Source: Deltaproteobacteria bacterium (GTDB taxonomy: Bacteria > Desulfobacterota_D > UBA1144 > Nemesobacterales > UBA2774). Taken from it: 64,000 bases of DNA. The translations under genes were made by a program, and so were the position numbers. The notes under the pieces were generated by a model. The model was not told the DNA's origin, did not search any database, and worked only from the letters and a program-made list of their open reading frames with translations. The DNA lies in the NCBI GenBank assembly GCA_029262275.1, contig JAJCZS010000007.1, positions 58,785 to 122,784 of the forward strand, in the 5' to 3' direction. Positions 1 through 64,000 of the stretch are shown one piece after another. Within the stretch, counting starts at the first letter, position 1. The number at the start of each line of letters is the position of its first letter.

Positions 1-2
1 GC

Positions 3-575
3 GAGACTGGAGTAATTTCAATTAATCTTGGCGAGGATATAGTGGGAACTTGTAACTCAGTGGGAAGGCCGGTGAAAAATGTAGTGGTTAAGATTTTTGA
101 TGAGCATAGAAAAGAGCTAGGTACAGATGAAGTAGGGGAAATTGTGGTTAAAAGCCTCTCTATGACAACTACTGGGTATTTCGGATTACCTGAGGAGACA
201 AAAGAGGTTTTTAAAGACGGATATTATTTCACTGGGGATCTTGGAAGAATTGACCAGGAAGGGTTTATATATATTGTAGGGCGCAAAAAGCTCTTTATAA
301 ATATAAGTGGGAATAAAGTTGACCCGGTTGAAGTTGAAAATGCGCTGCTTGAGCACAAGAAGGTTAAAGAAGCGGTAGTTTTGGGCATAGTGGATGATCA
401 GGGGCTAGAGAGGGTGAAGGCAGTTATCGTGCCTGATGGGCAGATCCAAAAAAAAGATATATTAGAATATTGTCGGGACAGAATTGCCGAGTTTAAGATT
501 CCCCGTGATATTGAATTTCGAGATGAGCTTCCCAGAAGTCCTACTGGCAAAGTTCTTAGAGAAGAATTAAAATAA
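3..575 (+). CDS. C-terminal part of an AMP-dependent acyl-CoA/acyl-ACP synthetase (gene begins upstream of the window)
   Basis: Open frame from window edge. The translation (…GRKKLFINISGNKVDPVEVENALLEH…IPRDIEFRDELPRSPTGKVLR) matches the C-terminal AMP-binding-enzyme subdomain, including its conserved lysine. It is followed immediately by an ACP gene. Confidence 0.6.
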   Translation, partial: ETGVISINLGEDIVGTCNSVGRPVKNVVVKIFDEHRKELGTDEVGEIVVKSLSMTTTGYFGLPEETKEVFKDGYYFTGDLGRIDQEGFIYIVGRKKLFINISGNKVDPVEVENALLEHKKVKEAVVLGIVDDQGLERVKAVIVPDGQIQKKDILEYCRDRIAEFKIPRDIEFRDELPRSPTGKVLREELK

Positions 576-605
576 TTTTAATCTCATACATACACGATTA
601 AACAA

Positions 606-851
606 ATGACAGTAGAAGAAAGAGTAAAAAAAGTTTTAATAGAGAATGCTCTTAAGGATGTAGATCCAAAGGAGCTCAACCAAGAGTCTCTTCTTCTTGA
701 TTACGGAGTTGGTCTTGATTCGGTTGCCACTCTAGAATTGGTGGTTGCTTTAGAAGAAGAATTTAAAATCCGTATAGATGAGAATGATATTACGCCTGAA
801 ACCCTTGAGACTATAGAGAGTATCTCGCGTCATATAACACAGCTGATTTAA
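606..851 (+). CDS. acyl carrier protein (81 aa)
   Basis: Small acidic 4-helix protein with the phosphopantetheine attachment motif (LDYGVGLDSVATLELVVALEEEF). It lies 30 nt downstream of the ligase gene. Confidence 0.6.
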   Translation: MTVEERVKKVLIENALKDVDPKELNQESLLLDYGVGLDSVATLELVVALEEEFKIRIDENDITPETLETIESISRHITQLI

Positions 852-857
852 AACTAT

Positions 858-1577
858 TTACTCTTCTGACAGGCCTTTATCTTTTAGATATTGGTCTATG
901 GAGCTTGTAAATTCTTTTCTAACACGCTCGCTTGCTCTGCCTATAGGCTGAATTACTGCTTTTTCATAGAACTCCGCAGCCGTGGCCTCGAGTTTATTAT
1001 CCCCTGTAGTGCGCGCCATTCTTAATACTGCAATTGAGTTATAAAATATGGCTTTAAAAAGCGCCTCCCTCGCGTCATTTACATTAAACTCTTCAAGCGC
1101 TTTCTGTGCTTCTATAAGTGCATAGAACCCCACACCGCAAAAAAGAGTCAGAAGTTTCTTTGATTCATCAGGGGACATCCCCTCGATTAAATAAACCAAA
1201 GGCGCCTCCACAATTGATTCTAATTCTTTTTCACTTGTAATTATGTGCGCCAGTTCTTGTACCTTGTCACCTTTAGCATTATCTAGAAGGTCCTTCAGCG
1301 CTCCCTGAACGTATTGAAGTGCGAAACTGTCTCTTATTTCATCGGTGCTAAGTCCCTCAGATTTTAGGGCCTTTATTTGTGCAAGCTTATCTATTGTTTT
1401 CTCAGGGAAAAGTAGTGTTGTCTTAGTTTGCCCCGGCTCTTTTGATCTCTTTCTTTTAGGCTTGGGTATTAAACCTAATTTGGCAGAAAGTTTTATTGTT
1501 TTCTCTGGATCTTTCCCGAGCTCTATTTTTCTTTTCTTAGCTTCTTTAATAATGTCTTCAATCGAAATATAAGTCAT
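858..1577 (-). CDS. hypothetical protein (239 aa), possibly MerR-like HTH at the N-terminus
   Basis: Long ORF convergent with the ACP gene. The N-terminal segment loosely resembles the MerR HTH plus coupling helix (…KLGLIP.P.R…EGLSTDEIRD). No firm family assignment. Confidence 0.3.
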   Translation of the reverse strand: MTYISIEDIIKEAKKRKIELGKDPEKTIKLSAKLGLIPKPKRKRSKEPGQTKTTLLFPEKTIDKLAQIKALKSEGLSTDEIRDSFALQYVQGALKDLLDNAKGDKVQELAHIITSEKELESIVEAPLVYLIEGMSPDESKKLLTLFCGVGFYALIEAQKALEEFNVNDAREALFKAIFYNSIAVLRMARTTGDNKLEATAAEFYEKAVIQPIGRASERVRKEFTSSIDQYLKDKGLSEE

Positions 1578-1653
1578 AAGATGATATTACGCTGGTTCTA
1601 AAGCCCTTGTCAAACAAAATGGTTCAAACTTAATACATCTAATTGATTTTAGA

Positions 1654-2439
1654 GTGCGTTTGGTTTATTACTTTACTATGGCTATAAGCAGTATTCTTAT
1701 ATATGAACCTATCGACAGTTTTAGAGATAAGGCGAATTACTGGAAAGAGTATGCCCACTTCTATGAACAGTACTGGGGAGGGCCTACCTCACCGTTGGGC
1801 GTTTGGTTTGGAAACGAGTATGAAGCTTTTAGAGAGTCCCTATCTAAGCATTTAGGAATGGATAAAGAAGAAATTGAGGACTGCTATTTTATGAAGGATA
1901 AAGAAGGCAAGTATTATGTTGCTCCAATGTATTCTAAATCCAATTCATCACACTCTGAGAATATTATTCCACTTGATTGGTTTTTGCTTTTTAGTGAAGA
2001 AGATAGAAAATCCCTCTATACCCATTGGGGCTTTAACGCCGTTCATTATGATACAAGGATTGAAACTGCGCTTGGTAGAGTAGATCAGGCTATGCAAATT
2101 TTATCAGGCTCTTTTGAAAATAACGAAGGTAACAAGTTGAAATCACTATTTGCTGATAATTTAACCATAATGACCCATAGTTTGAGCGATCTGCAAACAT
2201 GGTTTTCCGGATTTGACCCAAGTGGTTTTATAGTTCTTAACTACGGAGATATCTGCTCCTTTATTCATCCCTCTACGCTAAAGAATGAGAAGTCTGTGGG
2301 GGAGATGTGGGAAATTCTCAATTTATTGAGTAAAAACCAACTCGAAGAAGCTTCTTCTGCCCTTAGAATTTTATTTCAAAAGTGGGAAGAAATAAGGGCT
2401 AAAGCCTCGGGTGATGTAGACAAATCCATCCTTCAATAG
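1654..2439 (+). CDS. hypothetical protein (261 aa)
   Basis: Long ORF divergent from the 858-1577 gene. No recognisable motif. The start may be the internal Met near 1681. Confidence 0.3.
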   Translation: MRLVYYFTMAISSILIYEPIDSFRDKANYWKEYAHFYEQYWGGPTSPLGVWFGNEYEAFRESLSKHLGMDKEEIEDCYFMKDKEGKYYVAPMYSKSNSSHSENIIPLDWFLLFSEEDRKSLYTHWGFNAVHYDTRIETALGRVDQAMQILSGSFENNEGNKLKSLFADNLTIMTHSLSDLQTWFSGFDPSGFIVLNYGDICSFIHPSTLKNEKSVGEMWEILNLLSKNQLEEASSALRILFQKWEEIRAKASGDVDKSILQ

Positions 2440-2685
2440 GCGATTTTTCCCTAATATCTTAGTTTTTCTCATCAATATCCCATAATATTTTTTCTATTCC
2501 ATCATTTTGTTGCAATTGTAACACCTTGATATTATTGCAAATTATTTCTGGGCGAATATTTATTTAAGTTTTTTACTTAAATCTGAAACCAAATCTTAAC
2601 CGTAGTAGTTTATATGAATAACACCAAGTTTACGTAAATGCATCAAATAGACGAAATACTACATCTAATTTAGAAGGAGAGGAAA

Positions 2686-3939
2686 ATGCTAAAAAACCCA
2701 GAATATAGTCAAGCATTTGATGGTTACGACAATGAACAAGTTGAAACCCAAGCTGCTGAGCCGGTTAGAGAAGAGTTTGCTAGTGAGGAGCTTGAAGAAG
2801 TAGAGGAATATTATGAGGAAGAAGATTTAGATACAAAACCTGTCAAAGTAGAAAAAAAGAAGCCCGAAAAGGAAGTTGATATTACTAACCATGACCTGAG
2901 GTTGGTTAACGCATACTTCCAAGAAGTAAGCACAGAGCCTTTGCTAACTCCACAGGAGGAATCGCTGGTGGCGGCTAAAATAAAAGCCTGTGAGACAAAA
3001 GCAAAGGAAATAAAAACGATTCTAGAGAAAACATTAGGTAGTGGACTCGAGCAAGAACCAGAGAACCTCGAGTCTCAGGTTAACATTGTTCTAGAATTAA
3101 ATGCTGTCCCGTCAAAAAAGGGTGACCGGACTCTTGATGTTAAAGAGAAAGCTCGCCTAAGAACTTTGGTTCAAGTATATAAAGCAACTAAAAACAAGGG
3201 GATGCAGCTTAGAAATAGGTTTGTTAAATCCAACCTTAGACTTGTTGCAAGTATGGCGAAGAGATATGCCGGACGGGGCATTCCATTTTTGGATCTTATT
3301 CAAGAGGGAAACCTTGGGCTTATTAAAGCTGTTGAAAGGTTTGATTACTCCAAGGGATACAGATTTTCAACATATGCCTGTTGGTGGATTAATCAGGCCA
3401 TGACAAGAGGAGTCTTTAACCAGACTCGTACTGTTAAAATGCCGGCTTATCTATTAGAGAAAGCAGGTAAGGTGAGGCATGTGAAGAGGGTTCTTACGGA
3501 AGAGAATAAAAGAGAGCCCATGGCTGAAGAGATTGCAGAGAAGGCGCAGATGAGTGTTGAGAATGTTAAAAGAATTCTTGAGTCAAGTGGTAATAGGGTA
3601 GTGCGCCTGGATACTCCAGTTTATGACGGAGAGAAAGCCACATATCTAGACTACGTAGAAGATTCAGGCTCAATGGTAGTGGATAGTATGATTGCCGAGA
3701 TCTCAATACCAGGCAATATCAACACCGCTCTTCTTAGGCTTACTGAGCGCGAGAGAGATGTTGTAAAGATGCGCTTTGGTATAGGCTATGAAAACTCCTA
3801 TACACTCGATGAGATAGGTAAAAAGTTCAAACTAACTAGAGAAAGAATTAGACAGATAGAAAAGAAGGCGCTTGAGAGAATCAAAAGGTCAAAATCAGCT
3901 CCAGTATTAAGGAGTCTGATGGATGTTTATAATCATTAA
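2686..3939 (+). CDS. RNA polymerase sigma-70 family factor, RpoD/RpoS-like (417 aa) with acidic N-terminus
   Basis: Contains region 1.2 (DLRLVNAYFQEV). Region 2 (DLIQEGNLGLIKAVERFDYSKGYRFSTYACWWINQAMTR) deviates from the strict group-1 rpoD box, so a group-2 factor is possible. Regions 3 and 4 are present, with the region 4 HTH at LDEIGKKFKLTRERIRQIEKKAL. A strong SD (GGAGAGG) precedes the ATG. Confidence 0.85.
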   Translation: MLKNPEYSQAFDGYDNEQVETQAAEPVREEFASEELEEVEEYYEEEDLDTKPVKVEKKKPEKEVDITNHDLRLVNAYFQEVSTEPLLTPQEESLVAAKIKACETKAKEIKTILEKTLGSGLEQEPENLESQVNIVLELNAVPSKKGDRTLDVKEKARLRTLVQVYKATKNKGMQLRNRFVKSNLRLVASMAKRYAGRGIPFLDLIQEGNLGLIKAVERFDYSKGYRFSTYACWWINQAMTRGVFNQTRTVKMPAYLLEKAGKVRHVKRVLTEENKREPMAEEIAEKAQMSVENVKRILESSGNRVVRLDTPVYDGEKATYLDYVEDSGSMVVDSMIAEISIPGNINTALLRLTERERDVVKMRFGIGYENSYTLDEIGKKFKLTRERIRQIEKKALERIKRSKSAPVLRSLMDVYNH

Positions 3940-3975
3940 TTAATATTTATTAATTGTATTAGATTCGCCATCTGC

Positions 3976-4004
3976 AAAAAAGGGAGCCTAGGCTCCCTTT
4001 TTTG
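3976..4004. terminator. bidirectional rho-independent terminator between the convergent sigma-factor and IPTL-CTERM genes
   Basis: An A-run is followed by the perfect hairpin GGGAGCC-TA-GGCTCCC and then a T-run (aaaaaagggagcctaggctcccttttttg). Confidence 0.65.
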
Positions 4005-4029
4005 TTATTATATTAGTGTTTGTTAAAAT

Positions 4030-4392
4030 TTAAGCAGTGGCTCTTCTTTTTCGAATAACCATAATAAAACCTATTAATCCTAATGCGCCAGCCATAGCTA
4101 TAAGACCCCATTCTGATAGTGTTGGAACATTTCTTGATGTCACTATGCATTGTCCGGCAGATTCTTCACAAATAGCACCAGGCACTATATTCTGGACTGA
4201 ACATGTCATCCCTGGTACTCCTGGAGGTGGTTGCACAATATCCATACAACCATCATCGAACTGACAACATGAGGGGCCACCGGGCAGCGGGTTAAAACCT
4301 GCATTTCCCTCTTCAGGTAAAGCTAAAAATACGAAACTAACAATAAGGAATGATACTACAAACATAGATATACTTTTTCTATTTATTATCAT
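4030..4392 (-). CDS. small secreted Cys-rich protein with C-terminal IPTL-CTERM sorting signal (120 aa)
   Basis: N-terminal signal peptide and a 7-Cys mature region. The C-terminus reads VPTLSEWGLIAMAGALGLIGFIMVIRKRR: an IPTL-like motif, a TM helix and a basic cluster. This is the architecture of the IPTL-CTERM (exosortase-type) sorting domain. Confidence 0.5.
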   Translation of the reverse strand: MIINRKSISMFVVSFLIVSFVFLALPEEGNAGFNPLPGGPSCCQFDDGCMDIVQPPPGVPGMTCSVQNIVPGAICEESAGQCIVTSRNVPTLSEWGLIAMAGALGLIGFIMVIRKRRATA

Positions 4393-4558
4393 CTTCCCTC
4401 CTTCTTTAAGTTTTTTTTATTATATCACATTGCTGTATATACATACTAGTTTAAATATCAATATGTTGGATTTAGCGATATAAGACGAATATAAAGTCTT
4501 TGATTTATCTCTACAGGGTTTTAATTAATTGTGTATGTTATGAGTTGTAGAAGCCCAG

Positions 4559-5215
4559 ATGAAACCTGAAAACATACATAAAATAGTTAAAGTGTTATCT
4601 AGAGAGTCTCCTAAATGGGATGTGCCTATTGTCACACTTGTTGCTGAAACTTCCAAGGACCCCTTCAAAGTATTAATTTCGACAGTACTCAGCCTAAGAA
4701 CCAAGGATGAAACTACAGCTGTAGCATCAAGGCGTCTGTTTAAGCTTGCCGACAATCCCGAGGATATGCTCAAACTCAGCGAAAAACAGATTATAGATGC
4801 AATATATCCAGTTGGCTTCTATAAAACTAAAGCGAAAAATATTAAATCGATCTGTACTGATCTGATTACTAAATATGATTCCAAAGTGCCGGACGATATA
4901 GATGAGCTCTTAAAGTTTGGTGGGGTAGGGCGTAAGACGGCTAATTTAGTTGTGACTCTTGGATATAATAAGCCTGGGATTTGTGTGGACACACACGTTC
5001 ACAGAATCTCAAACCGCTTTGGATATATAAAAACAAAAACACCAGATGAAACCGAAATGGTTCTTAGAAAGAAATTGCCGACGGAGTATTGGATAGACTA
5101 CAACAGCCTTCTGGTGGCTTTTGGTCAGCATCTGTGCCGGCCAATTTCCCCTAAATGCTCCCAGTGTCCTGTGGAAAAATACTGCGATCGAGTGGGCGTT
5201 GGTAAAAGCAGATAA
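4559..5215 (+). CDS. nth: endonuclease III (DNA glycosylase/AP lyase)
   Basis: HhH-GPD domain with the catalytic-Lys motif (LLKFGGVGRKTANLVV) and Asp in VDTHVHR. A C-terminal [4Fe-4S] loop is present (C-x6-C-x2-C-x5-C: CRPISPKCSQCPVEKYC). Collinear with E. coli Nth over the whole length. Confidence 0.85.
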   Translation: MKPENIHKIVKVLSRESPKWDVPIVTLVAETSKDPFKVLISTVLSLRTKDETTAVASRRLFKLADNPEDMLKLSEKQIIDAIYPVGFYKTKAKNIKSICTDLITKYDSKVPDDIDELLKFGGVGRKTANLVVTLGYNKPGICVDTHVHRISNRFGYIKTKTPDETEMVLRKKLPTEYWIDYNSLLVAFGQHLCRPISPKCSQCPVEKYCDRVGVGKSR

Positions 5216-5241
5216 GTAGAAAGTTTTCAGTGTACTGTAAA

Positions 5242-5706
5242 TCAAGAATTCATTGGAAAGTTGAGAGGGTCACTTTTATATTCATTGCCCAATTCATCTC
5301 TGAAAAAACCTGCTATTTTTATATCATTAGCGATGTTCCGCTGATGAAATTCTTCACGTAACATATTATAAGGAATAAATGCTGATATGCTATGCCCAGG
5401 CTTTAATAAATGAGGAAGGGGATGTAAAGAGTATTGATTCATGTAAGGAAAGATTAATTGTCCATTAATACCTTCAACATAAAAACCATAACTAGAAATT
5501 ATCACCTCTCGATTTATAGAATGGTTCTGCGCTGTTGTCATTATATTATGAGTGGGTTGAGCAAATTGACCTACAGGAAATGACCAAGAAAGTTTAATTT
5601 TGATATTTAATCTATCTTTAAACCATGCTGCATATGAAGAAACAATAGCAGCATAAATAGCTACAGCAATTGTAAAACAACCAATCACTAATTCATATTT
5701 ATTCAT
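5242..5706 (-). CDS. hypothetical membrane-anchored protein (154 aa)
   Basis: One N-terminal TM helix (LVIGCFTIAVAIYAAIVSSYAAWF) followed by a ~120-aa soluble domain with no recognised motif. It sits 24 nt downstream of the DUF2971-like gene in a visibly AT-rich segment. Confidence 0.35.
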   Translation of the reverse strand: MNKYELVIGCFTIAVAIYAAIVSSYAAWFKDRLNIKIKLSWSFPVGQFAQPTHNIMTTAQNHSINREVIISSYGFYVEGINGQLIFPYMNQYSLHPLPHLLKPGHSISAFIPYNMLREEFHQRNIANDIKIAGFFRDELGNEYKSDPLNFPMNS

Positions 5707-5730
5707 ATGTTTCTCTTATGATCTATCTCA

Positions 5731-6585
5731 TTACCACCCACGATATGGAATGTTTGAATTACTAAAAAGACTACAGTCTATTTTCTTAGATAGTAATAGC
5801 GACCGTACTGAAAAAAGTGATAAATCTGCATGCGGTGTTGGGCCTATTATCAAATCAGCAATTTTTACTTTACCCTTACCTTTTACTATATTGAAAGTCA
5901 TATAAGGTGTAATCATTGATTTAACTGATCTATATAAGAATTTGTTATTACTATCAGAAAAAAATAATGGAGAAACTAATCTCCATTCCCTCTCTTCAGA
6001 AAAAGAAGGATGCTTCAATAATGGTGCTATTGATTCCACAAATTTGAAAGCATAGCGAATAATAAGTTGTGATGTTTCTTGCGGTGGAGAATTGTCTGAA
6101 TCATTTTTAGCACACGTATCTATCAGATCTGTTATAAATTCATTTACAATTTCGGTCTGTTCGTGCTCATTGTATATACAAGGAACTAATTTGAACTTTT
6201 GTTCACGAATTAGAGGTTTTAAATAATTGTTTTCAAACCCGATACTATATCCAGCAGCATTATCTGTGTATCCTCTCCATTGACTTAGTAAGTCACCATT
6301 CTCAGAAAAAGATGTAATAAATGTATGTGAGTATTCCGATCCTTCTAAACGGTTAAGTAAACTATTTGCGTATCCATTACGTTTATCCTTAATAGTATAA
6401 TACTGATTTATTTGATTTTTGAGTAGTTCAAGTCCATATACAAATTCATATGAGTCGTTTAGATACCTTATGTGTGTAGACCATATTGATTTAGAGCTCA
6501 GTATCCCTATAAGTCCATCATGGGTAGTGTAATGATAAATAATATGTGATGGTTGGCGATTCAGAATTTCGTCAAGTATCTTCAT
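5731..6585 (-). CDS. DUF2971-family protein (284 aa)
   Basis: The N-terminal block IIYHYTTHDGLIGILSSKSIWSTHIRYLNDSYEF and the later FITSFSENGDLLSQWRGYTDNAAGYSIGF match the DUF2971 signature (YxYt…L.SIL.s..lw.s….NDp.E … vlSfs….MW..Y.dnh.G.ciEF). The gene is AT-rich. Confidence 0.45.
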   Translation of the reverse strand: MKILDEILNRQPSHIIYHYTTHDGLIGILSSKSIWSTHIRYLNDSYEFVYGLELLKNQINQYYTIKDKRNGYANSLLNRLEGSEYSHTFITSFSENGDLLSQWRGYTDNAAGYSIGFENNYLKPLIREQKFKLVPCIYNEHEQTEIVNEFITDLIDTCAKNDSDNSPPQETSQLIIRYAFKFVESIAPLLKHPSFSEEREWRLVSPLFFSDSNNKFLYRSVKSMITPYMTFNIVKGKGKVKIADLIIGPTPHADLSLFSVRSLLLSKKIDCSLFSNSNIPYRGW

Positions 6586-6741
6586 TTTTATAAGATACCT
6601 TATATGCTGTAATTTTATATTATTTCGATCAAATTATCTCATACTCATAAGATTCTTTAGTTCATAGTTTGACTATCTTTTCATTCCAAATATACTTCAT
6701 AGTCCTAAGAATAATTACTCTATCAGGAGGACTTTACAAGC

Positions 6742-7251
6742 TTGGAAACTGTAGTGTTTTATGTATTTGCGGCACTTGCTTTGGCTGGTGCGCTAATGGT
6801 TATTTCGTTTAAAAACCCTGTGTCTAGCGCCCTTTCTCTAGTCCTCACGCTATTTTCAACCGCGGTGCTCTTTATTCTACTTCTTGCTCACTTCATAGCT
6901 GCTGTACAGATACTTGTGTACGCGGGGGCTATTATGATTTTGTTCCTTTTCACTGTGATGTTCTTAAACTTGAAACCAGGAGCACTAAAATTTGAATCAA
7001 CAAATTTGGGTTTTAAAGTCAGCATTTTGCTTGTGATCCTGTTATTTGTAGGCTATTTTGCAAGCTTAGGTTTTAGAAAAGGGATACTTGTACGGGACCT
7101 TGGTGTATCTGAAATGGATGGTTTTGGCAGTATACAAGGTGTGGGTACAACTTTATTCACGGAGTATTTACTTCCGTTTGAGCTTACATCTGTGCTGATA
7201 TTAGTTGCAATAATAGGTGTTGTAGTAATAGCAAAAAAGAGGTCTAGCTAA
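6742..7251 (+). CDS. nuoJ: NADH-quinone oxidoreductase subunit J
   Basis: Five-TM hydrophobic 169-aa protein. TTG start with AGGAGG 11 nt upstream. It lies directly upstream of nuoK and nuoL. Confidence 0.7.
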   Translation: METVVFYVFAALALAGALMVISFKNPVSSALSLVLTLFSTAVLFILLLAHFIAAVQILVYAGAIMILFLFTVMFLNLKPGALKFESTNLGFKVSILLVILLFVGYFASLGFRKGILVRDLGVSEMDGFGSIQGVGTTLFTEYLLPFELTSVLILVAIIGVVVIAKKRSS

Positions 7252-7252
7252 G

Positions 7253-7558
7253 TTGGAAATAACAACAGAACACTATTTGGTTTTAAGCGCGCTTCTTTTT
7301 GTAATAGGCGCATATGGAGTGATTGTCAGAAGAAATCTGATAATAGTTCTAATGTGTCTGGAGCTCATGCTCAACTCTGCAAACCTTGCTTTCGTAGCGT
7401 TCTCGAGGGCTTTGGGTGATATGACAGGGCAGGTGTTTATGATCATGTCAATCACAGTTGCAGCAGCCGAGGTAGCTGTGGGGCTCGCGCTACTAGTTGC
7501 CATATATTCACATAGAGAAAGTCTTGATATCGACATCTTAAAGCTTCTTAAGGGATAA
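7253..7558 (+). CDS. nuoK: NADH-quinone oxidoreductase subunit K
   Basis: 101 aa with 3 TM helices and the conserved NuoK/ND4L motif (…VRRNLIIVLMCLELMLNSANLAFVAF…). Confidence 0.8.
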   Translation: MEITTEHYLVLSALLFVIGAYGVIVRRNLIIVLMCLELMLNSANLAFVAFSRALGDMTGQVFMIMSITVAAAEVAVGLALLVAIYSHRESLDIDILKLLKG

Positions 7559-7564
7559 TTTGAA

Positions 7565-9535
7565 ATGATTGTATGGATAATACTATTTCCTCTGATTGGA
7601 GCCATTATAAACGGGCTTCTATTTGCAAGTGGGTTTTGGCAGAAGAAGTGCGGTGGGGATGAGCACTCAGAGCAGAGCATATCAGGCATAGTTGCCTCAG
7701 GTGCAGTACTGCTCTCAGCAATATTGTCTACATATTATTTCGTTCAGCTACTCTCGCTTGAGCCATCACAAAGACAAATCATTCAAGAACTATTTGTTTG
7801 GATTCCCTCAGGGGATTTCACTGTCAGCTTTGAGTTTATGTTTGATAGCCTCTCAAGCATTATGGCGCTTGTTATCACCTGGATTGGCTTTTTGATTCAC
7901 ATCTACTCAATGGGCTATATGCATCATGACAAGGCCTATGCGAAGTACTTCACATATCTAAATATCTTTGTCTTCTTTATGCTTATACTAGTGCTGGGCA
8001 ATAATTTTCCTCTTATGTTTGTTGGATGGGAAGGGGTCGGACTAGCATCTTTTCTTCTAATAGGTTTCTGGTACCAAGACACAGAGAAAGCCTCTGCTGG
8101 TAGAAAAGCATTTATCGTAAACAGGATAGGGGATTTTGGATTTATCCTTGGAATATTTCTCATATTTTATATTTTTGATTCAGTCAACTATCAAGAAGTT
8201 TTTGGTAAAGCCTTAGATCCTGCTTTTATGGGTGCAGTTCCTGCAGCAGTTATCACTGGCATAGGGCTCCTTCTTTTTGTAGGAGCGGTTGGTAAATCTG
8301 CTCAGGTTCCGCTATATGTATGGCTGCCAGATGCAATGGCTGGCCCTACTCCGGTGAGCGCGCTTATACATGCTGCCACCATGGTAACAGCTGGAGCTTA
8401 TATGATGGCCCGCTGCAATGTGTTCTATTCTCAATCGCCTACTGCACAGATGGTAGTGGTCTCTATTGCTGCTTTTACTGCAATACTCGCTGCATCCATC
8501 GCTATTACACAAAATGATATAAAGAAGGTGCTTGCTTATTCTACAGTGAGCCAGCTGGGCTATATGTTCATGGCAATAGGTGTTGGGGCATATACTGCTG
8601 GGCTATTCCATCTGGTAACACATGCATTCTTTAAAGCTTTATTATTCCTAGGTGCTGGAAGTGTAATTCATGCAATGTCCGATGAGCAGGATATTAGGAA
8701 GATGGGAGGGCTCAGGAAAAAGATCCCGATTACTGCAATTACATTCTTAATTGGAACGCTTGCAATTGCGGGTTTGCCGTTTCTATCAGGTTTCTTTAGT
8801 AAAGACGAAATATTAGCCGCCCTTTATGATAGAGGCTATATGCTTCACTGGATAGTGGCGCTTATAACCGTTGTTCTTACAGCTTTGTATATGCTGAGGG
8901 TATATTTGCTAACTTTCGAAGGAAAATCGAGAGTGCCAGAAAGTCTAAAACGATATATTCACGAGTCTCCATATTCAATGACGATTCCTCTTATGGTGTT
9001 GGCAGTGTTGTCGATACTCGGGGGTTATATTGGAGTGCCAGACTTTATGGGCAAGGTTGTAGGATTTGATCACTCAAACCTATTTGAGCACTATGTATCT
9101 GCTTCAATATATCTTGATAGCGCAAAAGAAGTAGGACACCATTACTTTGGTCATTGGGCACTAGCGGGCTTCTCGGTTGCAGGAGCTGCATTGGGAATAA
9201 TTATAGCTTTCTACCTATACTACATTAAGCCCTCTGCTCCGGATAAGATTGCTAATGATATCAAACCACTTTACGAGGCTTCTTATAACAAATGGTACGT
9301 GGATGAGCTCTATGATTACATCTTCGTAAAACCATTTGCCTATATATCTGATCAGGCTTCTAAATTTGATCTGGGTTTTATAGATGGTGCTGTAAACGGA
9401 GTTGCCGCGGTACTTAAGGATACCGCTCATACACTTCAAGCTGCTCAGACTGGAGTGATTAGAAGCTACGCCACTCTTATGGCCATAGGAGCTGCTGTTA
9501 TTTTAACAATTGTTATCTTATGGCAGGGTTTCTAA
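7565..9535 (+). CDS. nuoL: NADH-quinone oxidoreductase subunit L
   Basis: 656-aa antiporter-like subunit (…WLPDAMAGPTPVSALIHAATMVTAGAYM…) with the C-terminal extension typical of NuoL/ND5. Confidence 0.85.
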   Translation: MIVWIILFPLIGAIINGLLFASGFWQKKCGGDEHSEQSISGIVASGAVLLSAILSTYYFVQLLSLEPSQRQIIQELFVWIPSGDFTVSFEFMFDSLSSIMALVITWIGFLIHIYSMGYMHHDKAYAKYFTYLNIFVFFMLILVLGNNFPLMFVGWEGVGLASFLLIGFWYQDTEKASAGRKAFIVNRIGDFGFILGIFLIFYIFDSVNYQEVFGKALDPAFMGAVPAAVITGIGLLLFVGAVGKSAQVPLYVWLPDAMAGPTPVSALIHAATMVTAGAYMMARCNVFYSQSPTAQMVVVSIAAFTAILAASIAITQNDIKKVLAYSTVSQLGYMFMAIGVGAYTAGLFHLVTHAFFKALLFLGAGSVIHAMSDEQDIRKMGGLRKKIPITAITFLIGTLAIAGLPFLSGFFSKDEILAALYDRGYMLHWIVALITVVLTALYMLRVYLLTFEGKSRVPESLKRYIHESPYSMTIPLMVLAVLSILGGYIGVPDFMGKVVGFDHSNLFEHYVSASIYLDSAKEVGHHYFGHWALAGFSVAGAALGIIIAFYLYYIKPSAPDKIANDIKPLYEASYNKWYVDELYDYIFVKPFAYISDQASKFDLGFIDGAVNGVAAVLKDTAHTLQAAQTGVIRSYATLMAIGAAVILTIVILWQGF

Positions 9536-9557
9536 TCTTATCTAAGCATTTTTCCCA

Positions 9558-9899
9558 CTAGAATTTTTTAGCAAAGTAGGCAAACGGAGGGATAATAAGC
9601 CCTAAAGTCTTATTATCATCTGTGGTTATGCTTGGTATTGTGCGGAGAATGGCTTCTTTTTCTAAAGGTTTTGTTTCATATTTGGTAGCAGCTGACTTTG
9701 CGTAGATAAATTCCGGCCCGCTATATACATCAACTAGATCAGGCATTAACTCAATTTCTATATAACTTGCTTTATCCACCACGGGTTCAATTTCTTCATT
9801 AGCATGGCTTAAGGGACTATATGTAGCACAAAGTACAGCTATGAATAATACAGCTAATAATTTTATTTCTATGTCTCCATAAATAACTTTTTTAATCAT
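9558..9899 (-). CDS. hypothetical secreted protein (113 aa)
   Basis: N-terminal signal peptide. No recognised domain. Confidence 0.3.
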   Translation of the reverse strand: MIKKVIYGDIEIKLLAVLFIAVLCATYSPLSHANEEIEPVVDKASYIEIELMPDLVDVYSGPEFIYAKSAATKYETKPLEKEAILRTIPSITTDDNKTLGLIIPPFAYFAKKF

Positions 9900-10011
9900 T
9901 TCTCAAAGTCTCCTAAATTACATTTGCACTTTTATAGATGTGCTTTTATATAAATAGGATTCAGATTTTAATTTGAGTTGTATAAATGGAATTTTCAGGA
10001 TTCATAGAAAT

Positions 10012-10060
10012 AAAAAAGGGCAGCACATAATAAATATGCGCTGCCCTTTCTACTTTTTTT
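10012..10060 (-). terminator. rho-independent terminator downstream of glnA
   Basis: Hairpin GGGCAGCAC…GCGCTGCCC (aaaaaagggcagcacataataaatatgcgctgccctttctacttttttt) flanked by A- and T-runs, immediately 3' of the glnA stop on the minus strand. Confidence 0.55.
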
Positions 10061-10082
10061 CTTAGGAGTTATCTAGCTTTTG

Positions 10083-11549
10083 TTATACATCATAGTAAAG
10101 CATGAACTCATAAGGTACTGGTCTTAATTTCATAGGATTAACTTCATTCTCCATTTTATAATCAATCCAGGTTTGAATTACATCCTCTGTGAAGACATCT
10201 CCTTTTAAGAGAAACTCGTGGTCATCTTTGAGTGCTTTGAGTGCGTCCTCTAGGGATCCTGGTACTGAAGGAATATTTGCAAGCTCCTCTGGTCCCAATG
10301 CGTAAATATCTTTATCTAATGGATCACCTGGGTTGATTTTCTTCTCAATCCCGTCAAGTCCTGCCATAAGTAAAGCTGAGAATGCAAGATACCCATTACA
10401 TGATGGATCAGGGAATCTAGTCTCAAGTCTTTTTGCCTTCGGGCTAGGTGAGTACATTGGAATTCTTACAGCAGCACTTCTGTTCCTAGCTGAGTAAGCA
10501 AGGTTAACCGGCGCCTCAAATCCAGGAACCAATCTTCTGTATGAATTGGTTGTAGGATTAGTGAAAGCGCAAAGGGCTCCTGCGTGTTTTAGTATGCCAC
10601 CAATATAGTGCATAGCCATGTCACTCATACCTGCATATCCTTTGCCTGCGAATAGAGGTTTATTTTTCTTCCATATAGATTGATGAACATGCATTCCTGA
10701 ACCGTTGTCATCAAATACGGGTTTAGGCATAAATGTCACTGTTTTACCATATTTCTTGGCTACATTTCTTACAACATATTTATACCACATCATCTGATCG
10801 CCCATTTCAACAAGCGGACCAAATCTCATATCAATCTCTGCTTGTCCAGCAGTTGCAACCTCGTGATGCTGTGCTTCAACTGAAATTCCAAGGTTCTCTA
10901 ACTCTATAACCATTTCTGATCTGAGATCCTGATATGAGTCAGTAGGTGGAGTTGGAAAATATCCTTCCTTGTGGCGCGGTTTATAACCCAGGTTTGGACC
11001 TTCGTCGGCACCTGAATTCCAAATTCCTTCAACGGAATCTACAAAATAGTAACCAGAATTTGCAGTTTGGTCGTATCTTACGTCGTCTAAGATAAAGAAT
11101 TCGAGTTCAGGGCCTATGTATGCCGTATCTCCAATTCCTGTGCTCTTTAAATAAGACACTGATTTCTTTGCGATATTACGAGGATCGCGAGAGTAAGGCT
11201 CACGTGTAATCGGATCAACTATATCACATAATAATACTAGTGTTGGATGTGCATAGAATGGGTCAATCCTAGCTGTTGTTACATCAGGAATAACAAGCAT
11301 ATCACTTGCGTTGATTGACTGCCAACCTCTGATACTTGAGCCGTCAAAACCTAGACCTTCTTCGAACATAGATGGGCTAAATTCGTTAACTGAAATACTA
11401 AAGTGTTGCCACATACCAATAAAATCTAAAAATCTGAAGTCCACTATAAGAACTCCATTGTCTTTAATCATTTTTACAGCGTCTGCGGGCTTTTTTGCAA
11501 ACATATTTGGGGGTCCTCCTTTGCTTTTTGTCTTTTTAGTTGTAGGCAT
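10083..11549 (-). CDS. glnA: glutamine synthetase type I
   Basis: Full-length GSI: beta-grasp N-domain and catalytic domain (…[11 protein letters not shown]…, …[16 protein letters not shown]…). The ORF carries a 15-aa Lys-rich N-terminal extension. A second good SD/ATG pair lies at 11504, so the true start may be there. Confidence 0.9.
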
Positions 11550-11586
11550 TATTAAAAATGTCCTCCTTTAGTGATTAAGCTCCGGC

Positions 11587-11970
<384 letters not shown>

Positions 11971-12222
11971 TTACAGAAATCATTTCAATCAATAAAAATA
12001 GGGAGTTAAATCAGAAGAGTATAAATAAGTGCTCAAAACTTAAGCACCCGGTGTTAAAAATTGACCATTATCTATTGATTTATAATGCTGATGAGACAAC
12101 CTTGTCTCATAATTACTTTTTTTCAAACTGTATATTCTTTTCTAGTAACTTTCGGATTATAAAACTTGAGTAAAACCATATTTAGTAACTAGTTATTAAA
12201 ATTTGCGAAATCTTTATGCTTT

Positions 12223-13023
12223 TTAATTTAGTAATAAAGCTTTGTTCTTATAAGTTTGTGCAAACCGATTCAGCTCTTTCATGTTGAGGTCTGAAATTGC
12301 GCAGTACTCTAAACCATTATTTGCCCATTTAACTATGTTATAACCTCTGTTTTCAAAAGTTTTGAAAGAAGCCATGTTTGCTTCATTGGTTGGAAAGATG
12401 AAGAGATTTATAATATGGTCTCCGGTTTCGTATATAATTGAAGCAGCATGATGCTTGTTTATATAATCTAATCTCCCACCTTTTAAGTAAAAGCCATCCT
12501 CATCTAAATCTGTCGGTTGTGCTACAAAATCTACTTTACTGTTGAACCATGGTTGAACTAGATCTGTGCCATCGGACTCAATATGGGTTAGGTTATTTTC
12601 CATAAGTGATCGGACATGGGCAGAAACTATTTCTTCCTCCATTATACTCTCTTTACTAGTATATTCAGGGAGCAAAGCCAAGACTAGTAGGGCACCTACT
12701 GCTGCTGTTACAACTGGAGGGACAATATAAGATGCCCAGTGCCAAGAGAATCGGTTCTTTTCTACGTTGGTTATCTCTACATCAGACTCACTAATTTCTT
12801 CTATCTTGTTTTTTATTGTTTCTTTCAGGCCATAATGATACGAGTAGGTGAATTCATTGCGAAGTCTATTTTTCATCTGCTCAATCTGGAACCTTTCATT
12901 TGCACAGTAAGCACATACCTTGAGGTGTTTTTCTATTGCAGACCTATCGGTACTAGATAGTTCATTATCTACATAAGCACTAATATACGGATATAGAATT
13001 TCCCTAACTACACTAGAGCTCAA
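12223..13023 (-). CDS. zinc-binding (ZAS-type) transmembrane anti-sigma factor
   Basis: N-terminal Hx3Cx2C zinc motif (HLKVCAYCANE), a single TM helix (VVTAAVGALLVLALL) and a periplasmic C-domain. Overlaps the upstream ECF sigma gene by 11 nt. Confidence 0.6.
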   Translation of the reverse strand: MSSSVVREILYPYISAYVDNELSSTDRSAIEKHLKVCAYCANERFQIEQMKNRLRNEFTYSYHYGLKETIKNKIEEISESDVEITNVEKNRFSWHWASYIVPPVVTAAVGALLVLALLPEYTSKESIMEEEIVSAHVRSLMENNLTHIESDGTDLVQPWFNSKVDFVAQPTDLDEDGFYLKGGRLDYINKHHAASIIYETGDHIINLFIFPTNEANMASFKTFENRGYNIVKWANNGLEYCAISDLNMKELNRFAQTYKNKALLLN

Positions 13024-13651
13024 TCTGGCTCCTCCTGCTTATTCTGCTAGATAAAGATTTTTGTAAATGTCTTCTACCTCTAGAAAGTCTCGACATAACA
13101 GTCCCAACAGGGATATCAACAATTTCAGATATCTCTTTATAAGGTAGCCCTTCTATTTCGTGGAGAACTATTACTTCTCTAAAAATTATAGGCATTTCTT
13201 CAAGTGCACTATGGAGTATGTCCTTATTGTTTCTTGAATTAAGAATTCTGTCTTGTCTTAGGCCTTGGCTTCTCTCAAGAATGGAGCTTGGTATGTTACT
13301 TGAGCTATGGAGGGACTCGTCAAACTCAATTGAATCTTTATAACCATGTTTACTTTTAATCCAGTTATATGAAGTGTTTCTAACTATGGTAAGTAGCCAT
13401 TTAAGACTATTGATATCTGTATAGTTTTTAAAACCTCTAAATGCTCTTATGTATGCCTCTTGAACTACATCTTCGGCATCTTGGTCGTGACCTGTAATCC
13501 ATCTAGCAAGATTATATGCCGAGTCCATATGACTAAGCATCTTGCTTTCGAATTGTTCTATAAGATTATCTTTGTTCAAATGAACCCCCACCAAAGGCTG
13601 CTTTTGTAACACACTATAATAAAAATTAAGCCCATTTGATAGGAAAGTCAA
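13013..13651 (-). CDS. ECF (group 4) RNA polymerase sigma factor
   Basis: Sigma-70 region 2 (DVVQEAYIRAFRGFKNY) and a region 4 HTH (YKEISEIVDIPVGTVMSRLSRGRRHL). The true start is probably an internal Met (~13541), since ECF sigmas are ~175-190 aa. Confidence 0.8.
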   Translation of the reverse strand: MTFLSNGLNFYYSVLQKQPLVGVHLNKDNLIEQFESKMLSHMDSAYNLARWITGHDQDAEDVVQEAYIRAFRGFKNYTDINSLKWLLTIVRNTSYNWIKSKHGYKDSIEFDESLHSSSNIPSSILERSQGLRQDRILNSRNNKDILHSALEEMPIIFREVIVLHEIEGLPYKEISEIVDIPVGTVMSRLSRGRRHLQKSLSSRISRRSQIEL

Positions 13652-13783
13652 CCTTTATAGATCGATGACAATAAATTAAAATGAATTTTATTTGGGTGTC
13701 ATATTTCAGTTTTTTTATAGTAAACTAAATAAAACCCTTAATAGAAGAGATTGCTCCATTACTTCGAATGACTATTTATTATA

Positions 13784-14413
13784 ATGTCTAGAAACTATAA
13801 AAATAAAATACTTGTCATATTTGCTCATCCGGCACTAGAAAAATCTAGAATCAATGTAGAGTTGTGTAGAGCTATAAAGAACCTTGATGGAATAACTTTT
13901 CGTGATCTCTATGAGATTTATCCCGATTTCCTAATAGATGTTAAGGAAGAACAAAGATTACTTCTTGATCACGATATTATTGTTCTTCAGCATCCTTTTT
14001 ATTGGTACAGCTGTCCCGCAATAATTAAGGAATGGATAGACCTTGTGTTGCAATATGGTTTTGCATATGGTCATGAGGGTACCGCTCTTGCAGGCAAGCA
14101 CATGATGTCAGCAATTTCAGTTGGAGCAAGCGAGGATGCTTATACAGAGAATGGGGTTCATTATTATCATGTTAGAGAGTTTTTAAGACCTTTTGAGCGT
14201 ACAGCCGCACTTTGTAATATGAACTATATTCCTCCATTTGTAGTTCATCATACTTCAGATCTAGTCACTGTAGAAGATATATCAGTCTTTAGTGATCTAT
14301 ACAAGAAGGTTCTTATTTCACTTAGAGATAAGGATATTGATATTAAAGCCATGAACGAATTCAAATATATAAACGATTATATGCTAGATCAATATGAATC
14401 ATGGAGCGTATAG
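13784..14413 (+). CDS. kefF: flavodoxin-like NAD(P)H:quinone oxidoreductase, KefF/KefG-type ancillary subunit
   Basis: Flavodoxin_2 fold (KILVIFAHPALEKSRIN…VLQHPFYWYSCPAIIKEWIDLV). Located 3 nt upstream of kefC, as in the E. coli kefFC arrangement. Confidence 0.6.
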   Translation: MSRNYKNKILVIFAHPALEKSRINVELCRAIKNLDGITFRDLYEIYPDFLIDVKEEQRLLLDHDIIVLQHPFYWYSCPAIIKEWIDLVLQYGFAYGHEGTALAGKHMMSAISVGASEDAYTENGVHYYHVREFLRPFERTAALCNMNYIPPFVVHHTSDLVTVEDISVFSDLYKKVLISLRDKDIDIKAMNEFKYINDYMLDQYESWSV

Positions 14414-14416
14414 ACT

Positions 14417-16282
14417 ATGGATAGTTTCTTGTTTCAAGCATTTATCTATTTGCTAGCTGCCGTAGTCTCTGTCCCGATTGCTAAACGCCTCGGCCTTGGC
14501 TCCGTATTAGGATATCTCTTCGCCGGCATAATTATAGGCCCTTTTGTTTTTAAGTTTGTAGGTGTGGAATCAGAGGCGATACTCCATTTTGCAGAGTTTG
14601 GTGTTGTAATGATGCTCTTTCTAATTGGCTTGGAGCTAAGACCAGAGTTGCTCTGGAGGTTAAGGGGACCAATTCTGGGTTTGGGCGGGCTTCAGGTAGC
14701 TGTAACTACAGTGGTAATATTATTAATAGGATTTATATTTGGGTTTACCTGGAAAGTATCTCTAGCTATAGGGTTAATATTGGCCTTGTCCTCAACTGCG
14801 ATAGTGCTTCAAACACTAAATGAAAAGGGTCTAATTAAAACCCAGGCGGGACAGTCAAGTTTTTCAGTGCTCCTTTTTCAAGACATAGCAGTGATCCCTA
14901 TTCTTGCAGTTCTACCACTTCTTGCTGCACCTATTCTTGGAACGGCTGAGCACTCAGTGGAACAGATACACCATGCTGGCTTCAGTATAGAGGCCCTTCC
15001 TGGGTGGCAACAAGCAATCTTAGTTGCACTTGTAATAGCAACTATAATAATTATCGGACGATTTTTAGTACGCTATGTCTTTCGTTTTATTGCCGAGACC
15101 AGACTAAGAGAGATCTTTACAGCTTTTGCCTTATTCCTTGTGATAGGTATTGCACTCGCAATGCAACTAGTTGGTCTGTCTGCAGCATTAGGAACCTTTT
15201 TAGCAGGGGTTGTACTCGCAGACAGTGAATACCGGCACGAGCTAGAGTCTGATATTGAGCCTTTTAAAGGTCTACTTTTGGGTTTATTTTTTATTTCAGT
15301 TGGAGCAAGCATAGATTTCAATTTATTTGCAGAAGAACCCTATCTCATAGTTGGTCTCGTAGCGGGACTGATAGTAATTAAGCTCGTTATTCTTTTTGTA
15401 TTAGGCTTTGTATTTAAAATGAGCCGGAGTCAGAATTTCCTCTTCGCATTCTCACTCGCACAGAGTGGAGAGTTTGCTTTTGTGCTTTTTTCATTCGCTA
15501 CTCAAAACAATGTAATGCCAGTGCCTCTAGCAGATACTCTCATACTTGTAGTTGCTTTATCAATGGCGCTAACTCCTGTTCTGATGATATTTAATGAAAA
15601 ACTCCTGCAGCCCAGATTCTCAACTTTAGATCAAAGACCGGAGTCCGATACGATAGATGAGAAGAATCCTGTAATAATTGCAGGGTTCGGAAGGTTCGGT
15701 CAGATAGTGGGTAGGCTGCTTCACGCAAATAATATTGGAACCACGGTGCTAGACTCAAAACCAAGTCAAATCGAGATGGTAAGGAGATTCGGGTATAAGG
15801 TTTTCTACGGAGATGCCTCCAGAGTAGAACTCCTGCACTCTGCTGGAGCTGGTGAAGCAAAACTGTTTATTTTGACAATAGGTGATAAAGATAAGGCGCT
15901 TGAGATTGCCAAGACTGTAAAGAACCAATTCCCAAATCTAAAGATATTGGCAAGGGCTTATGATAGAAGGAATACATATGAACTAATGGATATAGGTGTT
16001 GAAGTCATACAAAGAGAGACTTTCGGTTCAGCTCTTGAGCTTGGGGCTTCGGCGCTGAAACTCCTAGGTTTCCGAAACTATCAAGCACATCGGGCAGCGT
16101 TAACCTTTAAGCACCATGATGAGACCACTCTCGTGGATTTACATGAGCATTTTGGTGATGATGAGGCTTTCTTACTACAAACACGTCTCAAGAACCAAGA
16201 CTTATTTGAGCTACTGAGTTCTGATGAAGAAGATAAAGACGAGACTATGGGCCATTCCTGGGAAAGACCAGGTGGTATGTGA
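14417..16282 (+). CDS. kefC: glutathione-regulated K+/H+ antiporter
   Basis: 12-13 TM CPA2 membrane domain followed by a cytoplasmic TrkA-N/KTN Rossmann domain (VIIAGFGRFGQIVGRLL). Confidence 0.8.
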   Translation: MDSFLFQAFIYLLAAVVSVPIAKRLGLGSVLGYLFAGIIIGPFVFKFVGVESEAILHFAEFGVVMMLFLIGLELRPELLWRLRGPILGLGGLQVAVTTVVILLIGFIFGFTWKVSLAIGLILALSSTAIVLQTLNEKGLIKTQAGQSSFSVLLFQDIAVIPILAVLPLLAAPILGTAEHSVEQIHHAGFSIEALPGWQQAILVALVIATIIIIGRFLVRYVFRFIAETRLREIFTAFALFLVIGIALAMQLVGLSAALGTFLAGVVLADSEYRHELESDIEPFKGLLLGLFFISVGASIDFNLFAEEPYLIVGLVAGLIVIKLVILFVLGFVFKMSRSQNFLFAFSLAQSGEFAFVLFSFATQNNVMPVPLADTLILVVALSMALTPVLMIFNEKLLQPRFSTLDQRPESDTIDEKNPVIIAGFGRFGQIVGRLLHANNIGTTVLDSKPSQIEMVRRFGYKVFYGDASRVELLHSAGAGEAKLFILTIGDKDKALEIAKTVKNQFPNLKILARAYDRRNTYELMDIGVEVIQRETFGSALELGASALKLLGFRNYQAHRAALTFKHHDETTLVDLHEHFGDDEAFLLQTRLKNQDLFELLSSDEEDKDETMGHSWERPGGM

Positions 16283-16330
16283 TATATTATTTCTTTATCT
16301 AACCCCTAAATTCTTAATGGAGACAATGTT

Positions 16331-16702
16331 ATGCCGGTAGACAAAAACGTATTTGGTCAAGAAATAGAAACTTGCAGCAATTCACCTATGACAGGATTTT
16401 ACCGTGACGGCTGTTGCCGCACTGGTCCTGATGACTTAGGATTGCATGTTGTGTGTGTAGAGGTGAGTGAAGAATTCTTAGAGTTTTCAAAAGCCAAGGG
16501 CAATGACCTTTCAACACCCAATCCAGATTTCGAGTTTCCAGGTCTAAAACCGGGTGACAGGTGGTGTCTGTGTGCACTTAGATGGAAAGAAGCACTAGAT
16601 AGCGGAATGGCTCCTCCAGTGATTCTTACCTCAACGCATGAGGCTGTATTAGAAGTTATATCGTTAGAGGATCTAAAAAAATATGCCATAGATCTCGCTT
16701 GA
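16331..16702 (+). CDS. DUF2237-family protein (123 aa)
   Basis: Conserved PMTGFYRDGCCRTG…LHVVCVEV…GDRWCLCALRW core typical of DUF2237. Confidence 0.5.
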   Translation: MPVDKNVFGQEIETCSNSPMTGFYRDGCCRTGPDDLGLHVVCVEVSEEFLEFSKAKGNDLSTPNPDFEFPGLKPGDRWCLCALRWKEALDSGMAPPVILTSTHEAVLEVISLEDLKKYAIDLA

Positions 16703-16716
16703 AGTGAGGACTAACT

Positions 16717-17070
16717 ATGAGTGAAGTTACTGATTGGGAAATTGGAGAGAGAGTAGATGAAATTTTCAGAAGCGTAGTTATTCCTGCATTTGAGAGTTTG
16801 ATTAATGATTACGACAAGGTTGGCGATTACGAAGTAAAGATTGTTTCTGATAGTCCTTTGATAATGGGGATTGAAAAATATTCTTCTGTTATGGTTAAAC
16901 ATCCAGGCGGTCAAGAGATGATTGTTTGTGTGTATTGGGTGAAAAATAGCGAGAGGCTTATAGCAGAAAACATTCAGATGGTAACACTAAATAAGAATTT
17001 TGATATCTTCTCAGTTACGCAAGAAGAGCTTACATCTCAGCTAAAGTTTCTAACTGGAATGAGGTCTTAA
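16717..17070 (+). CDS. hypothetical protein (117 aa)
   Basis: ORF 14 nt downstream of the DUF2237 gene. No recognised motif. Confidence 0.3.
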   Translation: MSEVTDWEIGERVDEIFRSVVIPAFESLINDYDKVGDYEVKIVSDSPLIMGIEKYSSVMVKHPGGQEMIVCVYWVKNSERLIAENIQMVTLNKNFDIFSVTQEELTSQLKFLTGMRS

Positions 17071-17080
17071 CTACAGATTC

Positions 17081-18442
17081 TTACGAAACTAGAATAATTC
17101 TTAAATCCATAACATTTGTATTTGTGGGGCCGGTGATTAAAAGATCATCAATAGGATTGAAGTAATTATAAGAGTTATTTTCACATAGATGCACGTAAGC
17201 ATTTAAACCTAAATTACTTGCTCTCGATAGTGTAGTGCCGTCAGCAATAGCTCCTGCAGCATCTGTAGGCCCATCGTTACCATCGGTACCTCCGCTTAGT
17301 ACTACAACATTGTCCAGTCCCTCTATGTCTATAGCCGCTGCTAATGTAAACTCTTGATTTCTTCCTCCCTGTCCTTTGCCTTCTATGGTAACAGTAGTTT
17401 CCCCACCTGAGATAATACAGGCGGGTTTCTTTGCCGGATTTTCAGAAGAAGTGATTTCTTTAGCTATAGCAGTGTGTACTTTAGCTACTTCCTCAGTCTC
17501 ACCATGAATAAAGGTTGAGAGTATGAGGCTGTTATAACCCAACTCTTGAGCTTTTTCCTTTGCCGCGGTTACAGCCATTATGTTGCTACCAACAACGGCA
17601 TTTTGAGTTCTTGTAAATATAGGACTATCCGACTTAGGCGTATCTTCGATTTTGCCATCGCACCCTGCCTCAATGTAATCAATGACTCTTTTTGGGACCT
17701 TTTTATCTAATTTATATTTATTGATTATCTCTCTGCAGTCATGAAAAGTGTGGGTGTCAGGCACTGTTGGACCAGAGGCAATAACATCTAAATCATCACC
17801 AATAACGTCAGATAGAATTAGTGAAATTAGTGTAGATGGGTAAACAAGTGCCGCGAGCCTGCCCCCTTTAACAGCAGAGATTTGCTTCCTAATTGAGTTT
17901 ATCTCATGAATGTTCGCACCACACTCAAGCAGCGATTTTGTAACCGCTTGTTTATCCTCGAGTGTTAAGTTTCCAGCAGGTACAGGCAGAAGGGCAGATC
18001 CTCCCCCCGATATTAAACAGATAATCAGATCTTTCTCCCCAGTAGTTTTAAGTAACTCCATTATTTCTTTACTACCTGAAAGACCTGCCTCGTCAGGTAC
18101 TGGGTGTCCAGCCTCGTTTATTTTGATTTTTTCAAGAGGAACTGAGTGTCCATATTTTACGTTCACTATACCGTCTGATATTTGGTCGCCAATTATGTTT
18201 TCGACAGCTTTTGCCATCGAGGCTGCAGCCTTGCCCATTCCAATTACGTAGATTTTCTCGTAGTTAGAGATGTTGTATTCATGCCCTTGTAATAGGAGTT
18301 TGTTGCCATCTCGTCTCAGATAGTTTTTCACTGCGACAATAGGATCTGCTGCCTTGAGCCCTGCCTCAAATATTGCCTTTGCGTCGCTTCTAAGTTTCTC
18401 TAAACCCATGGTTTCAATTATAACGGAGACTCTATATCGCAC
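17081..18442 (-). CDS. glycerate 2-kinase (MOFRL family)
   Basis: DUF4147 N-domain plus MOFRL C-domain: …GKAAASMAKAVENI…, …LISGGGSALL…, …LSGGTDGNDGPTDAAGAI…. Typical GckA/TtuD length (453 aa). Confidence 0.75.
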   Translation of the reverse strand: MRYRVSVIIETMGLEKLRSDAKAIFEAGLKAADPIVAVKNYLRRDGNKLLLQGHEYNISNYEKIYVIGMGKAAASMAKAVENIIGDQISDGIVNVKYGHSVPLEKIKINEAGHPVPDEAGLSGSKEIMELLKTTGEKDLIICLISGGGSALLPVPAGNLTLEDKQAVTKSLLECGANIHEINSIRKQISAVKGGRLAALVYPSTLISLILSDVIGDDLDVIASGPTVPDTHTFHDCREIINKYKLDKKVPKRVIDYIEAGCDGKIEDTPKSDSPIFTRTQNAVVGSNIMAVTAAKEKAQELGYNSLILSTFIHGETEEVAKVHTAIAKEITSSENPAKKPACIISGGETTVTIEGKGQGGRNQEFTLAAAIDIEGLDNVVVLSGGTDGNDGPTDAAGAIADGTTLSRASNLGLNAYVHLCENNSYNYFNPIDDLLITGPTNTNVMDLRIILVS

Positions 18443-18491
18443 AAGAACCTAAATTATAGTAAATAAGGATAATTAGTTACTATTAAATCAA

Positions 18492-26999: not shown

Positions 27000-28079
27000 A
27001 TGAAAAAAACCACATTGAATTCTATTCACAAAGAGCTTGGGGCAAAAATGGTCGAGTTTGCGGGCTGGGAAATGCCAGTTCAATATGAGGGAGTCAGAAA
27101 GGAGCATCTGGCTGTTAGAAAATCTGCTGGCTTATTTGATGTAAGCCACATGGGGGAGATAGAAGTTCGGGGGAGTGATGCAATAGAATTCTCACAGTGG
27201 GTTACTACTAACGATGTAAAAAAAATAGAAAACTTCCAAGCTCAATATACACTTTTATGTAATACCCAGGGTGGGGTAGTTGATGACGTAATTATATATA
27301 AATTCTCTGATGAGCATTTTTTGTTTTGTGTAAATGCTTCTAACAGCGATAAAGATTTTGAGTGGATTAAAAAAGAAGAAGGCAAATTTGATGTTGAGGT
27401 TACAGACAAAAGTTCCGAGTACTCCCAGATTGCAATACAAGGCCCTGATTCTAAAACCATATTGAGTGATGCTATAGAAACAGACTTAGATAATATTAAA
27501 AAGTTTCGTTTTGAAATTATTAATTGGAATGGCTATGACATGATCGTTGCAAGAACTGGGTACACCGGTGAGGAAGGATTTGAAATATTTTTGCCTTGGG
27601 ACGGAGCTCCTTCATTGTGGGAGAAGTTGATGCATGCTGGAGCCGGATTCGATATTAAACCCTGCGGGCTTGCAGCGCGCGACACACTTAGAATCGAAAT
27701 GGGTTATTCCTTATATGGGCATGAGATCGATGAGGATACAAACCCGCTTGAAGCAGGCCTAGGCAGATATATAAAGCTAGACGGCGATGATTTTATTGGC
27801 AGAGATGCCCTAGCGGAGTCAGTGGATGAAGGACTCTCAAATATTCTTGTCGGGTTTGAGTTGATAGAGCGCGGTATTCCTAGAGAGGGCTACGGTATAT
27901 TTAAAAATGATACTTTTCTTGGTAATGTTACTAGTGGAACTTTATCCCCAAGTCTTGATAAATCTATCGGCTTGGGTTATTTAAATAGTAAAGTAGAACA
28001 TGATGATGTAATACAAATCCAGATTAGAGATAGCTTAAGGGATGCCAAGATAGTTAGTATCCCGTTTTATAGTAAGTAG
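27000..28079 (+). CDS. gcvT: glycine cleavage system T protein (aminomethyltransferase)
   Basis: N-terminal [26 protein letters not shown]…LFDVSHMG. 359 aa. Directly followed by gcvH and gcvP. Confidence 0.9.
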   Translation: [359 protein letters not shown]

Positions 28080-28096
28080 ATTCTTAATAAGGAGAT

Positions 28097-28498
28097 TTGA
28101 TTATGGCACAGGTAGTTGAAGAGCTTAAATATACTAAAGATCACGAGTGGGCACATGAAGAAGGAGATGTGCTTGTGATTGGAATAACTGATCATGCTCA
28201 GGATTCACTTGGGGAAATCGTCTATATTGAGCTTCCAAGTGAGGGAGATGAAATTACAAAAGGAGACCCTTTTGGTGCTGTTGAGTCTACCAAAGCTGTA
28301 TCTGATCTCTATGCTCCTGTGAGCGGTGATGTTGTGGAAGTAAATGAAGTTCTTTTAGATTCACCTGAGTTGATTAATAGCGATCCCTTTGGGGAAGGCT
28401 GGATGATTAAAGTAAAGGTGTATGATCCAGGTGAGCTGGATGACTTAATGGATTTTGAGGGTTATAATGATTTTGTTGAAAACGAGATCGAGGAATAG
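28097..28498 (+). CDS. gcvH: glycine cleavage system H protein
   Basis: Lipoyl-lysine motif (AVESTKAVSDLYAPVSG). ~130 aa. Confidence 0.9.
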   Translation: MIMAQVVEELKYTKDHEWAHEEGDVLVIGITDHAQDSLGEIVYIELPSEGDEITKGDPFGAVESTKAVSDLYAPVSGDVVEVNEVLLDSPELINSDPFGEGWMIKVKVYDPGELDDLMDFEGYNDFVENEIEE

Positions 28499-28616
28499 AA
28501 CTCCTATAATACAGACTTGTTTTTTAGAAGTATCTTTTAAGTAGTTTACTGCTCATTTTATCGTGTTCACCTCTCGGTTTTGCATTAAATAGTTCATAAT
28601 ATTCAATTATCTTTTT

Positions 28617-31550
28617 ATGATGATGACTATAGACCTGAATAAAAATAATAGATTTGATTCAAGACATATAGGTCCTGATAAGTCTGAATTGGAATCTATG
28701 TTAGAGCATATTGGCTTAAGTTCACTTGATGAGCTTGTAGACAATATAGTTCCTTCCTCAATTAGGATGAAAGGTCCACTAAACTTACCTGGTCCAATAA
28801 GTGAGGCGGCGTTATTAAATGACCTCTCTGATATATCTAAGCTAAATAAAGTTTTTAAATCCTATATAGGTTTGGGGTATTATGACTGTGTCACCCCAGG
28901 CGTTATACAGCGCAATATTTTAGAGAACCCTGGATGGTATACACAGTATACGCCCTATCAGGCTGAGATATCCCAAGGCCGACTTGAAGCTCTTCTTAAT
29001 TTCCAGACAATGGTAAGCGACCTTACAGGTATGGAGATTGCAAACGCATCTCTTTTGGATGAAGCCACGGCTGCGGCTGAAGCTATGACGATGCTACACC
29101 GTGTTAAGGATAAAAAGTTAAAAGGTAGTGATGCAAATAGTTTTTTTGTTTCTGAGCAGTGCTTTCCACAAACGATTGATCTGCTTCGTACAAGATCAGA
29201 GCCCCTAGGGATTAAACTTATTATTGGAGACCATAGGGAGTTTGAATTTGACGATGAGGTATTTGGAGTGCTTCTTCAATACCCTTGTGGGGATGGTGAA
29301 GTTCAGGACTATTCCGATTTTGTCGAAAGCGCTCATGGTAAAGCCATATTGGTTGCAGTTGCTGCAGATCTACTTAGCTTAACCCTGCTCACCCCACCAG
29401 GAGAGTTTGGTGCCGATGTGGTTGTAGGTTCATCTCAGCGCTTCGGAGTCCCTATGGGATACGGAGGACCACATGCAGCCTATTTTGCTACCTTTGAGAA
29501 TTTTGCTCGTCAGGTTCCCGGCAGAATCATAGGTGTCTCTATAGATTCCAGTGGTGAGCCAGCATATAGGATGGCACTACAAACCAGAGAGCAACATATA
29601 AGACGTGAGAAGGCTACATCTAATATTTGTACAGCGCAGGCACTCCTTGCTATTATGGCTGGCATGTACGCTGTGTATCATGGACCTGAGGGACTGAGAG
29701 CTATTGCTAGTAACATTCATGTGATGGCTAGACTCTTGGAAACAGAACTTGGCAGTCTCGGTTTTGAGCAAGCTAATAATTATTATTTCGACACCTTAAA
29801 AATAGATCTAAATGATCCTTCAGGTAAAAGGATGAACAATCTCAGATCAATTGCTGAGAGGGAAAAAATAAATTTTAGATATATTTCTCAAAATCTTGTC
29901 GGTATAACAGTAGACGAAACAACTGAACTTCAAGACCTTGATAAAATAATAAGAATATTCTCTGATCTTGACGGGAAAACATATGATTCTGAGATAGAGA
30001 GCATTAACATAGATAATCTTGGAGAAAATCTTCCCAAGAATTTACTTCGTCAAAGTGAATTTCTCTCTCATGAGGTATACAACAAATACCACACCGAAAC
30101 CAAAATGCTTCGCTATATAAAGAGACTGGAGAATAAAGATTTATCTCTAACTTCATCTATGATACCCCTTGGCTCCTGCACCATGAAACTAAATGCTACA
30201 ACCCAAATGGTGCCAGTTACCTGGGCTGAATTCTCAAAACTTCATCCATTTGTACCTAGAGACCAAGCGGCTGGATATGAAAAAATATTTGGTGAGCTCG
30301 AGTCATATCTTGCAGAGATTACAGGGCTGCCCGGCGTTTCCCTTCAGCCCAATTCGGGTGCTCAGGGTGAATATGCAGGGCTTATGGTAATAAGGGCATA
30401 TCATACAGATATGGGAGAAACACAAAGGGATGTTGCGTTGATTCCATCATCTGCTCATGGTACCAATCCCGCCAGCGCTGCAATGGCCGGAATGAAAGTT
30501 GTGGTAGTGAAATGCGATGACCGAGGCAATATCGATATAGATGATTTGAAAGAGAAAGCAAAGAAATATAAAGACACTTTATCTGCAATAATGGTTACTT
30601 ATCCTTCAACACACGGCGTATTCGAGGAAAGTATTAAAGAAATATGCAAGATTATTCATAAAAACGGCGGGCTTGTATATATGGATGGGGCAAATATGAA
30701 TGCTCAGGTCGGTCTTACTAGCCCATCTATTATAGGGGCAGACGTATGTCACATAAACCTTCATAAAACCTTTAGCATCCCACATGGGGGAGGGGGTCCT
30801 GGTATGGGCCCGATTTGTGTAGCAGAACACCTCACTCCATATTTGCCCGGGCATGCGGTTGTGGAATTAGGCGGCGAAAAGTCGATCCCTGCCGTATCTG
30901 CTACTCCCTGGGGCAGCTCAAGCATAATGCTGGTCTCTTATATTTATATTAGGTTGTTAGGAGCTAAGGGAGTTACTGATGCGACCAAATATGCCATATT
31001 AAATGCCAATTACTTAAAATCTCATTTAGAGAGGTTTTACAATGTTCTCTACACAGGTAGTAGCGGAAGAGTTGCCCATGAATTCATTTTGGATTTAAGG
31101 GTTTTCAAAAAAGAAGCCGGCATAGAGGTAGAAGACGTTGCAAAAAGGCTTATGGATTACGGCTTTCATGCTCCAACTGTGTCTTGGCCGGTTGCAGGAA
31201 CTATGATGATAGAGCCAACGGAGAGCGAGGCTAAGGATGAGCTTGACCGTTTTTCTGAAGCTCTAATATATATATATAAAGAAATGAGAGAGATAGCTGA
31301 CGGGACTGCGGACAGAGATGATAATGTGCTAAAAAATGCACCTCATACCTCAAAAGAAATTGCTAGTGATAAGTGGAATCATGTCTATTCAAGAAAGAAA
31401 GCAGTCTTTCCACTCCCATACTTAAAAGAAAATAAATTCTGGCCACCGGTCGGTAGAATCGATAACCCATATGGGGACAGAAACCTTGTATGCTCCTGTC
31501 CACCTGTGGAATCCTATGAAGATTTACCCATGTTCATTCCGTCTAAATGA
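28617..31550 (+). CDS. gcvP: glycine dehydrogenase (decarboxylating), single-chain P protein
   Basis: 977 aa with both halves fused. PLP-Lys in [22 protein letters not shown]-terminal [29 protein letters not shown]. Confidence 0.95.
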
Positions 31551-31556
31551 CAAAAG

Positions 31557-32444
31557 CTATTTCTTGTCTTGGAGCACACTATCAACGTTGATAAGCGGAA
31601 CACCACTACCTCCGGTGAACCTTGGCAATGTGCCGTCCCATTTTTCTGCAAGTCTGAGCTGGATCAACTGAGGATTGTTCTTAAGCGCTTTAGCCTCTCT
31701 AGCGATAGCATCAGCTTTTGCCTTTGAAGAGGCTTCAATCTCATAAGCTTCACCATCAGCGGCGAGCTTACGTTCCTGATAACCGGCCTCAGCTTGGGTT
31801 ACCCTTCTTGTTTTCTCATTTATAGCTTGAAGCGCTTCCTGCTCGGCTCTTACTTTAAGCTCAATCGCTTTATTAAACTCTACTGAGAATTCAAAATCTG
31901 TAATAGCGACGTTAGCTATTTTGAGCGCTGTAGGGACCTTCTTGTCTAGAAGTGTGACGTTTATAAAGTTTTCTATTGCTTTTTGAATCTGCTGTTTAAC
32001 CTCGGCTCTCCTGGTTACAAGCTGCTCAGCTGTAAACTGGGCTGCAACTGCTTTTACCGATTCCTGAATAGCGGGTTCAATTACCGTTGCCGCTACAACT
32101 TCGCGTTGTCCAATTCTTTGATAGGTCTGGGGAGCCACAGGTCCCAAGATCGAATACTGAACTGTAACCTGAGTTTCCACTGTCTGAAGATCCTTCGAAG
32201 CAGCAGCAGATTTTGACTTAGCCTTCGTAAGCCTTATATCAACTTGTTCTACTTTATCTAGAAAAGGCTTTTTTAAATGAAAGCCTTCAGGTAGAGGATG
32301 AGGCTGAACAGCTCCCAGAGTTCTTATAACTCCTACGTGTCCACTGTCGACTATTACGAATGCACTTGTTGCAAGCACAATCACTAATATTATAATTATT
32401 GGGTATAAAAAGTTTAAATTTTCAAGCTTAGGTCTTGAAGCCAT
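31557..32444 (-). CDS. SPFH/band-7 family membrane protein (HflC/prohibitin-like)
   Basis: N-terminal TM anchor, then an SPFH domain and coiled-coil (…VIRTLGAVQP…, heptad-rich C-half). Confidence 0.7.
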   Translation of the reverse strand: MASRPKLENLNFLYPIIIILVIVLATSAFVIVDSGHVGVIRTLGAVQPHPLPEGFHLKKPFLDKVEQVDIRLTKAKSKSAAASKDLQTVETQVTVQYSILGPVAPQTYQRIGQREVVAATVIEPAIQESVKAVAAQFTAEQLVTRRAEVKQQIQKAIENFINVTLLDKKVPTALKIANVAITDFEFSVEFNKAIELKVRAEQEALQAINEKTRRVTQAEAGYQERKLAADGEAYEIEASSKAKADAIAREAKALKNNPQLIQLRLAEKWDGTLPRFTGGSGVPLINVDSVLQDKK

Positions 32445-32530
32445 AATTGTAAAACCCCCATTATTTTTTAGAATTTTCTAATATAATATACTAGATTGGA
32501 TACCTTATAGGTTATATCAAAATCATGTAA

Positions 32531-34225
32531 TTACCAGCTAACGTCTGTGACTCTGAGTCTAATATCTTTTCTACCGTTCCACATGTTAAACTCAGGTATA
32601 AAAACCATATCTACCTTATTGGGTAAGGTGGAGGGTTCTTTCATGTTAAACCATATTGCATCATATGTCTTAGCACCATTTTTTACTTTAAAACCCAGAT
32701 GCTTGTCTTTAAATATTCGCTGAGATATTACTTCAACTTCTTTGGATAAGAGCACAGGTTCCGGGTTCCCAATTCCAAAAGGTGCAAGCAAATCAAGCTC
32801 AGAGATTAAGTCTTCTGTTATATTATCAAGCCCAACTGAGCAATCGATTATTACTTTGCGCTCATATTGTTCTTGTGTTGTTTCAAGAGCTTTATCAAAC
32901 ATTGCTCTAAATTTTTCAATGTTTTCTTCTCTGATTGATATACCGGCTGCTAATTCATGTCCGCCAAATTGAAGGAAAAGCTCCCTACACTCAGACAAAG
33001 CAGCATAAATATTAATTCCGTCCAAACTTCTTCCCGAGCCTTTGCCCACACCATCATGATCAATAGCAATTAATATTGTAGGTTTCTCATATCTGTCCAC
33101 AATCCTTGAAGCTACGATTCCTATGATCCCTGGGTGCCAGTTTTTAGATGCTAGAACGATAGAGTTTTTAGCTATTATCTCAGGATTGGATTCGAGCTCG
33201 GAGATTGCTTCCTTTATAATCCCAGCCTCGGTGTTCTGTCTATTTGTATTCTCTTTGTTAAGTCCTTTGGCTAACTCTCTTGCATCTTCTAAGTCATTTG
33301 AGATAAAAAGTTTGACCGCGTTGTCCGCAGTGCCCATTCTGCCGGAAGCGTTTATTCTAGGGCCCAATTTAAAGCCTAAATCATAAGATCTAACTTCGCC
33401 TTTAATGCTGCTTGCCTCTTTTAAAGCTTGTACACCCAGACGTTTTGGGCTTTGCATTCTCTTTATGCCTTCTTTTACTAAAATTCGATTTACATCAAGC
33501 AAGGGGGCACAGTCGGCTACGGTACCAAGCGCTACAAGGTCTAAATAATCCCCTAAATTTGGCTCCCCGTTAGTAAAAAATCCTTCATCCCTAAGTGCAC
33601 GCCTAAGAGCAATAACCAGATTGAAAATTACACCCACGCCAACTATTTCTTTTGCCGGGTACTTACAGCCTGCAAGTTTGGGATTCAATACGGATACGGC
33701 TTGTGGAAGCTGCTCAGGGGGTTTATGGTGGTCAGTAACTATAAAGTCGACGCCAAGCTCTTTGGCCTGCTCAACTTCGCTAAAAGCGGTTATACCGCAA
33801 TCACCTGAGATTATGAGGCTGACCCCTTCCTTGGCCAATTTCTTGATTGCGTCAATATTTATACCGTATCCCTCTTTTATTCTATCAGGATTATAGTAGG
33901 TAACATTTGCTTCTAAGGTTTTTAGAAAGGTATAGAGGAGCGCGGTTGAAGTTACTCCGTCAACGTCGTAGTCGCCGTAAATGGCCACCTTTTCTTTATC
34001 CTCAAGTGCTTTCTTGATTCTCTCAATAGCCTTCTCCATCCCCTTCATTAGATAGGGTGATGGGAGATCAAACAGTGTGCAGTTCAAGAAAAGATTTGCT
34101 TCAGTTTCATTTTCAATGCCGCGATTTATAAGGATTTGTGCTGTGATAGGGGATATGTCAAGACTCTTAGATAGCTTATCCGTTAGCTTTGTATTCTCTT
34201 TTTCTAATATCCAATTACTTTTCAT
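32531..34225 (-). CDS. recJ: single-stranded-DNA-specific exonuclease RecJ
   Basis: DHH motifs (VAIYGDYDVDGVTS, DHH in IVTDHHKP) and the DHHA1 region (GGHELAAG). Confidence 0.85.
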   Translation of the reverse strand: MKSNWILEKENTKLTDKLSKSLDISPITAQILINRGIENETEANLFLNCTLFDLPSPYLMKGMEKAIERIKKALEDKEKVAIYGDYDVDGVTSTALLYTFLKTLEANVTYYNPDRIKEGYGINIDAIKKLAKEGVSLIISGDCGITAFSEVEQAKELGVDFIVTDHHKPPEQLPQAVSVLNPKLAGCKYPAKEIVGVGVIFNLVIALRRALRDEGFFTNGEPNLGDYLDLVALGTVADCAPLLDVNRILVKEGIKRMQSPKRLGVQALKEASSIKGEVRSYDLGFKLGPRINASGRMGTADNAVKLFISNDLEDARELAKGLNKENTNRQNTEAGIIKEAISELESNPEIIAKNSIVLASKNWHPGIIGIVASRIVDRYEKPTILIAIDHDGVGKGSGRSLDGINIYAALSECRELFLQFGGHELAAGISIREENIEKFRAMFDKALETTQEQYERKVIIDCSVGLDNITEDLISELDLLAPFGIGNPEPVLLSKEVEVISQRIFKDKHLGFKVKNGAKTYDAIWFNMKEPSTLPNKVDMVFIPEFNMWNGRKDIRLRVTDVSW

Positions 34226-34291
34226 TATGTCACTATTTATAGAGAAGCTAATCTTAAAGAAGTTATGTTAGTGAAAATTAGACAAATAATA

Positions 34292-34732
34292 TCAGGACTT
34301 TTCTTTTAGATAATCTACCAGTCCGCTTAGACCTAGGAAATAGCTGTTGATTCCAAATCCAGATATGACTCCCAGAGCCACTCCAGAGATAAATGACTTC
34401 TGTCTGAAATCTTCGCGTTTGTGCACATTTGATATATGTACTTCTACTACAGGTAGTCCACAGGATAGTATAGCATCCCTAATGGCAACACTAGTGTGGG
34501 TATAGGCCCCTGGGTTGATTACTATTCCGTCACTATTAGACATGGACTCTTGAATGGTGCTTACGATTTCTCCCTCTGAGTTGGACTGAAAAAACGAGAT
34601 ATCTACGCCCCATTCTTCTGCCTTTTCTGCAAGCGAGTTATTAATCTCCTGCAGTGTGGTGGCGCCGTAAATATCAGGCTCCCTTTTTCCAAGCATATTA
34701 AGATTTGGTCCGTGGATAATTAATATCTTCAT
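34292..34732 (-). CDS. aroQ: 3-dehydroquinate dehydratase type II
   Basis: NPGAYTHTSVAIRDA and HISNVHKREDFRQKS signature motifs. 146 aa. Confidence 0.9.
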   Translation of the reverse strand: MKILIIHGPNLNMLGKREPDIYGATTLQEINNSLAEKAEEWGVDISFFQSNSEGEIVSTIQESMSNSDGIVINPGAYTHTSVAIRDAILSCGLPVVEVHISNVHKREDFRQKSFISGVALGVISGFGINSYFLGLSGLVDYLKEKS

Positions 34733-34740
34733 TTTTCCTC

Positions 34741-35451
34741 TCAGCCCTCAGGGTTGAATCCTGCACTTCTGTTCATTTTATTTAACTTGGTTTTCTCTAA
34801 CTTTTCAATTGCGGAATTTCTTTGGGCCTCATCCGAGTATATATTATCTGCAACTTCCCTTGCTTTATCGTACTCGCCTTGTTTCATATAAAGGTTAAAC
34901 ATTGTCTCCGTATAGACCTCACTATTTATTGCTGAATCATCAATTTTGATTTCATTTACTTTTCTTGATTCAATTGGGGTTTCAAATGCACGGCCGGATA
35001 GCTCAAGCTCATTTTGAGAGATTACATCTTTGATCTCATTAATTTCACAAACTAGATCATTGTCATCTGTGTGAAATACGTAGGCTCCCTCAAGTGTCTC
35101 AAGTGCTCTACTGAATCTATCCTCACTTTTGTAAATTTGAGAGAGCAACCTTGCTGCTTGCAAGTTGTCAGGGGTGAGTTCCAGCACTCTCTCCATTTCT
35201 TTTTTTGCTTGCTCTATGAGCCATCTGTCATAATAGATTTTTCCCAATAAAAACCTAGCAGTAACGTTATTCTTATTATGGCCTAGACCTCTAATAAGTA
35301 CTCCAATGGCTTTATCTACCTTACCTTGTTTACAGAGTACATCTGCAAGCTGGCAAAAGGCATTGGACTTGGGCTCAGCGGAGAGTATTTCTTCATACTT
35401 CTGCTCCAAAACCATAAGTTCGTTATCTTCTTCGTGTTCTTTATGACACAT
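34741..35451 (-). CDS. TPR-repeat protein (236 aa)
   Basis: Three or four tetratricopeptide-like repeats (…AIGVLIRGLGHNKNNVTARFLLGKIYYD…, …AARLLSQIYKSEDRFSRALETLEGA…). 8 nt upstream of aroQ. Confidence 0.5.
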   Translation of the reverse strand: MCHKEHEEDNELMVLEQKYEEILSAEPKSNAFCQLADVLCKQGKVDKAIGVLIRGLGHNKNNVTARFLLGKIYYDRWLIEQAKKEMERVLELTPDNLQAARLLSQIYKSEDRFSRALETLEGAYVFHTDDNDLVCEINEIKDVISQNELELSGRAFETPIESRKVNEIKIDDSAINSEVYTETMFNLYMKQGEYDKAREVADNIYSDEAQRNSAIEKLEKTKLNKMNRSAGFNPEG

Positions 35452-35736
35452 ATCATTTTCAGGATATTTGCATCTAAATTAAGAGTCAAGTTTTAATTCT
35501 AAATTGTACAAATACGCACAATTCTCAAGTGTCATATCCCACAGAAATTAGCGCAAAGTGTTGAACGTTCGTTTGTTGCGCTTACCCTAACTACTATTAA
35601 TTGTTCAACATTTATTTTTCTGAGTTTCTGGCACTAAGGTTGCACCATTTAATCCATATTATAATGAGCTTACGTAGACTTTGAAAGATGAAAACATCTA
35701 AATAGTTATTTATTAAAAGAAGGAGGAGGACAGTCA

Positions 35737-37638
35737 ATGTGTAAATTGGTGGCAGTATTCTTAATATGCTTTCTTATGTCGGCCCCGGCTTGGAGCTATT
35801 ATGTGGAAGATGGAAAGGTGCATGATGACAGCGGGCAAGTAATTAATCTCTACGGTGTTAGCTGGTTTGGGTTTGAGACTAATAATCATGTGGTTCATGG
35901 CCTGTGGGCAAGGAACTGGAAGGATATGGTCAATCAGATCAAGGGACTTGGATTCACTGCGATTAGGCTTCCGTTTTGTCCTGATACTTTAGACAACACA
36001 GCTGTTACAAGCATCAATTATTCACTCAACCCAGATCTTCAGGGTCTTAACTCTCTTGATATAATGGATAGGGTTATTGAAGAGCTTGACCGACAGGGTT
36101 TTTATATTCTATTGGATCATCACACCTCTGACTGCCAGACAATCGAGGACCTCTGGTATACAAGTACCTATAGTGAAGAGGAATGGATTCAGGACCTAGT
36201 CTTTGTTACAGATAGATATCAAAATGTGGAGCGAGTATTTGCAATAGATCTAAAGAACGAGCCTCACGGTCCAGCCACCTGGGGAACTGGAAATATCTCC
36301 ACCGATTGGAACCTAGCAGCCGAGCGGGCTGCATCTGAGGTACTAGATGCTAACCCTGATTTATTAGTACTTGTTCAGGGTATTGAGAGCAACCCCATAT
36401 GCTCAGGCTCAATTAATCATTGGTGGGGCGGCAATCTTGAACCGTTTGATTGTTTCCCGCTCAATATTCCTTATGACAAATTAGTTTTGAGTCCTCATGT
36501 TTACGGGCCTGATGTTTTTGCTCAGCCATATTTTAATGATTCCAATTTTCCAAACAACATGCCCGACATCTGGGAGACGCACTTTGGATATCTAGTAGAT
36601 AGAGGTCATGCGGTAATTATTGGAGAATTCGGCGGCCGCTACGGAAATGGCGGTGATCCAAAAGACAAACAATGGCAAGACGCACTAATTAATTATATGG
36701 ACCAAAAGGGCATGACCGATTTTTTCTATTGGTCATGGAATCCAAATAGTGGTGATACCGGAGGGATTTTGCAAGATAATTGGCAGGACGTGTGGGAGGA
36801 TAAAATTACGCTACTGGGTCAGTTGATGGATGGGTCTAATCCACCTCCCACACCCTCTGCATGTTCTGACGGCATAGATAATGACAACGACGGTCTAATT
36901 GATTTTCCTCAGGACCCTGGTTGTGACAATGCAGATGATAATGATGAGTTTAATGAGACTCAGGGAGGAGAGGGCGTCACAGCAGATGTAAATATAAACA
37001 ACGACTGGGGCAGTGGTTATTGCGCTGATGTAGCTGTTACAAACAACACGCAGAGCGCCTCTGACTGGACTGTTACTTTTCAGATAGATGGAACAGTAAG
37101 GGATATATGGAACGCAAGCTATTCTCAAAATGGAGATCAAGTTACTGCCCAGGGCGTGTCATGGAATAACATAGTCAATGCCGGGCAATCAGTAGAGTTT
37201 GGTTTTTGTGCCGAAAGAGGAGTACAGCCGACCCCTCCACCACCAACGCCTGCTCCTACACCACAACCAACACCCGCGCCTACTCCACAGCCAACGCCTA
37301 TGCCTACTCCCGAACCTACACCACCACCTCCAACGCCGATGCCTACCCCACAACCGACACCAGCTCCGACTCCTCCACCAACAGGCGGAGACGTTACTGC
37401 GAGCGTTACTATCAATGACGACTGGGGAGCTGGATACTGCGCTCAGGTAGATGTTACGAACAACACTTCTACATCTCAAGACTGGGTTGTCTCATTTCCT
37501 ATAGAGGGAGAGCTCAGGAATTTATGGAACGCGGTTTATGAACAAGCCGGAAGTACAGTAACAGCTGAGGGAGTTTCTTGGAACAACGTGGTTCAGCCTG
37601 GGGGGACAGCGAACTTCGGATTTTGTGCTAATAGATAG
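35737..37638 (+). CDS. secreted GH5 endoglucanase (cellulase) with Pro/Thr linker and two CBM2 carbohydrate-binding modules
   Basis: Signal peptide and strong SD (AAGGAGGAGG). GH5 catalytic Glu motifs NEP (DLKNEPHGP) and GEFGG (AVIIGEFGGRY). A first CBM2-like module (W…G…V.N…W…W…G…FGFC) precedes a ~50-aa (PTPxPTP)n linker, which is followed by a second CBM2 module. Confidence 0.8.
   Translation: MCKLVAVFLICFLMSAPAWSYYVEDGKVHDDSGQVINLYGVSWFGFETNNHVVHGLWARNWKDMVNQIKGLGFTAIRLPFCPDTLDNTAVTSINYSLNPDLQGLNSLDIMDRVIEELDRQGFYILLDHHTSDCQTIEDLWYTSTYSEEEWIQDLVFVTDRYQNVERVFAIDLKNEPHGPATWGTGNISTDWNLAAERAASEVLDANPDLLVLVQGIESNPICSGSINHWWGGNLEPFDCFPLNIPYDKLVLSPHVYGPDVFAQPYFNDSNFPNNMPDIWETHFGYLVDRGHAVIIGEFGGRYGNGGDPKDKQWQDALINYMDQKGMTDFFYWSWNPNSGDTGGILQDNWQDVWEDKITLLGQLMDGSNPPPTPSACSDGIDNDNDGLIDFPQDPGCDNADDNDEFNETQGGEGVTADVNINNDWGSGYCADVAVTNNTQSASDWTVTFQIDGTVRDIWNASYSQNGDQVTAQGVSWNNIVNAGQSVEFGFCAERGVQPTPPPPTPAPTPQPTPAPTPQPTPMPTPEPTPPPPTPMPTPQPTPAPTPPPTGGDVTASVTINDDWGAGYCAQVDVTNNTSTSQDWVVSFPIEGELRNLWNAVYEQAGSTVTAEGVSWNNVVQPGGTANFGFCANR
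37228..37383 (+). repeat. GC-rich Pro-Thr linker-encoding microrepeat (ccNacNccN)n inside the cellulase gene
   Basis: Low-complexity run of ACN/CCN codons (…acgcctgctcctacaccacaaccaacacccgcgcctactccacagcc…). Its GC content is far higher than the surrounding DNA. Confidence 0.7.
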
Positions 37639-37654
37639 GCCTATTATCATTAAG

Positions 37655-37712
37655 AAGAGGGGTGGATGATTTCCTCTTGCAAGTAACCTATTTGCCCCTC
37701 TTCGCTTTATTC
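37655..37712 (+). terminator. putative terminator between the convergent cellulase and murJ genes
   Basis: AAGAGGGG (37655-62) pairs with CCCCTCTT (37695-702), with an inner hairpin AAGAGG…CCTCTT, followed by a T-rich tract (cgctttattcttaaaatcttttt). Confidence 0.35.
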
Positions 37713-39272
37713 TTAAAATCTTTTTCTAATCATGTTTACTAGAAAGTCTGCTTCTTTGATTTTAAAGACTTTGGCTAGCAAGAAATAAATTACTACAGCT
37801 ACAATAATTGATCCTGCTAATATCCCGACTTTCTCAATTGCAAAAGCAGATTCGGTCCAGTAGGTAAGTTTTGATACCCTCCAAACCGCTACTCCCATAA
37901 TTCCTGAAATAACCGTTAATTTTGCAAGAAGGGCAACTATGGATTTTATATTTATATTTCCCACTCTTCTTTCAATTAGATAGAACAACAGTAGGAAATT
38001 TACGATGGATGATATAGAACTTGCCAGTGCCAAGCCTGTATGATTATAACCAAAAGTAAATCCTAATACATAGCCTAACACTGCGTTAATAATAAACGCG
38101 GCAAAGGCAATAATAACTGGGGTTTTAGTGTCCTGCATCGAATAGAAAGCAGGTGCTGTAATTCTGATCCCACCAACTGCCCAGAGACCAATAGCATATC
38201 CAAAGAGAGCCTGTGAGGTGAAGATCGTAGCAGCATAATCAAATTCCCCTCTTTGATATAACAGATTGACAATAGGCTCCCTTAAAACTATTAGTCCCAC
38301 GAGTGCAGGGATCAAGATAAAAAACATGAGCCTTAGGGTAAAGGAATAAGTTTCCTTAAATTTTGTGAAATCTTTGTTTGATACATGGGACGAAAGGCTC
38401 GGGAGCAGTACCGTAGCTATTGAGACTGCAATTATTCCGAGTGGAAACTCAATGAGACGCTCAGCAAAATATAGATAAGAAATTGTTCCTTCGGCCATAA
38501 ATGAGGCGTATTGGGTGTTCACCAAAATGTTCAAATTGTAGACGGCAACACCAAAGAGCTGCGGTATGATAAGAAATCCTATCTTTTTTACTGCAGGGTG
38601 TCTCAAACTTCTTGTAGGGCTAAAGAGAAAGCCCCTGCTTTTGAGAAAGGGCAATTGAAATAGGAACTGCAGGATACCGCCCGCGACTACTCCTGCGGCA
38701 GCTGCATAAATCGGTACATTGAAATTTTTGTAAACCAAAAAAACCGCAGCAATTATGCATATATTTAGAATCACAGGAGAGAATGCTGGGGCAAAAAAGT
38801 GTCTAAGCGAATTCAATACACCCATGGATAGCGCGGTTAATGAGATAAAGAGGATATATGGGAACATTATCCGGTTTAAAGAAACAGCCAGCTCAAAAGT
38901 GCTTTGGTCAAAGCCTGCTGCAAAGAGTTTTATTATGTATGGTGAGAGTAGAATTCCAGCGATTGATATCACAATTAGAAGTGACACCAAAATGGTAAAC
39001 ACTGCGTCGGCTACTTTTTTTGCTTCCTCTTTATTCTTGGTTTCCAGATATTGGGTAAAAACTGGTATGAATGAGATTGTAAGAGAGCCTTCTGCAAATA
39101 GTCTTCTTAGAAGGTTAGGTATTCTAAATGCAACCCAGAATGCATCAGTTGAAGCTGTGGCACCAAAAAAATATGCAATAACTACATCTCTTGCATATCC
39201 TGCTATACGGCTTAGAAATGTAAGCGAGCCTACAAGTCCTGCTGAGCGGGTTAGTTCTTCTTGATGTTTCAT
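37713..39272 (-). CDS. murJ: lipid II flippase MurJ (MviN)
   Basis: 519 aa, ~14 TM MOP-superfamily protein. N-terminal RSAGLVGSLTFLSRIAGYARDVVIAYFFGA…DAFWVAFRIPNLLRRLFAEG is characteristic of MurJ. Confidence 0.8.
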   Translation of the reverse strand: MKHQEELTRSAGLVGSLTFLSRIAGYARDVVIAYFFGATASTDAFWVAFRIPNLLRRLFAEGSLTISFIPVFTQYLETKNKEEAKKVADAVFTILVSLLIVISIAGILLSPYIIKLFAAGFDQSTFELAVSLNRIMFPYILFISLTALSMGVLNSLRHFFAPAFSPVILNICIIAAVFLVYKNFNVPIYAAAAGVVAGGILQFLFQLPFLKSRGFLFSPTRSLRHPAVKKIGFLIIPQLFGVAVYNLNILVNTQYASFMAEGTISYLYFAERLIEFPLGIIAVSIATVLLPSLSSHVSNKDFTKFKETYSFTLRLMFFILIPALVGLIVLREPIVNLLYQRGEFDYAATIFTSQALFGYAIGLWAVGGIRITAPAFYSMQDTKTPVIIAFAAFIINAVLGYVLGFTFGYNHTGLALASSISSIVNFLLLFYLIERRVGNINIKSIVALLAKLTVISGIMGVAVWRVSKLTYWTESAFAIEKVGILAGSIIVAVVIYFLLAKVFKIKEADFLVNMIRKRF

Positions 39273-39287
39273 CTTTTTCTTCAGCTA

Positions 39288-39512
39288 CTAAACACTTTCG
39301 ATATTGTCCACATCTTCAAACTCAATCTCGTTTTTCAAATACTCTAGAATTTTCTTTACCTGGTCTACTTGATCCTCAGTTGGAGTTATTTGCATTATCC
39401 CATTTTTGGGGTCCTGGGTCCTTACCCATGCAATATGGGAGTAAGTTCCCATAATTGATTGAAAGTAAACTGTTTCAGATATGTTTTTAAGTTTTATATA
39501 TATGTTAGGCAT
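39288..39512 (-). CDS. hypothetical small protein (74 aa) immediately upstream of, and co-oriented with, murJ
   Basis: ORF ending 15 nt before the murJ start. No recognised motif. Confidence 0.3.
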   Translation of the reverse strand: MPNIYIKLKNISETVYFQSIMGTYSHIAWVRTQDPKNGIMQITPTEDQVDQVKKILEYLKNEIEFEDVDNIESV

Positions 39513-39841
39513 ATTGGTGTCATTAGGAAAATTTATGAAGATTATATCTTAATTTGCCGTTTTTGTCCGATAGTTTGTTCCATATGAGCTATTTTTGTTT
39601 TGGATAGCCTAGAGCGAGAGTGGTATAAATTGGCATATAGACTATTCTTTGATATTGTGAGTTTTATATGATTATTCTTTAATAACAGCATGATAGAGCA
39701 CGTTATTAAAGTGAGTTCCAAGAACCCTAATTATAAGATACCCTTTATTTACAATATCTAAGTCCTCTTTATTGACCCAAAAAGCTGTGCTGTTTAATAC
39801 ATCCAAAATTACTAAAAAATTGATAAATGACAAAACCTTAC

Positions 39842-39905
39842 TTGACAAAGTTAATACAATTTTATATAGTGGTTTGAAGTGGCATAAAGTGGCACAATAG
39901 GGCGC
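39842..39905 (+). promoter_or_regulatory. dcw-cluster promoter (Pmra) with putative MraZ operator repeats
   Basis: TTGACA (39842-47), a 17-nt spacer, then TATAGT (39865-70). Three direct repeats at 10-bp period follow (AGTGGCA 39878, AGTGGCA 39888, TAGGGCG 39898) immediately 5' of the mraZ ATG. This resembles the MraZ-box architecture (AAAGTG[GT]G repeats). Confidence 0.5.
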
Positions 39906-39908
39906 AGC

Positions 39909-40355
39909 ATGTTTAGAGGAAGATACGATCATACCATGACCGAAAAGGGGAGAATAAGCATACCCTCTAAATTTAGAGAGGTGTGTAGGGAGAAGTACGG
40001 GGGTGAGATCTTTATTGTTACCAACTTTGATAAATGCTTAGCCGCATATCCGCTTAGAGAATGGAACGAAATTGAGAGGAAGGTCTCTGAGCTGCCACAA
40101 TTCAAGCATGAAGTCATTTCATTTCTCAGGTACTTGATGGGTAGTGCCGTGGACTGTCCAATGGACGGACAGGGAAGAATTCTTATACCTCAAACATTAA
40201 GAAACCAAGCTCGTATAGATAAAGAGGTAATATTAATAGGCATGCTAACCAAAGTCGAAATCTGGTCAAAAGAAGTCTGGGAGCAGGAAGAGGCGGATAG
40301 AGCATATGAAGAATTTAAAAAAAGTAGGGAAATACTTGCAGCACAAGGACTATAA
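39909..40355 (+). CDS. mraZ: transcriptional regulator MraZ
   Basis: Begins MFRGRYDHTMTEKGRISIPSKFRE and carries a second SpoVT/AbrB-like half (DGQGRILIPQTLRNQA). 148 aa. Confidence 0.9.
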   Translation: MFRGRYDHTMTEKGRISIPSKFREVCREKYGGEIFIVTNFDKCLAAYPLREWNEIERKVSELPQFKHEVISFLRYLMGSAVDCPMDGQGRILIPQTLRNQARIDKEVILIGMLTKVEIWSKEVWEQEEADRAYEEFKKSREILAAQGL

Positions 40356-40359
40356 GACC

Positions 40360-41319
40360 ATGGAAAACGCCGTGTTGGAACAGAAGGCACCAGTGCATGT
40401 GTCAGTTATGACCAATGAGGTATTGGATAACTTAATTACACGCCGTGATGGATTGTATGTTGACGCCACCTTAGGCTTGGGCGGACATACAAAATCAATT
40501 CTCGATATCACAAATAACCAATCCAAAGTTATAGGGCTTGATGTAGATCAAGAGGCTATTGATATAGCTCAGAACAACCTGTCTAAGTACAACAGCAATG
40601 TAGTTTTTAGAAACAGCAATTTTTCAGAAATTGACAGAGTACTTTTAGATCTCGAAATAGGAGAGGTCGATGGCATAGTTGCAGATCTTGGGATGTCATC
40701 ATATCAATTAGATTCTAGTGAGAGAGGATTTAGTTTTAGTAGGGATGAAAAGCTTGATATGCGTATGGATTCTAGATTGAGATTTACGGCATATGATTTA
40801 GTAAATGAAATGAGTGTTGATGAGATCTCAAAAGTTCTAAAAGTATACGGTGAGGAAAGATGGTCTAGAAGAATTGCTAAACGAATAATACAGACTAGAA
40901 GTGAAAAACCTATTTCGACATCCGCAGAACTTGCTACTGTGGTTTATCAGGCAGTTCCAAAGAAGTTTCATCCTGCCAAAACACATCCTGCAACTAAAAC
41001 ATTTCAGGCCTTCAGGATTGCTGTTAACCATGAACTCGATTGTATTGAGGAATTCATCACAAAAGCAATACCATTTCTGAAGTCAGGCGGCAGACTAGTA
41101 ATCATATCGTTTCATTCCCTAGAAGACAGAATTGTAAAAACTCAATTTCAACATTTTTCTTCCCCATGTATATGCCCGCCCGATTTACCCATGTGCGGGT
41201 GTGGTAAAAGAAGTGAAATAAAAATATTAACCCGATCACCTCTATCACCTAGTGAGGCGGAGGTGTTAAATAATCCAAGGTCTAGAAGTGCAAAAATGAG
41301 GGTAGGTGAGAAGATCTAA
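40360..41319 (+). CDS. rsmH: 16S rRNA (cytosine1402-N4)-methyltransferase
   Basis: HVSVMTNEVLDNL…YVDATLGLGGH SAM-binding N-terminus. The ORF track starts at 40306, but the ATG at 40360 follows the mraZ stop and matches the family N-terminus. Confidence 0.9.
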   Translation: MENAVLEQKAPVHVSVMTNEVLDNLITRRDGLYVDATLGLGGHTKSILDITNNQSKVIGLDVDQEAIDIAQNNLSKYNSNVVFRNSNFSEIDRVLLDLEIGEVDGIVADLGMSSYQLDSSERGFSFSRDEKLDMRMDSRLRFTAYDLVNEMSVDEISKVLKVYGEERWSRRIAKRIIQTRSEKPISTSAELATVVYQAVPKKFHPAKTHPATKTFQAFRIAVNHELDCIEEFITKAIPFLKSGGRLVIISFHSLEDRIVKTQFQHFSSPCICPPDLPMCGCGKRSEIKILTRSPLSPSEAEVLNNPRSRSAKMRVGEKI

Positions 41320-41321
41320 TT

Positions 41322-41654
41322 ATGAGCAGTCCTAGTAAGTCTAGAAAAAAAGAAAGAAAGCAATCCGGAGGCTCCATACTATCGACCGGAGTAATCGTTC
41401 TTATATTAATCGCAATAGGGCTTTCTCTGGTTTATGTGAGGATAAAGGTTGAAGAGGTAAGCCTGGGTTATGAAATTTCAAGGAACAAGAAAAATACAGA
41501 GGATCTTTTAAAAGAAAATAGGACCTTACAATCTGATTTTATGAAATTAAAGTCTGCTGAAAAGCTTGAAGAAGTAGCCTCTGAGCTAGGTTTCAAGTTT
41601 CCAACGCAGGAAGACATCATTTATATCGAAAAAAATAAAGTAGTAGGTAAATAG
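41322..41654 (+). CDS. ftsL: cell division protein FtsL
   Basis: 110-aa bitopic protein: one TM helix, then a coiled coil. Positioned between rsmH and ftsI. Confidence 0.55.
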   Translation: MSSPSKSRKKERKQSGGSILSTGVIVLILIAIGLSLVYVRIKVEEVSLGYEISRNKKNTEDLLKENRTLQSDFMKLKSAEKLEEVASELGFKFPTQEDIIYIEKNKVVGK

Positions 41655-41657
41655 GCA

Positions 41658-43589
41658 ATGAAGCCAAAGAGAAGTGTAAAAAGAATGTCTCTAGCAAGAG
41701 ACTTGGATAAACCAAGATGGAGAGTTTTTATAATTGCTGCTCTTATCATTGCACTTTTTGCTATGGTTTCTGTAAAAGCTCTTGAACTCCAGGTTTTAGA
41801 TCGAGAGAGAGCCTTTAAGATAGCTAGAAAACAACATCACGGAACCTCAACGCTTCTTCCCAGAAGAGGGACAATCTATGATAGAAATGGCAGGGAACTG
41901 GCTATAAATGTGGATGTAAAATCTATTTACGCAAATCCTAAGAAAGTTAAAGATCCTAACCAAACTGCAAAGCTTCTATCTGAGAAGCTAAGTCTTCCTG
42001 AGAAGAAAATACAAAAACGCGTAGCATCAAATAAATCTTTTGTATGGATAAAGAGGCTTGCTGATTCAAAGGCAGCAGAGGAGCTTCAGAGCTCTGATAT
42101 AGAGGGCTTGGGGTTTATTCCTGAACCTAAGAGAGTTTATCCTAATGGTTCTTTAATGGGACAAGTAATTGGTTTTACAGATGTTGATTCTATAGGTATT
42201 GAAGGCATAGAGTATCACTATGATGGCTTACTTATTGGTAAAACGAGAAAGCTCACCTTAAAAAGAGATGCCAGAGGTCATAAAATATTAAGCGACCTCA
42301 GTGAGATTCACGATATAGATAAGGATAAGACCTCCGGTCAGGACATAGTTCTTACGATTGATTCCCAAATTCAACACATAGTTGAGAGACAATTGAAAGA
42401 AGGCATCGAGGAGATGGGTGGAGAAAAAGGTATGGCAATTGTCATGAAACCGGAGACGGGAGAAATTCTTGCCATGGCCTCATATCCTTTTGTTGATCCC
42501 AATGACTTTAGCAAATTCCCCCAACAAAACAGAAGAAATCTTCCTATATGGTATGCGCATGAACCTGGATCCACGATGAAGGTTTTTCTTGCAGCATCAG
42601 CGATTGAGGACAAGAAGGTAAATCCGAACTCAAAATTTAATTGTGAAAACGGCCGAAGAAAAATAGGCTCTGCTGTTATTAAAGATATAAAACCCAGGGG
42701 CACCCTTACCGTGACTGAGATTGTGCAGTACTCAAGCAATATTGGAGCATCTAAGATCGGGGAGCTAATGGGTAGGGATAAATATTACACATATTTAAAG
42801 AAGTTTGGTTTCGGAGAGAAAACTGGAATAGGGCTTCCAGGCGAGTCTAGAGGCCAGCTTGCGGGTCCCAGAAAATGGGGCGCTATAGAGCTTGCAACTA
42901 TATCTTTTGGTCAGGGTGTATCTGTTACTTCACTTCAACTCGTTACAGCCCTTTCTGCCATTGCTAATGGCGGATACCTTATGAAACCTTATGTGATAGA
43001 AAAAATAGTGGACCCTGAAGGAAATATAGTTGAGGAAAATAAGCCTGAGGTTATTACAAGGGTCATATCCTATGATACGTCTCATCAGATGAAGCAAATC
43101 ATGCAAAATGTAGTAGAGAACGGAACTGGTAAAAAAGCTCAAATTCCTGGGTTCTCAGTTGCTGGTAAGACCGGTACAGCTCAGATTCCTGATCCTAAAT
43201 CCGGAGGTTATCATCCGGATAGATATATAGCTTCTTTTATTGGGTTTACTCCTGTTGAAGATCCGGAAATAGTTATGGCTGTGGTTGTTGAAGCACCAAG
43301 GAAAAAAACCCATGGGGGTTCAGTTGCAGGCCCTATCTTCAAACAAATAGCTGAAAAAGTACTTTTTCATATGGGCGCTAGTCCCAATAAAGAACTCGTT
43401 GGTATGAAGGTTATGCCTGACCTTAGCGGAATGAGTGTTAGAGATATTCTCATATGGTCTGAGACAGAAGGAGTTAAGGTAGAAGTAAAAGGCAGTGGTT
43501 ACGTAGCAAATCAAAAACCTGAGCCGGGAGACTTAATTAAAGAGGGCATGGTCTGCTCAATTGAGCTTAAACAAAAATATGATCTTTAG
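41658..43589 (+). CDS. ftsI: peptidoglycan D,D-transpeptidase FtsI (PBP3)
   Basis: N-terminal TM anchor, PBP dimerisation domain, and transpeptidase motifs STMK (EPGSTMKVF), SSN (YSSNIGASK) and KTGT (AGKTGTAQ). Confidence 0.9.
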   Translation: MKPKRSVKRMSLARDLDKPRWRVFIIAALIIALFAMVSVKALELQVLDRERAFKIARKQHHGTSTLLPRRGTIYDRNGRELAINVDVKSIYANPKKVKDPNQTAKLLSEKLSLPEKKIQKRVASNKSFVWIKRLADSKAAEELQSSDIEGLGFIPEPKRVYPNGSLMGQVIGFTDVDSIGIEGIEYHYDGLLIGKTRKLTLKRDARGHKILSDLSEIHDIDKDKTSGQDIVLTIDSQIQHIVERQLKEGIEEMGGEKGMAIVMKPETGEILAMASYPFVDPNDFSKFPQQNRRNLPIWYAHEPGSTMKVFLAASAIEDKKVNPNSKFNCENGRRKIGSAVIKDIKPRGTLTVTEIVQYSSNIGASKIGELMGRDKYYTYLKKFGFGEKTGIGLPGESRGQLAGPRKWGAIELATISFGQGVSVTSLQLVTALSAIANGGYLMKPYVIEKIVDPEGNIVEENKPEVITRVISYDTSHQMKQIMQNVVENGTGKKAQIPGFSVAGKTGTAQIPDPKSGGYHPDRYIASFIGFTPVEDPEIVMAVVVEAPRKKTHGGSVAGPIFKQIAEKVLFHMGASPNKELVGMKVMPDLSGMSVRDILIWSETEGVKVEVKGSGYVANQKPEPGDLIKEGMVCSIELKQKYDL

Positions 43590-45063
43590 AGAACTTCTAA
43601 ATGGTGTAGACGTTGTAAATTTCAAAGGAGATGAAGGGGTAGAGATTTCCGGGGTTAGTTTTGATTCTAATAAAGTTAAAGAAGGGTATTTATTTGTAGC
43701 TCTAAGAGGTGAGAATGCCGATGGACATAACTACATAGAATCGGCGCTAAATAATGGTGCAAGCGCACTTATAGTTGAAAAGCTTAACGATGTTAGTTCT
43801 AAAGAAATTTCAGTAGCACAAGTAAATGATTCCAGGGCGGCACTTGCAGTAGTTTCAGCTAACTTTTTCGGACATCCGACAAAAGAACTCACACTGGTTG
43901 GTATCACAGGTACAAACGGGAAGACCACGATTACCTATTTGCTGGAATCAATATGGGATCATGAACAAAATAAATCAGGTGTTATAGGAACGATTGATTC
44001 TCGCTACGCAAACAATATAAAAGAGTCTGCCATGACAACCCCTGAATCTTTACAACTAATGGGGATCATCAAAGAAATGAAAGACTCGGGAGTAGAAGCT
44101 GTGGCAATGGAGGTTTCTTCACATGCGTTGGATAAACAAAGGGTGAAGGAGTGTCATTTTGATGCTGCTGTGTTTACAAATTTAACACAAGACCATCTTG
44201 ATTATCACAGCTCAATGGAAAGCTACTTTGAGGTTAAGAAAAGACTCTTTACAGAATATTTAGCACAGAGTGATAAGAAAGATAAATATTCCATTATAAA
44301 TATAGATGACCCTTATGGTGCAAGACTGTTGGATGATACAGTTGGGGAAAAAGTGTCCTATTCAATCAATAACAGTACTGCAGCCGTTTACGCGAAAGCT
44401 TCAAAAATTACAGAAAATGGGATTGAGGCGATGATTAATACTCCAGGCGGTGATGTACGGATTAGATCAACGCTGTTTGGGGAGCATAATTTATCAAACA
44501 TTCTTGCCGCAGTGGCCGCAGCCATTTCTTTGGGCTCCTCGGTAGAATCTATTGAGAAGGGTCTTTCTAATATTTCATCAGTCCCTGGAAGACTTGAGGC
44601 GGTTCCTAATGAGCTTGGGTTTAAGGTGCTTGTTGATTATGCCCATACTCCTGATGCTCTTAAAAATGTGCTCTTGGCTGCAAGACCTCTTACTGAGGGC
44701 AACTTGATATTAGTGTTTGGATGCGGAGGGGATAGGGATAATGCTAAAAGACTACTTATGGGCAAGATAGGAAAAGAACTCTCAGACATACTGATTATTA
44801 CATCTGATAACCCACGCACTGAAGATCCAGAAATTATTTTAGACCATATAGAAAAAGGTGTGTATGAAGTCCCTGAAGATAAAAAGCCCTACCATAGGGT
44901 TGTAGATAGAACAGTCGCTATTGAACAGGCAATTAAAGCTGCTAAAAAGAATGACACTGTGCTCATCGCTGGTAAAGGGCATGAGGATTATCAGATTATT
45001 GGAACTACTAAACACCCGTTTGATGATAGAGAGATTGCAAGGGAGGCATTAAAAGAGCTTTAA
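43561..45063 (+). CDS. murE: UDP-N-acetylmuramoyl-L-alanyl-D-glutamate--2,6-diaminopimelate ligase
   Basis: GITGTNGKTTITYLL P-loop and the MurE-specific DNPR motif (ITSDNPRTEDP). Overlaps the ftsI 3' end. The start may be the Met at 43579. Confidence 0.9.
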   Translation: MSLNKNMIFRELLNGVDVVNFKGDEGVEISGVSFDSNKVKEGYLFVALRGENADGHNYIESALNNGASALIVEKLNDVSSKEISVAQVNDSRAALAVVSANFFGHPTKELTLVGITGTNGKTTITYLLESIWDHEQNKSGVIGTIDSRYANNIKESAMTTPESLQLMGIIKEMKDSGVEAVAMEVSSHALDKQRVKECHFDAAVFTNLTQDHLDYHSSMESYFEVKKRLFTEYLAQSDKKDKYSIINIDDPYGARLLDDTVGEKVSYSINNSTAAVYAKASKITENGIEAMINTPGGDVRIRSTLFGEHNLSNILAAVAAAISLGSSVESIEKGLSNISSVPGRLEAVPNELGFKVLVDYAHTPDALKNVLLAARPLTEGNLILVFGCGGDRDNAKRLLMGKIGKELSDILIITSDNPRTEDPEIILDHIEKGVYEVPEDKKPYHRVVDRTVAIEQAIKAAKKNDTVLIAGKGHEDYQIIGTTKHPFDDREIAREALKEL

Positions 45064-45078
45064 TTGTAGGACATTCAT

Positions 45079-46449
45079 ATGATGGATATAAATTTCATAC
45101 TCGAATCTACTAGTGGCAAGCTCTTGTCAGGAAATAGCGCTGCTACGTTTAGCAGAGTATCTACAGATACAAGGAAAATAACTCGGGATGAAATCTTTTT
45201 CGCTTTAAAAGGCGATAACTTTGACGGTCAGAATTTTGTTGAGGAAGCCTTTAAAAACGGCGCAAGTGGGGCAGTCATAGAAGGTTCACTGTCACAGGCT
45301 GTAGATGGAAAAGTGGTTATACAAGTTCCTTCTACTCTAAGGGCTTTAGGTGATCTTGCATCAAGTTGGAGAATGAGCTTCCCGGATCTCAAACTTGCTG
45401 CAATCACGGGATCAAACGGAAAAACTACAACTAAAGAGATGACGTGGAGTATTGTTTCCCTAAAGCATAATACACTTAAAAACACTGGCAATTTTAATAA
45501 TTTAATTGGACTGCCGCTTACCCTTTTTGAGTTGAATAGTGATCATACGGCTGCAGTTGTAGAGGTTGGAATGAACGACTTTGGAGAGCTTAGAAGGCTC
45601 TCGGAGATTGCGCTTCCAGACATTGGTGCTATAACCAACATAGGGCACGCTCATCTTGAAAAATTGGGTGGGCTTGACGGGGTTGCTAAAGCAAAAGGAG
45701 AGCTTGTAGAGAACTTCACAGAGGATAATACTTTTGTAGTCAATCTGGATGATCCTAGGGTGGAGAAAATAGCAGACTCTCTTAATTGTGAAAAAATTAC
45801 ATATGGAATTAAATCTGATAAAGCCATGATCAGAGCAAGCGAGATAGAATCCAGTGATCTATCAAATATAAAGTTTGTTATGACTATTGGTGATGAACAA
45901 ATTCCAGTTCAGATTAAAGGAATTGGGCTTCATAACATCATGAACTCACTTTGTGCTGCTGGGATCGCTTTTTCTTTAGGATGCGACAGCTCTCAGATTC
46001 AGCAAGGACTCGCAAGCTATAAGCCAACCCATATGAGACTTGAAGTACTGGATACCAATTATGGTTTTAAAGTAATAAATGACGCCTATAATGCCAACCC
46101 GGATTCTATGAGCCGAGCAATAGACGAGCTTGTCAGATTAAATGGGGGCGGAAAAGCAATAGCTGTGCTAGGTGATATGCTCGAGCTTGGAGAAGGAAGC
46201 GAATCTGAACATATAAAATTAGGCAAATATCTCTCTGCTTGCGGAGTTGATAGTGTTATTGCATATGGTCAATTTTCACCTAATCTTTTACAAGGATTTG
46301 ATGATTCGAAAAATGGACTCAGTGCAACTACACACGAGGAAGCAGCCGCAATTTTGCTTGAGCTGGCTGACCCTGGTGATTTAGTTTTAGTAAAAGGCTC
46401 TAGAGGATCGAAAATGGAGCTAGTGATAAAAGAGCTAGAAAAGGAGTAA
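45079..46449 (+). CDS. murF: UDP-N-acetylmuramoyl-tripeptide--D-alanyl-D-alanine ligase
   Basis: AITGSNGKTTTKEM P-loop, Mur-ligase middle and C domains. Position after murE. Confidence 0.9.
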   Translation: MMDINFILESTSGKLLSGNSAATFSRVSTDTRKITRDEIFFALKGDNFDGQNFVEEAFKNGASGAVIEGSLSQAVDGKVVIQVPSTLRALGDLASSWRMSFPDLKLAAITGSNGKTTTKEMTWSIVSLKHNTLKNTGNFNNLIGLPLTLFELNSDHTAAVVEVGMNDFGELRRLSEIALPDIGAITNIGHAHLEKLGGLDGVAKAKGELVENFTEDNTFVVNLDDPRVEKIADSLNCEKITYGIKSDKAMIRASEIESSDLSNIKFVMTIGDEQIPVQIKGIGLHNIMNSLCAAGIAFSLGCDSSQIQQGLASYKPTHMRLEVLDTNYGFKVINDAYNANPDSMSRAIDELVRLNGGGKAIAVLGDMLELGEGSESEHIKLGKYLSACGVDSVIAYGQFSPNLLQGFDDSKNGLSATTHEEAAAILLELADPGDLVLVKGSRGSKMELVIKELEKE

Positions 46450-46455
46450 TGGTAA

Positions 46456-47565
46456 ATGTTTCATCTTCTGTATCTGCTGAAAGATGATTTTATTATTTTC
46501 AATGTGTTTAGATACATAACGTTTCGTTCTTTCGGAGCAGGTGTAACCGCATTTCTCATAAGCATAATATTGGGAGGGGTTTTCATAAGATTCCTTGCCC
46601 GCCAGCAGCTTAAAGAAAATATTAGAGACGACGGACCTGAAAGTCATAAAGTAAAAGCGGGTACTCCTACGATGGGGGGAGCTTTTATTGTTGTCTCAAT
46701 CGCAGTGTCCACACTTCTTTGGGTAGATCTTACAAGCCAGGTTATGTGGACTGTTCTTCTTTTTACTTTTAGCTATGCCCTAATCGGTTTTCTTGATGAC
46801 TGGCTTAAGTACAAAAAGGGAAAGGGCATGAGCGCAAGATTGAAATTCTTATTGCAAATAGTTTTCGGAACGCTCTTTGTCGCACTAATTTTGACCGAAA
46901 TAAATAGTTTTAATATGGTGGTTAGCGGGAGTGAAATCCAGAGCTATCCCTATACGTCAGTTCTATTTCCATTTCTAAAAAAAGCGGTCTTGGACCTTAG
47001 CTGGTTCTATATACCTTTTGGAGTCTTAGTTGTAGTAGGAGCTTCAAACTCAGTCAATTTAACCGATGGTTTAGATGGTCTTGCAATTGGTTCCATATTA
47101 ATAGCCACTGCAACATATATTATTTTTTGCTATCTATCTGGCCATCAAGAATTCTCAACTTATCTACAAATTCCCTACATCCCTCAGGGCGGAGAGCTTG
47201 CCGTATATCTAGCGGCAGTGGGAGGGGCGTGCCTTGGCTTTCTCTGGTACAATTCTCACCCAGCACAAGTCTTTATGGGCGATGTGGGCTCCCTCGCACT
47301 AGGAGCCGCAATAGGTTCAGTTGCCTTAATAATAAAACAGGAATTATTGCTCATTTTGGTTGGAGGGATTTTCGTAGCAGAGGCGCTCTCAGTAATTATT
47401 CAGGTTATTTCCTTTAAGCTTACCGGCAAGAGAGTCTTTAAAATGGCACCGCTTCATCATCATTTTGAGTTAAGTGGATGGTCTGAATCTAAGGTGGTTA
47501 TAAGATTCTGGATTATATCCCTAGTGCTTGCACTATTTGCTCTGTCAACGCTAAAACTTAGATAA
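46456..47565 (+). CDS. mraY: phospho-N-acetylmuramoyl-pentapeptide transferase
   Basis: 10-TM protein with the conserved NSVNLTDGLDGLA and FMGDVGSLALG motifs. Confidence 0.95.
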   Translation: MFHLLYLLKDDFIIFNVFRYITFRSFGAGVTAFLISIILGGVFIRFLARQQLKENIRDDGPESHKVKAGTPTMGGAFIVVSIAVSTLLWVDLTSQVMWTVLLFTFSYALIGFLDDWLKYKKGKGMSARLKFLLQIVFGTLFVALILTEINSFNMVVSGSEIQSYPYTSVLFPFLKKAVLDLSWFYIPFGVLVVVGASNSVNLTDGLDGLAIGSILIATATYIIFCYLSGHQEFSTYLQIPYIPQGGELAVYLAAVGGACLGFLWYNSHPAQVFMGDVGSLALGAAIGSVALIIKQELLLILVGGIFVAEALSVIIQVISFKLTGKRVFKMAPLHHHFELSGWSESKVVIRFWIISLVLALFALSTLKLR

Positions 47566-47590
47566 AGCTTTTAAAATATTGTGGAGTTAA

Positions 47591-48919
47591 ATGGAACTTA
47601 AGGATAGAAAAATGCTAGTTGTCGGGCTTGGTAAAACGGGCCAAAATACTGTTAAATTCTTGCTCGGCAAGGGAGCTCATGTGAGAGTAAGCGACAGCTC
47701 GTCTATTAAAAAATTGGGCGACATAGCTAAAGAGCTAACTTCGCTAGGTGTCGAAATAGAGGCCGGAACTCACACGGATGAGACATTTCTTTGGGCCCAG
47801 ACCATAGTACTTAGTCCCGGTGTTCCATTTAGTATTCCGCAGGTTAAAAAAGCTATCAATGAGGGCATAGAAGTTATAAGTGAAGTAGAGCTTGCTTACC
47901 GATTTATAAAGACACCTATCATCGCAATTACCGGATCGAACGGTAAAACAACAACGTCTACACTGATAGCCAAAATACTTGAGAGAAATGGAAAGAGAGT
48001 TTTTTTGGGAGCAAATATCGGGACCCCACTTATTCAGATTGCAGAAGATTCAGAGAAGTATGACATCCTAGTGCTTGAGCTAAGTAGCTTCCAACTTCAG
48101 GGTATTAGGAGCTTTAGACCTGATGTGGCAGTAATACTTAATATATCTCCTAATCATCTTGACCATCATGAGTCGTTTGAAGAGTATGTGGAATCCAAGA
48201 TGAAGATCTACTCAAATCAGAGGGACAGTGACTGGTTTGTTTATAACAAAGAAGATGAGGTAATTGCCAAGTATCTACCTGATGTAAAGTCACAGAAAGT
48301 ACCTTTTGGTAAAAGCCATCTGACCGGTGGGGTGAGTTTTGACGGCTCTAAAATAATTTTCAGAGATGATAGCTACAGTATAGAAAATACTAAGCTCCTT
48401 GGCATACACAATATAGAAAATATGATGGCTGCAATTGCAGGAACTACTATATTAGGATGCGATCCCGTTTTAATCCAAGAGGAGATAGATAACTTTGAGC
48501 CCCTTGAGCATAGAAACGAGTATGTAGGATTACTCTCTGGCGCCAGTGTATACAACGATTCTAAATCAACCAGCCCAGCAGCGACCTTAAGGGCTTTAGA
48601 GAGTCTCCCTCAACCCATAATACTAATAGCTGGAGGAAAAGATAAGGGAGTTAGTTTTGAGCCCCTTAAGGATTTAGTAAAAGAAAAAGTGCGCCTTATG
48701 GTCTTGATCGGTGAGTCTAGATTTAGAATGAAAGATGAGCTGGGAGAAGATGTACAAAGCCTGTTTGCGGATACTCTTAGAGAAGCTTTAGAAATTACCA
48801 AGGAAAGTATAAAGCCACATGACAGCATCCTGTTCTCACCGGCATGCTCAAGTTTTGATATGTTTAATTCATACGAAGATAGGGGGGCTAAGTTTAAACA
48901 AATTGTTGAAAATCTTTGA
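47591..48919 (+). CDS. murD: UDP-N-acetylmuramoylalanine--D-glutamate ligase
   Basis: N-terminal Rossmann LVVGLGKTGQ and P-loop AITGSNGKTTTSTL. Confidence 0.9.
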   Translation: MELKDRKMLVVGLGKTGQNTVKFLLGKGAHVRVSDSSSIKKLGDIAKELTSLGVEIEAGTHTDETFLWAQTIVLSPGVPFSIPQVKKAINEGIEVISEVELAYRFIKTPIIAITGSNGKTTTSTLIAKILERNGKRVFLGANIGTPLIQIAEDSEKYDILVLELSSFQLQGIRSFRPDVAVILNISPNHLDHHESFEEYVESKMKIYSNQRDSDWFVYNKEDEVIAKYLPDVKSQKVPFGKSHLTGGVSFDGSKIIFRDDSYSIENTKLLGIHNIENMMAAIAGTTILGCDPVLIQEEIDNFEPLEHRNEYVGLLSGASVYNDSKSTSPAATLRALESLPQPIILIAGGKDKGVSFEPLKDLVKEKVRLMVLIGESRFRMKDELGEDVQSLFADTLREALEITKESIKPHDSILFSPACSSFDMFNSYEDRGAKFKQIVENL

Positions 48920-50012
48920 ACCCGCAAAGGGTAGGAATTATGATATTGGCGTTATTCTCTCGGCAGTTTTTCTAACCGCTGTGGGCGTGCTGATGGTCTA
49001 TAGCACAAGCTCGGTCTATTCTATGGAGAACTTTGGGGATCCGAACTACTACCTTAAACGCCACGCTATGTATCTTGCATTAGGACTTATATCAATGCTT
49101 GCAGTGCTCAGCATTGATTACAGAGTATATAGGAAGCTCGTTTATCCCGCATATATCGTAGGAATAGCATTACTCGTAGCAGTTCTCATAATTGGTAAGG
49201 ACGTTGGTGGTGCTAGAAGGTGGATTGATTTGGGGGCGTTTAGCTTCCAACCATCAGAGATTGCAAAGTATATTTTGGTTTTATATCTAGCGCATTCACT
49301 CACTAAGAAAAGAGATAAGGTCGATAGCTTTGTAGTTGGTTTTGCGTCCCATATTATGGTTGCTGGTATGTATGTAATACTGGTTCTACTAGAGCCTGAT
49401 TTCGGCACTGCTACAACCATGATTGCAGTTCTATTTGCAATGATGTTCATTGGTGAGGTAAGGATAAGATACCTTGTACCACTAGGATTAATATCGGTTG
49501 CTTTACTTTGCTTGGCCGTGCTTACAAAAGGCTATAGAATGAGACGAATTACGGCTTACTTAGATCCATGGCAAGACCCGCTTGGAGCAGGATATCAATC
49601 AATTCAGTCTTTTATTGCATTTGCTCTTGGGGGAGTATACGGCACGGGTCTTGGAGACAGCTCACAAAAACTATTCTTCTTACCTCAGGCCCATACTGAT
49701 TTTATCTTCTCAATTATTGGAGAAGAGCTTGGTTTTATAGGAGTGGTTCTGGTAATACTAGGCTTTATAGTATTGCTGGTTAGAAGCCTGCGTGTATCGC
49801 TCAGGGCACCAGATTTATTCGGCTGCTATCTAGTATTTGGCTGTGTAGTTCTAATTGCCCTTCAAGCAGGGATGAACATGGCTGTTGCGGTTGGTCTCTT
49901 CCCTACTAAAGGTCTTACACTTCCTTTCATAAGTTATGGCGGTACCTCTTTAATAACGAGTTTGACTGCAGTGGGTGTAATACTAAACGTATCTAGATCG
50001 GGAATAAAATGA
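48903..50012 (+). CDS. ftsW: peptidoglycan glycosyltransferase FtsW (SEDS family)
   Basis: 10-TM SEDS protein (…LGAGYQSIQSFIAFALGGVYGTGLGDS…PQAHTDFIFSIIGEELG…). The ORF track start (48819) overlaps murD by 100 nt. A TTG at ~48903/48906 is more plausible, but the start is uncertain. Confidence 0.85.
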   Translation: MLKIFEPAKGRNYDIGVILSAVFLTAVGVLMVYSTSSVYSMENFGDPNYYLKRHAMYLALGLISMLAVLSIDYRVYRKLVYPAYIVGIALLVAVLIIGKDVGGARRWIDLGAFSFQPSEIAKYILVLYLAHSLTKKRDKVDSFVVGFASHIMVAGMYVILVLLEPDFGTATTMIAVLFAMMFIGEVRIRYLVPLGLISVALLCLAVLTKGYRMRRITAYLDPWQDPLGAGYQSIQSFIAFALGGVYGTGLGDSSQKLFFLPQAHTDFIFSIIGEELGFIGVVLVILGFIVLLVRSLRVSLRAPDLFGCYLVFGCVVLIALQAGMNMAVAVGLFPTKGLTLPFISYGGTSLITSLTAVGVILNVSRSGIK

Positions 50013-51079
50013 AGATAATAATTGCTGGTGGAGGAACTGGGGGGCACGTGTTCCCCGCACTATCAATAGCAGGTGAAATCTCTGAGAGAGGGATGGGAGA
50101 TGAAATACTTTTTGTAGGTACACAAAAAGGCATGGAGAGCGAATTAGTTTTAAAAAATGGTTATCAAATAAAACATATTAGCTCTAGAGGTTTTGTAGGC
50201 CGGGGATTATTCAATACAGTATTAGCTTTTTTTTCTGCCTTAAAAGGTCTCTTCGATTCAATATCCATTATTAGAAAATATAAGCCGGATGTTGCCCTGG
50301 GTGTAGGTGGATATGTCTCGGGTCCTTTCTTGCTTGCAGCCGTACTACTTAGAATTCCAACTGCAATATGTGAGCAAAACACTGTTCCGGGAGTGACAAA
50401 CCGCATTCTTGGAAAAATTGTAAATACCATTTTTGCCTCCTTTGATTCGAGTGTTCAGTATTTCCCATCTAAGAAAGTTCTCATAACAGGTAACCCGATC
50501 AGAAAAGACATCATTGATGCCCCAAGTAATTCTAAAGACGCAGATTCTTTAGCAGTTTTAGTATTTGGTGGAAGTCAGGGTGCATATTCTCTAAATAGAT
50601 TTCTTCCCGAAGCATTTTCTAAAATTGACAGCGGCAATATCTCGATTGTTCATCAGACCGGGAAGAAAGATTATAACTTTGTTAAGCAGCTTTATAGCGA
50701 TCATAGGGTAGAAGCCCAGGTACTAGAATTCATAGATGATATGGCAGGCGCATATGGAAAATCAGATCTTGTTATAGGCAGGGCTGGGGCTGGTACGATT
50801 GCTGAAATTACTGCCCTAGGAAAACCCTCTTTGCTAGTTCCCTTTCCCTATGCTGCACACGATCACCAGTTAGAGAATGCTAAAATTTTGGAAGACCGTG
50901 GGGCTGCAGTACTTATTGAAGATAAAGACGCAACACCAGAAAAATTAGCTCTTACATTGACCTATCTAATGGACGGAGACAAACTTAATATAATGTCTGC
51001 AAATGCTAAAAAATTGGGCAGGCCAGAGGCCTCAAAAGAAATAGTAGACGAGTTATATAAATTGGCTGGAGATAAATAG
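50009..51079 (+). CDS. murG: UDP-N-acetylglucosamine--N-acetylmuramyl-(pentapeptide) pyrophosphoryl-undecaprenol N-acetylglucosamine transferase
   Basis: IIIAGGGTGGHVFPALSIA N-terminus, a GT28 C-domain and a G-loop (GGSQGA). 4-nt overlap with ftsW. Confidence 0.9.
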   Translation: MKIIIAGGGTGGHVFPALSIAGEISERGMGDEILFVGTQKGMESELVLKNGYQIKHISSRGFVGRGLFNTVLAFFSALKGLFDSISIIRKYKPDVALGVGGYVSGPFLLAAVLLRIPTAICEQNTVPGVTNRILGKIVNTIFASFDSSVQYFPSKKVLITGNPIRKDIIDAPSNSKDADSLAVLVFGGSQGAYSLNRFLPEAFSKIDSGNISIVHQTGKKDYNFVKQLYSDHRVEAQVLEFIDDMAGAYGKSDLVIGRAGAGTIAEITALGKPSLLVPFPYAAHDHQLENAKILEDRGAAVLIEDKDATPEKLALTLTYLMDGDKLNIMSANAKKLGRPEASKEIVDELYKLAGDK

Positions 51080-52443
51080 TGTACGGAAAAATAAGACGGA
51101 TTCATTTTGTGGGGATAGGCGGCATCGGGATGAGTGGTATAGCCGAAGTTTTGCTGAACATGGGATATGAAATTTCTGGCTCAGACATAGGTCAGTCATC
51201 TACTGTGAAAAGGCTTAAAGATTTAGGCGCAGCAATTGCCATAGGGCATAGTGCTGAAAATGTAGAGGGCTCAGGGGTAGTAGTTACCTCCTCTGCCATA
51301 AGGCCTGATAACCCAGAGGTGGTAAGAGCTAAGGAGATTAACATCCCTGTTATCCCAAGGGCCGAGATGTTGGCCGAGCTTATGAGGCTTCGCTATGGTA
51401 TAGCTGTTGCCGGAAGCCACGGCAAAACAACAACTACCTCTATGGTTGCTGCTGTGCTTTCATACGGCAAGTTAGACCCCACCATTGTGGTTGGTGGAAA
51501 AGTGAAATCTATGGGCACGAATGCGCGTCTTGGAAGAGGAGACTTCATGGTTGTCGAGGCTGATGAGAGCGATGGGTCTTTCCTTAGACTTTCCCCTGTT
51601 ATCTCAGTGCTTACAAATATAGATGAAGAACATATGGACTACTATAAAGATATGGCTGAGCTAGAGGGAGCATTTACAACTTTTTTAAACAAGATTCCTT
51701 TTTACGGACTCTCGGTGCTCTGTGTTGACTGCCCTCGTGTAAAAGCGCTGTCTAAAGATTTCAAAAAAAGAGTGATAACTTATGGTTTTGATCAAGATGC
51801 AGAGTTAAGAGCTGAAAATGTAACTATCTCAGGCTTTGAAACAAAGTTCGATGTATTTCTAAAAGATTCTCCTTTGGGCTCTGTAACCCTTAATGTCCCT
51901 GGTCGTCATAATGCCCAAAACGCACTTGCCGCAATTGCAATTGGTATGGAGCTGGGAATGAGTTTTGAGGATGTGAGCCATGGGCTAACTGAGTTTCATG
52001 GTATAGACAGAAGGCTACAAGTAAAAGGTGAGGGAAGGGGCGTCACAGTTATTGATGATTATGCACACCATCCAAGGGAGATTGAAGTTACACTCTCTGC
52101 CATAAAAGAATCCCACGTGGGCAGAGTGGTTGTTATCTTTCAGCCTCATAGGTACAGCAGGACCAAATTGTTGTTTGAAGAGTTTGCGGAAGTGCTTACA
52201 CAGGCAGATATGCTCTATATAATGGATATATATCCTGCTGGAGAAGATCCCATCGAAGGAATAACTTCACAAAAACTATATGAGTCAGTAAAAGAAAAAG
52301 GCTTGAGCAATATTACTTACCTCCGTGGTGACGACATGGTCTCAACTGTTGTAGATAGTTTGGGTCCTAATGACATAGTGCTCACTCTTGGGGCGGGCAA
52401 CATCTGGGCTTTTGGAGAAAAGATAGTCGAGGAGCTTAGGTGA
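51079..52443 (+). CDS. murC: UDP-N-acetylmuramate--L-alanine ligase
   Basis: IHFVGIGGIGMSGIAEVL and the P-loop VAGSHGKTTTTSM. Confidence 0.9.
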   Translation: MYGKIRRIHFVGIGGIGMSGIAEVLLNMGYEISGSDIGQSSTVKRLKDLGAAIAIGHSAENVEGSGVVVTSSAIRPDNPEVVRAKEINIPVIPRAEMLAELMRLRYGIAVAGSHGKTTTTSMVAAVLSYGKLDPTIVVGGKVKSMGTNARLGRGDFMVVEADESDGSFLRLSPVISVLTNIDEEHMDYYKDMAELEGAFTTFLNKIPFYGLSVLCVDCPRVKALSKDFKKRVITYGFDQDAELRAENVTISGFETKFDVFLKDSPLGSVTLNVPGRHNAQNALAAIAIGMELGMSFEDVSHGLTEFHGIDRRLQVKGEGRGVTVIDDYAHHPREIEVTLSAIKESHVGRVVVIFQPHRYSRTKLLFEEFAEVLTQADMLYIMDIYPAGEDPIEGITSQKLYESVKEKGLSNITYLRGDDMVSTVVDSLGPNDIVLTLGAGNIWAFGEKIVEELR

Positions 52444-53342
52444 AGGATTTGATTGGAAAAATTGAGAATATTGGCTGTGGTGTAAGCTGCCAATATCCAA
52501 TGAACAAATACACTTGGCTCAGAGTAGGCGGTCATGCAGATGTGGTGGTCCAACCCAATAGCTACGAACAATTTATTGAGCTTCTAAATCTGCTGTCTTC
52601 TTCAGATACTCCTTGGGTAGTACTGGGGGAGGGGTCCAACACCATAGTCTACGATAAAGGTATTTCTGGAGTAGTTATTTCTACAAAGAAGCTAAAGAAG
52701 GTCGAGATCATCGAAGATACTAAGGTAATGGCAGAGGCAGGTGCAATACTAGGAACCATCCTAAATAAGACTATCAAAGCTGGGCTGACTGGGTTTGAAT
52801 TTGCAGCTGGAATTCCAGGCACCGTTGGTGGTGGAATATTTATGAATGCTGGGGCAAATAATGGGGAGATAAAAGATGTGGTTGATACAGTTTGGATCTG
52901 GTTAGCTGGAAGGGAAATTGCAATTGAAAGAAAAGAGATAAAGTTTGAGTACCGAAAAAGTAATTTGCCCAAGGGTAGTGTTGTAACAAAGGCACTATTT
53001 AAGCTCCAAAGTGGAGACAGTGCCCAAAGTGAGCAAAATGTAAAGGATTATATGGCCAAAAGGAATTCTACTCAGCCCATTAAAATGTCTAATACGGGTT
53101 CTATATTTAAAAACCCTCCTGAGATTGCGGCAGGCCAGTTAATTGAGGAGCTAGGTCTTAAGGGTTTTAAGATCGGCGGTGCTCAGTTCTCTGATCTCCA
53201 TGCAAATTTTATTGTCAATGCAGGAGGCGCTAGTGCCCAGGATGTTTTGGAATTAATTGAGCTTGCAAAAAATGAAGCGCTTTCAAAAAAAGGAATAAAA
53301 CTCGAGACTGAAGTTAGAGTAATAGGAAATAAAGAAAAGTGA
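52440..53342 (+). CDS. murB: UDP-N-acetylenolpyruvoylglucosamine reductase
   Basis: FAD-binding PCMH domain (…LGEGSNTIVYDKG…) and MurB C-domain. 4-nt overlaps with both neighbours. Confidence 0.9.
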   Translation: MKDLIGKIENIGCGVSCQYPMNKYTWLRVGGHADVVVQPNSYEQFIELLNLLSSSDTPWVVLGEGSNTIVYDKGISGVVISTKKLKKVEIIEDTKVMAEAGAILGTILNKTIKAGLTGFEFAAGIPGTVGGGIFMNAGANNGEIKDVVDTVWIWLAGREIAIERKEIKFEYRKSNLPKGSVVTKALFKLQSGDSAQSEQNVKDYMAKRNSTQPIKMSNTGSIFKNPPEIAAGQLIEELGLKGFKIGGAQFSDLHANFIVNAGGASAQDVLELIELAKNEALSKKGIKLETEVRVIGNKEK

Positions 53343-54109
53343 TTGAGCTAAATAAGGAAGAGACTAATTTTTCTTATCTTAAGTACATAAAGATTCTCTC
53401 GGTTTTTGTCGTACTGATCTTGTTGGGAGTATCCGCCTATTTTACTCTTCACCTTGGAATTTTCACCGTTCAGGAAATAAGTATTAGCGGGAATACAAAG
53501 ATAAAGGAAAAAGAAATTCTTAAGAGATCGGGTCTGAGGGAGGGTGAGAGCAGTATATTCTTTTTTGAGAATTCTGTGGAGCAAAGGATATTAAAGAATC
53601 CCTGGGTCAAGGGAGTTTCAGTTACAAAAGAATTCCCTAAGAAGGTTTATATTAATATTGAAGAAGAAAAGTCTTACTGCCTCATTCTTAATGAAGACGG
53701 CAATCTTCTCTATTTAAGCAAGGAAGGAAAGCGCCTTGGACCATCAAATTTTGATGAAGGTCTTGATTTTCCCGTTCTGATAGGCGAAGGTATAAATGAC
53801 GCGGATCTTGTTAGTGAGGCGATACAATTATTGGAGTTATCTTCAGAAAGCAAAGTTCTTAACTGGAACAAGATTTCTGAAATCCATCTTGATTCAATAT
53901 ACGGAATTAACTTATTTACGGTTGATAAAAAACGTATCGAATTTGATACTAAGAACATTGTGAATAAGTGGCGCAAGGTCGAAAAAATAATTACTCATGC
54001 AGAAATGATGGGTATAGAAGAAAAATACATTAACATTAGCTTAGATAATATGGGTGTGGTTAATTTTGATTTACCTGTTGTAAAAACAGGCACCGAAGAA
54101 GATGGGTAA
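53339..54109 (+). CDS. ftsQ: cell division protein FtsQ
   Basis: Bitopic: an N-terminal TM helix, a POTRA-like domain and an FtsQ beta domain. Located between murB and ftsA. There is no ddl gene between them. Confidence 0.7.
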   Translation: MIELNKEETNFSYLKYIKILSVFVVLILLGVSAYFTLHLGIFTVQEISISGNTKIKEKEILKRSGLREGESSIFFFENSVEQRILKNPWVKGVSVTKEFPKKVYINIEEEKSYCLILNEDGNLLYLSKEGKRLGPSNFDEGLDFPVLIGEGINDADLVSEAIQLLELSSESKVLNWNKISEIHLDSIYGINLFTVDKKRIEFDTKNIVNKWRKVEKIITHAEMMGIEEKYINISLDNMGVVNFDLPVVKTGTEEDG

Positions 54110-55334
54110 AGAGCAAAACTTAATAATAGGTTTGGACATTGGCACAACAAAAATTTGTGCAATGGTCGGCGAACTCAATCCACAAACTGAAGAAGTTGAA
54201 ATCATAGGTGTAGGCACATATCCCTCTTTTGGCCTCAAAAGAGGCGTCGTGGTCAATATCGAAAACACTATTCAATCGGTCAAAAATGCGGTAGAAGAAG
54301 CCGAGCATATGGCGGGCTGTGAGATACGGACTGTGTTTGTAGGTATTGCTGGCGGCCATATAAAGGGGATCAGTGGTCACGGGATGATCACAATAAGAGA
54401 GCGTGAGGTAGCAAGGCGTGATTTGGATAGGGTTATAGAGTCTGCCAACGCTGTGTTGATTCCTGCAGATAGGGAAATAATTCATGTCATACCACAAGAA
54501 TATATAGTCGATGGCCAGGCTGGAATTAAAGATCCGGTTGGTATCTATGGTATCAAGCTTGAGACAAAGGTTCATATCGTCACAGGCCAGGTCACCGCAG
54601 CTCAAAACTTAGTAAAGTGTATTCACGGCGCAGGTATGGATGTTGCCGATGTTGTTCTAGAGCAACTTGCTTCAAGTGAGGCAGTTTTAACAGAAGACGA
54701 GAAAGAAATAGGGGTAGTTTTAATTGACTGCGGGGGCGGGACAACAGACATTGCAATATTTGTAGGTGGGAGCATAAGATATACTGAAAATGTAACACTC
54801 GGAGGAGATAATATAGACAGAGACATTGCTCTTGGCCTATCAACTCCACTTGCAGAGGCTAGAAAAATAAAAGAAAAGCACGGCACTGCATTGGCAGAGC
54901 TTGTTTCTCCTGAAGAAGAGATAGAAGTACCCAGTGTAGGGGGCAAACATTTCAGGAAGGTCTCCAGAAAAGATCTTGCAATGGTTATTGAGCCCAGAAT
55001 GGAGGAGATATTTGCTCTTGCAAAGACCGAAATTCAAAAATCAGGTTATGCAGAATTGGTCCCGGCAGGTGTTGTTATAACTGGCGGTAGTGTTATTATG
55101 AATGGTACGGTAGAGCTCTCCGAGCGAGTGCTTGAAATGCCTGTTAGAATGGGCATTCCAACAGCCGTTGGCGGTTTAACTGATATAATTGCAAACCCCG
55201 TTTACTCCACTGGAGTAGGGCTGGTTATGTATGGTGCGGGGTATACAGGGGATAAGAAACTCCGGATAAGAGATGAAAATGTGTTTAAAAAAATATTTGA
55301 TAGTATGAAAAACTGGTTTCAAGAGTTTTTTTAG
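54102..55334 (+). CDS. ftsA: cell division protein FtsA
   Basis: Actin-fold protein with IGLDIGTTKICAMVGE and DCGGGTTDIAIF phosphate motifs. Confidence 0.9.
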   Translation: MGKEQNLIIGLDIGTTKICAMVGELNPQTEEVEIIGVGTYPSFGLKRGVVVNIENTIQSVKNAVEEAEHMAGCEIRTVFVGIAGGHIKGISGHGMITIREREVARRDLDRVIESANAVLIPADREIIHVIPQEYIVDGQAGIKDPVGIYGIKLETKVHIVTGQVTAAQNLVKCIHGAGMDVADVVLEQLASSEAVLTEDEKEIGVVLIDCGGGTTDIAIFVGGSIRYTENVTLGGDNIDRDIALGLSTPLAEARKIKEKHGTALAELVSPEEEIEVPSVGGKHFRKVSRKDLAMVIEPRMEEIFALAKTEIQKSGYAELVPAGVVITGGSVIMNGTVELSERVLEMPVRMGIPTAVGGLTDIIANPVYSTGVGLVMYGAGYTGDKKLRIRDENVFKKIFDSMKNWFQEFF

Positions 55335-55391
55335 GTTACAATGAAATTAGGTTACCACTCAATAATATATCTTGCAGGAGGATGATAGGTT

Positions 55392-56471
55392 ATGGCCAAG
55401 TTTGAACTCGAAGATACTAATGTAGAACAAAAAGCAAAAATAAAAGTCGTAGGGGCCGGCGGTGCTGGTGGGAATGCCGTCAACGCGATGATAGAAAGAG
55501 GTCTAAATGGTGTAGAGTTTGTCGTTGCAAACACTGATGCTCAGGACCTGCGAAAATCACTTGCTCCTACAAAACTACAGATTGGCACAAGAACTACAAA
55601 GGGTTTAGGATCTGGCGGAAATCCAAATCTTGGTAGAGAAGCTGCTATAGAGGATCAAGCAAAGATAGCAGAAGCACTTGATGGTGCTGACATGGTATTT
55701 ATAACGGCTGGTATGGGTGGTGGTACCGGTACTGGCGCTTCCCCTATTATTGCACAAGCCGCTAGAGAAATTGGTGCTTTGACAATTGGAGTGGTAACAA
55801 AGCCATTTGGCTTTGAAGGTCCAAAGAGAAACAAGCAGGCTATAGAAGGTATTGGCAATATGGACGGTGAAGTTGATACACTTATCGTAATACCTAACGA
55901 TAGACTAGCTGAAGTTCATAAAGTAAGCATTCTAGATGCATTTAAAAAAGCTGATGAAGTCCTTCATCAAGCAGTTCGCGGCATATCCGACATAATTACA
56001 GGCACAGGATATATCAATGTGGATTTTGCTGACGTAAAAAGTATTATGGGTGAGAATGGTGGTAAAGCTCTTATGGGTGCTGGTTATGCAGAAGGTGCTA
56101 ACAGAGCGATTGAAGCTGCTGAATCTGCTATAACAAGTCCTCTGCTCGAAGACATCTCAATAGATGGAGCAACCGGAATACTACTCAACGTTACTGCTTC
56201 TCCTGATTTTGGAATAGAAGAACTTAACGAAGCATGCAATTATATAAAAGAAAGAGCACATCAGGATGTGAATTTGATTTTCGGATTAGTTTTCAACCAT
56301 GATTTCAAAGAAGCAGTTCAGCTTACCGTAATCGCGACAGGAATAAATTCTGCTAAGGCTGAAAAACTACAGCCGGTTGTTACGCAGCTACCTTCAGAAG
56401 TTGGTGATGATGAATTTGAAATACCTGCTTTTATAAGAAGACGCGGTGTGCAAGATAGTCAAGAAGGTTAG
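55392..56471 (+). CDS. ftsZ: cell division GTPase FtsZ
   Basis: Tubulin signature GGGTGTG (AGMGGGTGTGASPIIAQ), a T7 loop (NVDFADV) and the C-terminal conserved peptide (DDEFEIPAFIRRR). AGGAGG SD 9 nt upstream. Confidence 0.95.
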   Translation: MAKFELEDTNVEQKAKIKVVGAGGAGGNAVNAMIERGLNGVEFVVANTDAQDLRKSLAPTKLQIGTRTTKGLGSGGNPNLGREAAIEDQAKIAEALDGADMVFITAGMGGGTGTGASPIIAQAAREIGALTIGVVTKPFGFEGPKRNKQAIEGIGNMDGEVDTLIVIPNDRLAEVHKVSILDAFKKADEVLHQAVRGISDIITGTGYINVDFADVKSIMGENGGKALMGAGYAEGANRAIEAAESAITSPLLEDISIDGATGILLNVTASPDFGIEELNEACNYIKERAHQDVNLIFGLVFNHDFKEAVQLTVIATGINSAKAEKLQPVVTQLPSEVGDDEFEIPAFIRRRGVQDSQEG

Positions 56472-56498
56472 TAACTAGCCTTTAATATTAGGTTTTTA

Positions 56499-56535
56499 AC
56501 TGAAAAACAAGCGAGCAAATCTTGGCTTGCTTGTC
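56499..56535 (-). terminator. putative rho-independent terminator of the nadD-rsfS operon (minus strand), downstream of the ftsZ stop
   Basis: Hairpin ACAAGCGAGC-aaatcttg-GCTTGCTTGT. On the minus strand it is followed by TTTTTCAGTT. Confidence 0.45.
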
Positions 56536-56554
56536 TAAATAGGCAATAAGTCAT

Positions 56555-56950
56555 TTATCTATATGTTTCTTGGGAAGCTTTCGATTCAATATTGGGTGGT
56601 TTATCTTCAAATGATAATTCTACTCTTGGGGCGTCTATCCATAAACTCTCTATATTATAGAATTCTCTAAGCGGCTCGTAAAAGACATGTGCAACAACAT
56701 CAAACGAGTCAACAAGGACCCACTGTCCTTCCCTGTAGCCCTCAATGCCTATTATCTTCTGTCCTGCTTCCTTTAGCTGCATCTCTATGTTGTCTACTAT
56801 AGTCTTAACACCTCGGGCAGAGTTAGCACTGCATACAAGAAAGTAATCTGTTACGTCACTTGTGGATTTAACCTCAAGCAGTTGAGGGTTAACGGCCTGT
56901 TTTTCCCAGGCTGCGTGAGCAACCTTGATAGCTTTATTTTTAGAGTCTAT
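56555..56950 (-). CDS. rsfS: ribosomal silencing factor RsfS (Iojap/YbeB)
   Basis: The C-terminal half (MQLKEAGQKIIGIEGYREGQWVLVDSFDVVAHVFYEPLREFYNIESLW) is the ORF-track ORF. Translating the same frame upstream gives the RsfS N-half (…LLEVKSTSDVTDYFLVCSANSARGVKTIVDNIE) with no in-frame ATG/GTG/TTG before the stop at 56996-98. The start is therefore uncertain or non-canonical. This is the conserved nadD-rsfS pair. Confidence 0.7.
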   Translation of the reverse strand: MDSKNKAIKVAHAAWEKQAVNPQLLEVKSTSDVTDYFLVCSANSARGVKTIVDNIEMQLKEAGQKIIGIEGYREGQWVLVDSFDVVAHVFYEPLREFYNIESLWIDAPRVELSFEDKPPNIESKASQETYR

Positions 56951-57642
56951 TGAGTGGCCTCCTGAGTATATAGCTTCTGTGCCGATATATATTCTTCAAC
57001 GCTACGTGGAACAAGGTGTTTTATGGATTGTTTTGATTTAACAAAGGATCTTATCTCGGTTGATGAAATCTCAATTCCTTTGATTTCAATAAACACAATG
57101 TTTTTATTTTTAAGTGTACTATCCTTCGTATTAGTATATGAAATAACGTTTTCGATAACATTATAATATCGAAAATCATCTTCAAGTGCAAGTGGAACTT
57201 TGCTTGAATCCATGTCTGAATAGCCGGGTCTTGTAATAACGGCAAAGTTGGAGAGTTCAAACAATTTTTTATAATCTTTCCAACTCTCTATATTGTTAAA
57301 GAGCTCATGGCCGACTATAAAGTAAAATTCCACATCAGGCTCTATAGTACTAAAGTGCTCAAGAGTTTTTATAGTGTATGAGGGGGATTTAGAGTTGAGC
57401 TCAAACTCTGAGACTTCAAAATCCGGATTTTCTTCTATCGCTAACTTTATCATCTCCAGTCTGTCTTGAGCAGGAGTTATATTTGCGTTTTCTTTATGCG
57501 GCGGGTTGCCAGATGGTATGAAATATATTTTATCAAGGTCCAGTATGTGCTCTATCTCTTGAGCGGCACTTAAGTGTCCCAAATGGATTGGGTCGAAGGT
57601 CCCTCCGAAAAGCCCTATTTTCTTTTGCTTAATTTCACTCAT
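56947..57642 (-). CDS. nadD: nicotinate-nucleotide adenylyltransferase
   Basis: IGLFGGTFDPIHLGHL (HxGH nucleotidyltransferase motif) and the ISSTEIR motif. Confidence 0.85.
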   Translation of the reverse strand: MSEIKQKKIGLFGGTFDPIHLGHLSAAQEIEHILDLDKIYFIPSGNPPHKENANITPAQDRLEMIKLAIEENPDFEVSEFELNSKSPSYTIKTLEHFSTIEPDVEFYFIVGHELFNNIESWKDYKKLFELSNFAVITRPGYSDMDSSKVPLALEDDFRYYNVIENVISYTNTKDSTLKNKNIVFIEIKGIEISSTEIRSFVKSKQSIKHLVPRSVEEYISAQKLYTQEATQ

Positions 57643-57691
57643 AAACTATAGTAAATTCTAACATTTTATAAGATATACGCTCTATAAAGAA

Positions 57692-64000: not shown

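What the first reader, a model, noticed from the sequence alone, without database searches (positions are those of the whole stretch)
5242..6585. AT-rich two-gene island: DUF2971-like protein plus a membrane-anchored unknown, wedged between nth and nuoJKL
The segment is visibly more AT-rich than the flanking housekeeping genes. It encodes a 284-aa protein matching the DUF2971 signature (YHYT…ILSS.SIW…YLND..E … SFSENGDLLSQWRGYTDNAAGYSIGF). A 154-aa protein with one N-terminal TM helix and an unknown soluble domain lies 24 nt downstream. Neither has a known function. Compact unknown-function pairs in compositionally atypical DNA between core genes are typical of anti-phage or abortive-infection modules. 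The membrane-anchored partner would fit an effector role.
Basis: partly seen in the sequence, partly recalled or inferred. Interest (0 to 1): 0.6.

Follow-up and report, generated by a model that had tools for sequence, protein, structure and literature searches.

The report
Acquired DarT-like ADP-ribosyltransferase gene plus passenger
A 1.45-kb AT-rich insertion between two core genes carries a lone DUF2971 gene, a DarT-like ADP-ribosyltransferase of the kind shown once to abort phage infection, plus a small membrane-tethered protein that is never its partner elsewhere, so this is an ordinary accessory gene and not a new two-gene defence system.

Summary
Two intact minus-strand ORFs (284 aa, 5731-6585; 154 aa, 5242-5706; 24-nt gap) sit between nth and nuoJ. 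They occupy the lowest-GC 1.3 kb of the window (0.32 vs 0.40, z = -3.1).

In the closest Candidatus Dadabacteria-like relatives the same nth-nuoJ gap is empty (118 nt between nth and nuoJ) or holds unrelated cargo. The segment is therefore an insertion at a variable spot.

Gene 1 passes Pfam DUF2971 (57 bits, cut-off 22). It folds with high confidence (pLDDT 92), and its best structural matches are DarT and Tpt1. It keeps invariant H18, Y106 and E198-x-E200. DUF2971 is already described as an ADP-ribosyltransferase family, and one member (Aristaios) is a validated single-gene abortive-infection system.

Gene 2 is not an orphan. It belongs to an unannotated family of about 85 proteins with an N-terminal anchor and a cytoplasmic Ig-like beta-sandwich.

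The pair is not co-conserved. None of 164 DUF2971 loci has a gene-2 relative, and none of 9 gene-2 loci has DUF2971.

Verdict: this is a new member of a known kind. The two-gene system is not supported. Interest is low to moderate.

The parts
5216..6661 (.). Variable, horizontally acquired segment (about 1.45 kb, GC 0.313) between the nth stop codon and the conserved nuoJ promoter block
   Evidence: Alignment with the empty sites of L003 and L039 places the right boundary just upstream of the conserved block that starts near 6662. Gap lengths in relatives are 118-1008 nt, against 1523 nt here. There are no flanking direct repeats, no tRNA and no integrase.
5731..6585 (-). DUF2971 protein, 284 aa: predicted cytoplasmic DarT/Tpt1-like ADP-ribosyltransferase fold with helical inserts
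5707..5730 (-). 24-nt spacer between the two genes, with a purine-rich AAGAGA a few bases before the second ATG; no room for a separate consensus promoter and no terminator
   Evidence: Sequence read. The promoter/terminator scan found nothing in the spacer.
5242..5706 (-). orf154: member of an unannotated family with a short N-terminal tail, one anchor helix (about residues 3-30) and a cytoplasmic Ig-like beta-sandwich (about residues 35-150)
6662..6741 (+). Conserved nuoJ upstream block (right boundary of the insertion), including the promoter-like TTGACT-16-TATACT at 6669-6696
   Evidence: The block is conserved in L003, L039 and L006. The promoter-like site matches 10 of 12 consensus positions.
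4559..5215 (+). nth (endonuclease III family), left flank, convergent with orf154 (26 nt between the stop codons)
   Evidence: TIGR01083 has E 2.3e-55. Identity is 85-89% in Dadabacteria-like relatives. No terminator hairpin lies between the stops.
6742..7251 (+). nuoJ, right flank, divergent from the DUF2971 gene
   Evidence: NuoJ NCBIfam models match. Synteny is conserved in relatives.

Best explanation
The segment at about 5216-6661 is a horizontally acquired accessory cassette. It is lodged in a variable intergenic spot between nth and the nuoJKL promoter of a Candidatus Dadabacteria-like bacterium.

Its first gene encodes a cytoplasmic DUF2971 protein. This is an ADP-ribosyltransferase-fold enzyme whose nearest solved relatives are the DNA ADP-ribosyltransferase DarT and the RNA 2'-phosphotransferase Tpt1, with the H...Y...E-x-E residues conserved.

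The most likely function (inferred, not shown) is a stand-alone toxin or abortive-infection enzyme like Aristaios. It would be kept inactive in healthy cells. On phage infection it would use NAD+ to ADP-ribosylate nucleic acid or a component of the expression machinery, which shuts down transcription and aborts the infection.

The second gene encodes a membrane-tethered cytoplasmic Ig-like domain protein from a small unannotated family. It was acquired with the first gene and is probably co-transcribed with it. It is not a conserved partner of DUF2971 and is best treated as an independent passenger of unknown role.

Shown: the gene models, the insertion polarity relative to relatives, family membership, the folds, and the lack of co-occurrence.

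Inferred: enzymatic activity, target, trigger, defence role and co-transcription.
For: Insertion:
- Synteny sigma-nth-nuoJKL-orf113-glnA is conserved in relatives.
- The nth-nuoJ gap is empty in L003 and L039 and holds different cargo in L002, L004 and L005.
- No remnants of the pair occur in those gaps.
- The island is the lowest-GC stretch of the window, and the two genes have matching GC3.

ART identity:
- Pfam DUF2971 scores above its cut-off.
- H18, Y106 and E198-x-E200 are invariant.
- 16 of 36 subfamily members give the same faint N-terminal Tox-ART-HYD1 match, and 2 match AbiGi.
- Published profile analysis places DUF2971 in the H-Y-E ART clade next to DarT and AbiGi (PMC12522546).

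Defence precedent:
- Aristaios is a 316-aa DUF2971 single-gene Abi system (PMC11381338) that blocks phage transcription and protein production (PMC13064643 and PMC12967558).
- PDC-S31 matches are weak.
- Relatives occur on 615 plasmid records and in at least 127 viral or prophage contigs.
- The closest relatives sit beside integrase or transposase genes.

Stand-alone nature:
- 80 loci show no recurrent neighbour.
- The downstream gene is often convergent.

Passenger status of orf154: co-occurrence is 0 of 164 and 0 of 9.
Against: - No activity, target or phenotype is known for this subfamily.
- DUF2971 is very large and diverse, so transferring function from Aristaios is weak. Identity to Aristaios could not be measured.
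- PADLOC matches are weak and partial (27.6 bits, about half of the model).
- The catalytic residues were assigned from the alignment and secondary structure, not from a superposition.
- Neighbours of relatives are mostly housekeeping genes, with only a few defence genes. There is therefore no strong defence-island signal.
- The tight 24-nt spacing and identical composition of the two genes would also fit a functional pair.
Confidence: 0.55

Rival explanations
1. This is a lineage-specific two-gene module. The DUF2971 enzyme and the membrane-tethered orf154 work together, for example with orf154 as anchor, sensor, inhibitor or effector of the ART.
For: - The genes are on the same strand, 24 nt apart, with no terminator or promoter between them.
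- Their GC and GC3 are nearly identical, which suggests joint acquisition.
- Both proteins are predicted to face the cytoplasm.
- Other DUF2971 subfamilies do have partners: an 'abortive infection family protein' 35 nt downstream on IncF plasmids, and a C26-like gene plus a small permease-like membrane protein on a Legionella plasmid (PMC12522546).
Against: - No orf154-family ORF occurs in 164 DUF2971 loci, including the closest relatives.
- No DUF2971 occurs in 9 orf154-family loci.
- The orf154 family sits downstream of unrelated genes (type III Res, crcB, an HTH protein) in other genomes.
- The partners seen in other subfamilies are unrelated to orf154.
- A single anchor helix plus an Ig-like domain is not a typical membrane-disrupting effector.
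Confidence: 0.2
2. The DUF2971 gene is not a defence gene. It is an accessory or selfish NAD+-utilising enzyme with another role, such as nucleic-acid modification or repair in the manner of Tpt1, an addiction toxin, or an anti-defence function inherited from a mobile element. The cassette is simply drifting accessory DNA.
For: - Neighbours of relatives are mostly metabolic or housekeeping genes.
- Only about 5% of neighbours hit defence models.
- The family is abundant on conjugative plasmids, where non-defence functions are common.
- 18% of DUF2971 proteins were predicted to be secreted effectors in PMC12522546.
Against: - The only experimentally characterised member is an Abi system.
- The strict conservation of H18, Y106 and E-x-E matches transferase ARTs such as DarT, not the R-H-R-R tetrad of Tpt1 (the tetrad comes from my own knowledge and was not tested here).
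- The patchy distribution, with at most 43% identity to any other protein among 5.8 billion, and the insertion at a variable spot are typical of conflict genes.
Confidence: 0.2
3. The cassette is a decaying, non-functional remnant of a mobile element.
For: - No mobility genes, repeats or tRNA lie at the borders.
- No consensus promoter was found upstream of the DUF2971 gene.
Against: - Both ORFs are full length relative to their families.
- All invariant family positions are retained.
- Both models are confident.
- Long ORFs are hard to maintain by chance in 31% GC DNA.
Confidence: 0.05

Closest known systems
Aristaios (Lactococcus plasmid pUCCL641_199, 316 aa; Grafakou et al. 2024, PMC11381338)
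   Same: Both are DUF2971 (PF11185) proteins of about 300 aa with a predicted ADP-ribosyltransferase fold. Both are encoded on horizontally mobile DNA. In the window protein's subfamily the gene occurs without a conserved partner. Aristaios acts alone as an Abi system and blocks phage transcription.
   Different: The hosts are in very distant phyla. The window gene has a co-transcribed downstream gene. No phenotype is known here.
DarT of the DarTG toxin-antitoxin/defence system
   Different: There is no Pfam DarT match at E<=1. There is no DarG macrodomain antitoxin next to it: orf154 is an Ig-like domain, and the flanks are nth and nuoJ. Two large helical inserts (residues 42-82 and 140-189) are absent from DarT, which has 208-221 residues in the matched chains.
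PADLOC candidate single-gene system PDC-S31
   Same: The window protein hits four PDC-S31 models, and 29 of 36 subfamily members also hit. It is a single-gene candidate built on DUF2971-type proteins.
   Different: Scores are low (best 27.6 bits, E 5e-7) and cover only about half of the model (positions 56-164 of 220). It is a distant relative, not the same subfamily.
DUF2971 + Abi-family protein pair on enterobacterial IncF plasmids, and the DUF2971 + C26-peptidase-like + iron-permease-like operon of Legionella
   Same: In each case a DUF2971 gene is followed closely on the same strand by a second gene. In Legionella one of the downstream genes encodes a small membrane protein (PMC12522546).
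   Different: The partners are unrelated to orf154 (hhalign probability below 0.1%). Identity of the DUF2971 proteins to the window protein is only 31-33%.

Membership tests
Pfam DUF2971 (PF11185) | HMM score at or above the gathering cut-off | tested here: met
   The score is 57.4 bits against a cut-off of 22, covering residues 102-203 and the whole 89-position model. All 36 aligned relatives also match.
ADP-ribosyltransferase superfamily, H-Y-E clade (DarT-like branch) | ART core fold | tested here: met
ADP-ribosyltransferase superfamily, H-Y-E clade (DarT-like branch) | Motif I His on strand 1, motif II Tyr, motif III catalytic Glu (E-x-E) | tested here: inconclusive
   H18 (strand 15-20), Y106 and E198-x-E200 (start of strand 200-204) are invariant in 36 relatives. 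This agrees with the motifs published for DUF2971. Residue-by-residue superposition on DarT was not possible because no coordinates were exposed.
ADP-ribosyltransferase superfamily, H-Y-E clade (DarT-like branch) | NAD+-dependent ADP-ribosyl transfer | not testable with these tools
   This needs a biochemical assay.
DarTG toxin-antitoxin system | DarT-family toxin by sequence (Pfam DarT model) | tested here: not met
   No DarT family match at E<=1 for the window protein or for any of the 36 relatives.
DarTG toxin-antitoxin system | Adjacent DarG macrodomain antitoxin | tested here: not met
   The only adjacent gene in the cassette is orf154, which has no Pfam match and an Ig-like fold. The flanking genes are nth and nuoJ.
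Aristaios single-gene Abi system | DUF2971 domain protein of about 300 aa with an ART fold | tested here: met
   Aristaios description.
Aristaios single-gene Abi system | Significant full-length similarity to pUCCL641_199 | not tested
The paper gives only a BioProject, and plasmid searches returned no Lactococcus record in the listed rows.
Aristaios single-gene Abi system | Confers abortive-infection phage resistance on its own | not testable with these tools
   This needs cloning and phage challenge.
PADLOC PDC-S31 | Confident, near full-length match to a PDC-S31 model | tested here: not met
   The best match is 27.6 bits, E 5.4e-7, covering model positions 56-164 of 220. The subfamily's best is E 3.7e-10.
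   No orf154-family ORF in 80 metagenome loci or in 84 further loci. No DUF2971 in 9 orf154-family loci.
Genomic island / variable hotspot | Present/absent polymorphism at an orthologous site, with atypical composition | tested here: met
   Empty sites occur in L003 and L039, and different cargo in L002, L004 and L005. GC z-score is -3.1.

The most novel reading that the evidence does not exclude
The orf154 family is a previously undescribed, promiscuous accessory module: an N-out single-pass anchor with a cytoplasmic Ig-like domain, about 85 clusters, and no annotation in Pfam, NCBIfam, PADLOC or PHROGs. It attaches to the 3' end of different conflict or mobile operons. Here it sits after a DUF2971 ART. 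In L166 it sits between a type III R-M system and a PDC-M50 TIR system. In L170 it is in a relaxase-bearing element. In this genome it might tether or gate the ADP-ribosyltransferase at the membrane, which would make the pair a new two-component variant of an Aristaios-like Abi system.
Probability: 0.15. Interest if true: 0.55.

Novelty: new member of a known kind. Interest (0 to 1): 0.3.

Why it matters
If the best explanation is right, an Aristaios/DarT-like ADP-ribosylating defence gene extends into Candidatus Dadabacteria, an uncultured, poorly studied lineage. It also illustrates how such solitary genes lodge between core genes at a small intergenic hotspot without any visible mobility machinery.

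The practical value is modest. The locus gives a compact, well-folded and divergent DUF2971 representative, at most 43% identical to anything else. It could help define the family's catalytic core and its target.

The work also flags an unannotated family of small membrane-tethered Ig-like proteins that recurs in variable DNA.

It does not open a new class of system.

Tried and rejected
1. I first took orf154 for an orphan, because the word-index search found only itself. The exhaustive HMMER search overturned this with 87 relatives.

2. The search for related loci with the orf154 family alignment failed because the alignment has no sufficiently conserved stretch. I sampled contexts through 9 encoding-contig look-ups instead.

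3. A 157-aa ORF overlapping the end of the closest long-contig DUF2971 relative (L172) looked like an orf154 counterpart by size. It is unrelated (hhalign probability 0.15%, BLASTP E 0.14), and its S/R/C-rich sequence looks spurious.

4. I tried to obtain the Aristaios sequence for a direct comparison. The paper gives only a BioProject. Plasmid searches with the window protein and with a streptococcal satellite-phage DUF2971 protein listed no Lactococcus record. I abandoned this.

5. I could not map invariant residues onto the model or superpose on DarT, because coordinates are not exposed.

6. The afdb50 fold library was unavailable. The viral fold search for orf154 gave only weak matches with TM-score below 0.5. 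PDB sequence searches gave nothing significant for either protein.

7. I looked for a hidden RNA partner, such as a ToxI-like repeat or a riboswitch. There was no Rfam match above noise, no tandem repeats, and no terminator hairpin between orf154 and nth.

8. I looked for direct repeats, a tRNA or an integrase that would explain the insertion. None was found.

9. I rejected a lipoprotein reading of orf154 (V-I-G-C at residues 7-10). The Cys is not conserved in the family, and the preceding segment is too short for a signal peptide.

10. I looked for defence-island enrichment around DUF2971 relatives. Only a handful of the 150 neighbours hit defence models; the most frequent defence families match 2 neighbours each (GajA, HNH, type I MTase; PD-Lambda-1 matches 1), and the rest are mostly metabolic genes.

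Full report
**Observation**

One is a 284-aa ORF at 5731-6585 and the other a 154-aa ORF at 5242-5706. Both start with ATG and they are 24 nt apart. The left flank is nth (4559-5215, +), convergent with only 26 nt between the stop codons. The right flank is nuoJ (6742-7251, +), divergent with a 156-nt spacer.

The segment is the most AT-rich 1.3-kb stretch of the whole 64-kb window. GC is 0.319 against a mean of 0.396 (sd 0.025, z = -3.1), and only windows overlapping the island are as low. The two genes have nearly the same GC (0.318 and 0.320) and GC3 (0.206 and 0.225). nth and nuoJKL have GC3 of 0.35-0.42.

**Host and insertion**

Endonuclease III of the window is 85-89% identical to proteins of Candidatus Dadabacteria / Thermodesulfobacteriota MAGs. 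In those relatives the order sigma factor - nth - nuoJ - nuoK - nuoL - small ORF - glnA is conserved. The nth-nuoJ gap, however, varies:
- 118 nt and no gene in L003 and L039.
- 269 nt in L006.
- 516 nt in L005.
- 910 nt in L004, with a DUF2188 protein and an RNase H-like (RVT_3) protein.
- 1008 nt in L002, with a 163-aa secreted protein.
- 1523 nt in the window.

Alignment with the empty sites shows that the nuoJ upstream block, including a TTGACT-16-TATACT promoter-like site at 6669-6696, is conserved from about 6662 onward. The acquired segment is therefore about 5216-6661. No remnants of either gene are detectable in the relatives' gaps. There are no flanking repeats, tRNA genes or recombinase genes, so the mechanism of insertion is unknown.

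**Gene 1**

The 284-aa protein passes Pfam DUF2971 (57.4 bits, cut-off 22). It matches phrog_1762 (E 2e-26). It gives weak, partial matches to the PADLOC candidate single-gene system PDC-S31 (best 27.6 bits). It has more than 1000 relatives in the 5.8-billion-protein collection, but none above 43% identity.

Both are nucleic-acid-directed members of the ART fold.

In the alignment several residues are invariant:
- H18-Y19, on the first strand.
- L100-S101-Q102-W103 and Y106.
- Y138.
- E198, E200, W201 and R202, entering a strand.
- R219.

This matches the modified H-Y-E / E-x-E motif published for DUF2971 (PMC12522546). Sixteen of the 36 relatives give the same faint N-terminal match to Tox-ART-HYD1, and two match AbiGi. 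That recurrence is well above what chance families show in the same scan. I could not superpose residues on DarT because model coordinates are not exposed, so the motif assignment remains an alignment-based inference.

**What is known about DUF2971**

Two papers bear directly on this family. A survey of Legionella ARTs classes DUF2971 as an H-Y-E-clade ART similar to DarT, AbiGi and Tox-ART-HYD1 (PMC12522546). A screen of lactococcal plasmids found that a 316-aa DUF2971 protein, Aristaios, confers phage resistance as a single gene with an abortive-infection phenotype (PMC11381338). [quoted passage not shown] The statement that neither protein has a known function is therefore outdated for gene 1.

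**Gene 2**

The word-index search found only the protein itself. The exhaustive HMMER search of 1.84 billion cluster representatives found 87 proteins at E<=1e-3. Nearly all are 150-160 aa and aligned end to end, with the best at 41% identity.

In 41 of 42 members the K/R cluster follows the helix (mean 4.4 against 0.4 before it). By the positive-inside rule the beta-sandwich is cytoplasmic and only about 5 residues face outward. No Pfam, NCBIfam, PADLOC or PHROG model matches. Gene 2 is thus a member of a small, real, unannotated family. Its architecture is a membrane tether plus a binding-type domain, not a pore-former.

**Is the pair a system?**

I tested co-occurrence in both directions.

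An HMM of the orf154 family found no ORF in 80 metagenomic loci encoding relatives of the DUF2971 protein. It also found none in 84 further loci: 80 viral or prophage contigs, the two closest long-contig relatives, and two plasmids. A 157-aa ORF overlapping the end of the closest relative (L172) is unrelated and probably spurious.

Conversely, nine loci encoding orf154-family proteins contain no DUF2971 ORF. Their contexts differ:
- Between a type III R-M system and a PDC-M50 (TM protein + ThsB-TIR) candidate system (L166).
- After crcB (L164 and L165).
- After an HTH protein (L169).
- In a relaxase/MobC element (L170).
- Among small unknown genes (L082, L163, L168).

Relatives of the DUF2971 protein have no recurrent neighbour. 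Their downstream gene is often convergent, and their neighbours are mostly metabolic or housekeeping genes, with a handful of defence genes. The closest relatives lie next to integrase or transposase genes.

What remains in favour of a local functional link is this:
- The 24-nt spacing has no terminator or promoter.
- The two genes have identical composition.
- Other DUF2971 subfamilies do have partners: an Abi-family protein on IncF plasmids, and a C26-like gene plus a small permease-like membrane protein in Legionella.

Those partners are unrelated to orf154.

**Other components**

There is no Rfam match above noise, no tandem repeat, and no terminator hairpin in 4300-7300. A hidden RNA antitoxin or riboswitch is not indicated.

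**Mechanism**

The best-supported reading (confidence 0.55) is a solitary, horizontally acquired DarT-like ADP-ribosyltransferase that acts as a stand-alone toxin or abortive-infection enzyme in the manner of Aristaios, with orf154 as a co-acquired, co-transcribed passenger.

The shown steps are the gene models, the insertion, family membership, the fold and the absence of a conserved partner. The inferred steps are NAD+ use, the target (nucleic acid or the expression machinery), the phage trigger and the defence role.

The rivals are:
- A lineage-specific two-gene module (0.2).
- A non-defence accessory enzyme, for example Tpt1-like or of plasmid or prophage origin (0.2).
- A decaying remnant (0.05).

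**Comparison with known systems and novelty**

The protein is a member of Pfam DUF2971 and, at fold level, of the ART superfamily. It is not a DarTG system, because there is no DarT sequence match and no macrodomain antitoxin. It is not a confident PDC-S31 member. Its relation to Aristaios beyond the shared domain could not be measured.

It is a new, divergent member of a known kind in an under-studied phylum. The unannotated orf154 family is the only new item, and nothing yet points to its function.

Interest is 0.3. The most novel reading not excluded is that orf154 is a promiscuous membrane tether or gate that makes this a new two-component variant. I give it a probability of about 0.15.

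Noticed in passing
window 4030-4392 (-): A 120-aa IPTL-CTERM sorting-domain protein (TIGR04174, 26.9 bits against a cut-off of 20.5) lies between the sigma-factor gene and nth. It has low GC3 (0.231) and no counterpart in any of the Dadabacteria-like relatives. In those relatives the sigma-nth gap is 135-550 nt, against 619 nt here. This looks like a second small strain-specific insertion in the adjacent intergenic region.
   Followed up: partly
L004 6810-7398; L002 6800-7291: The same nth-nuoJ intergenic spot carries different cargo in relatives. L004 has a DUF2188 protein plus an RNase H-like/RVT_3 protein in low-GC DNA (0.334 against 0.424 in the flanks). L002 has a 163-aa secreted protein with no family match. 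The spot behaves as a small recurrent integration hotspot without visible mobility genes.
   Followed up: partly
L166 380-6288: An orf154-family gene (4877-5347) is wedged with 22-nt and 13-nt spacers between a type III R-M system (Mod + Res) and a PADLOC PDC-M50 pair (a 140-aa TM protein plus ThsB-like TIR). This is a compact defence island in an ENA metagenome contig.
   Followed up: partly
L174 5202-6559 (E. coli IncF plasmid NZ_CP026579.1): A DUF2971 gene is followed 35 nt later by an 'abortive infection family protein', next to ccdAB and IS elements. DUF2971 relatives were found on 615 plasmid records, 455 of them Escherichia, so this pair seems widespread and may be an uncharacterised two-gene plasmid module.
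   Followed up: no
window 9558-9899 (-): The 113-aa ORF between nuoL and glnA has low GC (0.345). Only its C-terminal half (residues 63-113) is conserved in relatives, at 59-65% identity, and it has no family match. It is a fast-evolving small protein, apparently with an N-terminal hydrophobic segment.
   Followed up: no
L176-L255 (IMG/VR contigs): At least 127 viral or prophage contigs encode relatives of the DUF2971 protein. In many of them the gene lies close to a contig end, as expected for prophage-border accessory genes.
   Followed up: no
L163 437-10075: The orf154 relative P0209 lies in a long same-strand run of small, mostly unannotated genes, many with N-terminal hydrophobic segments. 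The run includes a DUF4760 protein and a secreted SNase-domain protein, in a 215-kb NCBI MAG contig.
   Followed up: no
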